Assembly (NCBI GenBank): GCA_965113315.1
Contig: OZ220372.1
DNA length: 64,000 nucleotides
Reading direction: 5' to 3' (one strand)
Source: Podarcis vaucheri
Lineage: Eukaryota
Every line of letters begins with the position of its first letter. The stretch's first letter is position 1. Positions 1 through 64,000 of this stretch are shown here, one piece after another. The notes beneath the pieces are model-generated. The model had not been told where the DNA came from. It saw only the letters and a list, made by a program, of their open reading frames with translations, and did not search any database. Both the position numbers and the translations under genes were made by a program.

Positions 1-349
1 TACTCCTGCTCTGCAGCCCAGGTGTACAATAATTTTCATACATATGAGAATTTATGATATCCCTATTACGGATTTTGCATTCTTGTACACAATGAGAATT
101 CAAGATTAGGAGCTGTGGTTATTTTGCTCAAGGTAACTAGCAAAAGCATGAGAATTAAGGCAGGCTGGATGGTTAGGGAAAAGCCTGTTTCATATATTTT
201 TAACATTTGAAGTTATTGCTACAGAAACCACCTATAGTTCAATCTCCAATGTAGGTTTGCCTTTTTTCTTTTCTTTTTTAATGATGGCTTCTCTGAGTGT
301 TGCTGTCATGGATGAGGCGTTGCAGAATAATTTCAAGATTTCCAAGCTT

Positions 350-455
350 GTAGCCTAGGTGAAAGGACCTTCTGGCCCTCCAGCTGTTGCTAAACTACAG
401 CTCCCATCATCCCTGCCCATTGGCCATACTTGTGGGGGCTAATAGTTGAAGTAAA
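350..455. mobile_element. Degenerate relative of the palindromic hAT MITE
   Basis: ggccctccagctgttgctaaactacagctcccatcatccctg resembles the 36917 arm; a similar remnant lies at ~53010-53115. Confidence 0.5.
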
Positions 456-2743
456 TAAAATTAGAAAAGAACAGTCTTGGTATGGTCAAATGGCTTATAG
501 ACCAAGATGATGTCTATGGTGGAAGCATATGCATTTCTGAGGTAGGGAAGTTGCATTCCTGACATTATTGCAGAAGAGAAGGAAAATGCACTTTATATTT
601 CTGCATGGCAAGAAGAGAGCTGAAGTCAGTCAGAGGTGCACACTGGAGACAGGGAGTGGGCTTCTGGCTTTGCTTAGGTTTTCCCCCAAGAAAGAACTTC
701 ACATTTAGTAATCACCTTCCTACTTCTTCACCCTTTTCTGCCTAAGAGATAGTAACCTCATTCTGCCTAACTACAGGACACAACATTTTAAATTCTGGGA
801 TAGTGTTTATCATTGCAGATTACAAATAAAACATGACAAGCTGCATGTTGTGAAAGCTAGACCCATCTGCATACCAGATAGATATGAGAATTTTCTGTTT
901 TAATAAGATTTAGACCCAAAGTATCTTTTAATGGCAGTACACCTCCACTGATTTGCAGAGCTGTAAGCTCTTATTTCCTGTAAAGGCACTGCAAGTTCGC
1001 TACCAAAGAATGCACTGAGTGTCAGATTAACTCACTCCCTTTTTTTAAAAGAAAGGATGAGGCAAGTCAGTCTATAGAAACTTGATGTAATTTCTATCCT
1101 AAAATTAAGAGGGATCTTTTTCAATCCACTGAACTGTGGAGCTGCTACATGGCTTTAGGGACACTGTGTTTCTCTGTCATTTTACTCTGCGCTTCAATTC
1201 TTATGCAGAAATCTGCTCACTGTTTTTATAAAATCCTGGCTGGATTTCATTATACTTAATATTTTGTTTGCAAGCATCTGTTATAAATGCTGTGAGTGAG
1301 TGTTAGTTCTAATTCATCAGTTTTGAATGAGCATTTGGCTCAAGAACTGGAAAGCAATTTCATTTTACATGTATGTGTGCGATATACGTATGTGTGTGAG
1401 CATGCTTGTGGGAAAAGGATTTAAGCTAATAAATTTAAAACAACCTAACAAGGAGACAAAGAATGATGCATAGAGTGACAGTACAAAAACGCAGTGATTA
1501 TGAAAATTCATAGAAGATTAAAATAAAAGCTGTAGCTGGTGATGTGTCATCAACAATTGCAATTTAAAAATGGAATTTTGTATCTCCAAAATCTACTGAA
1601 GAACTACAATTTCAAATTTATCACACTGAGCGCATTGCAACTTTGCACCTTCACCCAGACAGGAAACACTCTAAATACTCATAGGACTGTAGATGCAGAG
1701 TTCATCCTAAAACTAAAGCCTCTGGCAATGTTATTACCTACAACAATTTTCTATGAGCCACTTTTATTGTATTTTTGCAACACAAATAATTGTACATTAT
1801 CCTGAGTTTTATCATCTGTGATTATATTAAATTTTACTTCTTTCACTGTACTTTCCATCCAACCTGCATTGCCCTGTTTATCTACTATTCTAAAATAGAG
1901 TTTGTCAGGGCTAAGGCTAGAGCCTGACTTTGAAACTAAGCCAATCCAGAAAGGGCTATAACAGGTGGAGAAACATTTAGAAGACCTTGTATGTAGTAGC
2001 TCAGATAAGCACCAAACTGACAGGAATTCTATAGTACTTAATAATGCAAAACCTTCCTCAAACTCTCAGGACCATCCGCTTCAGCAGAAACAAAGATGCA
2101 TCTACAGTAGTTAAAAGTTAACTACACAAAACACTGTATGTGTAGCTAACTATTTCTCCATCTAAGCTTGTGGGCATGACCAAAATCGGACCACCAAATT
2201 GCTGCCCCTGGATGGCACTCATTTATAGAGGGAGGCTCAGTCTTCACAGCACTCATCTAATTAAATTAGAACTGCTGGTGTCGGAGCAGACTGCCATGCT
2301 TATAATTTGCCTGCAATCACCACAAATTCCTCAGGTCGCCTTGCATGCCAACCCACTGAATTGTGGAATGGTGTCTTGAGACTTCTGTTCCGATAGTCAA
2401 ACCCTGGGCAGTATTCTGGACTCTGGAGGTTCTTTTGAGGATCAAGTGCTGTCCAGGTCAAATATGCAGACAGCATCCCACCTAGATATGAAGAAAAGTT
2501 TCCATAGCACAAGTAGAAGCGAATATAGTGTCACAGCAAAATGGACATTGATCATCTTCATTACAGCCCAAAATACGCATGTTTCAAAAACACACATAAT
2601 GGTATGTTACTATACATCAAATTGATCGCCGTAGTTTTTTGTTTTGCAAAAGCATACCATCTTCTTTCCCCAGTTTAAAATAAGCACCAATTGAAGGGGA
2701 AAAGAAGAAGGGAAGCATAAAAAAATCAGTCTGTCTCACACAG

Positions 2744-2749
2744 TTTATT
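2744..2749 (-). terminator. Polyadenylation signal AATAAA
   Basis: Plus-strand tttatt; followed on the sense strand by U-rich downstream sequence (TTTTTTTATGCTTCCCTTCTTCTTTT). Confidence 0.75.
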
Positions 2750-2774
2750 TAACAATAGGTAATAAGAAATCAAT

Positions 2775-2782
2775 TAACAGTC
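2775..2782 (-). promoter_or_regulatory. miR-132/212-3p 8mer site (GACTGTTA)
   Basis: Exact complement of seed UAACAGUC, in an AU-rich context near the UTR end. Confidence 0.6.
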
Positions 2783-3855
2783 TATACAGTGATCGAAAGT
2801 TCATATTTATAAGTAATCAACTTTAATTGCATGATTTACAACATTTGAGGGTTTTTTGCTTTCTATTTTCAAGTTTTACAGAAAATGGAAGAGGAGGAAA
2901 TGGGAGGGGAGGGATAGAGAAAGCAAGCATAAAGAAGAAACCCCAGGGATTTACTCTCAGGTTAAAATTATACCCTGGGAATAGTTTCTTACCCTCTTTA
3001 TTTTTTCCTTTGTTAGATGTAAAAATAACGAAAAAAATTCTTTCAAGAAAACAAAACCACAATATATATACTACATCCATTTGGCAGCTGCCCCGTGTAT
3101 TTGCAAAAAGTTGTCTTCTCTCTACATGTACAAATTTTAATACTTGAAGTTTAAGCTCAGACTCTGGTATAGAAAATTCTTGGAGGACAAAAGTAGACTT
3201 CAGGAGGGAGACTGGGTTACTTAATAATTTTTACAGTTTTTAAAAGAATTGACATCTTTCCAACCAAAGAGGAAAAATTGGTATTTATCTTTAATATATA
3301 TTTTTATATATTTATATATATGCACTGTATTTTAAAGCAACATTCACCCTTTTTGTCCTCCAGTTTTAGGAAATGTTCTGTTTTTTCTGTTTTTCTTTTT
3401 TTCTTTTTTGCAGTAGGCATGAGAAAAACCAGAATAGGGAAAAAAGTTAACCATCTGCCTCAGTAAATTATAACTATCAATATTACATATTTTCATTAAT
3501 TTAAAAAAAAAATAAAACCTATTGGAGGCTAGAGAAGGAAGCCATTTGGTCAGCAGCCAAATAACTATCCCCTCCCAAGCACCTCCCCAACGCACGCGAA
3601 GGGAAAACAAAAACAAGTAAAAGGACTGGTTATGACCCCAGCCATAACAAAAATATATTTTCTTTGTATTCTATTGTCCCTCAGGTTCATTTTGTTGGTT
3701 TCTCATTTTTAAAACCACAAACTACTGCTGCAGAGTTCAGATGTATTCCAGGGAAAAATGTTCTGCTAAGAAAGATTCAAAAAAAATTGTCTTCAGTACA
3801 AAAAGTCTTGAGAAAATAAGTTTTTTTTTTTGCTCCCAAAATGCTACAGTGTGTC

Positions 3856-6090
3856 TTAGTGTATGTCTAGTGTACTCTGTGAAAGGTTTGAATTCAAGTC
3901 TGAATTATCTGAGCCGAGTCCCAGTTCTGTGGCACTTGCACCATGGAGGCCTGCCATGCCTGGATTGCTAGCAAGCTGAGAAAGCATTGCACTCTGGTCC
4001 GGGCTGGCAAAGTGCCCTTGATCCATGGGGTTAGCCTGGGCAGCTACCAGTCCTGGATGAGGGGAGCTGGTCTGCGGGGAGACGTGATGTGGAGAAGGTT
4101 GTGGCTGCATCCTAGGGGACGGACTGGAGTGGGGTGGCTGGGACTGGGGACGTGGTGAAGGGACAGGCTGTGGAGAACGCACTTGATTGGTGAGCGATGA
4201 CGGGATCTGCTGGCCTTGTAAGTGTGGGGACTGGGCCTGGCTAGGGAGCATGTGCTGTTGGGGACTCATAGGATTGGGCTGAGCTGGTGATCCCATCTGC
4301 TGCTGAAGTAGCCTCTGCTGGAACACTTGCTGCAAACTGGATCCCGTCTCTGCACTCATCGCTTGTGGAAGCTGGCTCATTTGTCCCATATTCCCTTGTT
4401 GCATTTGCTGCATGTGATGCTGCATCCGCTGTTGTTGTTGCTGCTGCTGCTGCTGCTGCTGAGAGTACCCAACTCCCTGGGGCTGCTGGAACTGATTATG
4501 GTTGGCCATGCCAGGCCCCAGCCCTGGTCCTGCTCCCTGACGCTGCTGCTCCATCAGCTGCCGTCTCATTAGGATTTCCCGAAACTGGGGAGACATGGTT
4601 GCTGCAGGATTCATATTCATTTGCTGTGCCTGAGGATTCATCCCGCCCATGGCCTGCTGGGGTGGTGGCTGCTGGGGTGGCGACTGCTGGGGCATGCTGG
4701 GCCTCTGGACGCCTGCTTGCATCGGATTCATATTTTGCATGCCTTGATTGGGATGCACACCTTGCTGTCCTGGCATGGCCTGCTGCTGCATCCCTGGTTG
4801 CCCTTGAGGCATTCCGGGCTGTCCCGGCATGCCCTGTGGATTCTGGTTCCCAACATACTTGGCAGCCCTCTGCTTGATGAAAGCAGCTAACAGCTGAGGG
4901 TTGGAGTGCAGGATGTTAAGCACCTGCTGCTGCTGCATGGGAGAGCTGGGGGACCTGAGAGTCCGCAGCAGGTTTTGTAAGGCTGCCTGGGGCACAGAGC
5001 TTTGCTTTGACGCAGCAGCGCCAGGGACCTGGCCCATTCCTGGCTGCTGCGGTGACATACTCATCTGCTGCCCAGCCTGGCCCATTGACATCATTGGTCT
5101 CTGCATTCCTGACTGCAGCTGCTGAGGTTGAGGCAAGCCTCCCTGGGCCCATGCGGGCTGCTGCTGAATTCCTGACGGTCCCATCCCTTGATCTATATGG
5201 CCCCCGGGACCTCTGGCCATCTGAGGTGGTGTTACACTCATAGGCTGTATTTGATTCATCTGGGGCATCTGGTGTTGAATTGGCCTCTGGAAAATTGGAT
5301 GGGCCATCTGCCGCTGGTGGTCAGCTACTCGCTGGATCTGCATGGCTATTTCCACGGCCGCTGCAGGGGGGCCCGGCATAGGTGGCTGAGTAGCCTGAGG
5401 AGTTGTTGGAGGAGTTACCTGGCCACCTGCCTTGCCTTGGGAGACAGCCCCAGGAGGCTGAGTTCTTGACATGCTATATGGAGGCATGTTATTGGGAGGT
5501 ACGGGTTGTGGCTGAGAGGCATGCTGGGGTGGAGGCTGCGGCTGTGGGGTCTGAGGAGTTGGGGGCTGCTGGCCTGTCGGAGTTGTTGGTGTGGCTGGTG
5601 TTGGCGAGGGCAACCCCTGCTGCTGGCCTACTATGCCGGTCCTCTGCATGCTTGCCACCCTCCTCCGGAGCATCTGGGCCTGCTGCAGGCGGTGCTGAAG
5701 CTGCTGCTGACGAAGCTTGTGTTTGATGTTGAGGCAAAAGGGCACTGGGCACTTGTTCTCCTGGCAGTGCTTAGCATGGTAGCAGCAAAGAGCAATGAGC
5801 TGCTTGCAAATTGGGCACCCTCCATTGGTTTTGCGCTTGCAACCTTTGGTGTGCTGGACGACCCTCTTCATCTTCTGACAAGACGGCAATGAGCAGTTGG
5901 CATTGCGGCACTGGCAGGCATGGACCAAAGACTGGATGCAGCGCTGGATGCTCAGGCGACGTGAATCACCAGGACTCTGCGTAGTGGCTGTCTGTTGGTT
6001 GTTGCTTTCATCGTCAATACCAAGGCCCAGTTTCTCCATCTTGTGCTCATGGTTTTTAGAGTTATAGCAGGTGATACATAAGTCATAATC
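3856..6090 (-). CDS. EP300: EP300 exon 31 coding part (2235 nt incl. TAA; ZZ end, TAZ2, NCBD/IBiD, Q-rich tail)
   Basis: tttag|GATTATGAC (DYDLCITCY...) continues into the 727-aa ORF ending STLDIH*. Confidence 0.96.
4429..4461 (-). repeat. Coding (CAG)7(CAA)3CAG, Q11 in exon 31
   Basis: In frame with exon 31. Confidence 0.9.
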
Positions 6091-7609
6091 CTAAAAACAG
6101 AAATGATCAGTCAGATAACTGGCCTTATTCCCTGACAGAGGCACACATCTCTAAAAAATTAAATAGCTGACAAAAGATAGTCTTAATTAACAATGCAATC
6201 TCAAAATGCTAATGATGACCTGTCCAAGAAAAAAAAGTCAGGAAACTTGGAAAGGCATAAACAAGCATTCACTGAAAACTATGCAATGACTATCAGCCAA
6301 AGTGGCTCAAGTGTCAGTTCTCAGGGGAAGAACAGCAAGACTGATATGGTGAGCAACAAAAGTGAAAGGTTGCTCCCATCTCAGACAGATGCAGACTTGA
6401 AAGAGGCCAGGAGTCACCAACCAGTGACTGGTAGCCCCATAAAAAGGTCCTAAGTTCTGAGTTTTCATATATTTATTTTTTAAAAGAAATCGCTAGACAG
6501 CCTAGAAAGTGAACGAGGAAAAAGTGCAGATATGTTGCTAAGCAATTTCTGTGAATAGTCAGCCTGACTTCTGCCGCCTGTCAATGTTTTTATTTTTTAG
6601 CCAATAAGTGAAGCCAGCTGTGATTAGTAAGTTAGGTAACAAGAACTACTTGGGTTCTGAAGAGCTGTTGTTTCCCCTCTCCCTCAGAGCACTCTTCATG
6701 CTTATTTTCTAGTAGTCCTTGGAATCTCTGTAATTTGCCATTTCTTTTTCCCTAGCAACCACAATGCATCTTTCCTATGGTGAATTCATCTGAGATCACG
6801 TAATCCCTAAAAGTTATTTTCTCAAATACTACTACACAATGAATGTGGGTAGATGCTGAAGAATCCCCATCTCCAAAAGGAAAATCTGAAATCTTTGCAA
6901 AGTGGCTTAAGTATGTCTTCTGCTTTGCAGGAGCTAAAGAACAAGCACCTACTAAGAATGACAGAGTCAGAAGTTTGAGTCCCTTTGTGTTTAATGGGCT
7001 TTACTCCCAGGTAAGTTGGTATAGGAAGGCAGCCTAGGCTTTGGTCTAGGGTTGAAAAATGGGGTGAGAGAGCGCTGTTGTGTCTTTAATAGCCCTATGG
7101 TAGGCAGAAATTCATCAGGAAATACAATTATAAGAAACTTCACAATTACTGTACTTTCTCTAATCTTGTGTTATGACATGCCCCCATGGCTGCCATTTTG
7201 TCACTGGTACCCACAACACTCTCAAAATTTGAAACGTGTCCATTGTTCCAAAATGGCTGATGATCCCTGCCTCAGGCAAACAGGGACCCTAACAAAAAAG
7301 GGCCGTAAGGAGAATACATTTTCGTCACTTTTTTTGGCTGTAATATCCTAAGAAAGCTCTTTACTCTGAAGCAGAGCAATGTTAAAATGGAAGCGTAAGC
7401 TATAAAGTATTTTGGTAGTCACAACATAAATATCAAGACACTGGAGTAGGATAGCAAGGAATATTTACTTTTAAAATGTCCTAAAATAAAACCTAATATT
7501 GCAGTAGACAACACTAATGAAACCCTCCACTTCAGTTCCAAAAACCTCTTCATGATATAAACCTCTGAATATTTGTATAACAAATTATTTCACCAGTGGC
7601 GAGACATAC

Positions 7610-7891
7610 CTCACAGACTGTGCAGTGCCACCTTGTTTCCACGTGGTGTTTGCACTCATTGCAGGTATAAACAAAACGATCCTGGCTCTGAGTATGAAGC
7701 TCTACCAGCATGCACATGGTTGACCACATTGCCCTTCGTAGTGAGGAAAACTCAAGGTGTTTGTCTCTAGCAAGGGTGAGGAAGGCATCACGCCCATCCA
7801 TTAAGTCGCACGGAATGAGTGGGTCAGGTTCAATGATGGGAGGCAGGGAATTGGCTTGAGGACCAGCAATGAGACGGATCACAAAGAATAC
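7610..7891 (-). CDS. EP300: EP300 exon 30 (282 nt; HAT end, ZZ start)
   Basis: ttcag|GTATTC...TGTGAG|gtatgt; CDLMDGRDAFLTLARDKHLEFSSLRR...YTCNECKHHVETRWHCTVCE. Confidence 0.95.
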
Positions 7892-8079
7892 CTGAAAAAA
7901 AGAGTAGTGGATTTTAGGCTTTATTCCAAGAGGTTTGATTCATCACCCTTAACTATACAATGCCTTCTGTTCTCTTTCTTTCAGTCTCATTGTGGAGTCT
8001 GAAGTAGTCAACATGCTCCGAACATCAGGAACAAGCCACAACTGTTCTGTATTTTGTCAAGTTTATTGCAGGATGGGAC

Positions 8080-8100
8080 CAGCAGCAGCAGCAGCAGCAG
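8080..8100. repeat. Intronic (CAG)7
   Basis: Directly visible. Confidence 0.85.
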
Positions 8101-8540
8101 CACAACTCTAGCCCCCCTGTACTTCCTTGGCCCAGTGTTGTAGAGAAAAGAGCTGGGCATTAGGCAACAAGTGCCATCAACCTTATTCTCAATGTCTCTG
8201 GGCCCCACCCTGCTGTACATATCAGGGGCCAGGCCCAGCAGCATTGAGAGTAAGAAATTAGGGGACAACTAGCTGTCAAACTTGGCCTACAAGGAGTTGG
8301 AGAGATAACAATTTGGCTCTCTGGGCTAGAACGTTTTCCACCCCTGCCCTAAAAGATACCTGAAATAGTAAAACACCTAGTTATAATACTTTGTGTTATA
8401 CAAAGCAAATTCAGATTATTTGGTTTATAATGCTCCAATTTGTATGTTTAACTTCATTTACCACAACAAAACCAACCCAAAATCACTTGGCCACAATGGT
8501 GCCTCAACAATGTCAGCCTGACTGCATGTCCCATTTTCTT

Positions 8541-8676
8541 CAGTGTTTTTTTTTTCAGGGGGTCCTCAAGGGTATGCAGTACCAGCACCTCTTTTGTTGT
8601 TGTTAAAAAGTGTGGCACTTACTGTAACAACTTCATGGTGAGTACTGGTGCCTATTTTTCTAGAAAAAAATCACTT
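8541..8676. mobile_element. Small hAT-like MITE
   Basis: CAGTGTTTTTTT ... AAAAAAATCACT termini; near-TSD ATTTTCTT/GTTTTCTT. Confidence 0.5.
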
Positions 8677-9176
8677 GTTTTCTTTCACAGTTTTTCCTTA
8701 CTCTCACATGTGCTTGATAACATGCTCATAGGTTTACAGTATGCCTTAGAATTTGGCAAAAATGCTCAACTTTCCAATTTACAATACAGCGCTTAAAATA
8801 TCTATATAGGTTTATTAGATACAAAAAGATTCTGTTTTTGTATATTATCTAAATGCCCAGGAGAAATAAGATTTTAAAAAACCTTTTTAACACAAATAGA
8901 AACATGTATGCAAGTACTTTCCACAATGTTCCACAGAGAATGTATGTGTGCAGCCTGCCGCTCATTTCAATACATTCCGTCAGAAGCCTCAGACCACTGG
9001 ATTAAATTAACCAAGCGTCTAACTTGTGTGGCAAATGAAAAGAAGATTATTATTTGGTCATAAAGTTCCCTCAGTCAACATGGAAGTAATAAACCCCCTA
9101 CTTCTACAGTCCAAGGATATATTTCACTTGCACTTAGATGCTGCAGCCATTCAGACACTTTAAATATTGTTCTTAC

Positions 9177-9338
9177 CTCCTTATGCTTTTCCATAGTGGC
9201 ATACAGTTTCTGGGAAAGGTCGTTGGAGACATTAGGCATTCCAGGTTTCTTTTTATTACCACGACTCAAGCTGCTCTTATTTTTACTGGTCTTCTTATTA
9301 TTTTTCTTTTTGGCGTTTTTGCTATCTCCTTTGCTGAC
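9177..9338 (-). CDS. EP300: EP300 exon 29 (162 nt; Lys-rich autoinhibitory loop)
   Basis: tgcag|GTCAGC...AAGGAG|gtaaga; KGDSKNAKKKNNKKTSKNKS...EKHKE. Confidence 0.95.
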
Positions 9339-9758
9339 CTGCAATGTGAATGGAGAATTGAGTCTAATTTGAAAATGGCAAGACACATTTGGTTCCCAAG
9401 AATAAACAAGCAACCACCAAGAAGTCATTACAACACATCAATTATCCATCAGTCCCAAAAGCAAAGGTGGCAACTTAAGCCAGGTAAGGCACATATTCAT
9501 GTCTTGATCTTATTCACACAAGAGGCAAAAACTATGGCAGCTAGAATGTTCTTCAGGCAATTTCAAGAAGTAATTCCTGAATGAAAACAAAATGCTGGGG
9601 GTTGGTTCCTTATTCCTTTCCACCAACAAACCTATTAGAAATTAATAACTAATTCTAGAGGGGATTCCTGAATCCTGGGTCCAGTTTAATATGCCATTTG
9701 TAGATTTTAGGAAAGAAAGTGATGAATGACATTTGTTGGGAAAACATGACTTCCTTAC

Positions 9759-9923
9759 ATCAGTGCTCTCATTGCTAGTGTTCTCTTCTCTCTTTCGCTC
9801 CTCTTCCTCTTGCTCTAGCTCCTTAATGCTCTCTTCTAAAACATTAGGCCAGAAGTCCCCTTCAAAGTAAGGCAGCTCTTTTGCACTTGTCAGACGGTCT
9901 TCTGTTGCCTGCTTAAAAATATC
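9759..9923 (-). CDS. EP300: EP300 exon 28 (165 nt; HAT)
   Basis: tgcag|GATATT...ACTGAT|gtaagg; ELPYFEGDFWPNVLEESIKEL. Confidence 0.95.
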
Positions 9924-9994
9924 CTGCAACACAAAATGTTTCTCAGTACACATCACATTGATGACAGCAGCAAAAGCAAAAATTCTCATACAGA

Positions 9995-9996
<2 letters not shown>

Positions 9997-10038
<42 letters not shown>

Positions 10039-10090
10039 TTTGTACCATGCCCATCTGACTGGGTTGCCCCAGCCATGCTGGGACACTTTA
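9997..10090 (-). repeat. (TAA)n microsatellite forming the tail of a short L2-like 3' fragment
   Basis: ~13 TAA units followed by cccatctgactgggttgccccagcca, the reverse complement of a motif similar to 49210-49240. Confidence 0.7.
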
Positions 10091-10344
10091 ATTCTTCAAA
10101 GTTGTTTTTCTTCCAGGATTCTTTTAAAAAATAGTGCTGGTGTTTACGGTGCAAGTTTTTTTCTACCCACCAAATGTGAAATGCTTCATAAGATCCAAAT
10201 GTTTCTCGGACATTACCTTTTAAGTACTGTTAGCTAAGCAATATTCTAAAATATATTTCGACATTTTTCTCAAAATAAATTCCTGTTCCAGTATATGTAA
10301 GGGGCAAGAACTAAAGGTGATATTTAAACTAATTCACAACCAAC

Positions 10345-10510
10345 CTTGTAATCATGCACTATGCGCTCTGACACAGATTTATCCAGCATCTTTTTGTACC
10401 ACTCTTGCAGTCGTTTGGGTTTGGGTATTTTTTGGTCAGGAGGATGGCAATGGAAAATATAATCATCACCTTCACTAGGTGGGCAGGCCCATATATGTCC
10501 CGTTGTATAC
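10345..10510 (-). CDS. EP300: EP300 exon 27 (166 nt; HAT, catalytic W and Y residues)
   Basis: attag|GTATACA...TACAAG|gttggt; HIWACPPSEGDDYIFHCHPPDQKIPKPKRLQEWYKKML. Confidence 0.95.
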
Positions 10511-12435
10511 CTAATAGGAATTAAAGGAAAAAGTCAATACCATTAGTTCTGTTATTCATTATAGTGTTTCACTGTGTTGCCCACTTCATTTATCCATCTT
10601 TTCAGGAGCAAGAGTTTCTTTTACAACATCCAAGCAGAGCCAAGGTCAGCCTAGAAATATTGCATCTAAGGAGAAATGTATAAATGATGCAGAAGTCCTC
10701 TCCATCCAAGTTAACTGGTCAGACCCAAAACTGCTTAGCTTCAGAAACAGAACTGATTCATATACCTTTAAACTATTCTAAGGGATTCAGAAGCCTGATG
10801 CAGTAGCCAATGGAAAGAGCTTATTGTCCAACTGAACCAACCCAATCTCTGTTTGAAAACAGTTACAGGCTATGCTCAATAATACTTGCAAAACTGGGAG
10901 AAATCTGAGTTTTTAATGGTTTTATTAATATTGTCTTATTGAATTTAGGCTCCTTTTCTTTGGGGATGGAAAAATAGGTCAGATTTAGAATGCTCACCAT
11001 TCTTTCTAAACTATTTTGCCCTATATACCCTCCCCAACCAGATGCTGGGTAGTTCTTTGTCCCTTCCATTTATCTATAATTCCTTGTGCAACTGCTGCAC
11101 AACAGCCTTGTAAGGCAGACCAATTGCACCTGAACTATCTGGTAATCACTGCCAGCACCACTCCCTTTCAACACTTATGACTCCCCCAGATGGGAGGAGA
11201 TTCTGGGGTGCTCAAGGAAATGCTAGGTCCTGAAGTCAAGTTGTTCAGAATCTACCACTTATGTTTCTTCCCCTTGAAGCAACTTGACCAATATTTCCTG
11301 CTGCTTTATCAGCCAATTTCTACTTTAGCTTTTGCTTGTGTGCCCATTTGTACCATTATGGTTACAATTTAATGGCAGAATGCACCCTTTCCTCAGTCTT
11401 CTACAGCTTATCTTCTCAACAACCAATATGTGGCGGTCAGCAGCTTAGAAATCTGTGACAGTTTATTTTGGGTAGCCAACTTCTATCTACTTCATTTGAT
11501 AGCAAAGAACATTTAAGTAGAGAAAAGGGTTACTTTACCCAGGCAAGAATTATGTAGCAACTATGATTAAAAAAAGCAGAGAGAAACATCAAAACCCCAT
11601 TGATACAGATCTTAAACTGTCCCTTTACTTAGATTTCAAAATTTGTATAATCAGACACCTTTTTCACATCAGACATATTTGTAGGACCTCTTTTTATAAG
11701 CATATCACTAATTATTCTACATTTTCTTCAAATCCACCCCACTTCCTCTGGCTTATTTCACTTTGTCATATACTTGGTTTTGTCTACAATTTGGTTAAAT
11801 TAATTCAGGTTAATCTAGTTAAATGAGACCTCTCACATCATGCTGGTTTTATTTATTTTCAATCAATCCACCCTGGTTTCTTTTCTCTCCCCCCCCTCCA
11901 GACACATTATCTCCTGAAATACCTCATGCATCAAAATTTCTACTCAGTGCTGGTGACTATCACTACATAAAATGAGACAAAGGCTCTGCCCTCAGATATA
12001 CAAACTTTAAAAAAGAGACATTAAAGAAAATAATTCAGGGAAAAGGTAGAGACAGAAAAGAAGTTTTACACCATAGGTGGGTTATTTGACAGCAATTACA
12101 AGAGACTGTCACATCACTGATCAATACAATAAAAGACAACAACATTTAAGACTATCTTTATTTTTGTAAGTCAGCATTGCAGGAATTGTTCTCCTTTAAA
12201 AACACTCAGATCAGACTGAAGCTGATCTTCTCTATATACTGACTTCTGCCCATACATTGAAGGGACTCAAAATGTACTGTACAGTTGCCACAAGCAACCT
12301 AACTGTATATTCATGCTCATTAAGGTTAATTACTAATTGTGGGCACATCTATACCCACAATTTACTTCTGAAGATCTATCATTTTCAATCATTTGGGATA
12401 GTATGGAGTTTATTGCAGAAGAACAGAAAGCTTAC

Positions 12436-12549
12436 CCCAACTTTTTAACGTATTCGAGGTATCCTATTAGGATTTCATGATATACAGCAGTCCTCAGGCA
12501 TTTGGGGCGGAAGAAGTGAACACTGTCAAGGTAAGATATGTATACTCTC
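12436..12549 (-). CDS. EP300: EP300 exon 26 (114 nt; HAT, YLDS motif)
   Basis: tctag|GAGAGTA...TTGGG|gtaagc; [38 protein letters not shown]. Confidence 0.95.
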
Positions 12550-13976
12550 CTAGATAAAGAACAGAGAACATTCATAAATCCAGGCCATAACCAGAAACAT
12601 TATTCAAATACCTCACCATTCCATTTTCCCCCCATTACCAAGGAAAAATGTCTGTTGGTGTTTGAATTGAGGTACTTTCAACATTTGAGTAATTTGTCTT
12701 CCTTCACATTTTTGTTTTGTTTACATAGCTATCTCAATTACATTGTCATTTCCCTGCCCAAACTTTTTCTCTATTTGCCATGTAATATTCCATACTTTGG
12801 GTCACCAACATGGCACCTGTGGGCACCATGGTGTCCTCAGAAACCCCCTTAGTGGCCACCAATACCCCTTGCCATTCAGTTCTAATGTTTTTTTAAATGA
12901 GCTTTTGGGGGGCTTACTTGTCTTGTATTTGTTCTGGGGAAGGTTGCCTATTTTAGAGGGTATGCTAACTGCTTTTTTAATATAATATTTGTTATCAGAG
13001 ATGTATAGGTGTTTTGTCTGTTGGGAGGGGGTATTATGAGCATCACTATTTTCTTCTTCTCTGAAACGAATATCTTGGGGTGTCCATGACAGTTTTGGAT
13101 CTCCAAAGGTGGCCTTAAAACTCCAAAAGTTGGGGCCCCTTGTTTTATATTGTATTTTACAGCACTCATCTCTGGAAGAAATTAATGTCAGAAAGGTTCA
13201 GTCACAAACCTTGGTTTGGTGCTACTAGAATGAACCTTCAAGAAGCTTTAGGCTTGCATGCTGTGATTTTATGTGAACTGGAAAACTAGGATTTGTCTTT
13301 GGCCAGAAAACGGGATAAAACTTTTGTTTCCAACACTGGCTCGCAGGTGAAGTACTAACCATAGTCTGACAGTTCAGACAAATGACTAACTCTGACTTGC
13401 CTCAGATCAGAGAGAGAACTGTCCTGTGCAATGTAGGGCAAAAAGTGCACATGCAAGTCAAAAGCTCCTTGAAGGTTTGTACTTATAGTATCAAGTCACA
13501 GTTGATATTTAAACCAGTCCTGCAAACTTGTTGGGCTAGATATCTCTCTGGCATGCAAACCTCAAATGTTGGATGTTCTCAAGTGTTTTGTAAGGCAAGT
13601 CTATTACAGTAACAAACATATATAGTCTCATTAACAATGCAGCATAATAAATAGAAATAATGTCAGGAGAGAAAAATGTGGTACTGGTTTACATGGTGCC
13701 ACTTCTAAGAAGTATTAACATCTCTCAAATACCGAGTACTTAGCTTGCATTAAGACTTTAGGCATTACTTGACCTCTATAAATAGGTCACTCATAGGCTG
13801 CTTTCCCCCATTCAAGAGATATGGGCACATTATGTGGCTAGCACAATGGTCTGAGGATACATCTCCCAACAATTATTGCAATAGTTTAACAATCCATCCC
13901 CAAGTAGAAGACCAATATGAGCAGATGAGCTTATTCATTTAATTTTGTAGAAAATATTGAATTTAAGGGGGAAACC

Positions 13977-13987
<11 letters not shown>

Positions 13988-14023
<36 letters not shown>
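13988..14023. repeat. (TTA)n microsatellite after a poly-T run
   Basis: Directly visible. Confidence 0.9.
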
Positions 14024-14026
<3 letters not shown>

Positions 14027-14768
14027 ATATAAAAGATAAACAAGCTTCAACAATTATGATTGCCATGGGGAGTCTTCTGCCCAACTCTGATGCTCCAAAG
14101 ATGGGTGAAGATTGTCCCCTGGAAGCATTCTGATGATCCCTGCCCTCTCCCCAGTTCTAAGGTTAGGAAGAAGGTGTGGGTTGGTTAGCATCTTCATTGC
14201 TCAAAGCCCCCACTTTCAACATACGGGCTCAAAACCAACACCGATCTGCTTTAGGGGCTTCTTCAGCGTCTGCTCAATGGTGACACTCCCTCTCTCCCAT
14301 AGAAGGGGGGCAGTCTTTGGCCATTACTTTGAGCTCCTTTGTTGAGCACTGGTGAAGCCAGAATGGTCCTGGCCTGCCTTTCCCAAGGGACTTCTTTTGC
14401 TGCTGAGTGGAGGCGATTGCCTCCATCAAGCCATGAGGGGATGGGACAGGGTGGGAAGAGCGAACCTGGCAACCACAATTTTTGGCTTGGCTAGCAAAGC
14501 TAGCCAAAAACCATAAAACCTTAAAGATAAAAACATTCCAGTTGCTTTTATGAAGTAAACACATTGGGGGGGGGGGATCAACCATCAGAAAGGAAAGTCA
14601 GAGATGGAGCAGGAGTAGTGGGTAACTATAGACATTTACAACGAATCTTCCAGTTTGCTTTGGGGCAAATAATTTAACCTCTCTTAAACCTTCAAAATGG
14701 CATATCTAGCAACAATCCAAACATAACTACCATCAAAATAATAAAATTTCATCAGTGCAGTTCTTTAC

Positions 14769-14915
14769 CTCTGATTGGGTTGAGGGCAATCTGATCCATA
14801 CTCCTGAACATGCATACCAAAAAAGCACAAATCGACACCATCAATCTCCTCAAAAGCAAAGAGGGCTTTTGTTCGATAAGGGAACTGTTCTGCCATCTCT
14901 CCACTATCTACAAAC
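14769..14915 (-). CDS. EP300: EP300 exon 25 (147 nt; HAT)
   Basis: tgcag|GTTTGTA...CAGAG|gtaaag; [33 protein letters not shown]. Confidence 0.95.
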
Positions 14916-15870
14916 CTGCAAAATGTAAAGACATAATTTAAAGGCATTCTTTGAAGACAAGCACAACAGAACGAAGGTAACAGAAATTCTAGTCATGTGG
15001 TACAGTTTCAAAAATGCAGATATTGTACCCAAATAAAAAATTGTAACTACTATTTATTTTATAATGGATTTGTTTTAACTGCCTTGTTCTGTTGTAGTGT
15101 AACCTTAATGATGAAAACAGCTTTAAATGTCTTGATAGCATAACCGCGTGTCAAATTAATAAACTACACAAAACCTAAATGAGCACACCCGTAACTATGG
15201 AGAGAATTAGAGCCATCTCCGATTAGAATTTAACAATAAGAGATGCCTGTTCAGTCTCCTTAACGTGATTAATTTACTACCCTTCATTTCCTAGTCTTTC
15301 CCAACATCTCCCACATACCTTTTCTCCTAACCCTTACAATTCATTGTATGAAACCTAAGTAACAAGATATGCAACCAACAGTGAATGTCCTAATTGTTAT
15401 AATCATTCATACTATAATAGTAGCATTAAAAACACTTCACATTATGACATTCCATGGGGAGTGTGGGGAAGCGAGGAAATATCTTAACATTAGAAGAGAT
15501 CTGACCACCTTAGCCTGCAAATGAAAACTTAGCAGTTCAGGGTATCTACAGCCTACTGAAATATTATGTTTTACTCCTTAAATTTTATTTTTTAGCTATA
15601 AATTATGAAAAGCCAATACTCTATTTAATCCCTATGATCAACATTTTTGAATTAATTCACCTTACTTTAAAAAAACCTGTTATAATGGGAAAGTCATAGA
15701 AATAACAGTTTGAAACTCATAAATGTGAGATACGATTGATGGCAAAGATATTGCCAAGTGCTCTTTGATTACGAAAATGATATATTATGCATTGCTTTAA
15801 CACACATAGTAACTGTGCAACTAGAGGATTCATAAGGAAACATAACTCAAAGACTTGAGGAAAAACATAC

Positions 15871-16021
15871 CTTGCTTTCATCCCTGGCTTTACCTCTACA
15901 GTTTTCTCTGAAGTATGAACCACCCTAACTATGACTTCGCCTGACTCAGGGTGATTCTGTCTTCTCAGGAACTCATTCACTCTGTTCTCTAAGAATGTAC
16001 CAAGTCTTGTGGCTGGTAACC
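15871..16021 (-). CDS. EP300: EP300 exon 24 (151 nt; HAT)
   Basis: tacag|GGTTACCA...GCAAG|gtatgt; LPATRLGTFLENRVNEFL...VKPGMKAR. Confidence 0.95.
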
Positions 16022-17442
16022 CTGTATAAAACAAAGAACTCTCAGCATACTATTACAGTAAAACATCAACACCAAAATCGCCTAATATAAATAGGTATAG
16101 CTTTACATTGAGGCCCACTGATTAAAATTTCCATGCTTTTGCCCTTGATGTTAATCTAAAACTTCTGCCTATTAATCTACCAACTGAATGCTGTAGACTT
16201 GCCTGGACACCGATCTGCTAACAGTTTTCAATAAAGCTAGTAATTAATATCTACATAATGTTCTCCCCAAGAAAAGAGGGTAGCATCAGGCATATATATC
16301 GCCTAAATAAAGAAAATGGAATTCATCTAGAAACATGATTCCAGTACTTTTTGGCCATATGCTTGTCAGGATGTCCCTAGCAGGGCACTAGAGCTCTTTT
16401 AAGATCTATCTCCAACATCTTAAACTATTCACCATATTAGCAAGATTGTTCCTGAACGGACTACTTAGGAAAAAGTTATCTGTGTATAGCTCACTAAAAA
16501 CACTGCATGCAGCAGCATAGAAAAAAGGCAAACAGTATTGGGAATGATTAGGAAAGGGAAATCAAATAGCATGCACAATACAACATCCCCACCCCCACCC
16601 CAATTCTCAAGCAATGATCCCAATAAATCCAGGAAGCTTTAATTATGGGGGGAAAGCAAACAGATGTTGAGACTTCAAGTATCAGGCTCATATAGTGGCT
16701 TGGTTTCCATTTTAGGATAATGGGGAAAACTCCAAGTGTTTGGCTGCAAGTTAATGTCTTCCATATTTCAAGGATGTACAGAGATCTGGGCCTCCTAATT
16801 GCACCTTGTCAGCGCAAGTTACCAGGCGGTTACTGATAGGCAAGGACTTCTATACTTGCCTAATTTCTTATTATAAAAATGACCAAAGATTCAAAATTCC
16901 ACCTTAAAGGCAGAGTAACATTAGGATTATGTTCCTGATAAAGGAATATTGTCAGTACCCAAATGGAACTGATCTGGTCAATAGACTACCTCAAGTTAAT
17001 TTCTGTGGCTTAGTGAAAAAACAGCATGTAATAACAACAGTTCTTAATGAATCACTTAGCTATAGGATCTTCTGAAATTAGTAAGATTTATTTCCTAATC
17101 GGTAAGTGAGCATCAAGTGGATGCTCTGACCCCTGAAGTGCATCTTGTTGGGTCCATGAGACCTTCTCAGGTTCTGTGTCCAGCCTCTGGAACTCCCTGC
17201 CAAGGGAAACTCTTCTTTTTATGAAGGCTCTAGGACTTTAGAATTTTAATTTTGCTAAAAAGTTATGTGGGCAATTGGGACTGACATTTTAACTTGCTAT
17301 TTTATTTTTGTTGTACTTGAAATTCTCTATTGTATTGATTTTTAATGTTGTTGTTAGCCATCTTGAAGGAAAGACAGGATTAAAATGCTTGAAATAAAGC
17401 AACCAAAGGGTTGAGGAAGAGAAGGAATATTACTTCACTTAC

Positions 17443-17510
17443 TTCGAGCACAAAATTTATTTTCTCTCCGAGTTCGCCCAGTTTTCTTTAGGCAACCATC
17501 ACAAACAAAG
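17443..17510 (-). CDS. EP300: EP300 exon 23 (68 nt; PHD end)
   Basis: ttcag|CTTTGTT...GCTCGAA|gtaagt; FVCDGCLKKTGRTRRENKFCAR. Confidence 0.93.
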
Positions 17511-18339
17511 CTGAAATAGAAATGGGGAAAAAAGAAATTCAAAATATATTCTTAACCAAAAGGTGAATAATCTCCACAAAAATATTCCTTTGATATTTTC
17601 TAACATCCTGATACCCAGTACTTATTTCAACCATTATTTCTTTTTTTAAAAAAGGATAGCATATTGGATTTGATCAATGTTTTAGTATGTATCAACAATA
17701 AATTAGGAAATCACTAAAAGGTCTTATTGCCAAAAATATGTTTTATCAATTAACTTCCCTTTTCCGGTTTAAGATGAGCACTAATTTTAAGTTGATCCAG
17801 TGATTAATGTACACTATACTACCACTTCAGCCGTTTCCCTTTAGCACTTTCTTCAAAGGAGAGCATAAATCCCAACTAGGACAATATACTGGATGGACAG
17901 AATGGAGGATGCTGTGGAGAATGTTGGCCTGCCTTCTGAAATACTGCATCATGGACCATATAAATGATGTTCTCTGTGCATTCTGTGATCTGTGGCAGCA
18001 GTAGTAAGGTTATTGGAACTAGAAAATCAAGCTTCCTGGGATCTGAGTTGTAGAAAGTCCCTCTAAAGGCAGCATTGATATTACATAGGAGTATGTTAAC
18101 AAATGTCTATTAAGAGGGCAAGTTTATCAACTGACTTGAAAATAGCAACTTAATGGCAAGCGTTTTAGAAAAACAATTTTAAGCTGGCATGGTTGCTGTT
18201 TTAAATTAGACCACCAGCACTCTTTCCAGATAGAACTGTAGTCATTTTGCCATTTTTTAAATTGTACACAAAAAGCACATCATCAACAAATTACCATCTT
18301 TGTAAGAAAAAAGGAAAGAAAAAGCAGGAAGCAACCCAC

Positions 18340-18417
18340 CCAGATGGCCAGATTGTCTCATTGTGAAGCACACAAATCTGATGCATTTTTCTTCCACATT
18401 CTATACATTCAACAAAC
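18340..18417 (-). CDS. EP300: EP300 exon 22 (78 nt; PHD)
   Basis: ttccag|GTTTGTT...TCTGG|gtgggt; FVECIECGRKMHQICVLHNETIWPSG. Confidence 0.94.
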
Positions 18418-19098
18418 CTGGAAGAGAGAATCAAAGTATAAGCAACACAGGAAGTTGTTGAAGATAACTGATTTAGAAAAAATGTGTTGGAACTGAAGAT
18501 TATGTAGCCCAAGTACAAAATATTCAGAACTGTACGATTTCAAACCTGTTGATCTGCTGTACATGTATCTTTTCTCAGCAACAGTCTAGTGTACTATGCC
18601 CAAATGCAAACCACTACTCCCCATATGGTCTACATTGATTTTAGTTATGCATTATATAGCTTCTCTTTTCTTACATTCCACTACTAAAAGAATTCACAGC
18701 AACTAAGATTCCTGTACATCTAAGTCTGAAGGCAGAACTAGGTACATGACAAAGCACAGTTAAATGTTTACAAAGAGGATTGGGAGGCTTTTGAAAAAGT
18801 GAAGTCAATTTTTTATACTTCAAAACAAATATATTCAATATAAATTTGTAATATTGACTAAAGTAATCAAAGGCTTTTCTACCCCAAACTCAGATTATGT
18901 GGCTATACTTAGGCAGGCAAATATTTGCTTTCTTAAGGTACAATACACCATCAATATTGCAGGTGATAAACTAAGAGAATAATCCTAAAGCCTTCCACTC
19001 ACCCCTCCCACCCCCCTGCAAAAATAAATGAATAAATGGTGAAAAAAACTTTCATTTTTAAAATGACAAGTGATTTGAGCTGCTCAAACATGACTTAC

Positions 19099-19155
19099 TG
19101 TTCAGGGTCCAGTGTATCATTTTTCCTTTTAGAAAACTGGTCTTTATTTATTGTG
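19099..19155 (-). CDS. EP300: EP300 exon 21 (57 nt)
   Basis: ctcag|CACAATA...GAACA|gtaagt; TINKDQFSKRKNDTLDPE. Confidence 0.94.
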
Positions 19156-20317
19156 CTGAGGAGAAAAATTGATAATCACAGTTGTAACAAAAATAAGTAG
19201 CTGCTCATAATAATAATAAATCTTCCTAGCACTTACAGGAAACCCTGCTACACAGCCCAATAGAACTCCATATGCATTCTGCTTCTTAAGAATTAAAAAT
19301 TTTGAGAGGAAGGAAAACTACAGGTGAATTCAAATATCTAGGGCAATGTAGTGGCTACTTAAAAGCTTGTAAGACACCAGAGTTGCCATTCATAACCTGT
19401 GACCACACACTTAAGCACTCCTCCCCCTCTGCAAATGCTTAAAAATCCAGAAAGTCTTAGGGCTTAGCAGTGTCATCAGAAGCTACAGATAATTTCTTCC
19501 TCACTAGGTACAGGAACCATGCAGTCACCATGCAGCTTCTAACCAGCCAAATTCAACCCTCCATCACAGACTGGGGAGCAGACAAGCACAAAGAGGCTAC
19601 TAAGAAGTACAGAATGTACTATTTAAACACATTCTACAGTTTGACGTATCATGAAACCCCATTTTATAAAACACATCATCTTTAAAGACTGACATTTATT
19701 AATATACAACTTATGACTAGCTTTTGGGTTAGTGAGACCTCCTTATCTTCTCTCAACTGTAATAGTTGCTTTTACTATGATAGCCTGGACATAGTTTTCT
19801 ACCCTCTGGAAATTTCAGAGTTTGACTACTGTTATATGTTGTATATGGGGTTGCCTTTAAAATTGGTTCAGAAACTTCATCTGGTTCCAAGCACAACCGA
19901 TAAACTGTTAAGCAGGACACACTAGTTTCAGCACCTCTGCAGTATTAATAGTTCTACAAAGTTACCCAATATTTCCAAGTTCAATGCAAATGTCATTTTT
20001 ATACCTTTAAAGCCCTGAACAGCTTGACACTAGAGTACTTAAGAAGAACCATCTTTTTTTATATGCACCAGCCCACCTTCCAACACCCTTTTCCAGGTGC
20101 CCTCAACTCTTTTAGTGAGAGCATCTATTCAGTGATGGTGCTTTGTATTTGAATAGTCTCTCAAGACATAAATATGGCAGTTACTTCTACCTTGATTCAG
20201 CTCAATTTCCTTTTTACCAAGGCTTTTAATTGAATTGCTGCTGCAATCTGATCTATTAGTTTAGTGACTGTCATATTCCCCCACCCCCCTGCTGCTTACT
20301 TGGGTTTATTGTTGCCA

Positions 20318-20443
20318 GACAGGCAGTAGCCATGTTAGTCTGTTACAGCAAAATTAACAGGGTCTTGTGGCATCTTAAAGACCAACACATTTTATTATAG
20401 CATGTGCTTTCACGGACTAGAGCTTACTTTATCAGATACATGA
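20318..20443. mobile_element. Penelope-like element terminal fragment
   Basis: gtagccatgttagtctgt...tgtggcatcttaaagaccaac...gctttcacgg resembles a reptile Penelope repeat end. Confidence 0.5.
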
Positions 20444-21079
20444 TTTTGTTTATCGCAATGTTGCTAGCTGTTTCATTCTTTTCTACTATGGTAAGCTATT
20501 CCAAAGAGGCTTTGTTGAAAAGCACCCTTTTAGAACAAAAGCAAACTAATTAAATTAGGTTAGGAAATTATTGTTAATAACTGTTGTAGAATGTGCTTTT
20601 GTAACTTCTACCACTGAACTACTGCAGTGTGCTGTCTATAAAGCTGCTTTAGAATTTTTTTCAGAAGTTGATCCAGAAAGTCCAGCAGACTTTTGCTGGC
20701 CATAAGAATTACGCTACACTTAATAGGATTGATTACTGGTTTGTTTCCAACCACAAACTCAAATTTCTGGTTTCAGCTTTTAAGGCCTTACCTGATCTGG
20801 GCCCTCATAACATGAAGGAATATCATAGGTACCCCATATGGAACTGAAATTTTGGGAGGTGGTGCTATTACTGTATCCTCTCAAAGAGGTATGGACAGCA
20901 GCTGTAAGATATAGGCTGGGGTCCCCAGTGTGACACCTGAAACCCCAGGCACCCACCTTGGTACAAGCCAAGCCCCTCTGCCCCCCCCCTTTAATGGGGA
21001 GTTGTGGTCACTCTACAAATATGTATAATCACATTGTGATATTTAGAGTTTTCCCCAGTCTCTTTACCAAAGATCTCAA

Positions 21080-21460
21080 ACATGGAGTTTGCCTTTTGCA
21101 CAGCTGCCACACAATAGGTCAACATTTTCACTGTGCTACCAATGATGACTTCAAGATTTCATTCCTGGTGAGTAACCATCATGTCAGACTCTATAAGGAT
21201 ATATGTGAAGTAAGGATGCTTTGCCCTGTTGACCATTACTTCATACTTGCTTACACTGAACAGCATTTGCTATTTTAATGCCCATTCATCCAGTTTGGAT
21301 TCTTTTGGAGCTCCTCACAATACTCTTTTGGTTTTACCACCTTAACAATTCAGTATCATCAGTAAAACTGGCTAATACACTGCTCGTGCTTAATTTCAAG
21401 TGATTTATGAACAAATTAAAAAGCACCAGTACTAACCCAAATTCTTAGGGACCCCACTTC
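21080..21460 (-). mobile_element. Degenerate CR1 LINE reverse-transcriptase fragment
   Basis: Reverse strand resembles the CR1 SGVP.GSVLGPVLFNLFINDL...F.DDTKL region, with disablements. Confidence 0.65.
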
Positions 21461-23528
21461 TCAAACCCCTTCATTATAAGTTGTTGTTCTTTTTTACTAT
21501 GTATTTTGTGGTTTTTATATTGTAATTTAATGTTGTGAACTAAGTGCCCTGAGATCTGTGGATGAAGGGCAGTATACAAAATGAATAAACGTAAAGTTTG
21601 GGGAAGGACAGGGGAGTGGCAATTGTTTGTATTTTTGTATTATTACTATTTGTGGGGGAGAGATATTTTGCCTGCTTTAGTGTGTGTGTATCTAAGCATT
21701 ACCTGTTAACATTCTGTGATGTTTATTTAACAAAGTTTATATACTGCTTGATTGTAATAAATCTCTAAGTGGTTTACAAGACATGTTAATGTAATGTCAA
21801 CAAAAAAAGTTAAAACAGGTACTTTAAAATGTTCAACGATCAAATGTGCATATAATGAGGTAAGGTGATCTCACAAGTAAATGGATCCCAAGCTGTTGAG
21901 GGCTTTGTATTAATATATTAATAGTAACGCCTTGAACTTGGCCTGGATATGAAAGGATATTTTGTAGTGCCTATAACAGTTTCTCAGATTTCAAAGAGTG
22001 CTCTTGGACTGGGGGAAAAATCTGAACATCTAGGATGTTCTTGGTGGTGATGTTCCAGTTATGAAATTGTTGCCTAGAGAAGCTTTTCCTGGCTAGTACC
22101 TTTCACCTTTTAAAGGGTAGGAAACTTTCCTTTTCTGGAAGACGTCTGCTGCCTCAGAATCCAACCAGACTAAAAATTATGTCTCTTGAGATCCTGTGTA
22201 TTTTAGCATTAAAAATGTATTTTAAAGCATTTTAGGCACTTTTTCTCCAAAAATCTACTACATATTTTCTCCTGTAGGTTAAATTAGTGGTGGACAAGAC
22301 TGAAGACTAAGTTTTTAGCTAAGTCTCCTTCCAAGCGCTTCTTGTTTAATCCTCGGCATCAGGCTCTTTCCTGCTTCTAAAACCTTCCCTGTTTATATAT
22401 TTTCACATATAACCAGAATCCATCAGGCAAAGGATCCCCACTTACTGCAATTAAGCAATCTATTTCACATATTATGGAACTATCAGAACAACATTACAAA
22501 TATTGAAGTTGAAGCAAGGGAGCCTTACACATTGACTCAGTCCAGATTTCACGACAAGTCACACATCAGCATGACAAGAGTGAGCCACAACAAGCCTTGA
22601 GCTTGTGCACTCCCCTCCTGAGAGTTCCAATGGTTCCACTTCTGGGTTAGATTAACCGCAACATCATGTCATCTGAACTTAACTTAAACTGTGGCTAGCA
22701 TTAACTATGGGTTGTTTGAAACAAGCATGCTTCATAACACATGGTTTGAAGTTGAGTTGTTGCAAGCCATAGTTAAGGTTAGTCACAGTTTAGGGTTTGG
22801 ACAACATGCAGTTCTCATCTCATCCTTGTAGCTGTGCCTAAGGAGAAGAGGATGTGGCGTTCAAATATGGCCAATATGTAAAGGCACATAAATATTCTAA
22901 GTGTCAGAACATGGTTGCAACCTCCAGCAAACAATTCCTATGAACGCTCTGCTCCAACATAACCCTATTTTGAGCAGGAAAATCTGTCACCCGTGTTTTC
23001 AAATTTAGGCCTGCTTTCAGTTAGGTACCTGCCTGAACAATTCCTTACTGGATCTCCTGCTCAACAGGTTAAAGGTAGTCATGGTGTGTATGTGTGTGCA
23101 TGCACATGCACAAAATAGTTAAAAGTTAAAGCAAGCTGTGAAGTCTCTTTTCTACAAGCAGAAGCAACAAAAAATTTTGCAGGCTCAGGTGGGACTGGAA
23201 TTCTTAAACATTAGGTCTTTATTAAATCTAACATATAAACTGGAATAATGCTTCTACTTTTCAAAAGTGGTTTTTCATATTCTCACCAAAATATGAATGT
23301 GTTTTAAAAGCTAAAGCTCATTCTGAAACATAAGATATGTCTTGTTTTCAAATAATATTCCTGTCCTCTGTTCCTCCCATAATTGCACAAGGCCTCAGCA
23401 TTAAATAAGGAATTTTACCATAAATTTGATGTAAATTGTTTAATAGTATTTAGAGTATGTGATTGACTAATGCTATGATAAATGTTGTAAGAAATTTAAA
23501 AATAATTAGAAAGGAGATAGCTACTCAC

Positions 23529-23609
23529 GTTTGAGGCTGTGATGGGTCGTCCCCCAAAGAAACGCTCTCTCCTTGGATTTCATTGAAGCACTTCTCACAG
23601 AAATGATAC
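23529..23609 (-). CDS. EP300: EP300 exon 20 (81 nt, short form; RING)
   Basis: cgacag|GTATCAT...CAAAC|gtgagt; YHFCEKCFNEIQGESVSLGDDPSQPQT. Confidence 0.95.
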
Positions 23610-23639
23610 CTGTCGGCAAGAAGGCCATATTTGGGTGAA
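23610..23639 (-). CDS. EP300: Alternative 30-nt 5' extension of exon 20 (adds SSPKYGLLAD)
   Basis: Upstream acceptor ggaacag|TTCACCC, exactly 30 nt 5' of the canonical AG; in frame, no stop; first AG after a 347-nt AG-free zone. Confidence 0.7.
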
Positions 23640-23641
23640 CT

Positions 23642-23988
23642 GTTCCGTCCACACAACACAGCCCAAGCCAAGCAACGGAGCCACCAATCACAGCAGGCCA
23701 AGGAGGGGGGCGGGAGCAGAGAGCAGGTCATCAACGGCGACAGGGACATTCAATGATGAAGATTTATGGGACCCAGAGTTTGTGTTTGGTTTTGTTTTTT
23801 TGTTTGGGTTGGTTTTTTTGCAATCAAAGCCAAGTGCAGACAACGACAAGCATGAAGGAGAAATAAAAAAACAACACACACACACGAACAAAGAAATAGG
23901 GATTTGCAGGACGAAAAACAAAAACACAGAAGCAAGACAGGACAACACAAAGCAGAAAGCCAAGGCAAAGCACAGATTAGCATTAAAT
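23642..23988 (-). promoter_or_regulatory. AG-exclusion zone with putative distant branch point (TGCTAAT, A at 23977) and long U/UG-rich tract
   Basis: No CT dinucleotide on the plus strand between 23642 and 23988. Confidence 0.65.
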
Positions 23989-24509
23989 CTCTCAAATGGG
24001 ATCACAAGCAGCAAATTATAGCAAATAAAAAGAGTATTCCATTTTAGTATGCCCATGCCCTCCTCATTTCAATAATCAATGCTACAATAAAGCAGAGAAT
24101 CAAAATGAAGAAAGGGTAAGAGCAATTGCTGCTCTGACATCTGCATCAGGGTAGCAACTCTTTTCACAAGAACATCTGCCAGGAGAGGGCTGGAAAGGGG
24201 TGAAAACAATCCATCTTGAGAATGCTCAAATGTTGACAGGCCAGTCCTTCCCCTCAAAGCATTTTTTGTTTGCAACATCTGTTTAAAGCAGCAGTAACCA
24301 TCCCCAAAACAATTTCTATGCAATTGTTCATGATCTGCCAAAATGACAGGTGCTTTAAGGCATCTGACAATCAGCCATGCATATGTATGTTCTTAATATG
24401 TGACGTACTGATGTTCCATGCCTCCAAATTGATGTATAATTGACATATTAAAAGGATTCCATCTTCATCTAAATTAATGTTGAATGCTTTACTCAAGATG
24501 TTTTTTTAC

Positions 24510-24545
24510 CCGCAAGAGTGCACAGAAACTGCAGCCTTTCCATTG
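24510..24545 (-). CDS. EP300: Candidate 36-nt in-frame microexon in intron 19 (S-NGKAAVSVHSC-G)
   Basis: U/UG-rich tract, then ttgcttag|CAATGG...TGCGG|gtaaaa; phase 2-2; stop-free. Confidence 0.45.
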
Positions 24546-25226
24546 CTAAGCAAGTTAATTTGAGTGCAAACATACAACAAAAAGAAACAAAAACAAAAAA
24601 CAAAACTGTGACAGTATTATAAAGCAAAGCAAAACCAACACTAGAGGAAATGTAATTGCTAAGGAAAGGATCACTTCTTCACCACCTATGTTTCCTATCT
24701 GTAACAGGTTAGTTTATTTATTACACTGATACAATGACAAACATTGATTTGGACATTCAAAAGACCAGTGTCCAAAGAACCACTTAGTGTTATCTGCTTG
24801 GGGGGAAGGCTTTGCCTTGCATGTTTTGGACAGCAACCTTCCATTCCACATTGTTTTTGAAACTCCTCTTAATTTCAAAAGCTGTGATATGGCATGACAG
24901 TCTGCTGATTAAAGGTAAAAAAATCCAGTAGCAATGCCCTAGCCCATGTACACACCTACAGCAGTTCTTTGGATCCCAGCTCATATGTATACATATGAAG
25001 ATTTCTTTACTCAAGTTGGCATTTGTGATAAAAATGACTTATGGCATGAAGCTGTAAAGTTATAGAAATAAATGAAAGCTTAGCTTTAGATTTGTTAAAG
25101 AACTAGTTGTCTACTTCAGCAACCCCCCCAAAGCATGATTTGCAGCAATACTCCTGACAAAAATCGTGAAAAAGTTGTGTTCTCAGTTTTCCTTCCTCCC
25201 TTAGAAGAGCTCCAAACACAGTTTTT

Positions 25227-25317
25227 CCTATCAGATGTTTTCCGACCCCAAAGCAGAACATGGAACCGTGCTATCACAGAAAGCAAGTCTTCAGAAAGAC
25301 TGCCATCATCATGCAGG
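25227..25317 (-). ncRNA. Candidate orphan box C/D snoRNA-like element
   Basis: C box ATGATGA (25306-25312), D box CTGA (25231-25234), terminal stem CCTG/TAGG in k-turn register; same strand as the host gene. Confidence 0.3.
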
Positions 25318-26106
25318 TGCAGGTGGTAAAATTAAGATGCACGGTGATGCTTATTTAATCAAACAACTCCAGAGTTCACTCCTCAGTTAATTTCCACTTC
25401 AGAAAAGGGCTATCGAGAACAAACTGAAGGCTGCAGGTCCAGTGGAGTACAGAGAAGTTGCTGGTTTACTGAAATTCCCATAAAAGATGCCAGACCAGGT
25501 AAATCTTGGTCTGATGCAGTGCAAGATTTACCTTCTTAAACAAAAGTACATACTCAGGAACACTTGACAGTTATGCCTCAATAGTTAAGAGATCCCAAGC
25601 ACACACACAGGAGTGCTACTAGCATAGAAATTCTAGCTGAGAGTGAGAGACTGTAAGAGGCCATGGCAGAGTCAAGTCAGCCCCTCTCTGACCTTGCAGG
25701 CATCCTGCTTTTCACGCAGCTCAAACAAAACACAGCTTTACAACTACAGCTTTAGTTGAAATAACTGTGATCTAAAACAGGAAATATGTCTCCCTTAGGA
25801 CAAAACTGAATGTTAAATGCAGTGAACTCAAGATGCAAACATGCATGCTTTTCTGTGCACTGTTTCATACAGAGGAAAAAATAATGGCTTTACTGCAAAA
25901 GCTTTGAACTTATCTAAAGCATATGGAGAGTTTATATTAACATCCTAATTTCTGAAACAGGAAGAAAAAGTCAATTGATGCAACAAGGCACTTGGCTTGC
26001 ATGGGAAGTAATCTGCTGAGTATGCTATAAATATAAGTGCATGCCTGCCTATATCTAATATAATTTTTCACAGCAGGTGCAATGTTGTACCCAAGCATTT
26101 TCTTAC

Positions 26107-26195
26107 CTGTTTTGGTAACTGTAATATGTAGCATCTCGTGGGATTGTGCATAACTGTTTGCCATAGCAACATAAAGTCTGTGGTGAAAACTCCAA
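26107..26195 (-). CDS. EP300: EP300 exon 19 (89 nt; RING N-half)
   Basis: ttcag|TTGGAG...AAACAG|gtaaga; LEFSPQTLCCYGKQLCTIPRDATYYSYQN. Confidence 0.95.
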
Positions 26196-26935
26196 CTGAA
26201 AAGAGAGGGGAACGCAGGTTGCTTACAGGTATCCAAGAAATAAGACACTTTAAAGCAAAGTTTCAAAAGCTGCTACAAAAGCAGCAGAAGCACAGATCCC
26301 ACCCAATGAGGGCATGCACACTATCTCCAGAGGGCAGGCTGGGCACCAAATTTTCCTAATGGATAAGCTCTAGAAGGTTCCAGACACTGTCCTGAAGAGG
26401 CAGAAAGCCCATACTTGGGATTGCACAGAAACCTCAGGTTTTTGTTTATAAGTATTCATGAAGTATCAGTGGTGGTAGTTCAGTATCAACACTGTCCGCC
26501 CCTCCCCAAGCTCCTAGAATCAGAGCACAACCTACAAATGTTGTGGTGCTAATGATGATTCCTGTACAACATAACATTTATTAGGCAGTAGTTTTATCCA
26601 TTTGGAATGCTGTTTACCCCAAAGAAAACCTTGCCATCAAAATGTTTTATACACAACTACATGTAGGGGTAGACCAGGGACAATAAACTTCTTAGCCTTG
26701 GAGGACCATCTGCTTTATTGCTTACATGCAGTAGGAAAACAACTGAATGTTGTATTTAATGATGAACATTAAGACTCTGGAGTAAGTACTGAACACAATT
26801 TAAGACAATCCTAAAATAGTTCACCATACTTGATTTCTATATTAGCATTCAAAACAGACTTAAAGGATCCTTAAAATTAGACATTGAAGTGTTTGGGTAA
26901 TTTCCTGAAATTCAGCTTAAGATGACTCTCCTTAC

Positions 26936-27175
26936 CTTTCGTCCACAACAATAGCCAAGGCTCTGCATAACTGGATCAATTTCCTGCTCAAACACCTCTG
27001 CCAGCTTGGAACAGTACTTATATACTCTAGATGTTTTGCGGTTGTAAAGCCAGGCATTGTTGAACATGAGCCAAATATCATCGACATACTGCCAGGGCTC
27101 CTGGTACTGTCCTGTGTCAAGCTTCCTCTTGATTGTAGAAAGATCCATGGGGTTCTTTACTATATCAAAGTAATC
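26936..27175 (-). CDS. EP300: EP300 exon 18 (240 nt; bromodomain)
   Basis: ttcag|GATTAC...CGAAAG|gtaagg; DYFDIVKNPMDLSTIKRKL...GYCCGRK. Confidence 0.96.
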
Positions 27176-27469
27176 CTGAAAAATAAATAAATAAGAATTC
27201 TGAACCCTTGGGTGCAGACCTGGAATGTCTTTGCTTATCTCATCTACAAAAGCCTGAAACCCCATCTCAGAAAGTAATGGGTAAGACATTTGCTTTCGGT
27301 CAGACAAATTTAAAAATGCCCAATACAGAAGACAACTTTGCTTTGAAGGAGACTAATCTGAAAAAAAGAAAAAGGAAAAAGATGGAGCTACAGGATTTTG
27401 TTGTTACACACCAAAGCCCTGGAAAAGTAGTTACGCATTGAGAGAAATGTTTCTTTTCAATACACTTAC

Positions 27470-27588
27470 AGGAATTCCTAGTAGTTGGGGATCCACAGGC
27501 TGTCGGAAGGGAAGGGACTCTGGGTCCTGACGGTAAAGTGCCTCCAAAGTTGGCATAAGTGCCTGCCTCAACTCTTCTGGCTTGAAAA
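27470..27588 (-). CDS. EP300: EP300 exon 17 (119 nt; bromodomain)
   Basis: cacaag|TTTTCAAG...ATTCCT|gtaagt; FKPEELRQALMPTLEALYRQDPESLPFRQPVDPQLLGIP. Confidence 0.95.
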
Positions 27589-27992
27589 CTTGTGAAAGGA
27601 GACACATAACATAAAATTAACCAAGAGAATTAGAAATCTGATTAACATCAAGACAATGCTTCATTTCCAGTTTCCCCACTCATTATCCAATGGTGAAGTG
27701 TTAGGCACTGACTAATTTACAATAGTCAGAACAGGAATTTGATATGGAACAACAGTAGGAATTAAAAATATTTTACTCAAGAGCTAATGTGCACAGTAAA
27801 TGTAAAGTTTGGCTAATAAAAAAAATAATAGTTAAATTTCATAGGCCTGTCTCCTAACCAGTGTTTCGTTAGACAAGGCACATCCTTCTATGGCTGTCCT
27901 ATTACCGAAATGTTAACATGTGATGTTCAAGTCTCAAACTTAAGAAAACTACACAGCTTCTCTATGTAGCTGAAAAGAAACAGTAAACTTAC

Positions 27993-28149
27993 TTTTCCTC
28001 TTTGACTGTCCTGAAGCTGGTGAAGACTGAGTACCTGGAGTACTAGGTCTTTCCTCCTCTTCCTTCACTTCTTGCTTCACTTCTGGTTTTTTCTCTTCTT
28101 GCTCTGTTGATTCAGATTTGCATTCCTCAGACATGGATTCTACCTTAAC
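27993..28149 (-). CDS. EP300: EP300 exon 16 (157 nt; CRD1 region, VKQE/VKEE SUMO-type motifs)
   Basis: ttccag|GTTAAG...AGGAAAA|gtaagt; EVKQEVKEEEE...TQSSPASGQSKRK. Confidence 0.92.
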
Positions 28150-28279
28150 CTGGAAAAGTAGGAAGACATTTATGAGCAAAAAAGCAATAATAATAATAAT
28201 AATAATAATAAATTACCACACCTTCAAGAATAATAATGAAGAAAGCGGCTGGGTGACACTGTATGTACTCCCTCTATTG

Positions 28280-29095
28280 CAGTGGTGGCGAACCTATGGC
28301 ACGTGTGCCAGAGTGGGTTGTGATGGTGTGGGTTTGGATCCGAAGCAGGTTTGGATTTTTATTTTTTATTTTGGCAGGGAGTGACAACTCAGCTAGCCAT
28401 CGATAAACAGAAGGGTCTGTCTCTTACCCTTGAGGACAGCAGGCTCGGGCTGTGCTGCTGTTTTCAAGATCCAAGATGCAGAGCGGGGTGGGGGCAGAGA
28501 AGGAGCCTGCCCTCTGACACCAGGGAGGGGAGTGCTACGGTGGGCCACACTTGTGCAAAGCAAAACACACACACGGGAGAGGGGGCAGCTTTGCAATGTG
28601 CCACATCAGGATGCTTCTGCCTGGCTTTTGCATAAGCCTGATTTCCCTGCCTTTCCCTCCTCCTTTTTTTGAACTCAGAAGGAGGTTGCTCTTTCGCCTG
28701 TGTTGGAGAGCACAGACCAGGTGGGGAAGAGGGAGAGCCAGTGAGAGGGCGGGCGAGGCGCAGAAGGCGTGAATGTCATGAAAAGGGGCTGGAAGAAGTG
28801 AAGGGGTGGAGGCAAGCTGCTCCTTGAAGACACCTCACAACAGGAGACCTTGCTGCCTGCACGCTGCGAAGCCAATGAGCCTCAGTTCTCCTTCCTGCCC
28901 GCCCAACCCAACAGAGCAACTCCAGCTTCCCTGGTGAATGGGTCGGTCAGCCAGCTCCGGGTTTTCCCGAGTCCCACGCTGAGTCCTCTGTCTGTGTCTG
29001 TCAGTTTCCTCTCTGCTTTTCTCTTGTTCTCCGATGCCCGGGAGAGAAGCGCCGAAGGGGCCGCAGAGAGAGAGAAACAGACACACACACACACT
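28280..29095. mobile_element. GC-rich, TE-like composite insertion starting with a hAT-like terminus
   Basis: CAGTGGTGGCGAACCTATGGCACG terminus, then GC/CpG-rich sequence unlike the flanking intron; no matching right TIR seen. Confidence 0.45.
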
Positions 29096-29099
29096 TCCC

Positions 29100-29365
29100 C
29101 ACTACTACTACTAATAATAATAATAATAAATTTTATTTATACCCCACCCTCCCCGGCCAGAGCCGGGCTCAGGGCGGCTAACACCAATAAAACCACAGTA
29201 AAAACATAATAGAGGAAAAAGAGAGGGGGGGGAACCAATTTAAAATACAGGTTAAAATAAAATTTTAAATGCAGCCTCATTTTAAAATAGCTGATAAATC
29301 AAGACCATAAGGGGAGGGAAACATAAGGGTCAGACCGAGTCCAAACCAAAGGCCAGGCGGAACAT
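29100..29365 (-). mobile_element. L2-like LINE 3' end with (TAA/CTA)n tail
   Basis: ttttatttataccccaccc...gggcggct 3' UTR motif next to the tail repeat. Confidence 0.6.
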
Positions 29366-30114
29366 GCAGGGAAAGTATCCCAAGAGTGCTTCACAACACA
29401 CAAGTGCTGTCAAATTAATAGTGCATATGAATTTACAGCAAGGCCACTGGGATCAGCACTTCCAGAAAGCCAAATATTTCACCACCAGCATGAAAAGAAG
29501 CCACAGATAAATTATTGTTCTCTGCAGGTGTGGCTTGCGCTATAACCATAAAACAATTTTTTTAGTCTGGGTCTTCTGACGTCACAATGAGTTTTTGCAC
29601 CAAAAAGAGTGTGTGTCAATGAGACATCAGGTGACCCCACCCACCTGTTAAAATGGACCACAGGATGGGGGTGGTTCAGAATCTGACCAGCTGGCCAGAA
29701 TCTGTTCCCCACACAAGTGCTACTAATTAAACTGCTTGGTCATCACTTGAGAGAAAACTTCTAACCCCGCTTGTATCATGCATCAGAGACTACAGAGACA
29801 GGAGATCTGGATCAAAAAAACAAAACTGAAATGTTTTAAAAATTAGTGCATTGACTTTCCTAATCAGCAAGTCAGACTGGTATAGTAGATAAAGTAGCAA
29901 TTTGGGTAGACCTGAGCTAAAATCCATGACATTTACAGGGCGACCTTGAGCCACTTACTCTCTTTTCAGCCTAATCTACTTCATAGGGTTGAGTGGATAT
30001 ATTGCAGCCCCCCCCTTTCCCGTATCCCTCCTGTTCTTCTTGGAAGAAAAAGATCCAGATGTGATCAAATGAATGAATTCCTAGGCATATCCAGTGTGCA
30101 TGCCACACTCTCAC

Positions 30115-30306
30115 CTCTGGCTTCTCCTCCATTTGAAGATCTGTTTGTTCTGACTCCTCCTCTTCCATTTTAATCTCCATTTTAATTTCAGGCAAAGGCT
30201 GCTGCTGCTGCTGTTCAGAAGCAGCCTGTTGAGAGTTCACATCTGCACTGTTGGTAGATGGTGGGTTTGATACTTGCCCATCAATGTTTGCACCTGGATG
30301 TGAAAG
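30115..30306 (-). CDS. EP300: EP300 exon 15 (192 nt)
   Basis: tgtag|CTTTCACAT...CCAGAG|gtgaga; IDGQVSNPPST...EIKMEIKME. Confidence 0.91.
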
Positions 30307-30782
30307 CTACAGAATGAAAGCAACAAAACTAGTAAAGCTACATGTCAAGTAGTGCTACACAGTTTTGCAGCAATTGTATTCTTTGCTTTATTTTGTGCTT
30401 CTAAGCTAGGTGGTATCTCAAGCAACTTATGCCATGTGCATCTCAATAAGAAGAGGCACTACACACAAAAAACCCAGTATCTTAATACTAGCCTACCACA
30501 GAATTATGTCTAGCTATACCACTTTCTGTACCTTCCTCCCCAGAAATCACACACACATATTTTTATCAGACATCTGTAGCTGAATTAATTCTTTGAAACT
30601 GCTATACAAAAGACAGCATGCATTCCAAAGTCCAGCATACTGTTCTATACCTTCATGCAATGCATGCTATTGAGACAGCAGAAACCATTTAGCCTTTGAT
30701 ACTGTATATAACAACCTAAAAAGATTTTGCCCAAGGTTGGACTTTCACTCTTAATAGCCCTAGAAAACTTAAACTTCCTTAC

Positions 30783-31051
30783 GGGTGTTGTAGGATGCTG
30801 AGGCTGCAGTGCTGCTGTAGGGGTGGGCACAGATGCAGTCGTGCTCTGCTGCGAAAGAGGTTGCTGTGGCAGCTGCTGCTCTGCAGAAGGGGTAACAGAA
30901 ACTGGAGGCTGCACTTGCGGAGTCAGCTGAGCCTGGGGAGGTGTTGGGGTCTGCCTCTGTGGGGGGTGCATAGTTTGTGATGGTGGTCCAGGTGGCATCG
31001 CTTGAGGAACAGTGGCAGGAGCAGACGCAATTGTTGCCTGTGGTGGTGCTG

Positions 31052-31086
<35 letters not shown>

Positions 31087-31259
31087 GATACCAGTCCTGG
31101 GGGTGTATGGTGAGGTGTGGGAGTACGACTTGGTACTGGAGAAGGAGAGTTTCGATGTAAAGTAGACTGTGGAATAGGAGGGCAATGAATATGACTCCCT
31201 TGAGAACCTGGCGCCACTACTGGAGAAGTCACAGGACAGGAAGAGCTGGTCATTTGTGC
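30783..31259 (-). CDS. EP300: EP300 exon 14 (477 nt; Pro/Gln-rich, contains Q11)
   Basis: cgacag|GCACAAATG...ACACCC|gtaagg; GSHIHCP...SPSPVPSRTPTPHHTPP. Confidence 0.92.
31053..31085 (-). repeat. Coding (CAG)10CAA, Q11 in exon 14
   Basis: In frame with exon 14. Confidence 0.9.
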
Positions 31260-31716
31260 CTGTCGAAAAAAAGAATTGTCAGTATCTGAATAAACTATGT
31301 TCGGTATCAACAACTGAAAGTCCCAGGGTCAGATCTAGTCTCCATCAGCTCCTGCTCCCTCAGTTTGGAACACAAAGGAGAAAAGGATGTGGAGGGAGTG
31401 GTGTGACTTGCAGGCAGCTCACATCGGAGAATGGATGGAGCTTTGGCCCATCCTCCTCCTTCTCCCACTCAGTGGCAGTCCTGTAGAACTACTTGCCAAC
31501 CAATTTGAATTTGAGTAAAATGGAAGGCAGTGCACATAGAACTTAAGGATAAGTACTAAGTACACTTGCCTGAAAGATGGTCCTCACGAGATAATCAGTA
31601 GTGCCAGTAACTGGCTTGAATTAATAATTTTGCTCCCTTTTTATCATTCATTCAGGTCTACCACACACACAAACAAATCCACAAAGAGCCTGCCAACAGA
31701 ACTTCTCTCAACATAC

Positions 31717-31869
31717 TTGAGACGTGGGAGTCTGATTGCCAGGTTGAGTCATAGGCGTGCTTGTTGGATTCATTCCAGGAGACAATGTAGGATATTGGGC
31801 CTGCTGAAGGAACTGACTTTGATTGGAAGGTTGTGACACCCCTTGTTGCATACGTGGGGAAAATCCCAT
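31717..31869 (-). CDS. EP300: EP300 exon 13 (153 nt)
   Basis: ttacag|ATGGGATTT...TCTCAA|gtatgt; MGFSPRMQQ...PTSQ. Confidence 0.9.
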
Positions 31870-32328
31870 CTGTAACAAAGTATTTATTATGAATGAATAA
31901 AACATTGTATCAAGCTAATAGTCAGTGTTAAGAATGACATAGTATTTCCAGACATTAACATAGCAAATTTATTGATACCCTCTTATCAGATAAGTTGCCA
32001 GGGACTATCATGGCCAGAGACTTAAATGGTACTGCCTCTGGATTCTCAGCCCAGTAGCCCAATAAAATTCATTATTTGAAGCATGTTGCAGGTCTAACTT
32101 AGTTAACATAACTGGTTAAAATATGAACAGTACTCCCTATTTAGAGAGTGGACTACCAACACATTTAAATACATAGGGTGGTATTCAAGGTAGATCCACC
32201 AAAATTAATAAACATGACCAAGTTAGATCTCTTAATTTCAACAGGTCTACTCTGAGCAGGACTTGAGTCAAACAGCACCTATATAGTTTGGGCACAGCAG
32301 CCAACAATGGAAAGCAAAGTCAACCAAC

Positions 32329-32438
32329 CTGGTTCATGGTCCCCGTCTGGCTTAGCTGTCCAGGGTGCTGAAGGGGAGGAGTTTGCCGGGGTCCAACTGA
32401 CTGCATTTGCATGGTCATCTGGCCAAACTGATTCATTC
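32329..32438 (-). CDS. EP300: EP300 exon 12 (110 nt)
   Basis: ttccag|GAATGAATCAG...AACCAG|gttggt; GMNQFGQMTMQMQSVGPRQTPPLQHPGQLSQTGTMNQ. Confidence 0.91.
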
Positions 32439-33353
32439 CTGGAAGTTTACATGTTTAAACAAGATTGGTGAGTTCATCAGAATATTTATACTATGCCACA
32501 CAAAAAGTTAAATTTGTAAGAATCAGAGAAGGATGGGAATCTTTTAAATAGGCAAGAAAGAAGGAGGAAGATGTCAGGGACAAACCAGTATCAGGACTGT
32601 GTGCAAGAGAATAAGGAGACACAAGGGAGTGTGAAGCTTGAAGTTAAAATGAATAGAGACAGGAAGCAAAGGCAAACAGGAACTTTATCATGGCACTGGA
32701 AAGAGACACTTACAGCACAGACATTCTGAAACAAATCAAGAGAGGAAAATGTACCAGAAATGCAGAAAAATCAAGAAAACAGCTTGGGGAAAATGATTAC
32801 ATATGGACATGGCCTGTTGCAATAAAAAGAAAAGGGTGGCTCTTAGAGACACTGTAAAGTATGTGGAAATATTTTGGCAACTGACACTGCTGCTGCTGTG
32901 TCCTGCCATTCCACTGCCATGTCCTGCCCAATGCTGCTGTCGGCCTCTCACATCTGGACATACTGACCCAACATGTGCCAGCACTTTGGAATCTATGCCA
33001 ACTCAGTGCTCAGCTCTGATCTGCTTGTGGTAGCTTGACATTTTAGAATGATGTTGGACACTGCATGATGGGCAATGTCAAGCATAGCATTTGGGGCAAT
33101 TTACATTGGCAGGCAGCTGCCAAGCACTAGCTCAGCACCCATTCCAAAGCATGCCATGCAGGAAACATATCTGGAGGAAGGTGAATAACTGATGGTGGTG
33201 GCATGCTGTGGCAGCACCGAAGTGGGAGCCGAATAGGGTGGAAGCACTGTCAGGTAGGGGACCATGCTGGAGCTAGCATGGGAAGCGGTAGAGACAATGA
33301 AAAGTCCCTACTATAGTGCCAAGTTGTTCAGCTCTCTTTTTCTGAACTCTTAC

Positions 33354-33431
33354 CTGATGGTGTCTGCATTCGATTCACCATCTGGTTTGGCACATTGGCA
33401 CGAATCATAGATGGATCGGGAAGAGGACCAT
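33354..33431 (-). CDS. EP300: EP300 exon 11 (78 nt)
   Basis: ttacag|ATGGTCC...CCATCAG|gtaaga; GPLPDPSMIRANVPNQMVNRMQTPS. Confidence 0.92.
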
Positions 33432-34188
33432 CTGTAATGTAGTTGAACACCAAAATTAAAGAATTCAGACATTTTCATTTTTAAAAAAGTCAGTTTAGGG
33501 TAAGGGGAGCTTTAATTCTTAAATTCTTGGACATATTTCAGCATTTGGGGAATATTAACTTTTACATCTAGGATGTTAAATACCTAACAGCAGCACTATC
33601 TTTATAAAATTCAGCAGTTGATCAACCAAGTTCTATTTTCAAGAACCAAATGTATCTTTAGAAATGAAATGCCAGGATGAAGGGCATTATTCTGAAGGTA
33701 CTTTCAACAGAATATGAAAGCATGCACAGTTCTCCAAGCATCCTCCCTGAAATTGACGATTATGTATCACAAGCAGAACAAAGGAAACCTTAAACAGAAC
33801 TATATATAACTGAAGAGAGATTAAAGGGTGTAATGTCATTTGTGTAGAACTATTCGTTTTAATGATCAAATGATTGCAATTATACAGATATATCAGAATG
33901 CTGATAATGAGTTAGCCGTTTTCACACATGCTTGTCCCAATGCCTCCTTTCACACAGACACAACTACTTTGCCATGTTTTCACACTATGCACTTCTGGGC
34001 TCTGAACAAATCACACAACTATACGGGGTGAAGGCTCATATGGGTTATTCCCTCTGTACCCAGATGTAGGATGACTGTCACCCCTGTAATTCTTGAGTCC
34101 CCAAGAATCAAATAGATTCAAATGTCTATTGTTGTTGTTAAATTCATTGGTATTGTTAAATCAAACTTTGTAAGGGTACAACACTTAC

Positions 34189-34360
34189 TTGCTGTCATCA
34201 CGGGTTGTGGCTGCCCCATGGGCCCCTGACTGATAGGAGCTGGTGGCATGACTGGGGCATTTGGTATCATATTCTGCCTTTGTAGCCTGGTCCTCCTCTT
34301 TTCCTCCAGTTCCTTCTGGATCTTATAAATTTTCTCTGCTAATAAGTGGTAGTACTCTGC
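34189..34360 (-). CDS. EP300: EP300 exon 10 (172 nt; KIX end)
   Basis: tgcag|GCAGAG...ACAGCAA|gtaagt; AEYYHLLAEKIYKIQKELEEKRR. Confidence 0.95.
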
Positions 34361-35903
34361 CTGCAATGAGAAAAGTATATGAGATGCATCCATAAGGAAA
34401 GCTTACAATATAAATATTTACAATCCACCCGAGACTGAAGGAATCCTCCAGCTACACCATATTAAGTGGTAATCTTTTTTTCCTGCACAGAAAACAGTGG
34501 CCACATTCTCATTAGAATTTCATTTTAATCCATACTAGTAAAATGCTGATCCTTGTGATGGATGCTATACACACATAGAAGGTTGCCCTTCATACTGTAC
34601 TGACCTAGAAAGGGGGAGTGGGGAGAATGTGACTGGGGTCCCCATCAGTAGAGGCCAGGATACTTTGAAGTACCAGGGAGTGGTCTTGTACATGTAAGCC
34701 CAGGAAATCAAGATTCAGTGCCTTACTTCCTATGGCAAAACTGTTCAATTTACACTTCAAGTCTGGCAGATTGTGCTCCGTAATTCAAGGGCATCATCTA
34801 GGCTGCAGTTCTAGGTTGCCTGAGCATTCAGTCAGCTGACCACAAATACAAGTATCTAGTCAGCAGGCCCTATAAAATACTAGCCTCAAAAGTTTACTCC
34901 TTATTCCAAGTAACTCATCACTGGAATGAGCCTACACCAGAATGATATTTTGCTAATATCCTTTGTTTGTAGCTTTGGAACTCAGCCTCTGCCTCCTGCT
35001 TCAACTGACAGACAGTGCTCTACTAGGTCCCAGAATACAAGGTCTCAGAGTCTGTCCTTTGCATGCAAATACCTAGTGTCTGGCATGGTGGGCAGGTTTG
35101 GCCATAAGGCAACATTGTCCCAACTGCAGCACTTCATTACTGGAGTAAATGGACAAAAGCAAAGGAGTATAACCAGGAGAACTACTGAAATGGGGGCTAG
35201 TTTCTTGGTCAGAGCAGGTTTCATTCCTCACATTTGCTAAATACTATCCTATTTATATGAGGTATAGCAGGAACTACTCAGAACCAGGGCTTTGTCACCC
35301 CAATCTGGCTTTTTTCTTGGTGAAAATAGCAGCAGTGGGGAACCTCTGGCCCACAGTCCAAACCAGAGTTTCATATTTGGCCTGCAAAGCAGTTTCCTCC
35401 AAAGTATGTCACATATGACATCAGGTGTGGGGTAGGTAGAGATGCAGCTGCCAATGCAGCTGTTGATACACAACTATGAGCCTGAAAGGGTGCCACTGAC
35501 TGTGTCCTGGCAGGGAAAGCAGACTTTGCCTCTACAAAGTTAAAGCTTTGAACACTTTAAAGCACTGTGCAGGGCTCTTTGCAATGATGCCATTCTGACA
35601 TCCAGTGATTGACAGGAGGGTAGACACAAAGCTAGCATCTACTAGGGATCTGGCTTGCAAAGCCTAAAATGTTTCCTACTCCTAAAATAGAATATGTTTG
35701 AATCCTTGGAACTTGCTTCAGAGAAAATTGGAATTTGCTACAAATGATGATTCAGTAGTATTACTGAAGCATTCCTTCCAAATACTTATTACAATGGAAA
35801 AGAACATGACTGGCTTTTGATCAACATAATTATAGAAATGACAAAAAGACAAATCAATTTATAAATTAGTACTTTGATACCAGAAAATTACAAAATAACT
35901 TAC

Positions 35904-36021
35904 CCTGCTATTTGCTGATTCATACATGTCGCCTTCTACTTTCCGAGCATAGGAAACAAGATTTGCCATGCGCCTATCTTTTAGTGCTGCAGGGTCAGGA
36001 GTTGGAAATATGGCTTGTACT
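35904..36021 (-). CDS. EP300: EP300 exon 9 (118 nt; KIX)
   Basis: tgcag|AGTACAA...AGCAGG|gtaagt; [39 protein letters not shown]. Confidence 0.95.
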
Positions 36022-36916
36022 CTGCAAGAATATAGAGGGAAACCTTGAACCAACTATTTGTCTCCTGAACTTCTGGATCCAAAAATCTAATGCCCACAGC
36101 TAGAGTTTATGTTATTCTTAATTTTTGTCAACTTCTGGTAAAAGCCAAGAACAATCATAGATGGGAATTCTGTAGCTGTACTGGACCAAGAGGTACAAAT
36201 TGTCTAATTCAACTCACTGAAAGCTTGCAACATCCAGAAAACATAAGATGCCTTAATTAGGAATAGGTGTTCAGTACAAATATGAAATTAGCTGCTGTGA
36301 TGCTAGCTCACAGGCAGAACAAATTCTGGAATAAGAAATTGAAGAGAATCCAGCAGAGTATAGCTTGGTACAGCAGGAAGAAAGAGAGAGTCATGATAAC
36401 TGTTTCTCAGGCAAAACAAGCTTTTATAACCTTGTTATTTCTGGGAATGCGACTGATCCAGTAGAATCACCTTACAGCCTCAGAGGAAATGATAAGTCTT
36501 CTGAACCTTTCAATCTGTAACATGAAGTGTCTTACCACAAGGGGCAGCAGAGCATAGATCCAAAAGTTCTCAGTTCTAGGTCCAGGGATTCCTAACAAAA
36601 GGCTACTTTCCACTCATACGCTCTTTGAATATGATGTCTGAATAAGAACCAAAGTTTGCCACACTGAAACATCTATTGTCTCAATAAAACATGTCTTGAC
36701 TGGGCCAGAAGACAGACAACAAAACCAATCCTCATCCAATCAGTGCAGTATGTGAATTATGATTAAGAACTGTCCCTTACTCAACAGTGTGAGCAACACT
36801 GTTACCTACAGCACTACTAAACAAGCCCCTGAAGCATGATAGCAAACACGGCCTGGGCTTTTTCTTTTCAATTCACCTGTTTTTCCCCATCATGAAGAAA
36901 TGGCAATGGTCTAGAT

Positions 36917-37052
36917 CAGGCATAGGCAAACTCAGCCCTCCAGATGTTTTGGGACTACAATTCCCATCATCCCTGACCACTGGTCCTGTTAGCTAGGGAT
37001 GATGGGAGTTGTAGTCCCAAAACATCTGGAGGGCCGAGTTTGCCTATGCCTG
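36917..37052. mobile_element. Palindromic hAT-type MITE
   Basis: Near-perfect ~60-bp inverted arms CAGGCATAGGCAAACTC...GAGTTTGCCTATGCCTG; perfect 8-bp TSD GTCTAGAT. Confidence 0.88.
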
Positions 37053-37905
37053 GTCTAGATTACATGGACTACTTATTACATTCCCCTTAATCCATGTGTA
37101 AAGTAGATCTCTGGATGATTTGCTGAAGATCCACAATGGTTTGCCTCCAAAGAGTTTATCAGTAGAAAAATGAAAGAAAACTTGGGGGGCAGGGAGTGGG
37201 TTAGCAGGAATTGATTTTTCTGTGAAAGGGTTGTCAGCTAATTTTTGGTACTAAAATTGTGTTTAGCCTGATAATGTGTTCAGCCTCAAGAGATTCTGAA
37301 TTTTAAGTATATCCACCCAATAGTTCCTCTAGCTCTTGCTGGCAGAACTTAAGGTTCTTGGGGGTTTTTTTTGGGGGGGGGGGTTAAAGCCTGAAGTCTC
37401 CTCCAGCTTATCACACTCCAATTAGCTGATGCATAAGAGCCTGAGTGGAACAGTGCTAAGGAAAATGCATATAGCCTGGGGAGGTAAATTCAAATTCTCA
37501 CTAACCTGGTGTGTATCACATTGAACCATAGTTTAAAACAAATTATAATTTAATGTGAAAGAGAAACATGCTGCTTGAAAGTTCTCATGGCACTCCTTCC
37601 ACACACACTCATGTTACACTGTGGACAAAATAAGCCAGAGCGACCTGGCTTGTCAGCCAAACCCGAGCCTGTGGATCATTTTGTCCAAACAGACTATAGA
37701 CTGAAACCAAGGTTTGTTCCAGACAAGCTTGAGTCTGATTTGCTTCATCTTTAGCACAGCAGAAGCAAGGGAGAAGCAACATGAAAGTTTTGAGCGGTGT
37801 GCATCAGCATATTAAAGCACTGTTTAACTATGGCTTAATGTGACATGCAAACTAGGCCACTGTCATTGTTGTAACTAAGATGGATAGAGGACAATACACC
37901 AAGTA

Positions 37906-38157
37906 CAGTGGTGCCCCGCAAGATGAATGCCTCGCAAGACAAAAAACTCGCTAGACGAAAGGGTTTTTCGGTTTTGCGTTGCTTCGCTAGACGAATTTCC
38001 CTATGGGCTTGCTTCACAAAACGAAAACATCTTGTGCTTTTTTTTAAAGCCGCTTGAAGAGGCGCAGTTGCGACAGACCGTGCTTCGCAAGACAAAAAAC
38101 ATCGCAAGACGAAAAGACTTGCGGAACGAATTCTTTTCTTCTTGCGAGGCACCACTG
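37906..38157. mobile_element. Tc1/mariner (Tigger/pogo-like) MITE
   Basis: TIRs CAGTGGTGCCCCGCAAGA / TCTTGCGAGGCACCACTG; TA TSD. Confidence 0.85.
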
Positions 38158-38984
38158 TATGCTACCATGAGCTCTTTGGAGGAAAACAGCAATGTTAAAT
38201 AAAAATCTTCCAAATAAATCTATCACAATGAGTCTGTCTCCTGGTCGAAACCAGTAATAATTTCTTCTTCCTTATTGAGTCAGTATAGAAAAATGTTCTG
38301 GGCATGTTCAAGATCATCTCTCTTTGGTTTATTGGAAGTCACTTCAATTCCCCTATGGATGCCGGGGGGGGGGAGTTTATGTGGCGAAGGTTCTAAGTAC
38401 CGAAAAATGGCTCGTAACCTAGGATAATTTATTTGGGCAGAGTTACAATGCTGTGTGTTTGTACACCCATCACATCATGCACAGAATTGCCATTTAGCCC
38501 TGGAAATGACTTGTGTCTTCAGGAGCAGGGTGTGGAAACAATTACTGAGAAAATAAACTCTAATGACAAAAAAAGATAGCTCAAGACAGCATGGATGACA
38601 TGCTAGAACCAGATCACACTACTTGGCCCCCACTGGCTGTTTCCTCTGAATTCCAACTACAACACCCTTTTAGGCATTTGGTTCAATGTAGAGATTCCAA
38701 ATGAGCTAGGCAGCAAATTGGAAATACTGCCATCTTTGGTCATAAGGCTGATTTTCTTCTTTCATTAATAACTCTGTCTGATCTTTAGACTCCTGCTCAG
38801 TCTCCCACAACTCCCATACAAGGGATACCAGTAACTGTAAAGTTAACGAGGTAAGAAAGTGAATAGTTACATCCATCACCTATGGAAGGAATGCAGCAGA
38901 TACATTTAGAAGGTTTAAGAATTTTTATTGCACTATTTCAATTATTTCATCTAGAAGCTTGAAGATTTGGTGATCAATACTTAC

Positions 38985-39122
38985 AGTTTATGAACAAGGT
39001 GATTTCTGAGGTCCTGAGTAATATCTTCATGCCATGGTTTCCGAATTCCAATGCCAGAAGGATGTGTTGCTGTTGGCATGGCCCCCAAACTAGCAACATT
39101 GGCATTTTCATTCATCATGGTA
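38985..39122 (-). CDS. EP300: EP300 exon 8 (138 nt; KIX start)
   Basis: ttttag|TACCATG...AAACT|gtaagt; GIRKPWHEDITQDLRNHLVHKL. Confidence 0.95.
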
Positions 39123-39279
39123 CTAAAAAAAAAGGGGGGGAGGGGGAAGAGGTGATTATCAAAGACACAATAAACCTCATTAAGTGAGACTTTCTTTATA
39201 TGTAAACACATCACAAGTAATTGTATATGAAAGTGGCCTACTCATGCTCAGATTCCTGCTCAGCCATAGGTGGATAAAC

Positions 39280-39282
<3 letters not shown>

Positions 39283-39322
<40 letters not shown>
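39283..39322. repeat. (TC)20 microsatellite
   Basis: Directly visible. Confidence 0.9.
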
Positions 39323-39326
<4 letters not shown>

Positions 39327-40150
39327 ACATATGGATGATATTGCACTCTTCTTTCAGGCAAGGTTCTACATTAAGGTGCGTTCCAATATTAATTTACTTT
39401 CCACTTTATAGATGGAGAAATACAATTCTGAACATTAGCTGAGTACTTGTTATTAACCAACAATAATTTACAATGGTCAGGAGTGTCCTCACTTGACCTC
39501 TGTCCCATGCAATGAGCAGCAGTAGCAACATTATGCACAATAACCAACTTTAATTTGTATTATCTCTACCAATCACAACATGTACCTTTTTGTGGAACAG
39601 AATTAATTATTTAGCCCGGTATATGATATATATTCATATTATATATCATAGTTCAAAACCTGTGCTATATAGCATGTGTATCACTAGCAGAATGTGCTAT
39701 ACTAATTCACTGACAACATTTAAATGCCAACACTTTCCAGTCAATATAGAACCGGCGATCTAAGAGCATGCAGCAGCACTATAGAATTCATTAACGAGAC
39801 ACATGCATATCTACTATGAAAGCAATGCAGCTACTGCAAGGTATTTTGCTTTACCTATAACCTTTACAAAAAAAGTTTTCAGGTAAATGTGGAGCCCCTA
39901 TAGCAGAACAGAGTGTCCCAATGCTAACTCAGTATGCTGACCTCAACAGATTTATATCAGGCAGACAAAAATGCCATCTCTGAGCTTTACTCAGAGGTCA
40001 CAGATAAAATTTTAAAATATACAATATTTTCCTTTTGTAAAAAACCATCTTGTTTAAAGTTACTATTTTGTAGCTCTGCCACTTTTGTGAATTCTTTCCT
40101 CAATGTATTATTCCGAAAGTTGCTTTCTATACAATTAAAAATAAACTTAC

Positions 40151-40244
40151 TTTTGAGAATTCATAGCTGGATGCAACATTGATTCAGGTAGAAGACTCTG
40201 GGCTTGAACACCAACACCTCCATTCACTCCCATAGGATTAGCAT
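40151..40244 (-). CDS. EP300: EP300 exon 7 (94 nt)
   Basis: tctag|ATGCTAATCC...TCTCAAAA|gtaagt; ANPMGVNGGVGVQAQSLLPESMLHPAMNSQ (not in the ORF track). Confidence 0.93.
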
Positions 40245-40853
40245 CTAGACCAAAAGAAAGAAAGAAAAAATTAAACTATGCTCTACTGTAGATTAATTGC
40301 TTTGGGTGCTTAAGTTGTTTCCAGATATTCTAGGGTATACATGCTGCTATCATTGCTGCAAAACAGATTTTGGCCCTACTACAAAACGGCTTCTTTCCCT
40401 CCATATGAATGTGTAGGAGCAGCTCAAGGGGGGAGGGAGCACTTATGATGGCAGAGGCAGATTTTGCTTCCTTAACTGAGTCTCAGATTGCAGCGTGTTT
40501 AATTTGTTCATCAAATTAAAAATGACCTCAATGGGAATCACTGAGATAACCCCTTACTAAAACTACCCTGAGTTCAACTTTTTGGTTATACTAGAGAACA
40601 ATGAAACCTTGAAAACTTGCTTTTGCCATGTACAAAGCCTCACCTCACTATCACCCATTCTCCCAATGGATACAAAACTTCACAAATGCCTTTAGTAAAA
40701 TACTTGAATAAGTTGTAGCTTAGGTGCTGATGGTCATATTTTTGTTTTAATGCGGAATTACATATTTTATTATTGTTGCTATGATTTGGAGTTATTAGCT
40801 GCCTTCTGAATTAAGATGGGATATACATTTTAAAAATGAAGTTAAGAACATAC

Positions 40854-41090
40854 TTGTAGGATTCATGGGGCGAAGTCCCTGCGGTGACTGTCCTTGCTGC
40901 TGGCTCTTCACTTGAGCTTGTGTCTGCGTCTGCATCTGATTCCCTTGATACGTTAGTCCAAGGGCAGCATAAGCCCTCTCAATTGAACTGGGGTCAATCT
41001 GGTTAGCAGTATTTATGTTGGGGGTTGTCTGCTGACCAACCCCTACAGAGCCAGAATTTCCAAGTCCTACTGCAGCACCACCTAATAATG
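40854..41090 (-). CDS. EP300: EP300 exon 6 (237 nt)
   Basis: tttctag|CATTATTA...CCTACAA|gtatgt; QIDPSSIERAYAALGL. Confidence 0.93.
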
Positions 41091-41509
41091 CTAGAAAAAA
41101 TGAAGACATGAAAACGATCAAAAACAGTGACTAGAATGAACATAAAATACATCAACCCTTTTATAAAGTCCTTAGTAACACATCAATAAGGTTTGTGGCA
41201 TTAAACTGTGTCTGTTGCTGACCTGATAAGCATGGAGGCTGCTGCCTACCACAACTTGGGCAGCTATGGCTGCGTCCTACTGTATTTGCAGACAAGACTG
41301 CCATCACAATATGACAGTGAGGCCAGAGTAGAGGGTCCATGTATATCGAGGGTCCCTGCTGTCAGGAGCACTGCTTGTCCTGTAGGAACTTGATCCTGCA
41401 GCTGTCTCTTACACCAGCCATTAATAGTATTAGGAAAAACATTATGAGAAATGGATTGATACTGCAAATCTGTAATGCCCTAAAAATAAATAAATTAGTG
41501 ACTACTTAC

Positions 41510-41623
41510 ATTGTTGATTTCTTTTGTCCCCAGCATTCTTGAGAGGGAGACACACAGGACAGTCATGCCGTGTACAATTCTTCCAGTGCGATATGATTTG
41601 TCGTGAAGATGCACAGTGAGCCA
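41510..41623 (-). CDS. EP300: EP300 exon 5 (114 nt; TAZ1 end)
   Basis: tttttag|TGGCTCAC...CAACAAT|gtaagt; [38 protein letters not shown]. Confidence 0.95.
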
Positions 41624-42060
41624 CTAAAAAGAGGGTTAAAAGCAATTTTACACTTAAAACTTTAAATTTCTTTGAGCCAGCTATACATGTGCTACTGATG
41701 CACAGAATCTATGCACAATTACTTGGAGTACAGTGTGGCTCATGCTTCTGAGTATATTGGACTGCATATATCTATATCTGTATCTCCAGAATTGAAAACT
41801 TTCCCCTGAAGTCTTCTTTTGACTGATAGGTCAAGGGAAATCTTAGTTGATTGAAACTTATCTTACCCAAGTACAGATCAAGGCTTTTCTGCTCTTTGCA
41901 ATAGGTCAACCAGTCTGGATCTCTTATTACTTATTGCACAGTGGAGGCCAAAGTTGATTGCTAAAACTTCAGCATCTGTATCTCTCATCCTGACCTTGTA
42001 ACTTGTGAGCACAAATTACTGCAAAATTGTTTTTCAGACAGTATTAGCTTCCTACTGTCA

Positions 42061-42441
<381 letters not shown>

Positions 42442-43984
42442 CTAACCCTGACAGTTCTCTAGAAGTCAGCAAAACACAAAGAAGTTATTCATGTCTTTTG
42501 AAAGTTTGCTTAAACCTGTAGAAGCAGCAGCTATATGAATTACTTTAAGATAGCTTAATAAATCCTCTCTCTCAGAGAAAGCTCTTATTTCTTTGAAGAA
42601 AATCCATTCTCAAGCAAAGTTCCACAGTGCAACTTAATGCTCATATAGTCCCTAAAGAAATCAGCCATACAACACACAGCCTACTAATATAATGAGTATG
42701 AGGAATGATTTCATGAATCAATATTTTCTAACCTCCAGCAGCCAACACATAAACATACCATCCCTAAATATGGAGCAATGCAAAGGACGGATCAAGCACA
42801 GGAGACATAGTTACTGTAGCCACTACCAATGCAACACAGCAAACTAATATTGCTGAGGTTGATAATTAGAAATATATGTCCTATTCTGCTTAGCAACCAC
42901 CTTGCAATGCCACTTCTGAGGCTGATCTCTGGAAGTGGCAATGCAAGCATTATTCCATATTGCTTTTCATTCAACTTCAGAGAGCTTGACTTGATTTGGT
43001 TTTAAGGATCTTCAGGCTTGCTTCATTAACTGGGAAGGAATAATTATTGTTTTTCTCTTTTAACAAGGGGTCAAGGTATGAGAATTCAGCACAACTAACA
43101 TTGTACCATCCATGGAAGAAATTCAGTTTTCATGTCAGCTTCACCCAAATACAGTAGTAAAGGGATTTCTTCACTTTCGGCCTGTTTTCAAGTATACTGG
43201 AGCTTCACAGCTTGAAACTAACTGGGCACCATAGGCAAAGGCTAACTCCAGTTTGAACAAAAGTTACACTAATAACTGAAATGAGCTTTCCTCTGCATTA
43301 CTGATCCACATGAACCATGCTTCATCCTTCCCAAACTGACTACAACATAATACTACAATTGAATTACCATTTAGCAATGCTGTAAATTCCAGAACTTTGA
43401 CTCTTCACATGTATGGGTATTATGGCGATTCACAGTAAAACCCCACTGTCATGAATGGAACTTCCCTATACAGGTGGTAGGATTGTGGCACTCACAGATA
43501 GCTTCACTCTCTTCAATTTAATTGGTGTACCCAATACCAATTGGATTTCAATCACAACTAATAAACTTACTCTCTATTAGAGTAATAAAGAGTAATACAA
43601 CATACCTAATTAGCATGATCTATATTCATACAGTGAAGCTTTTAAAGTGCTCTTTGCCAATGCTATATGGATTATGGTGTACAAGTTTACACTGGCCCAA
43701 TTTGTACATAACATTATTCCATAGTTTATTTTAAACTATGAGAAGTGTGCTCCTGCCCACTCTATAGTCCCTATGGCCTTTTAAACTGTGAATGGGTGTG
43801 GGCTATTGTTTTTGCTTGTTACTATGTTATGTATTTTTGTATTGTAAACCATGCTGTGATCCTCGGATAAAGGGTAGTATATAAACTTAATAAATAATAG
43901 TAACAATAATTTGTTCCTCCCCTACTCCTGCATGTGCCTGCCCCTCTCTCATTGAGGTAAATGTTTGACCAGTTCTATGAAGAG

Positions 43985-44309
43985 CAGTGTTAGAAACAGA
44001 GATATTAAAGCTATTCGTCATATGGCCCTTAAACCTAGGTTACAGGCACACTAATGGAATGTTTAAGCACTTTTAAAAACAAAAAACAAAAAAACCCCAT
44101 GATTACAAAGCCGAAAATGAATTTTGTATACTGTCAGCTCCAGCTAAAATCTGACTCATGCCATAGCATGGCAGCAAAAAACCAACAATGCTGCTGTCAG
44201 TGGCGGAGATGTCAGGTGCCATCCTGGCGCCCAGGCATCTTCACTTAGTTGCAAGTGTCTGATAGCCAGGTGCAAAATGAGCATGGTGCCTGGCTAATTT
44301 CGAACGCTG
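43985..44309. mobile_element. Old DNA-transposon remnant (copy 1)
   Basis: CAGTGTTAGAAA ... TTTCGAACGCTG termini; shares CTGATAGCCAGGTGCAAAATG...CCTGGCTAATTTC with the 51959 copy. Confidence 0.55.
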
Positions 44310-44505
44310 TAAGAGAGGCAAAAATGTTTACCCATTCAAGGGAGTGTAAGTAGAATTCACCTCACATTTGAATTTATTAGGTTAGTCAATTCTCATTATG
44401 TGCCAGTGTCAGGAAGCCTCTGCAGAGGGAGGCCGCTGTTTCTGCCCTCATTGACATGACTGTTACAGCAGTAGACGACTATACTGCCTATACTCATTAA
44501 AACAT

Positions 44506-44549
44506 AAAGGTAAAGGTAAAGGTACCCCTGCCCGTACGGGCCAGTCTTG
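44506..44549 (-). mobile_element. Heavily 5'-truncated Sauria SINE (tail only)
   Basis: Identical to the first ~44 nt of the 48460 copy; flanked by ACATA on both sides. Confidence 0.75.
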
Positions 44550-46572
44550 ACATACTTTAAAATAAACTCTAGTTTAATGTAATGTGTGAACTAGTTCACT
44601 ATTGGAATCTATTAGATCTGAGAGCCAAACCAACTGTTGCTTATTGGCATGCTGATCTGATGAGCAGCGCAACATGCTGCCCATGTGATTCCCAATTGGT
44701 TTGGATATGGTTTAAAAGTTAATGTGAACAGTACATAATGGAAGCAAGCAAAGAGGAGCACTGTAAGATGTTTTGACTTCTCCTAATCTTCTTTGTTCCC
44801 AGTATTTTTTTGGCAAAAGTTCATTACAGTTCTATTAAGATCTATACAATGTTATATCACTTTTAAAATGCCAATATCTAGGGATGTACAATTTGACCAT
44901 AAGGTGCATAAGACATTCTTTTTAGTCAGCAATCAGAATTAGCTTGAAATAAGTGAAGAGCTACACACCTGTGCTGCTCAGAGTAGATGAAGATGATGAA
45001 CGAAGATTTTAAAAAATCCACTTTTTACAGAGCAACACTTGGCTACAAAGATTACTGGCAACAGCTAGCCATTCAGAAACAGCAGTCTAAGAATGTTTGG
45101 GGGTCTGACTTACACTCTTAGCTTTCCACTTTTTAAGAGCATGGTTCCATGCACGCACTCAGGCCACACATATAATGCAACGTGAGATAAGTAATACTGC
45201 ATGCATACCTGCAATTCTATCCCCCACAAGGGTGGTAGAGAAATTAAGACAGGCTATACACAACCCAGGAATCAACTCTACACAGCCTCTTCAGTGCTCC
45301 CCTCTCCAGCTCCAGCCTGCTTTTCAGTGTGATGCCTTCATCGCCCACCGCCCAAGCCCCCCCCCCCCCACTTCCCAGAGAATGGAACACTGAAAGCTAA
45401 AAAAGGCCAATATAGGCCACCAGAGAGAGAGGTGGTAGCTCTGCATGGCCTTTGCAGACCTCACAATCCAAGTAACACAGTTTGCCCATCTTCACCACAG
45501 TTCACAGCAAGGAGAAAGGGACATTGGAAGCTCCAAGGAAGTGTCACACTCTCCATGTTCTGACCAGCCTGGCTCCTCCAACATCTTACCCAGCTACATT
45601 CTGCCTCCTCCTCCACCTCTGTATTGTCCAGTAAGAAGAGTATGTTCCTTGATACCCCTGCCTCCAACCTCTCCACCATTCCCAAAACCTGCTGTTAAAA
45701 GTACCAATAAGGCACACGTCATCTGGAAGGGAATAGGGATGCTAAGAACCTTATGAGCATGTACAGGCACCTTCCCACTCATATGACCACTGACAAATGC
45801 ATCATTTTTGGTGCCAAAGGGGGGCAGAATAGGACAGAAAGGACTTGTGTGTGTCCCACTGACATGCACAGTTATTGGGAATGGAATCTCTATGTACACA
45901 GAGATTCTCTTGTACTGCTGTGTCACTAGCTCCGCACTGTGGAAGGCAGGATTAACAAGAATCAAGTTAAGTGTGTGCACATTACACTGTCTGCTCATTG
46001 GGAGCTCAGGTGTATCTGTGGTGCAATGCTCCACTGAATGTGTTGGCTCAATGGCTGCAAAGCATAGATTGGCAAATGAATGAACTGATGCAATCACTCC
46101 TCATCAAATACATCTTACATCCTGCTATGACAATGCACCTATGTAAATTCACATAAAGTCAGTTTCCAACAAAAAATAATTTTATGTCATCCATTTCTTC
46201 CTATATCCCATTTCCCCTTGAACCTTCCACCCATATTTTCAACAAGCACATGAACACAGTTTCAGAATACATCACAGACTGTTATTTCTATATGTTCTCC
46301 AATATATGGATGGAAATAGTACTGTCTGCCCCCTAAAAGGCTAGAATTCAGATGATGAAAGGGTAGGTATGAGAATTATGCAAAAGACAAGGAGATATGG
46401 TTCAAGTAGAAATGCCATTCAAAAGAAATTAAAACTCAACTAAAATGCCTTTTTCCTCTAGGTTGAATACCTTATTTCTCATGATTTGACATAATATGGA
46501 ACCCTTTAAGACAAAATACTGCTATATCTTGAACTAGCTCTACAATAATTTGAAATAGAAGTTACTACCTAC

Positions 46573-46749
46573 CATATTAGGCATTACTGGACCAGGCACT
46601 GGCTTCTTGTCCATTGGAAACTGGGGTAAACTGTTAGGTAATACAGGCTTATTTTGCATCTGGGGACCAAGTCCACTGGCTCCAATTGGTTGTCCAGGAT
46701 TCTGGCTGTATGGTGGTACATAAGGACCGGGGTTGTTCATCATTCCCAT
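46573..46749 (-). CDS. EP300: EP300 exon 3 (177 nt)
   Basis: tctag|ATGGGAATG...AATATG|gtaggt; MGMMNNPGPY...MPNM. Confidence 0.94.
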
Positions 46750-48459
46750 CTAGAAATTAAAGAATGACAATGAAGGAATATTTTCATTTTCTTCTGTTCA
46801 TTTCATGGTATACACTATGGTTAACTACTGTTTGGTTCAAGGAATGGAATATCAACAAACTGTAAAGTAACAAATTCTGATCTACATATACTCTCTTAAT
46901 ACTATCCATCTCTTTCCAAACCCCAATTCAATATTGATTGTACTGACAATTAATAAAATTTTGCTATCATTCAATACTTTCCATTTTCCCTTCATTTTAA
47001 ATCAAGTATTTCATATATATATTCCTCCAGATATTGAATTATATTGACTGAGCACCTCAAAAGTTAATTTATCCTTGAATGCTTATGATCCAAAGGCACA
47101 CCTTCAATTTTACAATCTGAATATTGAGCCTGATTCTGATCATAGGTCATGAAGAAATTGAAGATTTGAAAGAATGTCTCAATGGTTTGGCAGATTAAAG
47201 ATTTTATATCAAAGCAACACCCAAGCCATTAATTGTTTAACAAAGAATTATATATCACTTGATCTAAGAAAACCTCTAAGCAAATTACAAAAATGTAAAA
47301 TACAATTATTGATAGTTCCTAAATGTCAAATTTTTACAAGTGCAGAATGAGTATTATGAATCACCTTTAACAGTGTCAGTGCTCCAGACTGAAGCTGTCA
47401 AATGGGCGCATATATATATACACACACACAGAGACACACACAAAAAATAATAATAAGCAGAACACGTGAGTATATATGGAAAACACAGCTGAATCTGGCA
47501 GCTGCCTAAACTGATGTTTTCTACATTTATTGACTTTTTCACTATTAGCGGTTGAATAGTAATCCAACAGTTCTCCTGACATGTGTGGATACTACACCCT
47601 AGAATCACCTAACCTAACATGCTAGTGGAAGCCAGCAAATTGTCTCCCACTAGCACAATGGGGCTTCTCCTGCTCCACCAAATCTACTCTGGCGAGTCAA
47701 GAGAATCCCTAGAACATTGCAGGAGAAGGGACAGTTCAACCTGACAAGCAGAAATGCATGCACTGACAGAACAATCATTACATCATGAAGCTGAATTCCT
47801 CCATATGGTGGTGATGGTATTATTATTATTATTTACAATGTTGGACTGGTCTAAATCATGACAATCTTTAAACAGTTATCAAAAAAATGCATGAGTTTTC
47901 AGTTGAAATTGAAGCAACAAGGATCTGCCCTTCTCCCCGGCTCCAAGCTGGTGGACCCCTGCCCATTATAAATAAAATACACAATCTCTGTGCCTCTTTC
48001 AGAAGTGTGGTCTACCAGAGCAGGTAATTTTCAATGATTGGTTCTTTATACAGGAAGATTTTCTATGTCTCAGATCTTATCTACTTGTCCAAGTAAGTTC
48101 ATTTAATACTATTTTGCTAGTAAAGTTCCTAGATAGCAGGAAATCTCTACTGGAAATTATAAGAAAGCTCTGCTGGCCACAGTCCATTTTACACAGAGAT
48201 TTTAGTTGCAGAGAAAACAAGCACATTGTTTTTAAAAGAGGAAATCTGTGGTTTAGACAAAGTAGCAGGTACGAACATAATTAAGAAACCAGCAGTTAAA
48301 TAAACCTAGATGGCTACAGTGGAAGAGTCCATTCTATGCACTACTGTAACATACTGGAAATTCCCTTCCAAAACTTTCTGATATCATTATCTTTTACATT
48401 ATCTAATACTCATCAACACAGACAACTCAGTGCCCTGTTCTCCAGTAGAGACAGCTGAT

Positions 48460-48821
48460 AAAGGTAAAGGTAAAGGTACCCCTGCCCGTACGGGCCAGTC
48501 TTGCCAGACTCTAGGGTTGTGCGCCCATCTCACTCAAGAGGCCGTGGGCCAGCGCTGTCCGAAGACACTTCCGGGTCACGTGGCCAGCGTGACATCGCTG
48601 CTCTGGCGAACCAGACCTGCACACGGAAACGCCGTTTACCTTCCCGCTGGTAAGCGGTCCCTATTTATCTACTTGCACCCGGAGGTGCTTTCGAACTGCT
48701 AGGTTGGCAGGTGCTGGGACCGAACGACGGGAGCGCACCCCGCCGCAGGGATTCGAACCGCCGACCTTTCGATCGGCAAGCCCTAGGCGCTGAGGCTTTT
48801 ACCCACAGCGCCACCTGCGTC
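48460..48821 (-). mobile_element. Sauria SINE, near full length
   Basis: (ACCTTT)n tail; tRNA-like head with GGTTCGAATCC B-box; 13-bp TSD AGAGACAGCTGAT (48447-48459 and 48822-48834). Confidence 0.88.
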
Positions 48822-48916
48822 AGAGACAGCTGATGCCACCCCCTAAAAAGCTCACACTGCTAGTAAGTTGAGGTGGATATAAAACAGACATAACTCTGTA
48901 GTATAGTAGTAGTAAT

Positions 48917-49831
48917 TAGGGCTGGGAGATACCTGAAGGAGCATCTCCACCCCCATCGTTCAGCCTGGACACTGAGATCCAGCACCAAGGGCCTTCTGGC
49001 GGTTCCCTCACTGCGAGAAGCAAAGTTACAGGGAACTAGACAGAGGGCCTTCTCGGTAGTGGTGCCCGCCCTGTGGAACGCCCTCCCATCAGATGTCAAG
49101 GAAATAAGCAGCTGTCCTATTTTTAAAAGACATCTAAAGGCAGCCCTGATTAGGGAAGTTTTTAATATTTAATGCTGTATTGTTTTTAACACTCGATCGG
49201 GAGCTGCCCAGAGTGGCTGGGGAAACTCAGCCAGATGGGCAGGTAATAAATTTGTTGTTGTTGTTGTTGTTGTCGTCATCATCATCATCATCCGCTTTTC
49301 AACATAGTGGTGTATCGCCAGCCAAACATCGAAGTTTGGCGATATGCTATAATGTTGAAAAAACAAGATGAATTGGCCTCTGCCAGCAAGACACCAGCTG
49401 AAACTGCCCTAGCTCTCACAGCCCCGGTGCTCTCTTGTGTGAGCAGCAATAGGATTGGAGCTGCTTTGTGCCACTCAGCTGGGGGGAGGGAACGCCCGTG
49501 AGTGGGCAGAGCATCAGGGCTCCTTTAACTGCTCGCTATGGGGAGCAGTAACCACGCTATGCTCAGCTGAGCAGTTTCACAGCGCCGCCAGCCTGCGGGA
49601 GCTAGCACAGGGCTGGGGGCTCCTTTGACTGCTCGACTGATGCAAGGGCAGCTGCACACTCCTCAGTCGGGCAGTTTAAAGATGCACTTCACAGATACAG
49701 CTTGTTTCTCCCTCTCTGTCATATGAGAACAAAGTGGGATGGCTGTTTCACTCAGCGAAATACCGCTGAGTGAAGCACACATCGCGGCCTGTTCCTCATA
49801 CCGGTCTTGGGCGATATATCACCCAGGCCTA
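48917..49831. mobile_element. hAT-type non-autonomous element containing an L2 3' fragment
   Basis: TIRs TAGGGCTGGGAGATA / TATCACCCAGGCCTA; perfect 8-bp TSD GTAGTAAT (48909-48916 and 49832-49839). Confidence 0.75.
48929..49291 (+). mobile_element. L2-like LINE 3' end
   Basis: ORF2 C-terminus-like reading (RAFSVVVPALWNALP), 3' UTR stem, AATAAA and a trinucleotide-repeat tail. Confidence 0.7.
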
Positions 49832-50582
49832 GTAGTAATGGGGAATCTGTGTTCCTTAGCCTCAAACATAGAGAAGCATGGAAAAATAACTGAACACACA
49901 AGCTTGGTTACATCAGTGGAGAATGGAGCCTCTCTACTATCCTTCTACTGGGGAACAGAAGACAATTGCAAGTTGTTCGGCTCTTGCTAAGTCATCCCAT
50001 GTGCTCTGTCATTCTTGTGTCTTCAGTTTGTGTACCTCAAAACATGCCACATAGGCAACCCTGAAAATTAAGACTACATAGGTTTAGATCTACCTTGACA
50101 GCATAGATCATGAAGTTATACATAAACTGGCAGGCACAATATGTTGTTTCTCTGGTAGTTGCTGTAGCCAACTTCAGAGTGACTGGTTAGAGTTTATTAT
50201 TGCTTTTTAAAGAATGTTTAAAGTTTTCATTTGCTAGAGCATAGGAGGTGGGAAGGTGCTCAGTATGCTGTGCACAGGAATCAAGTGGACTGCTGGCAAA
50301 GAGATGAAACATTTCAACGCACCACTGCCAGCCCACTGAATTTTCATACTGGATTCTAGAGGTCAAGCTCCCTAATACCTGTCCATCCTAGAAAGCAAGA
50401 GAGCTGGCGGCACAGAAAAGAAGCACTTCATTCCTCTGCCACCAGCCTGTAGTACCTCTATGCTACACAAGTAGGGAAAGGAAGAACGGGGAGGCGTGGA
50501 GTGACTCATGCCTCTGCCACTAGTCCATTTGCTTTGTTTGCTGGATTTGCAGAACGAGTCTTTATTTTCAAGACATAAAGTA

Positions 50583-50788
50583 CAGTGGTACCTTGGTTTA
50601 CAACCATAATCCATTCCGGAGGTCCGGTTGTGAACCAAAACAGTTTGTAACCCAAGATGCGCTTTCGCAAATGGCCCCCCCCCCAAATGGGTTAGAATCC
50701 CAAAAAAGGGGCACACACTTCCGGGTTTGATGTGTTTGTAATCCAAAACGGTTGTAATCCAAAGCAGTTGCAAACCAAGGTTCCACTG
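50583..50788. mobile_element. Tc1/mariner MITE
   Basis: TA-CAGTGGTACCTTGGTTTACAAC ... GTTGCAAACCAAGGTTCCACTG-TA. Confidence 0.8.
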
Positions 50789-51958
50789 TATAGGAACACA
50801 AAAGGCTTGGTGCCTACTGTGTTTCTAGCCTGTAGAATTCTTCACTCTGCTTTTTACCCAGAGCAGGGGCTGACAAATATTCTATCCATCTTCCATCAGC
50901 CACTCATTGAGTACTATTTTTGGCTGGCTGTTAACTTTGTGGCCAATTTATACTATTATTGTCATTAATTTTTAAGTAGCCTTCTGCACAATCATCTCGA
51001 AGTTATGCACAAGATAATAAAAATGAAAAGTGAAAAGACGGTTAAAAACACAAAACACAGCAGACACATTTAAAACAAAACTCAAATAATATAAAGTAGA
51101 TACAGCAAAGACCCATTTATCCAGTTGAGAAAGCTTGTGCACAATTGTTATAATCCTATTATTTTTTAATATCTGATTGGTCTGGGAATAACCTCTAGCA
51201 TTCTCTTCCATTCATGATTTCATGTGAAAACTTACTATGGACTATCAGCAGTCCCTAGATTCACAAGTAAAACTCAAGAGATAAATGCTATGACCACCAA
51301 GGTCCTTTGCAACTCTTACGATTCCAAAATATCAACAGATTTTAAGTTTAATGTTTGTAAAGTGTACCCATTTGGATTCATAACTAAACTATCTTCATGA
51401 GCCATTCTTCCAAGCCTCTAACTTACTAAATTATCAATGTCGTTGCACCAGCATAGCCGACTACTATTAAGTGTAATATGGCTGAGATGTGAAGAGTAGG
51501 TCTGTTCAATGCACTGGCTCTCTTACAGGGTACTATAAGCAGGCCGATTGTTAAATCCCAGTTAAGGCCATATTATGTTGCGAACTACTCTGTGATCTTT
51601 GGTTGAAGAAAACGATATCAATTTAATAAACAACAACAACAATTAAAATAAACTTGTGGTATTTATTCTTTAGTCATTGCTCAGGGAACTGACAATATTC
51701 ACATTCACCGATTAAACATAACAATGAGTAGTAGAAGCTCCTATATTTGGGAGGGGGTGGTTCTCCACACACACGTTCTTGGCAGCAAACTGATCCTCTA
51801 AATACTCAAATTTGGAAAATTCTCTATAGATGCTAACAGAGCAGATGGCACTGGAAACTTCTGTTTCAAGAATGCAATTTACTCCACCTCCCCTGTTAAA
51901 TTCAGTCTGCAGCATGTGCATTTTAAAAGCCCAAACTGACCACACTCCCACTGTAAAC

Positions 51959-52363
51959 CAGTGTTAGAAACTCAGAACTTTGTGAACTTAAGGAGGAATA
52001 GCCACTTTATCCAGGGACATTTCACACATACATATAGGCCTATTCTTACCTCTTTTTCTTAATGGTGACACAGACCATTCATAATGTAAGTGGGGTAGGT
52101 GAAGAGAAGCTACAACAATTAACTATAACATTGTTCACTGCTCCTGCTCAGGCTGCACAGATAAAGCATGTTGGCTCCTGAAATTCATTCTGATTTTGTA
52201 GATAAAATAAAACTTATAGAATTCTACAGGATGTCTTATTACTGTGTGAAAACAATCAAAATCCAAGGATCCTGAGGCATGCACCTCACACTTAGGCTTC
52301 TTTACTTGGTCACAAGTGGCTGATAGCCAGGTGCAAAATGTTCCTGGCTAATTTCAAACACTG
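51959..52363. mobile_element. Old DNA-transposon remnant (copy 2)
   Basis: CAGTGTTAGAAA ... TTTCAAACACTG termini; same subterminal motif as copy 1. Confidence 0.55.
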
Positions 52364-52661
52364 TTGCAAGCTACTCTAGCATGTTTGCTCTAAGAAAAGA
52401 CATGTGAACCATCATCAAGAAAAAATAAAGGAGAAGATAAGATGGACTTTCCCCAGACATATAAGATTACAGCATTTGAATTAAATTCAGTATTTACCAA
52501 GAGTTAAGGAGGTTTATTATTGCAAAGCCAAACCTTTCAGTTCATTTTAATATGTGGCATATTGAATCCTTAAGTGGCCAAAACACTTGTTAGACAATGC
52601 CAACATGTAAATCAATGGATCAAAATGTGTCCTTTCTTGGAGTTCATTTATGTATCAAATA

Positions 52662-52900
52662 CAGTCAGACCTCGGGTTAAATATGCTTCAGGTTGAGCAT
52701 TTTCAGGTTATGCTCTGCGGCGACCTGGAAGTAACGGAACGAGTTACTTCCGGGTTTCGCCACTCGCGCATGTGCTCAAAATGCTGTCACGCGCATTGTG
52801 GAAGTGGTGAAATGTGACCCACGCACACGCGTGTTACATTCTACTCAGGATGCGAACAGGGCTCCGGAATGGATCCCGTTCGCATCCAGAGGTACCACTG
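52662..52900. mobile_element. Tc1/mariner MITE (imperfect TIRs)
   Basis: TA-CAGTCAGACCTCGGG ... CCAGAGGTACCACTG-TA. Confidence 0.7.
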
Positions 52901-55862
52901 TATATAATGTCTTTTTTTTACTGAAGCCCCAGAAACTATGCTATTCAATTATGACTTTGTCAGTTCTTGCATACATATAAGTTTTGAACCATATCCTTTA
53001 TACCACACAAGGATTGGGAACCAGAGACCCTCTATGTGGGCTTCCAACTCCTACCAACTCTGATCACTGGCCACGCTGGCTGGGCCTGAAGGGAATCGGA
53101 GTTCAACATCATCTGAAACGAAACACATTCTACATCCTTGGTGTTGCTAATATGGTGCACAACAACATAGGAAAATGCTTTAGACCACATCAAACCATTG
53201 CTGCTGCTAGGTCTTTATCATCTACAGTCTGACTGGCAGCAGCTCTCCAACATTTCAGACGGTAGCCTTTTCCAGCCCTACCTAGAAATGCCAGGGGTTG
53301 TGTACAAGATGTCCCAGGTTCAAACTGTGCACACTTCCTATTGTGAACCTAATCAGAGATTAATCCCAATTTCATCCTGACATTTCCCTTTCACACGTGG
53401 TTGTATATTTATGTTATTAGGGGATGTCTTGTACAATTGTTCTTTGAAATTATTCAAAAATAAATAAAAGTACAAACAAAAATTTGTCACCAAGTTACAT
53501 CCCAACTTCATCTAGTTCTACCTGCAAGATCTTGTACTACAGTTGTTGCTTAATTCCACTTGGACTGCATAATGTTCAGATATCAAGGTCTGGTTATTCT
53601 ACACCCATCAATGATATTTACTGTAGCTCATGTATACCAATGATATGCCAAGTAACTACTAATCCATAATTCTTAACTGCTGTTCAAGAAAACGTGACTC
53701 ACCTTTTCACACACATAATAAAATTAAATTACAGCTCAAATGCAAGAGTTCTAGAGTATATTCAACGACACCAGAAGATTGTAGAATCATTGTACTGTGC
53801 TCAATTAGAGCCAGAACAGGCCAATTTATATGAATGGATGGAAACACACCTCTTTTAAAAAACAAAACACTGAACACCTGAACAGAAGTAAAACAAAAAT
53901 AAATCCAGAGTATTCCAAACTACTGTCAGTTATATCTAACTAAGTCACTTCAACGTAAATGACCACAGTTCATTCTCTCTCTCATGTACAGCTGTTTGGG
54001 CTTGATAAAATTAGCATATGTTAACAATTTTCAGTGCTTCCTCCCCCCCATTAAATTTGAGCAAAGTGCATAACACTAAATTGCCTTAAAATAGTTGCAA
54101 GTAATAAAAAAATTTTTTAGTAAAGCTTTGAATATGATTTACTAACATTTATACCACATCTGTAGTACACAGTGCTATGTGGTATAGAGTTTTGAGACAG
54201 CTATATATAGTATAGACTAAGTCCAACAATTATCATAATCAGATTTGTAAAGCTGATTTAAACTGGGCATTGGGGAAAATTAGATCCATTTTAGAAAATG
54301 GAAATTCACACCACTGCTTTCCACCTACTGTATTTAGAATTCAGGATAAGAGCTTTTATAAAAGCACAAGTATCAAACCTTTGTACAACAAAGTGTTAGT
54401 TGACAAAAATGTTTCCTGCAGATAAAGCACCTATATATTATAACCCCATGAAAGTAGAAGAAAATGCTCGTCCTGATATGCACAACAGCCATGCCATTTT
54501 GCTTTGCCATACAAAAGAAGCCAAGTATTTCATTTGAAGATGAAGCTCAGCTATACGTAGGCTACAAAATACTTTCACACTTTTCATTTTTAGACCCCTC
54601 AAAAACCTCCTGTTCCCAGTTTACTTTTCTAGACTCAGTTGTGGGGTATCAACAACAGCTGGTTGGAGAGCAACACAGATCAAGCATGCTTGTTGTCAGC
54701 TTCTACCAACTCCACCTCAAAAAGTGAAACTTGGGCTCTCTGCCAACAGCCAAACCAGTTGAATACACTCTTGAGTCTCAGCCTCCATTTCAGATTTCCC
54801 TCTAATAGGCTCTTCAGCTAGCTTAAGAACATACATTACAAATGGGGGTGTCCAAGCCAAAAAAAGTGTCTTTTCTGCTAAAACTGACAGAAGCAGAGCA
54901 AAACCATATCTACAATTCACGTTAAACAATCTTCTTTGCTTCTCCAATTACCACTCAAGTAAATTTCAGGATTTGAAGACAGTATACTCCAATTGCTCAT
55001 TAAACTGAATCTTCACATGTTAAGTATTATTATATTATTAAAGTTGTCAGACTATTAAAGAAATCTTAGTAGAGTTTATCAATCTTGTGAGGTATAGCCA
55101 ACAGACTAAGCCTGCAATGATATGTACATTTATCAGTAGTCCTACTTTGTTCAATGGATTTGCTTGAGTAAGAACGCACAATACTAAAAAATGCATTTTG
55201 AGTAAAAGTGCATTAAAATTTAGCTCTGTAAACGTTTGCATAGAATGAAACTGTTTAAGGGAAAGACATTCAGTGTTCAGATTATTCGTGCCTATGTTAC
55301 AGGCGGCACCATCCTAGAAGAACATTTGCCTTTCTGAAGAAAAAAGCTATGCCCCCAAATTATGCCTGACACCTGCAGTTTTTCTTAAGAACTTTTGGTA
55401 ATAAAGAAATAGTTTTCTAAAAATCTGTTTACATAAGCCAACTAATCTTTAGGAACTGAAATTCTCATTATAGAATTATGAAGCTTCTTCAGCTGATGAA
55501 AGGTTGTAGCACTGCATTTTGTGGGCTTAAAGTCACAAAGCTAGATCTAGTAGCAGGGTCACTGTCTTTCTAACTGCTATTTGGCTATCTGAAAATGCCT
55601 GCAGTCAAGTTTTTCCTGCAAGTTCCAAAGATCTCAGAAGCCCACTCTGCAGTAACTCGGAGCAGTGTGTGGCTGTCCCCACTCTGTGGAATAGAATTCC
55701 TGTCAAGATACAAGAGGCACCTCTCTACCTGTACTTTCCTGAAATAAGTGACATGTTTGTACCAACAGGTTTTCCCAGCAGCATTAACTGGTCTATATCA
55801 TAACTGTCTACATTGCTTGATTTCGTTTTTGTTTTAAATGAATCTGCTATTTTTGTGTTATA

Positions 55863-56180
55863 CAGTGGTGCCCCGCAAGACGAATGCCTCGCAAGATGAA
55901 AAACCCGCTAGACGAAAGGGTTTTCCGTTTTTCGATGCGCTTCGCAAGACGAATTTCCCTATGGGCTTGCTTCGCAAGATGAAAACGTCTTGCGAGTCTT
56001 GCGTTTTTTTCGCTCCCCCCTTTTTCTAAGCCGCTAAGCCGCTAATAGCCTTTTAGCCGATAAGCCTTTAATAGCCGCTAAACCGCTAATAGCGCTAATC
56101 GGGTTGCTTCGCAAGACGAAAAAACCGCTAGACGAAGAGACTCGTGGAACGGATTATTTTCGTCTTGCGAGGCACCACTG
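55863..56180. mobile_element. Tc1/mariner MITE, same family as the 37906 copy
   Basis: Same TIRs and TA TSD; internal AGCCGCTAA-type repeats; inserted in an L2-like remnant. Confidence 0.85.
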
Positions 56181-59100
56181 TAACTTGTTCTAATTATACA
56201 TCACCTTGAGATGGTTTTTAAGAAGGTGATCAATAAATTAATGAGGATTATATTTGCACCTTTAAGTTTAGCCAGTTTAAATCTAGTTATTTGACCAGCC
56301 CTTCTATGAAATATGGCACTAAGGTCTGCAGAAGGTAGTGGGATCAGTGAAAGGTATGTTCCCTATCTTGAGAGCAGAAACACTTTTCAATACAGCAAGG
56401 CTACTATTGGATACAACCATATGAAATCAAATTCTAAACTGCCACCTATAACTGTGTTGATCAAATACATATTTGCATCCATTTGAAAGACAGTGTTGTT
56501 GCTTTGCAACTTTGTTGTTAATCTATATTGATTTTTTATTGGCTGTAAGCATCTTTAGGTAAACATACCAGTTTTGCTCTCAGATTCAAAACCTTTCCCA
56601 AACCAGGGTTAGGGTTAAACAACTGCCACCAAGAAAGAGCCAGTAAGAATTTCTGCTGGCTCAGACCTTGAGGGCCTGATATAATCAGGTAATAAATAAA
56701 AATGTTTGCAACTTAGAATTCTAGGTGCTTTGGGAACCAAAACATACAAGCCCCACAGATTGAGAAAAGGAAACTGCATCACTCCAGAGCCACTATTCAT
56801 GTGTTTCATGTCCATGCAAAGCACAAGAGTTCTCAACAATGTGGAGCAGAAAACTTTTCAGAGCTTTATTTTTCCATGAAAATTTTTCTGTTTTATAAGT
56901 TCACTAGCAAAAATTAAAAGATGCCAAATGCAAATATTAAGCAAGCTTGATAGTTTCAAATATTTTAGTTTTGTTTTTTAAATACGAGAAAATATGGCAA
57001 ACTAGATCACTCTCGGAAATTTTTCCAGGAAATCCATGTTGAAAGAGGTGTTACAGTTTTTATCTTGGAAGCCACAGAATACACGTTATTTTTAAGGGCA
57101 CTACATAAATAGCAACCCTTCCCCAGAGTAGTAATATTAAATGGGAGTTATCATAGTGGAGATCAGAAGGTGGCACAATGTATCTTTACTTCAGTAGCTC
57201 TTAGAGATAGAACACAACCTGTTCCCAGCCTGAGTCATATAACAGGAGGTGAACTGACCAGTAAACCCTGAGAAAAAATCCATACCCGCTACATGTTCCG
57301 GTGAAGAAAAGGCTAAAGAGTAAACCCTACACAATCCAAAATGGAGTCCCTAAGACGGTTGGATGGTGCCCTGTATACCTCCTTTCAGCAACTCCTGCAA
57401 CCAAACTTTCCTTTCCTTTGGACCACATCAGCGAAGCCGAGAAGGTTGTTGGATGCCACTTCCTTTGAGCTGCAGCTCCCAAGCATGCATGCTCCCCTGC
57501 CCAGGTGAGGACGTGGGGTGAAAGATGCTTGCTAGGGAGAGGGCATGGCCAGCAAATTGTAGGGCCTTGTCACTGTCATATTTGTTCTTTACTCCACATG
57601 TTAACCCTGTTTCTGAGATAGTGCTTCCACAACTTCTATCAAGATGTCACCGAAATCAGCAATGACTGCAAGACTTCCCTTTTCCAAGCATCACTGTCCA
57701 CCTCATTCACATATACCTTGCTAAAATCATTTCCCATGTAAACCAAAACATTCGCTAGTAGACAAAACTGAAGTGATTCTACTTCCCCAACTTCCAAATG
57801 TGAACATGTACCTACAGTAGTCACTGGCAGTGAAGCATTCTGCAGTGGGTGTGTCCAACTCATTCACTTTATTTTAAAAAAGCTGCCATCTCAAGCACAG
57901 AAATAGCGATGGAAGTACAGTAATGTAGCAGTCCTGTCACAAAAACATTCCTCAATAGCAACAAGCTCTCTCATGTCAAGCAAAAAATGTTTTTGCTTCA
58001 AGAATTCAACTACAAAAAATGTTGATTAATTCCCTGCATCTGGGGCCAGGATTCCTCTACTCTTCAATTTAGATTCCAGTAAGTTCTCAGACTGAATCAA
58101 ACACTTGCATTCTCTTTCAGGGTTAGGACACTGTTCAAGTGACCAGCCAAATATACAAGAAATCAAACATGTTGATGAAACATGGATCATTAAGTATTTT
58201 TGTAGGGGGGTGTTACATTTACAATGGCAAATTTATTTTATATTATAAGACGGTGTTGTTTCAAGTTATGCTAAGCAGTGATGCTACATATTTTTCTGAA
58301 ATTCCAGATTTCATCTCACTATAAAATCTGGCACTACTTTTGATAATTTGAAATTCATATTTTGTCACTTGAATATGTGTGTAGCCAACTGCACCTACAA
58401 TAGTAGTTACAATTCATTGCTAAAGCCCAGCCTCTCATGCCTTCCCACTGCCTGAGTTAAAAAAAACAAAGAACACCATACTGCACTATTTTTTTGGTCA
58501 CACACTTCCATTTCCTCACTACTGACAGTGCGACATTCTCCCCATAAAAAAACAAGCTTTCTAAAAATAAAATGTTATTCTTATCTTGTCACTGTACCTA
58601 TATACATCCAAACTTTAAAATCTTTGTTTTACTTTGTTACTTTAGAGCTAGTTATTGCCTTTAAAGTCTGCTTACAAGACTTATGTCTGAACTATCAACT
58701 GAGATTCTGCAGACCTTAGGAACCAAAGATCAGAATTTGCTATATCCCCTTTACAAGCTTCACTCTTTGACAAGCTAAACAGCTCACAAAGATGGAACTG
58801 TAAGGCAAGCAGGTTGACTGATCAAGCAAGCTCATCAGCCAAGCAACTTGCAAACCCAGTCTGCATCTAAGTAGTAAACCTGCCAGTGAGGGCCACACTA
58901 TGGAGACTGAACACATTGTTATGTTTAGTCATTAGAGCAAATGAGTTTTCAAAAAACAGGTTAAAGGGTATTATATGCAAAGACTGCATAGATCCATTCT
59001 ACTAAAGAAATCCTCACCAATGTGTGCCCTTCATATGTTTCTGACTACATCTATCACCAGGCATGAGGACTCTCTGGTTTGTGGGCCTACTTAGACCTAG

Positions 59101-60643
59101 CACTGTTCCCAATTTGGCTTGTGAGGCTACTTTCCCAAAACCACACCCACCTACCCCACAACTGATGTCATGTGATATCAGGTATGGAGCAGATTGTGCA
59201 ATGGCAGTCATGATCTACTGGGAGCCTTAAAGTATACTCCCAATTGTTCATTGGCAAGGGAGACTTGCTATCACTGCTGATCAGCTGGTTTTGGCAGTGA
59301 CAGCAGCCCTGCTGGGATCAGCTGAACCATGGAGTTCCCCATACAGTACTCCATAATGCACTAAATCCCTGCTCAAAGTAGAGCATGAAGTTGGCCTGTA
59401 TCAGCAGCTTGATGGTAACTTCCAAGTCAGGCTTGAATGAACTAGAATTTCCTTTGTAGCACTACCAAGTAAAAATGTGTCAACTGCCATCACAGTGACA
59501 TAGAGTAATTTCCAGGTGGGCTGAGGCTCACCTACCTGTCAAAATGGCCCACCATCGGCAGGAGAAACCAGGGTACAGCCCACCAGCTAGATATAGTTCC
59601 TCACCCATTTTACATAAAGCACCCAAGTCCTCTATTTGCTGCTCTGTACAATCATGTGTTAACTCTCACTGGCTACCACTCAATGAGAGCAACCTGGCAG
59701 TTTGCTACATATTTCCCACAGGACAAGCACCTACTCGGCAAGTACCTATTGAGGACTCATTTTAGATGCTTAATCTAAACACTGTACTAAAATAAGTAAG
59801 AGAAAAGCTGTTTCCTATCCTTTCCCCTGAAGTAGTAAACAACTACATGCAGAGATTACATCAAAGCTACATGATTAGTAATGAAATGTACAGCATTTTT
59901 CTGCTCCACCACTTACAAAGCACTAGGTTATTCATTCTAATTAGTGAAGATACTGTTCTTGGTGCCTTATTACACTCACAGTACTGTTTTCCCCAAGTAC
60001 TGAGATATGTGAAGTCCTGCTGGAGCAAACCTACAGGTCTACCATCTAATTTGTAAAAGTGACTACAAAATATCTACAACCACCATGCAAACTCTCCTTC
60101 ATTGTTTGGCACCAGCATCTGTACTCAGAAATGCTGCACCTAGAGGTTGAAGTTATCAATCATGGGTAACAGTTGTGATAAACCTACCCACTACTTAACA
60201 AATCAAGGAAAATATTGCATGCACATATATTCCCACCCCACCCACAGTTATAGCAATGTTTTACTGAAGAATAGCAATATTAGCCTTCCCAGTAGTTTTA
60301 ATACTAGGGAAAAATTCATCTTCAGTATCAACACCACCTGTAGGATTATTCTGCAATTTAAGAACTAATACACCAATCATAGGTACTATTGAAAGCTATA
60401 AAATCAATACATCATTTTGAATGACAATACTGTAACTGGACACAAAGACTATGAGGTTTTTTTAGAAATACAACTTTTCATATAATGCTACATGCCTCCT
60501 TATCATGTATTAATATGCTTAAATATTCCCACGTATCATTCATAATTGCAGTGAACAAGCCTGTTTTCTGGAAATGCTCAGGTATTTTGAAATATTATAC
60601 TTCAAAAACTTTATTTGTGATCACAAGAAAAACTTTGTCTTAC

Positions 60644-61302
60644 CTTGCCCATTGCTCCAGGCTGTGGACCCCTCAAGCCTGTCTGTCCTCCCATCTGCGG
60701 AGAACCTTGCTGCAATGTCTCAGCCAACAAGTTACCAGCATTACCCATTCCTGGGTTCGAGTATGACATGTTGGAACGTCCTCTTCCTGCTCCAATCGAA
60801 CCATTCAAAACTTGCCCCTGCATCATGCCTTGTCCATTTCCTGAAGCCAACATACCAGGATTCATGCCAGCATTTATTCCTGCATTCATTCCCATTCCAG
60901 GCTGATTTACCGGATTGTTCACTGCTGGCATCATTCCTGCAGTGGGTTGAGTAGATGGACCTTGATTTGGCCCACTTGCACCCATCCCCAAATTTGGAGA
61001 TGTCAATGCTGCCTGTGCCATGGGGCTTTTGACCATACTGTTTAAGATTCCCATTCCTGGATTGTTCTGCTGGGGCTGGCTGGCCATGCCCTGACCTGGC
61101 CCACCAACTCCCATATTAAGGTTTGGTGAGCTACCAGCACGTAACAGTTCAGACAACTGTTTGTGTTTTGAAGCAGCATCTTGTGCCATACCAAGACTAG
61201 TCTGCAGCTGATTAATGTCACCACCATTGGTAAGTCCCAATTCTGTGGAGCTGATCAGTTCATCTGGTAAGTCATGTTCCAGATCAAACAGGGATCCAAA
61301 AT
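60644..61302 (-). CDS. EP300: EP300 exon 2 (659 nt; N-terminal region, LSELL LxxLL motif)
   Basis: ttccctag|AT TTT GGA ... GGCAAG|gtaaga; translates DFGSLFDLEHDL...GAMGK. Confidence 0.95.
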
Positions 61303-63461
61303 CTAGGGAAAGGAAAAAACAAAAGAAATGGTTTAGAACACTGAGAATATATTTCATATAAAAGTTAGCTCTTTTCAATGCTGGCACAATATCACTTTTC
61401 TTATCTAATTAACTATGCAGCAAGCCAAGAAGCATAAACAGGTTTGTTTTTTTAAAGTATTTCACATTTTCCAACGATATAAAAGCCTCACACAATTGGC
61501 TACCCTTCTTCTCACTTCATTAAGACTAAAATGGGGAAATGATTCTGGAGAACAGAGGAACAATTCTGGGAACACATTTGTAATAAACTGCCATTTGGAT
61601 CAATCTCAATTAGAACTTGAGAAAATGCTTTAAAGATGGCACATCACTAGTAGATGTGCCCAGCCAGATTATAGAGAATTAATCATAACACACCCGACCT
61701 TTGCTAGCAGGAATGCAATTTATCTGTTTCTCGTACACATGTGTGGTTTTGCCCCAAAATTATTCCCTTTCGGGAAAAAGTTTTTCAAACAATCAAATGA
61801 TGGGACAATAGCTACAGCCCTACAATAATTTTTCTCCTCGGATTAAGAACATAACCAATAAAAACCTGATTCTCTATTTATTAACTGGAGCTAGATTAGT
61901 GACTGCAAAAAAATGGGAAAACTTTAAATGCCAATCTTTTTGAAGCCTGGATTTCACAGGTATTGTGCTTCTGGTCAGATTAACCATTTCACAAAAGGAA
62001 TATTGACTGGGGGGGGAGGAAAACTCACACCTTCTATATGACAAGTTATCCTTTTATTGACTTTCTTAAGACAATCGACTCATGGAACCTTATGAAGAAA
62101 CACTTTCATTTGATCGCCTTTCTTGGGACATCTAAAACTACAACCATCAGCCTCTATTTTTCTTTCTTTTCTGCATAACTACTAAGCTCTGCATTCCTTG
62201 TTTAGTTACTTGAAATTAAAAATCATTTTTAAAAATTCACATTTTTCCTCCACAACCCTACAGAATATGTCAGGCTGAGCAATAGTAACTGACCAAAGGT
62301 GAACAATGCTTAGCAATGGCTTAAACCAAGGGCTCTCCTGTGCAAATCAAATAAAATATCAACTATACCACATTCCTTCATATTTATATATTCAAGGCTT
62401 AATTTCTTTTACTCCTGCAAGATTCTAACTCATGTTAAAAGCTTTCATTGTAAAAATAATGTCACATAGTGTTTGTAAACTATTGGTTGTGGTGAAAGAA
62501 CTGGATCTGGCTGGAAGGCCAGATTCCTACCTCCCCTATTCTGCAACCCCTCAGCAGGTTTGCTTTGACAGATGGGCAGTGCTGACCATCTATCAATCAT
62601 CTGACATCACATGGCTCCTTTTCCTTTTTGCCCATGCAGTTTGAAATCAAGCCACTGCAGGCAAGGCACAACATTTCTCAAGCACCAATGATCAGTTGAT
62701 TGTTGGCACTTGTAAAGCACTGTGCCTTCTTGGCTAATCCCAGTGGGGCTCACTGTCAGTGCACATCACCTGATCAACACTGTCAGCATGTCCCGCTTGC
62801 AAATAAACAATTGGAAGCCCACTTTAAGCTTCCAATAGCTCATTTGGAGCACGTCCTTGCCTACCCTATCCACGACATCACACAGTACTTCAGGTGTCAG
62901 GCAGCTGGCTATGGCAGCCAGCCTTGCAGGTCAAACACTAGGTCTAATAATGTACACAAGCCAGAGGTTTCACACCCATGCCATATGCCAAGAGTTCAAA
63001 GCACTCCAGATATGAATTTGGTAAATCTTACAAATAGCCTTGCAAAGTAGGTCTGTAGTTACACCAGACTGAAGATGGGGGCAAGAAAACAGTAGCTAAT
63101 GAAGACACCTAGCAAGCTCACAGCCGAAGTGAAATGAACCAGGAACTTACTGTGGAACACCAGTTTTCCTCATGTGCCACTATAAAGAATACTTCCTTCT
63201 TGGTTTTCGTTCAGCAACTGAATTGCCTAGACTAAAGGTCTTAAACACGCTATCGTTCACACAAGTATATTGAGTTTGCATCAGCTCAATCTACTTAAAC
63301 CTAAAACAGCTTTAAGCACAGAAATACAGGCAGGAAACCTTGGTTCTATTCAGCAGAGCACATATAAGCACACACTGCTTCTGTTCTGCCTTCTTCTGGG
63401 TACCAAAGGACCCACGTGTTGGTGATCACATGTCATTTGGACACGCCTAAAATGGTCACCA

Positions 63462-63808
63462 GGACGCGGGTGGCGCTGTGGGTTAAACCACTGTGCCACT
63501 TGGGCTTACCAATCGAAACCCCGTGACGGGGTGAGCACCCGTTGTGCGGTCCCAGCTCCTGCCAGCCTAGCAATTCGAAAGCATGCAGTACAAGTAGATA
63601 AATAGGTACCGCTCCGGCGGGAAGGTAAACGGCATTTCCGTGTGCTACTCTGGTTTTGCCAGAAGCGGCTTAGTCATGCTGGCCACATGACCGGGGAAAA
63701 CTGTCTGCGGACAAACGCCGGCTCCCTTGGCCTGTAAAGCGAGATGAGCGCCACAACCCCAGAATCGTTCGCGACTGGACTTAATTGTCAGGAGTCCCTT
63801 TACCTTTA
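63462..63808 (+). mobile_element. Sauria SINE, near full length
   Basis: Head GGACGCGGGTGGCGCTGTGGGTTAAA; CCTTTACCTTTA tail; TSD CCTAAAATGGTCACCA (63446-63461 and 63809-63824). Confidence 0.88.
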
Positions 63809-64000
63809 CCTAAAATGGTCACCACCTGTAAGTACACATGTATCTTTCGATTAAAAAAAAAAATCCAAGTATTTTTTCATGATGAAGGGTGGGTGGGTGT
63901 GCCCACACACATACATACCTTCCAACATGAAAAAATACTTGGGTTTTTTTTTTAATCGAAAGATCAAAAGCCTTTTAAACATCAGTGGGGGGTTTGGGGG

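Follow-up and report, generated by a model that had tools for sequence, protein, structure and literature searches.

What is a run of 347 nucleotides without a single AG doing at the end of intron 19 of EP300? The stretch of DNA analysed here, called the window throughout, comprises 64,000 nt of the lizard Podarcis vaucheri (contig OZ220372.1). A sequence-only reading of the window had noticed the run and proposed that the choice between a distant and a proximal branch point switches p300 between two RING isoforms.

Position of the AG-free tract within EP300

Exons were placed by combining stop-free stretches with local tblastn of a public Podarcis p300 protein (P0342), each exon being searched singly. 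EP300 exons 2–31 lie on the minus strand between positions 61303 and 3859 (about 57.5 kb), while exon 1 falls outside the window. The last exon in the window shares 99.2–99.3% identity with the p300 proteins of Podarcis lilfordi and P. raffonei. By this tblastn placement the exon downstream of the AG-free tract is exon 20, of 31 in total, which agrees with the number it had been given earlier. Elsewhere in the gene, NAGNAG-type tandem acceptors with AGs 2–3 nt apart are seen at exon 9 (36019–36023) and exon 26 (12546–12551). The elements at the centre of the analysis are the following.

26107–26195, minus strand: exon 19, with donor GT at 26106/26105 and a match to Pfam RING_CBP-p300
23989–23992, minus strand: two overlapping AGs (GAGA), the 5' limit of the AG-free tract, from sequence
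23642–23988, minus strand: the AG-free tract, putative AG-exclusion zone of the upstream acceptor AG1, from sequence, script, shuffles and same-gene comparison
23640–23641, minus strand: AG1, the upstream alternative acceptor, from sequence and from insert isoforms in public proteins
23610–23639, minus strand: a 30-nt in-frame extension encoding ten amino acids and ending in a second acceptor, AG2 (23611/23610), from sequence
23529–23609, minus strand: the 81-nt core of exon 20 by homology, with donor GT at 23528/23527

Statistical support for AG depletion

Sequence inspection and a script agreed that the minus (sense) strand contains zero AG over the 347 nt from 23988 to 23642, confirming the AG-free run previously described upstream of the acceptor at 23640–23641. 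The flanking AGs are at 23990/23989 on the upstream side and 23641/23640 on the downstream side. On both strands of the 64-kb window, no other AG-free gap is as long, with the runners-up measuring 138 nt (minus strand) and 172 nt (plus strand). The window contains 4,545 AGs in all, or 7.1 per 100 nt, and the rest of intron 19, upstream of the GAGA edge, has a normal density of 6.3 per 100 nt.

Given local composition (A 57, G 71, C 86 and T 133 across the tract), about 5–12 AGs would be expected, with P ranging from 0.003 to <0.0002. When mononucleotides were shuffled over the whole tract, the mean was 11.7 AGs and 0 of 20,000 sequences were AG-free. Shuffling within 50-nt blocks gave a mean of 8.7 and again 0 of 20,000, within 25-nt blocks a mean of 7.7 (P about 0.0001) and within 10-nt blocks, the strictest composition control, a mean of 4.7 (P 0.003). 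As a control for base order, GA occurs seven times in the tract and AG never (binomial P 0.0033 at the AG:GA ratio of the window). Together with the shuffles, this count indicates that the depletion is real and specific to the order A-then-G.

Support is nevertheless uneven along the tract. The last 136 nt alone reach P 0.006–0.03, and for the distal 257 nt by themselves P lies between 0.03 in 10-nt blocks and 0.0012 in 25-nt blocks. A T/G-rich section of 167 nt gives P 0.05–0.11 and a G-free A/C-rich section P 0.31. Depletion of the distal part is only marginal when composition is controlled most strictly. Scarcity of A or absence of G accounts for much of it, and this composition may be functional in its own right.

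Within the same gene, the AG-free zones of the other 29 EP300 acceptors in the window span 18–79 nt (median 39), against 350 nt for AG1; these acceptors were located from the ends of local tblastn matches with the adjacent AG chosen by eye, and the zone lengths are approximate.

Tandem acceptors and a ten-residue insert

The acceptor that had been assigned to exon 20 does close the tract; it is, however, the upstream one of two tandem acceptors and not the canonical site. By protein reading the canonical acceptor is AG2, which has an AG-free zone of 31 nt. Exon 19 stops after two codon bases, and the frame is therefore kept with either acceptor. The extension between them is stop-free and contains, besides AG2 and a short pyrimidine run, the TTCAC (A at 23636) that had been pointed out within it.

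The description of exon 20 as a RING-domain exon held in part. Pfam RING_CBP-p300 matches exon 19 over model positions 14–40 of 40 (E 2.7e-16), through the last residue of that exon and exactly to its end; residues inserted at the junction therefore adjoin the Pfam RING segment directly. The Pfam PHD_P300 match begins in exon 22 (18333–18419), and exons 20–21 are in neither Pfam model. We assume that the structural RING of p300 continues through exons 20–21.

Using the last exon as a query against protein representatives, we retrieved a fish p300 (P0007) and a CBP (P0002). Two homologue searches scored on the HAT domain and one cluster look-up then provided 271 public p300-type proteins, in all of which the pattern at the exon 19/20 junction was counted, with taxa taken from record names. 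Among these 271 listed proteins, 40 carry the insert and 217 have the plain junction. The remainder comprise 4 models without exon 20, 2 aberrant duck models and 8 fragments that do not include the region. The insert always takes the form SSP[KQT][YF]GL[LIV]A[DN], with ten residues in 39 of the 40 carriers and nine in one.

The listed carriers are 26 teleost proteins, 1 from a lungfish (Protopterus X1), 7 from frogs (Nanorana, Dendrobates X2 and five of Xenopus laevis), 3 from squamates and 3 from mammals (two of Ursus maritimus, and Tamandua X1). The squamate carriers, out of 21 squamate proteins listed, are two of Pseudonaja textilis and Podarcis raffonei X1 (P0342). The lizard window encodes exactly the tetrapod form of the insert, and its peptide is identical to those of P0342, P0311 and P0312. 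By annotation, both forms are found in Xenopus laevis, where 5 of 9 full-length proteins listed have the insert, in Protopterus (X1 and X2), in Pseudonaja and Notechis, and in Podarcis. The prediction of two p300 isoforms is therefore borne out in public annotation by 40 of the 271 proteins listed, the congener's X1 included. No insert was found in the 82 bird, turtle and crocodilian proteins listed, 78 of which have a readable junction, nor in the listed shark and coelacanth proteins; with 15 of up to 40 members listed per cluster, these absences carry little weight. Birds, turtles and crocodilians may have lost the insert or may seldom use it. A conserved 30-nt, in-frame, stop-free insert across bony vertebrates, as seen in annotation models, is hard to explain unless it is translated.

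Several observations from the same region stand apart from the insert count. The codons of the insert overlap the AG2 branch-point candidate, its pyrimidine run and its YAG, and only Asp or Asn occurs at the final position, both encoded by codons with a third-position pyrimidine; splicing signals may have shaped the peptide no less than protein function has. The four p300 models without exon 20 come from Collichthys (P0184), Scortum (P0205), Turdus (P0269) and Dipodomys (P0331). Skipping this 81-nt exon would keep the frame, and its absence could reflect annotation error or real cassette use, the latter of which would fit the distant-branch-point class. In the two duck (Cairina moschata) models, P0284 and P0286, 23 unrelated residues stand in place of the last part of exon 19 and the whole of exon 20, either through an alternative intronic exon or through a modelling error.

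Branch-point candidates within and beyond the tract

Four sites are candidates for the branch points of AG1 and AG2, three of them upstream of AG1.

23976–23980, minus strand: CTAAT, the far branch-point candidate, with A at 23977, 336 nt before AG1, from sequence motif
23701–23731, minus strand: nearer candidates A 23731 (TTGAT, −90) and A 23728 (ATGAC, −87), followed by a C/T tract, from sequence
23681–23692, minus strand: TGTGATTGGTGG, with A 23688 (in TGAT) at −47 from AG1, from sequence

The fourth, the A of TTCAC at 23636, lies between the two AGs, 25 nt upstream of AG2. The complete set of A's in the 100 nt before AG1 is 23731, 23728, 23688, 23648, 23644 and 23643, corresponding to −90, −87, −47, −7, −3 and −2. 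There is thus no A from −8 to −46, nor any yUnAy match within 90 nt upstream, and the AG1 branch point therefore cannot sit in the usual window of 18–40 nt.

The CTAAT at the far end of the tract, already singled out as a good branch-point match, is the sole CTRAY match in the last 420 nt of the intron. The 5' edge of the tract lies 12 nt before its A, and the 30 nt that follow are 73% pyrimidine. This closeness of the edge to the best motif, the normal AG frequency beyond it and the T-rich tract that comes after argue for the far site, and they match what Gooding et al. describe for verified distant branch points such as that of PTB exon 11 (PMC1431707). The marginal depletion of the distal part counts against it. 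The nearer candidates are accompanied by a C/T-rich tract of 27 nt (23727–23701) with three G's only, and with this strong tract they would suffice, making the far CTAAT unnecessary. Weaker yUnAy matches are found at −116, −183, −212 and −223 from AG1. The proposed switch between a distant and a proximal branch point accordingly stands as far as geometry goes, since the positions of the A's and the TTCAC at 23636 fit it; the nearer candidates with their C/T tract mean that the distant partner need not be the far one.

One fish protein also speaks against the far site. P0247, a low-quality cyprinid model, begins an exon about 26 codons before AG1, which would place an AG about 78 nt upstream of AG1 in that fish; an AG-free zone of 350 nt is probably not universal. 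The intron read-through peptide of this model aligns with the lizard intron in the exon frame (SL..SL..CDW) with a score of 38, reached by 59 of 2,000 shuffles (p about 0.03), and the other two frames gave nothing. In frame, TGTGATTGGTGG reads C-D-W, the same residues that recur in the read-through model. P0247 weakly suggests that the part of the tract with A 23688 and the C/T tract is a conserved core.

Composition, CpG content and folding

Two further sections make up much of the distal tract.

23822–23975, minus strand: a tract rich in T, G and C and poor in A, including T runs and a (GT)6 (23885–23874), from sequence
23778–23820, minus strand: an A/C-rich tract from which G and T are absent, from sequence

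The first of these is a possible long pyrimidine tract or protein-binding platform. The long U/UG/UGC-rich tract previously described past the CTAAT is readily seen in the base counts: the 167 nt that follow the motif hold T 89, G 33, C 32 and A 13 (53% T and 8% A). The A/C tract contains no G or T and therefore no yUnAy branch-point match. Across the whole AG-free tract we counted 24 TGT and 12 YGCY motifs, in addition to the (GT)6 and the T runs. Splicing factors that recognise UG or pyrimidine sequences typically bind such motifs.

The tract also keeps CpGs in an otherwise CpG-poor intron, as had been noted. It holds 8 (observed/expected 0.45), 5 of them in its last 100 nt, against 8 in the other 2,118 nt of the intron (0.10). 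This retention agrees with constraint across the whole tract. Just upstream of AG1, the CpG-retaining part at 23681–23716 (minus strand) includes a C run, ATTGG and TGGTGG; we take the C run to be GC-box-like and ATTGG to be an inverted CCAAT-like element.

RNA structure that would draw the far branch point near the acceptor was considered and rejected. The tract has a folding energy of −61.9 kcal/mol, against −71.4 kcal/mol for shuffles (z +2.08), and 98 of 100 shuffles fold at least as well. Its minimum-energy fold pairs the T/G tract with the A/C tract. Low structure is as expected for a single-stranded binding platform.

A repeat or transposon origin was likewise set aside, as local BLAST of the tract against the rest of the window returned short A-rich matches only; Tandem Repeats Finder reported, within the tract, the A/C tract alone, as T/G-rich units on the plus strand. 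The possibility of a hidden RNA gene was dropped too. The one Rfam match, a SNORD91-like hit in intron 19 at 25870–25959, lies on the opposite (plus) strand, scores 22.6 bits (gathering score 51; E 0.84) and is probably due to chance.

Branch-point choice as a candidate isoform switch

The explanation that we favour, with modest confidence, is that the tract is the AG-exclusion zone of AG1, a real and anciently conserved alternative acceptor of EP300 intron 19, and that the choice of branch point sets the isoform. Use of AG2 would yield the canonical protein, and use of AG1 would add ten residues directly after the Pfam p300 RING segment. AG1 lacks a usable branch-point A within 47 nt as well as a conventional pyrimidine tract; its lariat would therefore have to form further upstream, inside the tract. 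AG2 could use the TTCAC between the two AGs.

The rest of the proposed mechanism follows a scanning rule. In the part of Gooding et al. (2006) available to us (PMC1431707), the first AG past the branch point is used, with two exceptions: an AG no more than about 12–15 nt from the branch site is skipped, and AGs spaced by less than 12 nt compete with each other. If splicing takes the first AG it meets, and competition is absent between AGs separated by more than about 12 nt, a lariat anywhere in the tract would lead to AG1 and the long form, whereas a lariat at 23636 would lead to AG2 and the short form. A new AG arising downstream of a branch point in use would be spliced to and therefore selected against, and such selection would keep the tract free of AG. 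The use of AG1 in this animal, the positions of the branch points, the scanning and any regulation are inferred from sequence, and it is plausibly the choice of branch point that sets the isoform.

Where the lariats would form is a separate matter. Within this explanation, the chances are about even that the main branch points are those at −87/−90 or −47, and somewhat below even that the far CTAAT at −336 is used appreciably.

The alternative that survives best, which we consider possible but doubtful, is that both acceptors share one or more nearby branch points and are chosen between at a later step, through U2AF35, second-step factors or proteins bound near AG1, leaving the AG-free run as a by-product of low-complexity, protein-binding composition (the A-poor T/G-rich, G-free A/C and C/T tracts) and not of selection against AG. 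Segments of the tract are only weakly depleted when taken singly (P 0.05–0.11, 0.31 and 0.006–0.03), the 24 TGT, 12 YGCY, (GT)6 and T runs would suit such proteins, and large AG-free zones unrelated to splicing exist in the portion of Gooding et al. available (PMC1431707). Composition falls short of accounting for the tract as a whole, however, for which P is 0.003 even in 10-nt-block shuffles and in which GA occurs seven times. A shared nearby branch point also has to contend with the lack of any A from −8 to −46 of AG1, and AGs 30 nt apart would not compete under the scanning model set out in the same source (PMC1431707).

Far less probable is that AG1 goes unused in the lizard, with the 30 nt conserved as the branch point, pyrimidine tract and AG of AG2 and the long zone owed to chance and composition. 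The coincidence of the insert codons with the AG2 splicing signals could be understood in this way, as could the presence of the insert in just 3 of 21 squamate proteins listed. Against this, 39 of the 40 insert proteins, which range from teleosts to mammals, share a fixed length of 30 nt that keeps the frame and is free of stops; P. raffonei has the insert as isoform X1, and chance is excluded at P ≤ 0.003. The least credible alternative, that the CpG-retaining proximal part (about 23740–23680) is an intronic promoter or enhancer and the AG-free run incidental, can point to CCCGCCCCCC and ATTGG 15 nt apart and to 5 of 8 CpGs in the last 100 nt of the tract, but these motifs are short and unscored, an observed/expected ratio of 0.45 makes no CpG island, the in-frame likeness to P0247 suits a splicing element equally well and the absence of AG is left unexplained.

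Branch-point choice upstream of tandem acceptors could also be part of a wider design, although we think this unlikely. The 30 nt would then have a dual use, the codons for Ser-Ser-Pro ... Gly-Leu-Leu-Ala-Asp serving at once as the AG2 branch point, pyrimidine tract and YAG and as a peptide whose conservation spans more than 400 million years and which is inserted next to the RING occluding the acetyltransferase site of p300. The tract would be a protein-binding platform that shifts lariats between far and near positions, and the autoinhibition of p300 would in this way be tuned differently from tissue to tissue. Birds, turtles and crocodilians appear to have lost the switch entirely or almost entirely.

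Novelty and significance

In the part of a 2025 review of p300/CBP regulation available to us (PMC12547938), the RING of p300 is described as covering and restraining the catalytic site, and its removal or disturbance as raising activity; the string 'splic' occurs nowhere in that part. Our literature search returned no paper on the p300 insert or on intron 19 branch points, although the list by Gooding et al. of exons with zones of at least 150 nt and published human branch-point maps may already include the EP300 intron. The only EP300 splicing study found in that search concerns, in its available portion, exon 14 (PMC4770227). The insert isoform is already in public annotation, and the EP300 tract is among the longer AG-free zones described.

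A ten-residue insert at this position, kept from teleosts to mammals, would make a natural candidate for tuning the RING restraint of p300, a central acetyltransferase. The anatomy of the locus offers a simple, testable model in which branch-point choice would decide the isoform. It also marks out about 350 nt of intron where the gain of an AG could upset EP300 splicing, a point that matters for interpreting deep-intronic variants in the orthologous region of other species, provided that they conserve the zone.

Comparison with known systems

Three known systems resemble the EP300 locus, each covered here by the available part of its source. REPA elements are purine- or G-rich sequences between the pyrimidine tract and the 3' AG that are said to regulate alternative 3' splice sites (bioRxiv 10.1101/363804). 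Similarly, a G/T-rich spacer of about 58 nt lies between the EP300 C/T tract (23727–23701) and AG1. Unlike in REPA, the EP300 spacer has one GGG only, and hnRNP H/F binding there is hypothetical.

Akerman and Mandel-Gutfreund (2007) described conserved acceptor pairs 3–100 nt apart with raised intronic conservation and under-represented intronic AGs, and reported that it matters where the pyrimidine tract and branch point lie with respect to the two sites (PMC2018619). By annotation, the EP300 acceptors fall within this spacing, keep the frame and have both AGs in at least two species. They are like these pairs in lying 30 nt apart, in frame and annotated in many species. They are unlike them in an AG-free run that far exceeds the 100-nt scope and in conservation that extends to teleosts, compared with human and mouse.

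The closest likeness is to the distant-branch-point exons compiled by Gooding et al. (PMC1431707), among them PTB exon 11 (zone 381, branch point −351), nPTB (438), GABBR1 exon 23 (zone 287, branch point −275) and alpha-tropomyosin exon 3. The class is delimited by an AG-free zone of at least 100 nt, or at least 150 nt for the curated set (PMC1431707); the zone of AG1 (350 nt) exceeds both values, whereas that of AG2 (31 nt) falls below them. At the 5' end of the AG1 zone are a branch site (CTAAT) and a pyrimidine tract (73% pyrimidine), AG frequency upstream is normal (6.3 per 100 nt) and the conventional window of 18–40 nt contains no good branch site or pyrimidine tract. On sequence criteria AG1 joins the distant-branch-point, long AG-exclusion-zone class, which is itself defined by a mapped lariat. 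The EP300 case departs from the cassette and mutually exclusive exons of that compilation in that its zone would serve an alternative acceptor of a tandem pair; in the material available, acceptor-type events are not in excess among large AG-free zones (PMC1431707). It differs too in having a canonical acceptor 30 nt downstream with an ordinary zone of 31 nt and in being known from sequence alone. What it shares with these exons is a 350-nt zone whose 5' end carries a branch site close to the consensus and a T-rich tract, normal AG upstream, no conventional branch-point candidate and, by annotation, alternative splicing (PMC1431707).

Follow-up and report, generated by a model that had tools for sequence, protein, structure and literature searches.

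Does EP300 of a lizard hide a neural microexon in its RING domain? The question is raised by a 36-nt stretch in intron 19 of the gene, which a first-pass annotation of 64,000 nucleotides of Podarcis vaucheri DNA (contig OZ220372.1; this whole stretch is called the window below) had read as a candidate unannotated neural-type exon adding 12 residues. As a pseudo-exon the stretch has little significance. As a functional exon it would offer a means of switching, by splicing, the domain that controls the p300 acetyltransferase, and it would be a recent microexon within a gene that itself regulates the microexon programme. We favor the pseudo-exon reading: with a probability of about 0.6, set by judgement, the candidate is a skipped pseudo-exon in intron 19 of lizard EP300, a look-alike that arose by chance. 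This verdict takes into account that an unannotated exon restricted to one lineage has a low prior in this gene, that the signature is rare, that the sign of constraint is weak and that the protein and RNA searches were empty.

Host gene and sequence signals

The window carries EP300 on the minus strand. A protein search with the last exon returned p300 proteins as top matches, and p300 of Podarcis raffonei maps onto exons 2-31 with 90-100% identity per matched exon, which identifies the gene as the ortholog of p300 and not of CBP. CREBBP is a separate locus on another contig. EP300 has a 31-exon layout of which exons 2-31 lie inside the window, and splice sites were assigned for 29 introns. 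Intron 19 extends from the donor at 26107 to the main acceptor at 23609 (2,497 nt, phase 2). The exon 19-20 junction falls just before R1197 (primate numbering), 4 residues ahead of the CxxC of exon 20, and in the PDB match the RING sits between bromodomain and HAT. Gene, intron, phase and RING location are thus as first annotated, judged by exon mapping, junction position and the PDB match. Table 1 lists the features of the intron and its neighbors.

Table 1 Features around intron 19 of EP300 in the window.
Feature	Position	Strand	Evidence
Exon 19, first half of RING, phase-2 donor at 26107	26107..26195	-	Protein mapping, splice-site placement; 3 raw RNA reads in run X23
U-rich tract upstream of candidate, degenerate (GTTTTT)n simple repeat	24568..24605	-	Sequence
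TGC at -23, end of U tract	24566..24568	-	Sequence
TGC at -7	24550..24552	-	Sequence
Candidate acceptor AG, first AG behind 58-nt AG-free zone, weak by matrix	24546..24547	-	Sequence, matrix
Candidate 36-nt cassette, would add 12 aa	24510..24545	-	Sequence signals; no joint in RNA, 0/297 proteins
Candidate donor gtaaaa	24504..24509	-	Matrix 4.65, 7/11 U1 matches
GCATG, 89 nt downstream of candidate	24417..24421	-	Sequence
TGCATG, RBFOX-type motif, 129 nt downstream of candidate	24376..24381	-	Sequence
30-nt exon 20 extension via upstream alternative acceptor, +10 aa	23610..23639	-	Annotated in relatives; CREBBP of this genome has it too
Exon 20, main form, second half of RING, CxxC	23529..23609	-	Protein mapping, splice-site placement

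Reading the sequence of intron 19 confirmed every signal that the first-pass annotation had listed. The candidate (24545-24510, minus strand) is preceded by ttgcttag, has CGG as its last three bases and is followed by gtaaaa; in phase 2 it reads S-NGKAAVSVHSC-G without a stop. Direct reading also found it stop-free in all three frames, so the open frame is uninformative and the frame is preserved through length only. T accounts for 62% of positions -75 to -21 from the candidate exon, and possible branch adenosines lie at -64, -16 or -10. The acceptor scored -1.4 by matrix, compared with 1.6-12.9 for real EP300 acceptors. On a matrix built from only the 29 real EP300 donors, which themselves range from 2.5 to 10.5, the candidate donor scored 4.65 and falls under 28 of the 29, while its 7/11 matches to U1 are the mode of real EP300 donors.

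The candidate is single copy in the genome (1 match), which rules out a transposon origin; the one other match of the wider region is the T tract. Folding revealed no RNA structure at the candidate beyond that of shuffles (z = -0.03), and the exact 23-nt pattern had no match in metagenome contigs, a sample uninformative for lizard sequence. A second T-rich simple repeat in intron 19 (23779-23820) lies on the opposite strand, so that the transcript is rich in A there; it precedes the alternative acceptor of exon 20 by about 140-180 nt.

Proteins and transcripts at the exon 19-20 junction

Junctions were sampled via a protein search with the CREBBP exon-19 frame. We assembled 403 proteins from two homology searches (120 of 638 and 120 of 144 matches listed) and two cluster look-ups. 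The main squamate cluster, which has 48 members, is represented by 15 of them, and the set also includes 4 lacertid sequences from 2 species. An exon 19 anchor was missing from 58 proteins, and in 48 others the anchor was not followed by an exon 20 motif, which left 297 readable p300/CBP junctions. These comprise 263 without insert, 30 with an insert of the +10 type (one of 9 aa) and 4 of other kinds. A 12-aa insert occurs in 0 of the 297, and none of the candidate's 5-residue words is present in any of the 403 proteins. The four lacertid sequences (0/4) lack it as well, and isoform X1 of Podarcis raffonei contains only the +10 segment. As far as tested, then, the stretch is indeed unannotated. 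Should RefSeq isoform numbering follow length, no RING form longer than that of X1 is annotated in P. raffonei.

At the same RING junction, an ab initio model from an icefish (P0314) has a 17-aa insert, which could reflect a faulty prediction or a cassette of independent origin. Its sequence is unlike the candidate, and it was dropped as support for it.

Intron 19 of CREBBP in this genome contains no counterpart among its 10 candidate AG-GT pairs, while the +10 acceptor is present. Zebrafish neural-exon tables list no ep300 or crebbp event, and control genes are present there by name. Ep300/Crebbp had no match in 5 supplement files of PMC4317164, a set that does not include the list of novel micro-exons (file 1), nor in PMC12868881 (1 file) or PMC12626420 (file 13 excluded), both searched without a control. 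The supplement of PMC7821500 also gave no match and is uninformative, as control genes were found only in code. In the limited collection of literature searched, we found no paper on an EP300 microexon and none on the alternative acceptor of exon 20.

That acceptor is well documented in sequence databases. The 10-aa extension, also named in the first-pass annotation, is seen in 30 of the 297 readable junctions and is annotated in RefSeq/Ensembl isoforms such as XP_053262689.1. It occurs in fish, frogs, snakes, lizards, a bird and mammals, and also in orangutan CREBBP; the human p300 construct in the PDB alignment is without it. In this genome both paralogs have the acceptor, and about 60 intron bases ahead of it are alike in EP300 and CREBBP. 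Two further sequences (P0285 and P0301) look similar: a leafhopper model has a shorter segment of this kind, and an arthropod-like intron read-through closes with 10 residues that share the YG core; other arthropod proteins are without a +10-like insert. The two sequences suggest an alternative acceptor common to insects and vertebrates, which may predate their split.

For RNA, 4 of 24 listed runs were placed on 24050-26350, a span that leaves out exon 20; among the runs set aside are the two single-cell ones, one bulk run and the six DNA-like ones. No splice joint at the candidate was found in these 4 runs of unknown tissue on this span, outside which any joint from the candidate to exon 20 would fall. 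A raw-read run (X23) contributed 3 reads. Exon 19 takes all of them, their loose ends pointing toward exon 18, and the candidate has 0; run X11 had 0 records on 24050-26350. Runs X1 and X9, taken as RNA by guess, come from a relative whose DNA shares 77% of words with the window. In either run a single unspliced contig, with a depth of 3-4, extends unbroken across both candidate splice sites. Their spliced mRNA contigs are absent, so records are evidently missing from the comparison. De Bruijn assemblies break at branches. An unbroken low-depth contig through both sites thus suggests that inclusion is not strong in these two samples, though contigs cannot prove absence. That the sole X9 contig happens to lie on the candidate was not counted as evidence, since its depth is about 3 and an A-rich tract belonging to the other strand lies next to it.

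At 24407-24413 lie the ends of two unspliced contigs that stem from separate studies; no more than 6 bases separate them. No AATAAA was seen just upstream of this shared end, and at a depth of about 3 the ends likely coincide by chance.

The first-pass claim that the 36 nt are spliced in thus found no protein (0/297) and no read or contig joint behind it, so that the +12 and +22 variants remain hypothetical. Of the four RING variants it had allowed (0, +10, +12, +22), only two are annotated forms (0 and +10).

Chance, constraint and competing readings

How often does such a pattern arise in this genome? We scanned 100 loci on both strands (1,916,000 bases) with thresholds chosen after the candidate was seen. 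The strict signature (T of at least 0.5, AG-free zone of at least 40, UGC, donor score of at least 4.5 and TGCATG within 250 nt) occurred 0 times in 1,916,000 bases, and once without the TGCATG requirement. A loose pattern (AG-free zone of at least 30, at least 60% pyrimidines, UGC and a donor at least as good as the weakest real EP300 donor) occurred 89 times, 8 of them with a downstream TGCATG. Scaled to the 38 kb of EP300 introns scanned, this gives 1.8 expected loose matches, or 0.16 with TGCATG; across filters the expectation ranges from 1.8 to below 0.02. The probability that 250 nt hold one TGCATG by chance is 0.10-0.17 here. EP300 sense introns hold two T+UGC matches, the candidate and a 30-nt stretch in intron 2, hence the local rate may exceed the background. 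T-rich tracts in EP300 introns number 5 sense and 3 antisense. Given the post hoc thresholds and the second match in intron 2, the pattern is not beyond chance: it is uncommon, yet within what a genome-wide scan over very many windows is expected to yield.

The intron 2 stretch (47365-47394, minus strand) is open in the phase of that intron and stands behind a 92-nt AG-free zone with TG/TA repeats. It has TGC before the AG and a donor score of 4.9 and is without a downstream TGCATG. We consider it probably due to chance. TGCATG itself is more frequent on the sense strand of EP300 introns 2-30 (50 kb), with 37 sense and 19 antisense copies (0.74 vs 0.38 per kb; flanks 0.43).

Sequence constraint was assessed against one close relative, with 38 repeat letters skipped. 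The X9 contig shows 0 differences from the window over 24407-24663 (257 nt), and all 10 differences listed for run X1 fall at 24667 or beyond, outside the exon and its flanks. Under an even spread this lack of differences has P = 0.03-0.07, rising to 0.36 if two unlisted differences lie inside; by word-share divergence P = 0.16. The comparison may offer a hint of local constraint around the candidate, and no more than that.

Pseudo-exons and cryptic exons behind simple-repeat pyrimidine tracts are a general class, and we propose that the candidate arose in this way. The (GTTTTT)n simple repeat, from which the tract probably derives, would supply a strong pyrimidine tract; the AG that comes first after this tract would then look like an acceptor, and a middling GT 36 nt further on would complete the look. 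The spliceosome likely skips the candidate, presumably in all tissues, or uses it as low-level noise, and exon 19 would be joined to exon 20 at one or the other of two real acceptors, so that the RING would have two forms (0 and +10 aa) instead of four. In favor of this reading are the 0/297 proteins, the lack of a cassette in CREBBP, of an event in zebrafish and of a joint in RNA in the material searched, the tandem-repeat nature of the tract with a similar one on the opposite strand, the second match in intron 2 and a donor that falls under 28 of the 29 real ones where SRRM3/4 microexons have strong ones. Against it stand the strict signature found 0 times in 1.9 Mb, an acceptor layout that matches published neural microexons, the lack of differences around the exon in the close relative and a junction that already tolerates a 10-aa insert. 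The RNA comparison is also weak (3 raw reads, exon 20 outside the span), and 15 of 48 squamate cluster members were seen.

The foremost alternative, a real, lineage-restricted neural cassette exon, we consider unlikely. In such an exon U2AF2 would bind the distant U tract, SRRM3/4 would act on UGC before a weak AG and RBFOX would bind downstream; neurons would then include 12 aa in the turn of the RING hairpin, either alone (+12) or with the upstream acceptor (+22). The acceptor architecture is as in SRRM3/4 targets, UGC being found in 74-79% of them, and alternative micro-exons no longer than 51 nt have TGCATG as the enriched motif in their downstream flank (PMC4317164). The 0 occurrences of the strict signature in 1.9 Mb, the 0 differences over 257 nt and a single-copy stretch with no transposon sign also speak for it. 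Opposed to these are the lack of a junction in the RNA runs and of any case among 297 proteins, a length of 36 nt that exceeds the 3-27 nt of the class, a donor that is not strong and the lack of a counterpart in CREBBP or the zebrafish tables, though such exons are usually conserved in vertebrates.

Structural considerations are compatible with a neural exon. The p300 RING binds one zinc and blocks the HAT cleft, and its disturbance raises activity, as described in PMC12547938. With a longer loop, the position of the RING on the HAT active site, and with it autoinhibition, would likely be altered. For the 4BHW construct, AlphaFold places the junction with low confidence in the turn that joins the short strands 159-162 and 166-169, a placement that agrees with the solved structure. 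The two AlphaFold models are poor (mean pLDDT 43 and 39), the second being uninformative on the +10 loop, and a fold search returned p300/CBP only. A 12-aa loop in the RING would likely be tolerated, because a 10-aa loop at the same junction is; any role for the additional His and Cys pointed out in the first-pass annotation is conjecture. The boldest form of this reading appears somewhat more doubtful. In it, the autoinhibitory RING hairpin acquired, in lacertids, a 12-aa exon that only neurons include, and with it four lengths (0, +10, +12, +22), at a junction whose 10-aa alternative acceptor seems to date back to the split of insects and vertebrates. Since p300/CBP promote SRRM4 expression as upstream regulators (PMC8451555), an SRRM4-driven exon in the brake of p300 would, if true, tie chromatin acetylation and the neural microexon programme into a feedback loop.

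A real non-neural alternative exon, included in muscle, heart or testis through the downstream RBFOX sites and release from a U-tract repressor with the UGCs incidental, is improbable: two (T)GCATG motifs downstream, a length and donor that suit an ordinary short cassette better than the SRRM3/4 class and the local absence of differences in the close relative would fit it, but it is absent from proteins and RNA alike and one TGCATG within 250 nt occurs by chance 10-17% of the time here.

Relation to known exon classes

SRRM3/4 microexons, as characterized in 10.1101/2024.09.17.613571 and PMC12871342, are 3-27 nt long and have a strong 5' site, with the tract and the branch point at some distance from the AG; UGC is present in 74-79% of targets and is thus frequent, not universal. 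According to PMC12871342 and PMC4317164, neural microexons are usually conserved across vertebrates. The candidate shares with the SRRM3/4-dependent class a tract set back from the AG with UGC between them, a weak AG context and a 3n length. It differs in its 36 nt, in a donor that is middling where theirs is strong, and in conservation, as none was found among the 297 junctions, in CREBBP intron 19 or in the zebrafish tables. Of the first-pass label "neural-type", the acceptor side (tract, UGC and weak AG) held up; length and donor strength did not. The candidate resembles a neural microexon on its acceptor side and cannot be filed as one.

RBFOX/PTBP1-regulated micro-exons of 51 nt or less provide a second comparison. 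In PMC4317164, such exons are defined by junction reads, their flanks are mostly conserved across vertebrates, and TGCATG is enriched downstream of the alternative ones. The candidate agrees with them in size, AG/GT borders, symmetric phase, pyrimidine-rich upstream flank and downstream TGCATG. They rest on junction reads and conserved flanks, whereas the candidate is known from sequence signals.

Repeat-tract pseudo-exons are the class of our preferred reading. Like them, the candidate has a good-looking acceptor behind a U-rich repeat, a middling donor and no annotation, and its chance rate can be measured in the same genome. Unlike them, it is an extreme case against the background, whose 1.9 Mb hold the strict signature 0 times, and its surroundings are unchanged in a close relative.

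Finally, the +10 acceptor inserts, as the candidate would, at the exon 19-20 junction in the RING. It is annotated widely, is present in both paralogs and has insect look-alikes, whereas the candidate has none of that support. The +10 acceptor is the firmer lead: both paralogs and, by resemblance, insects can lengthen the RING loop.
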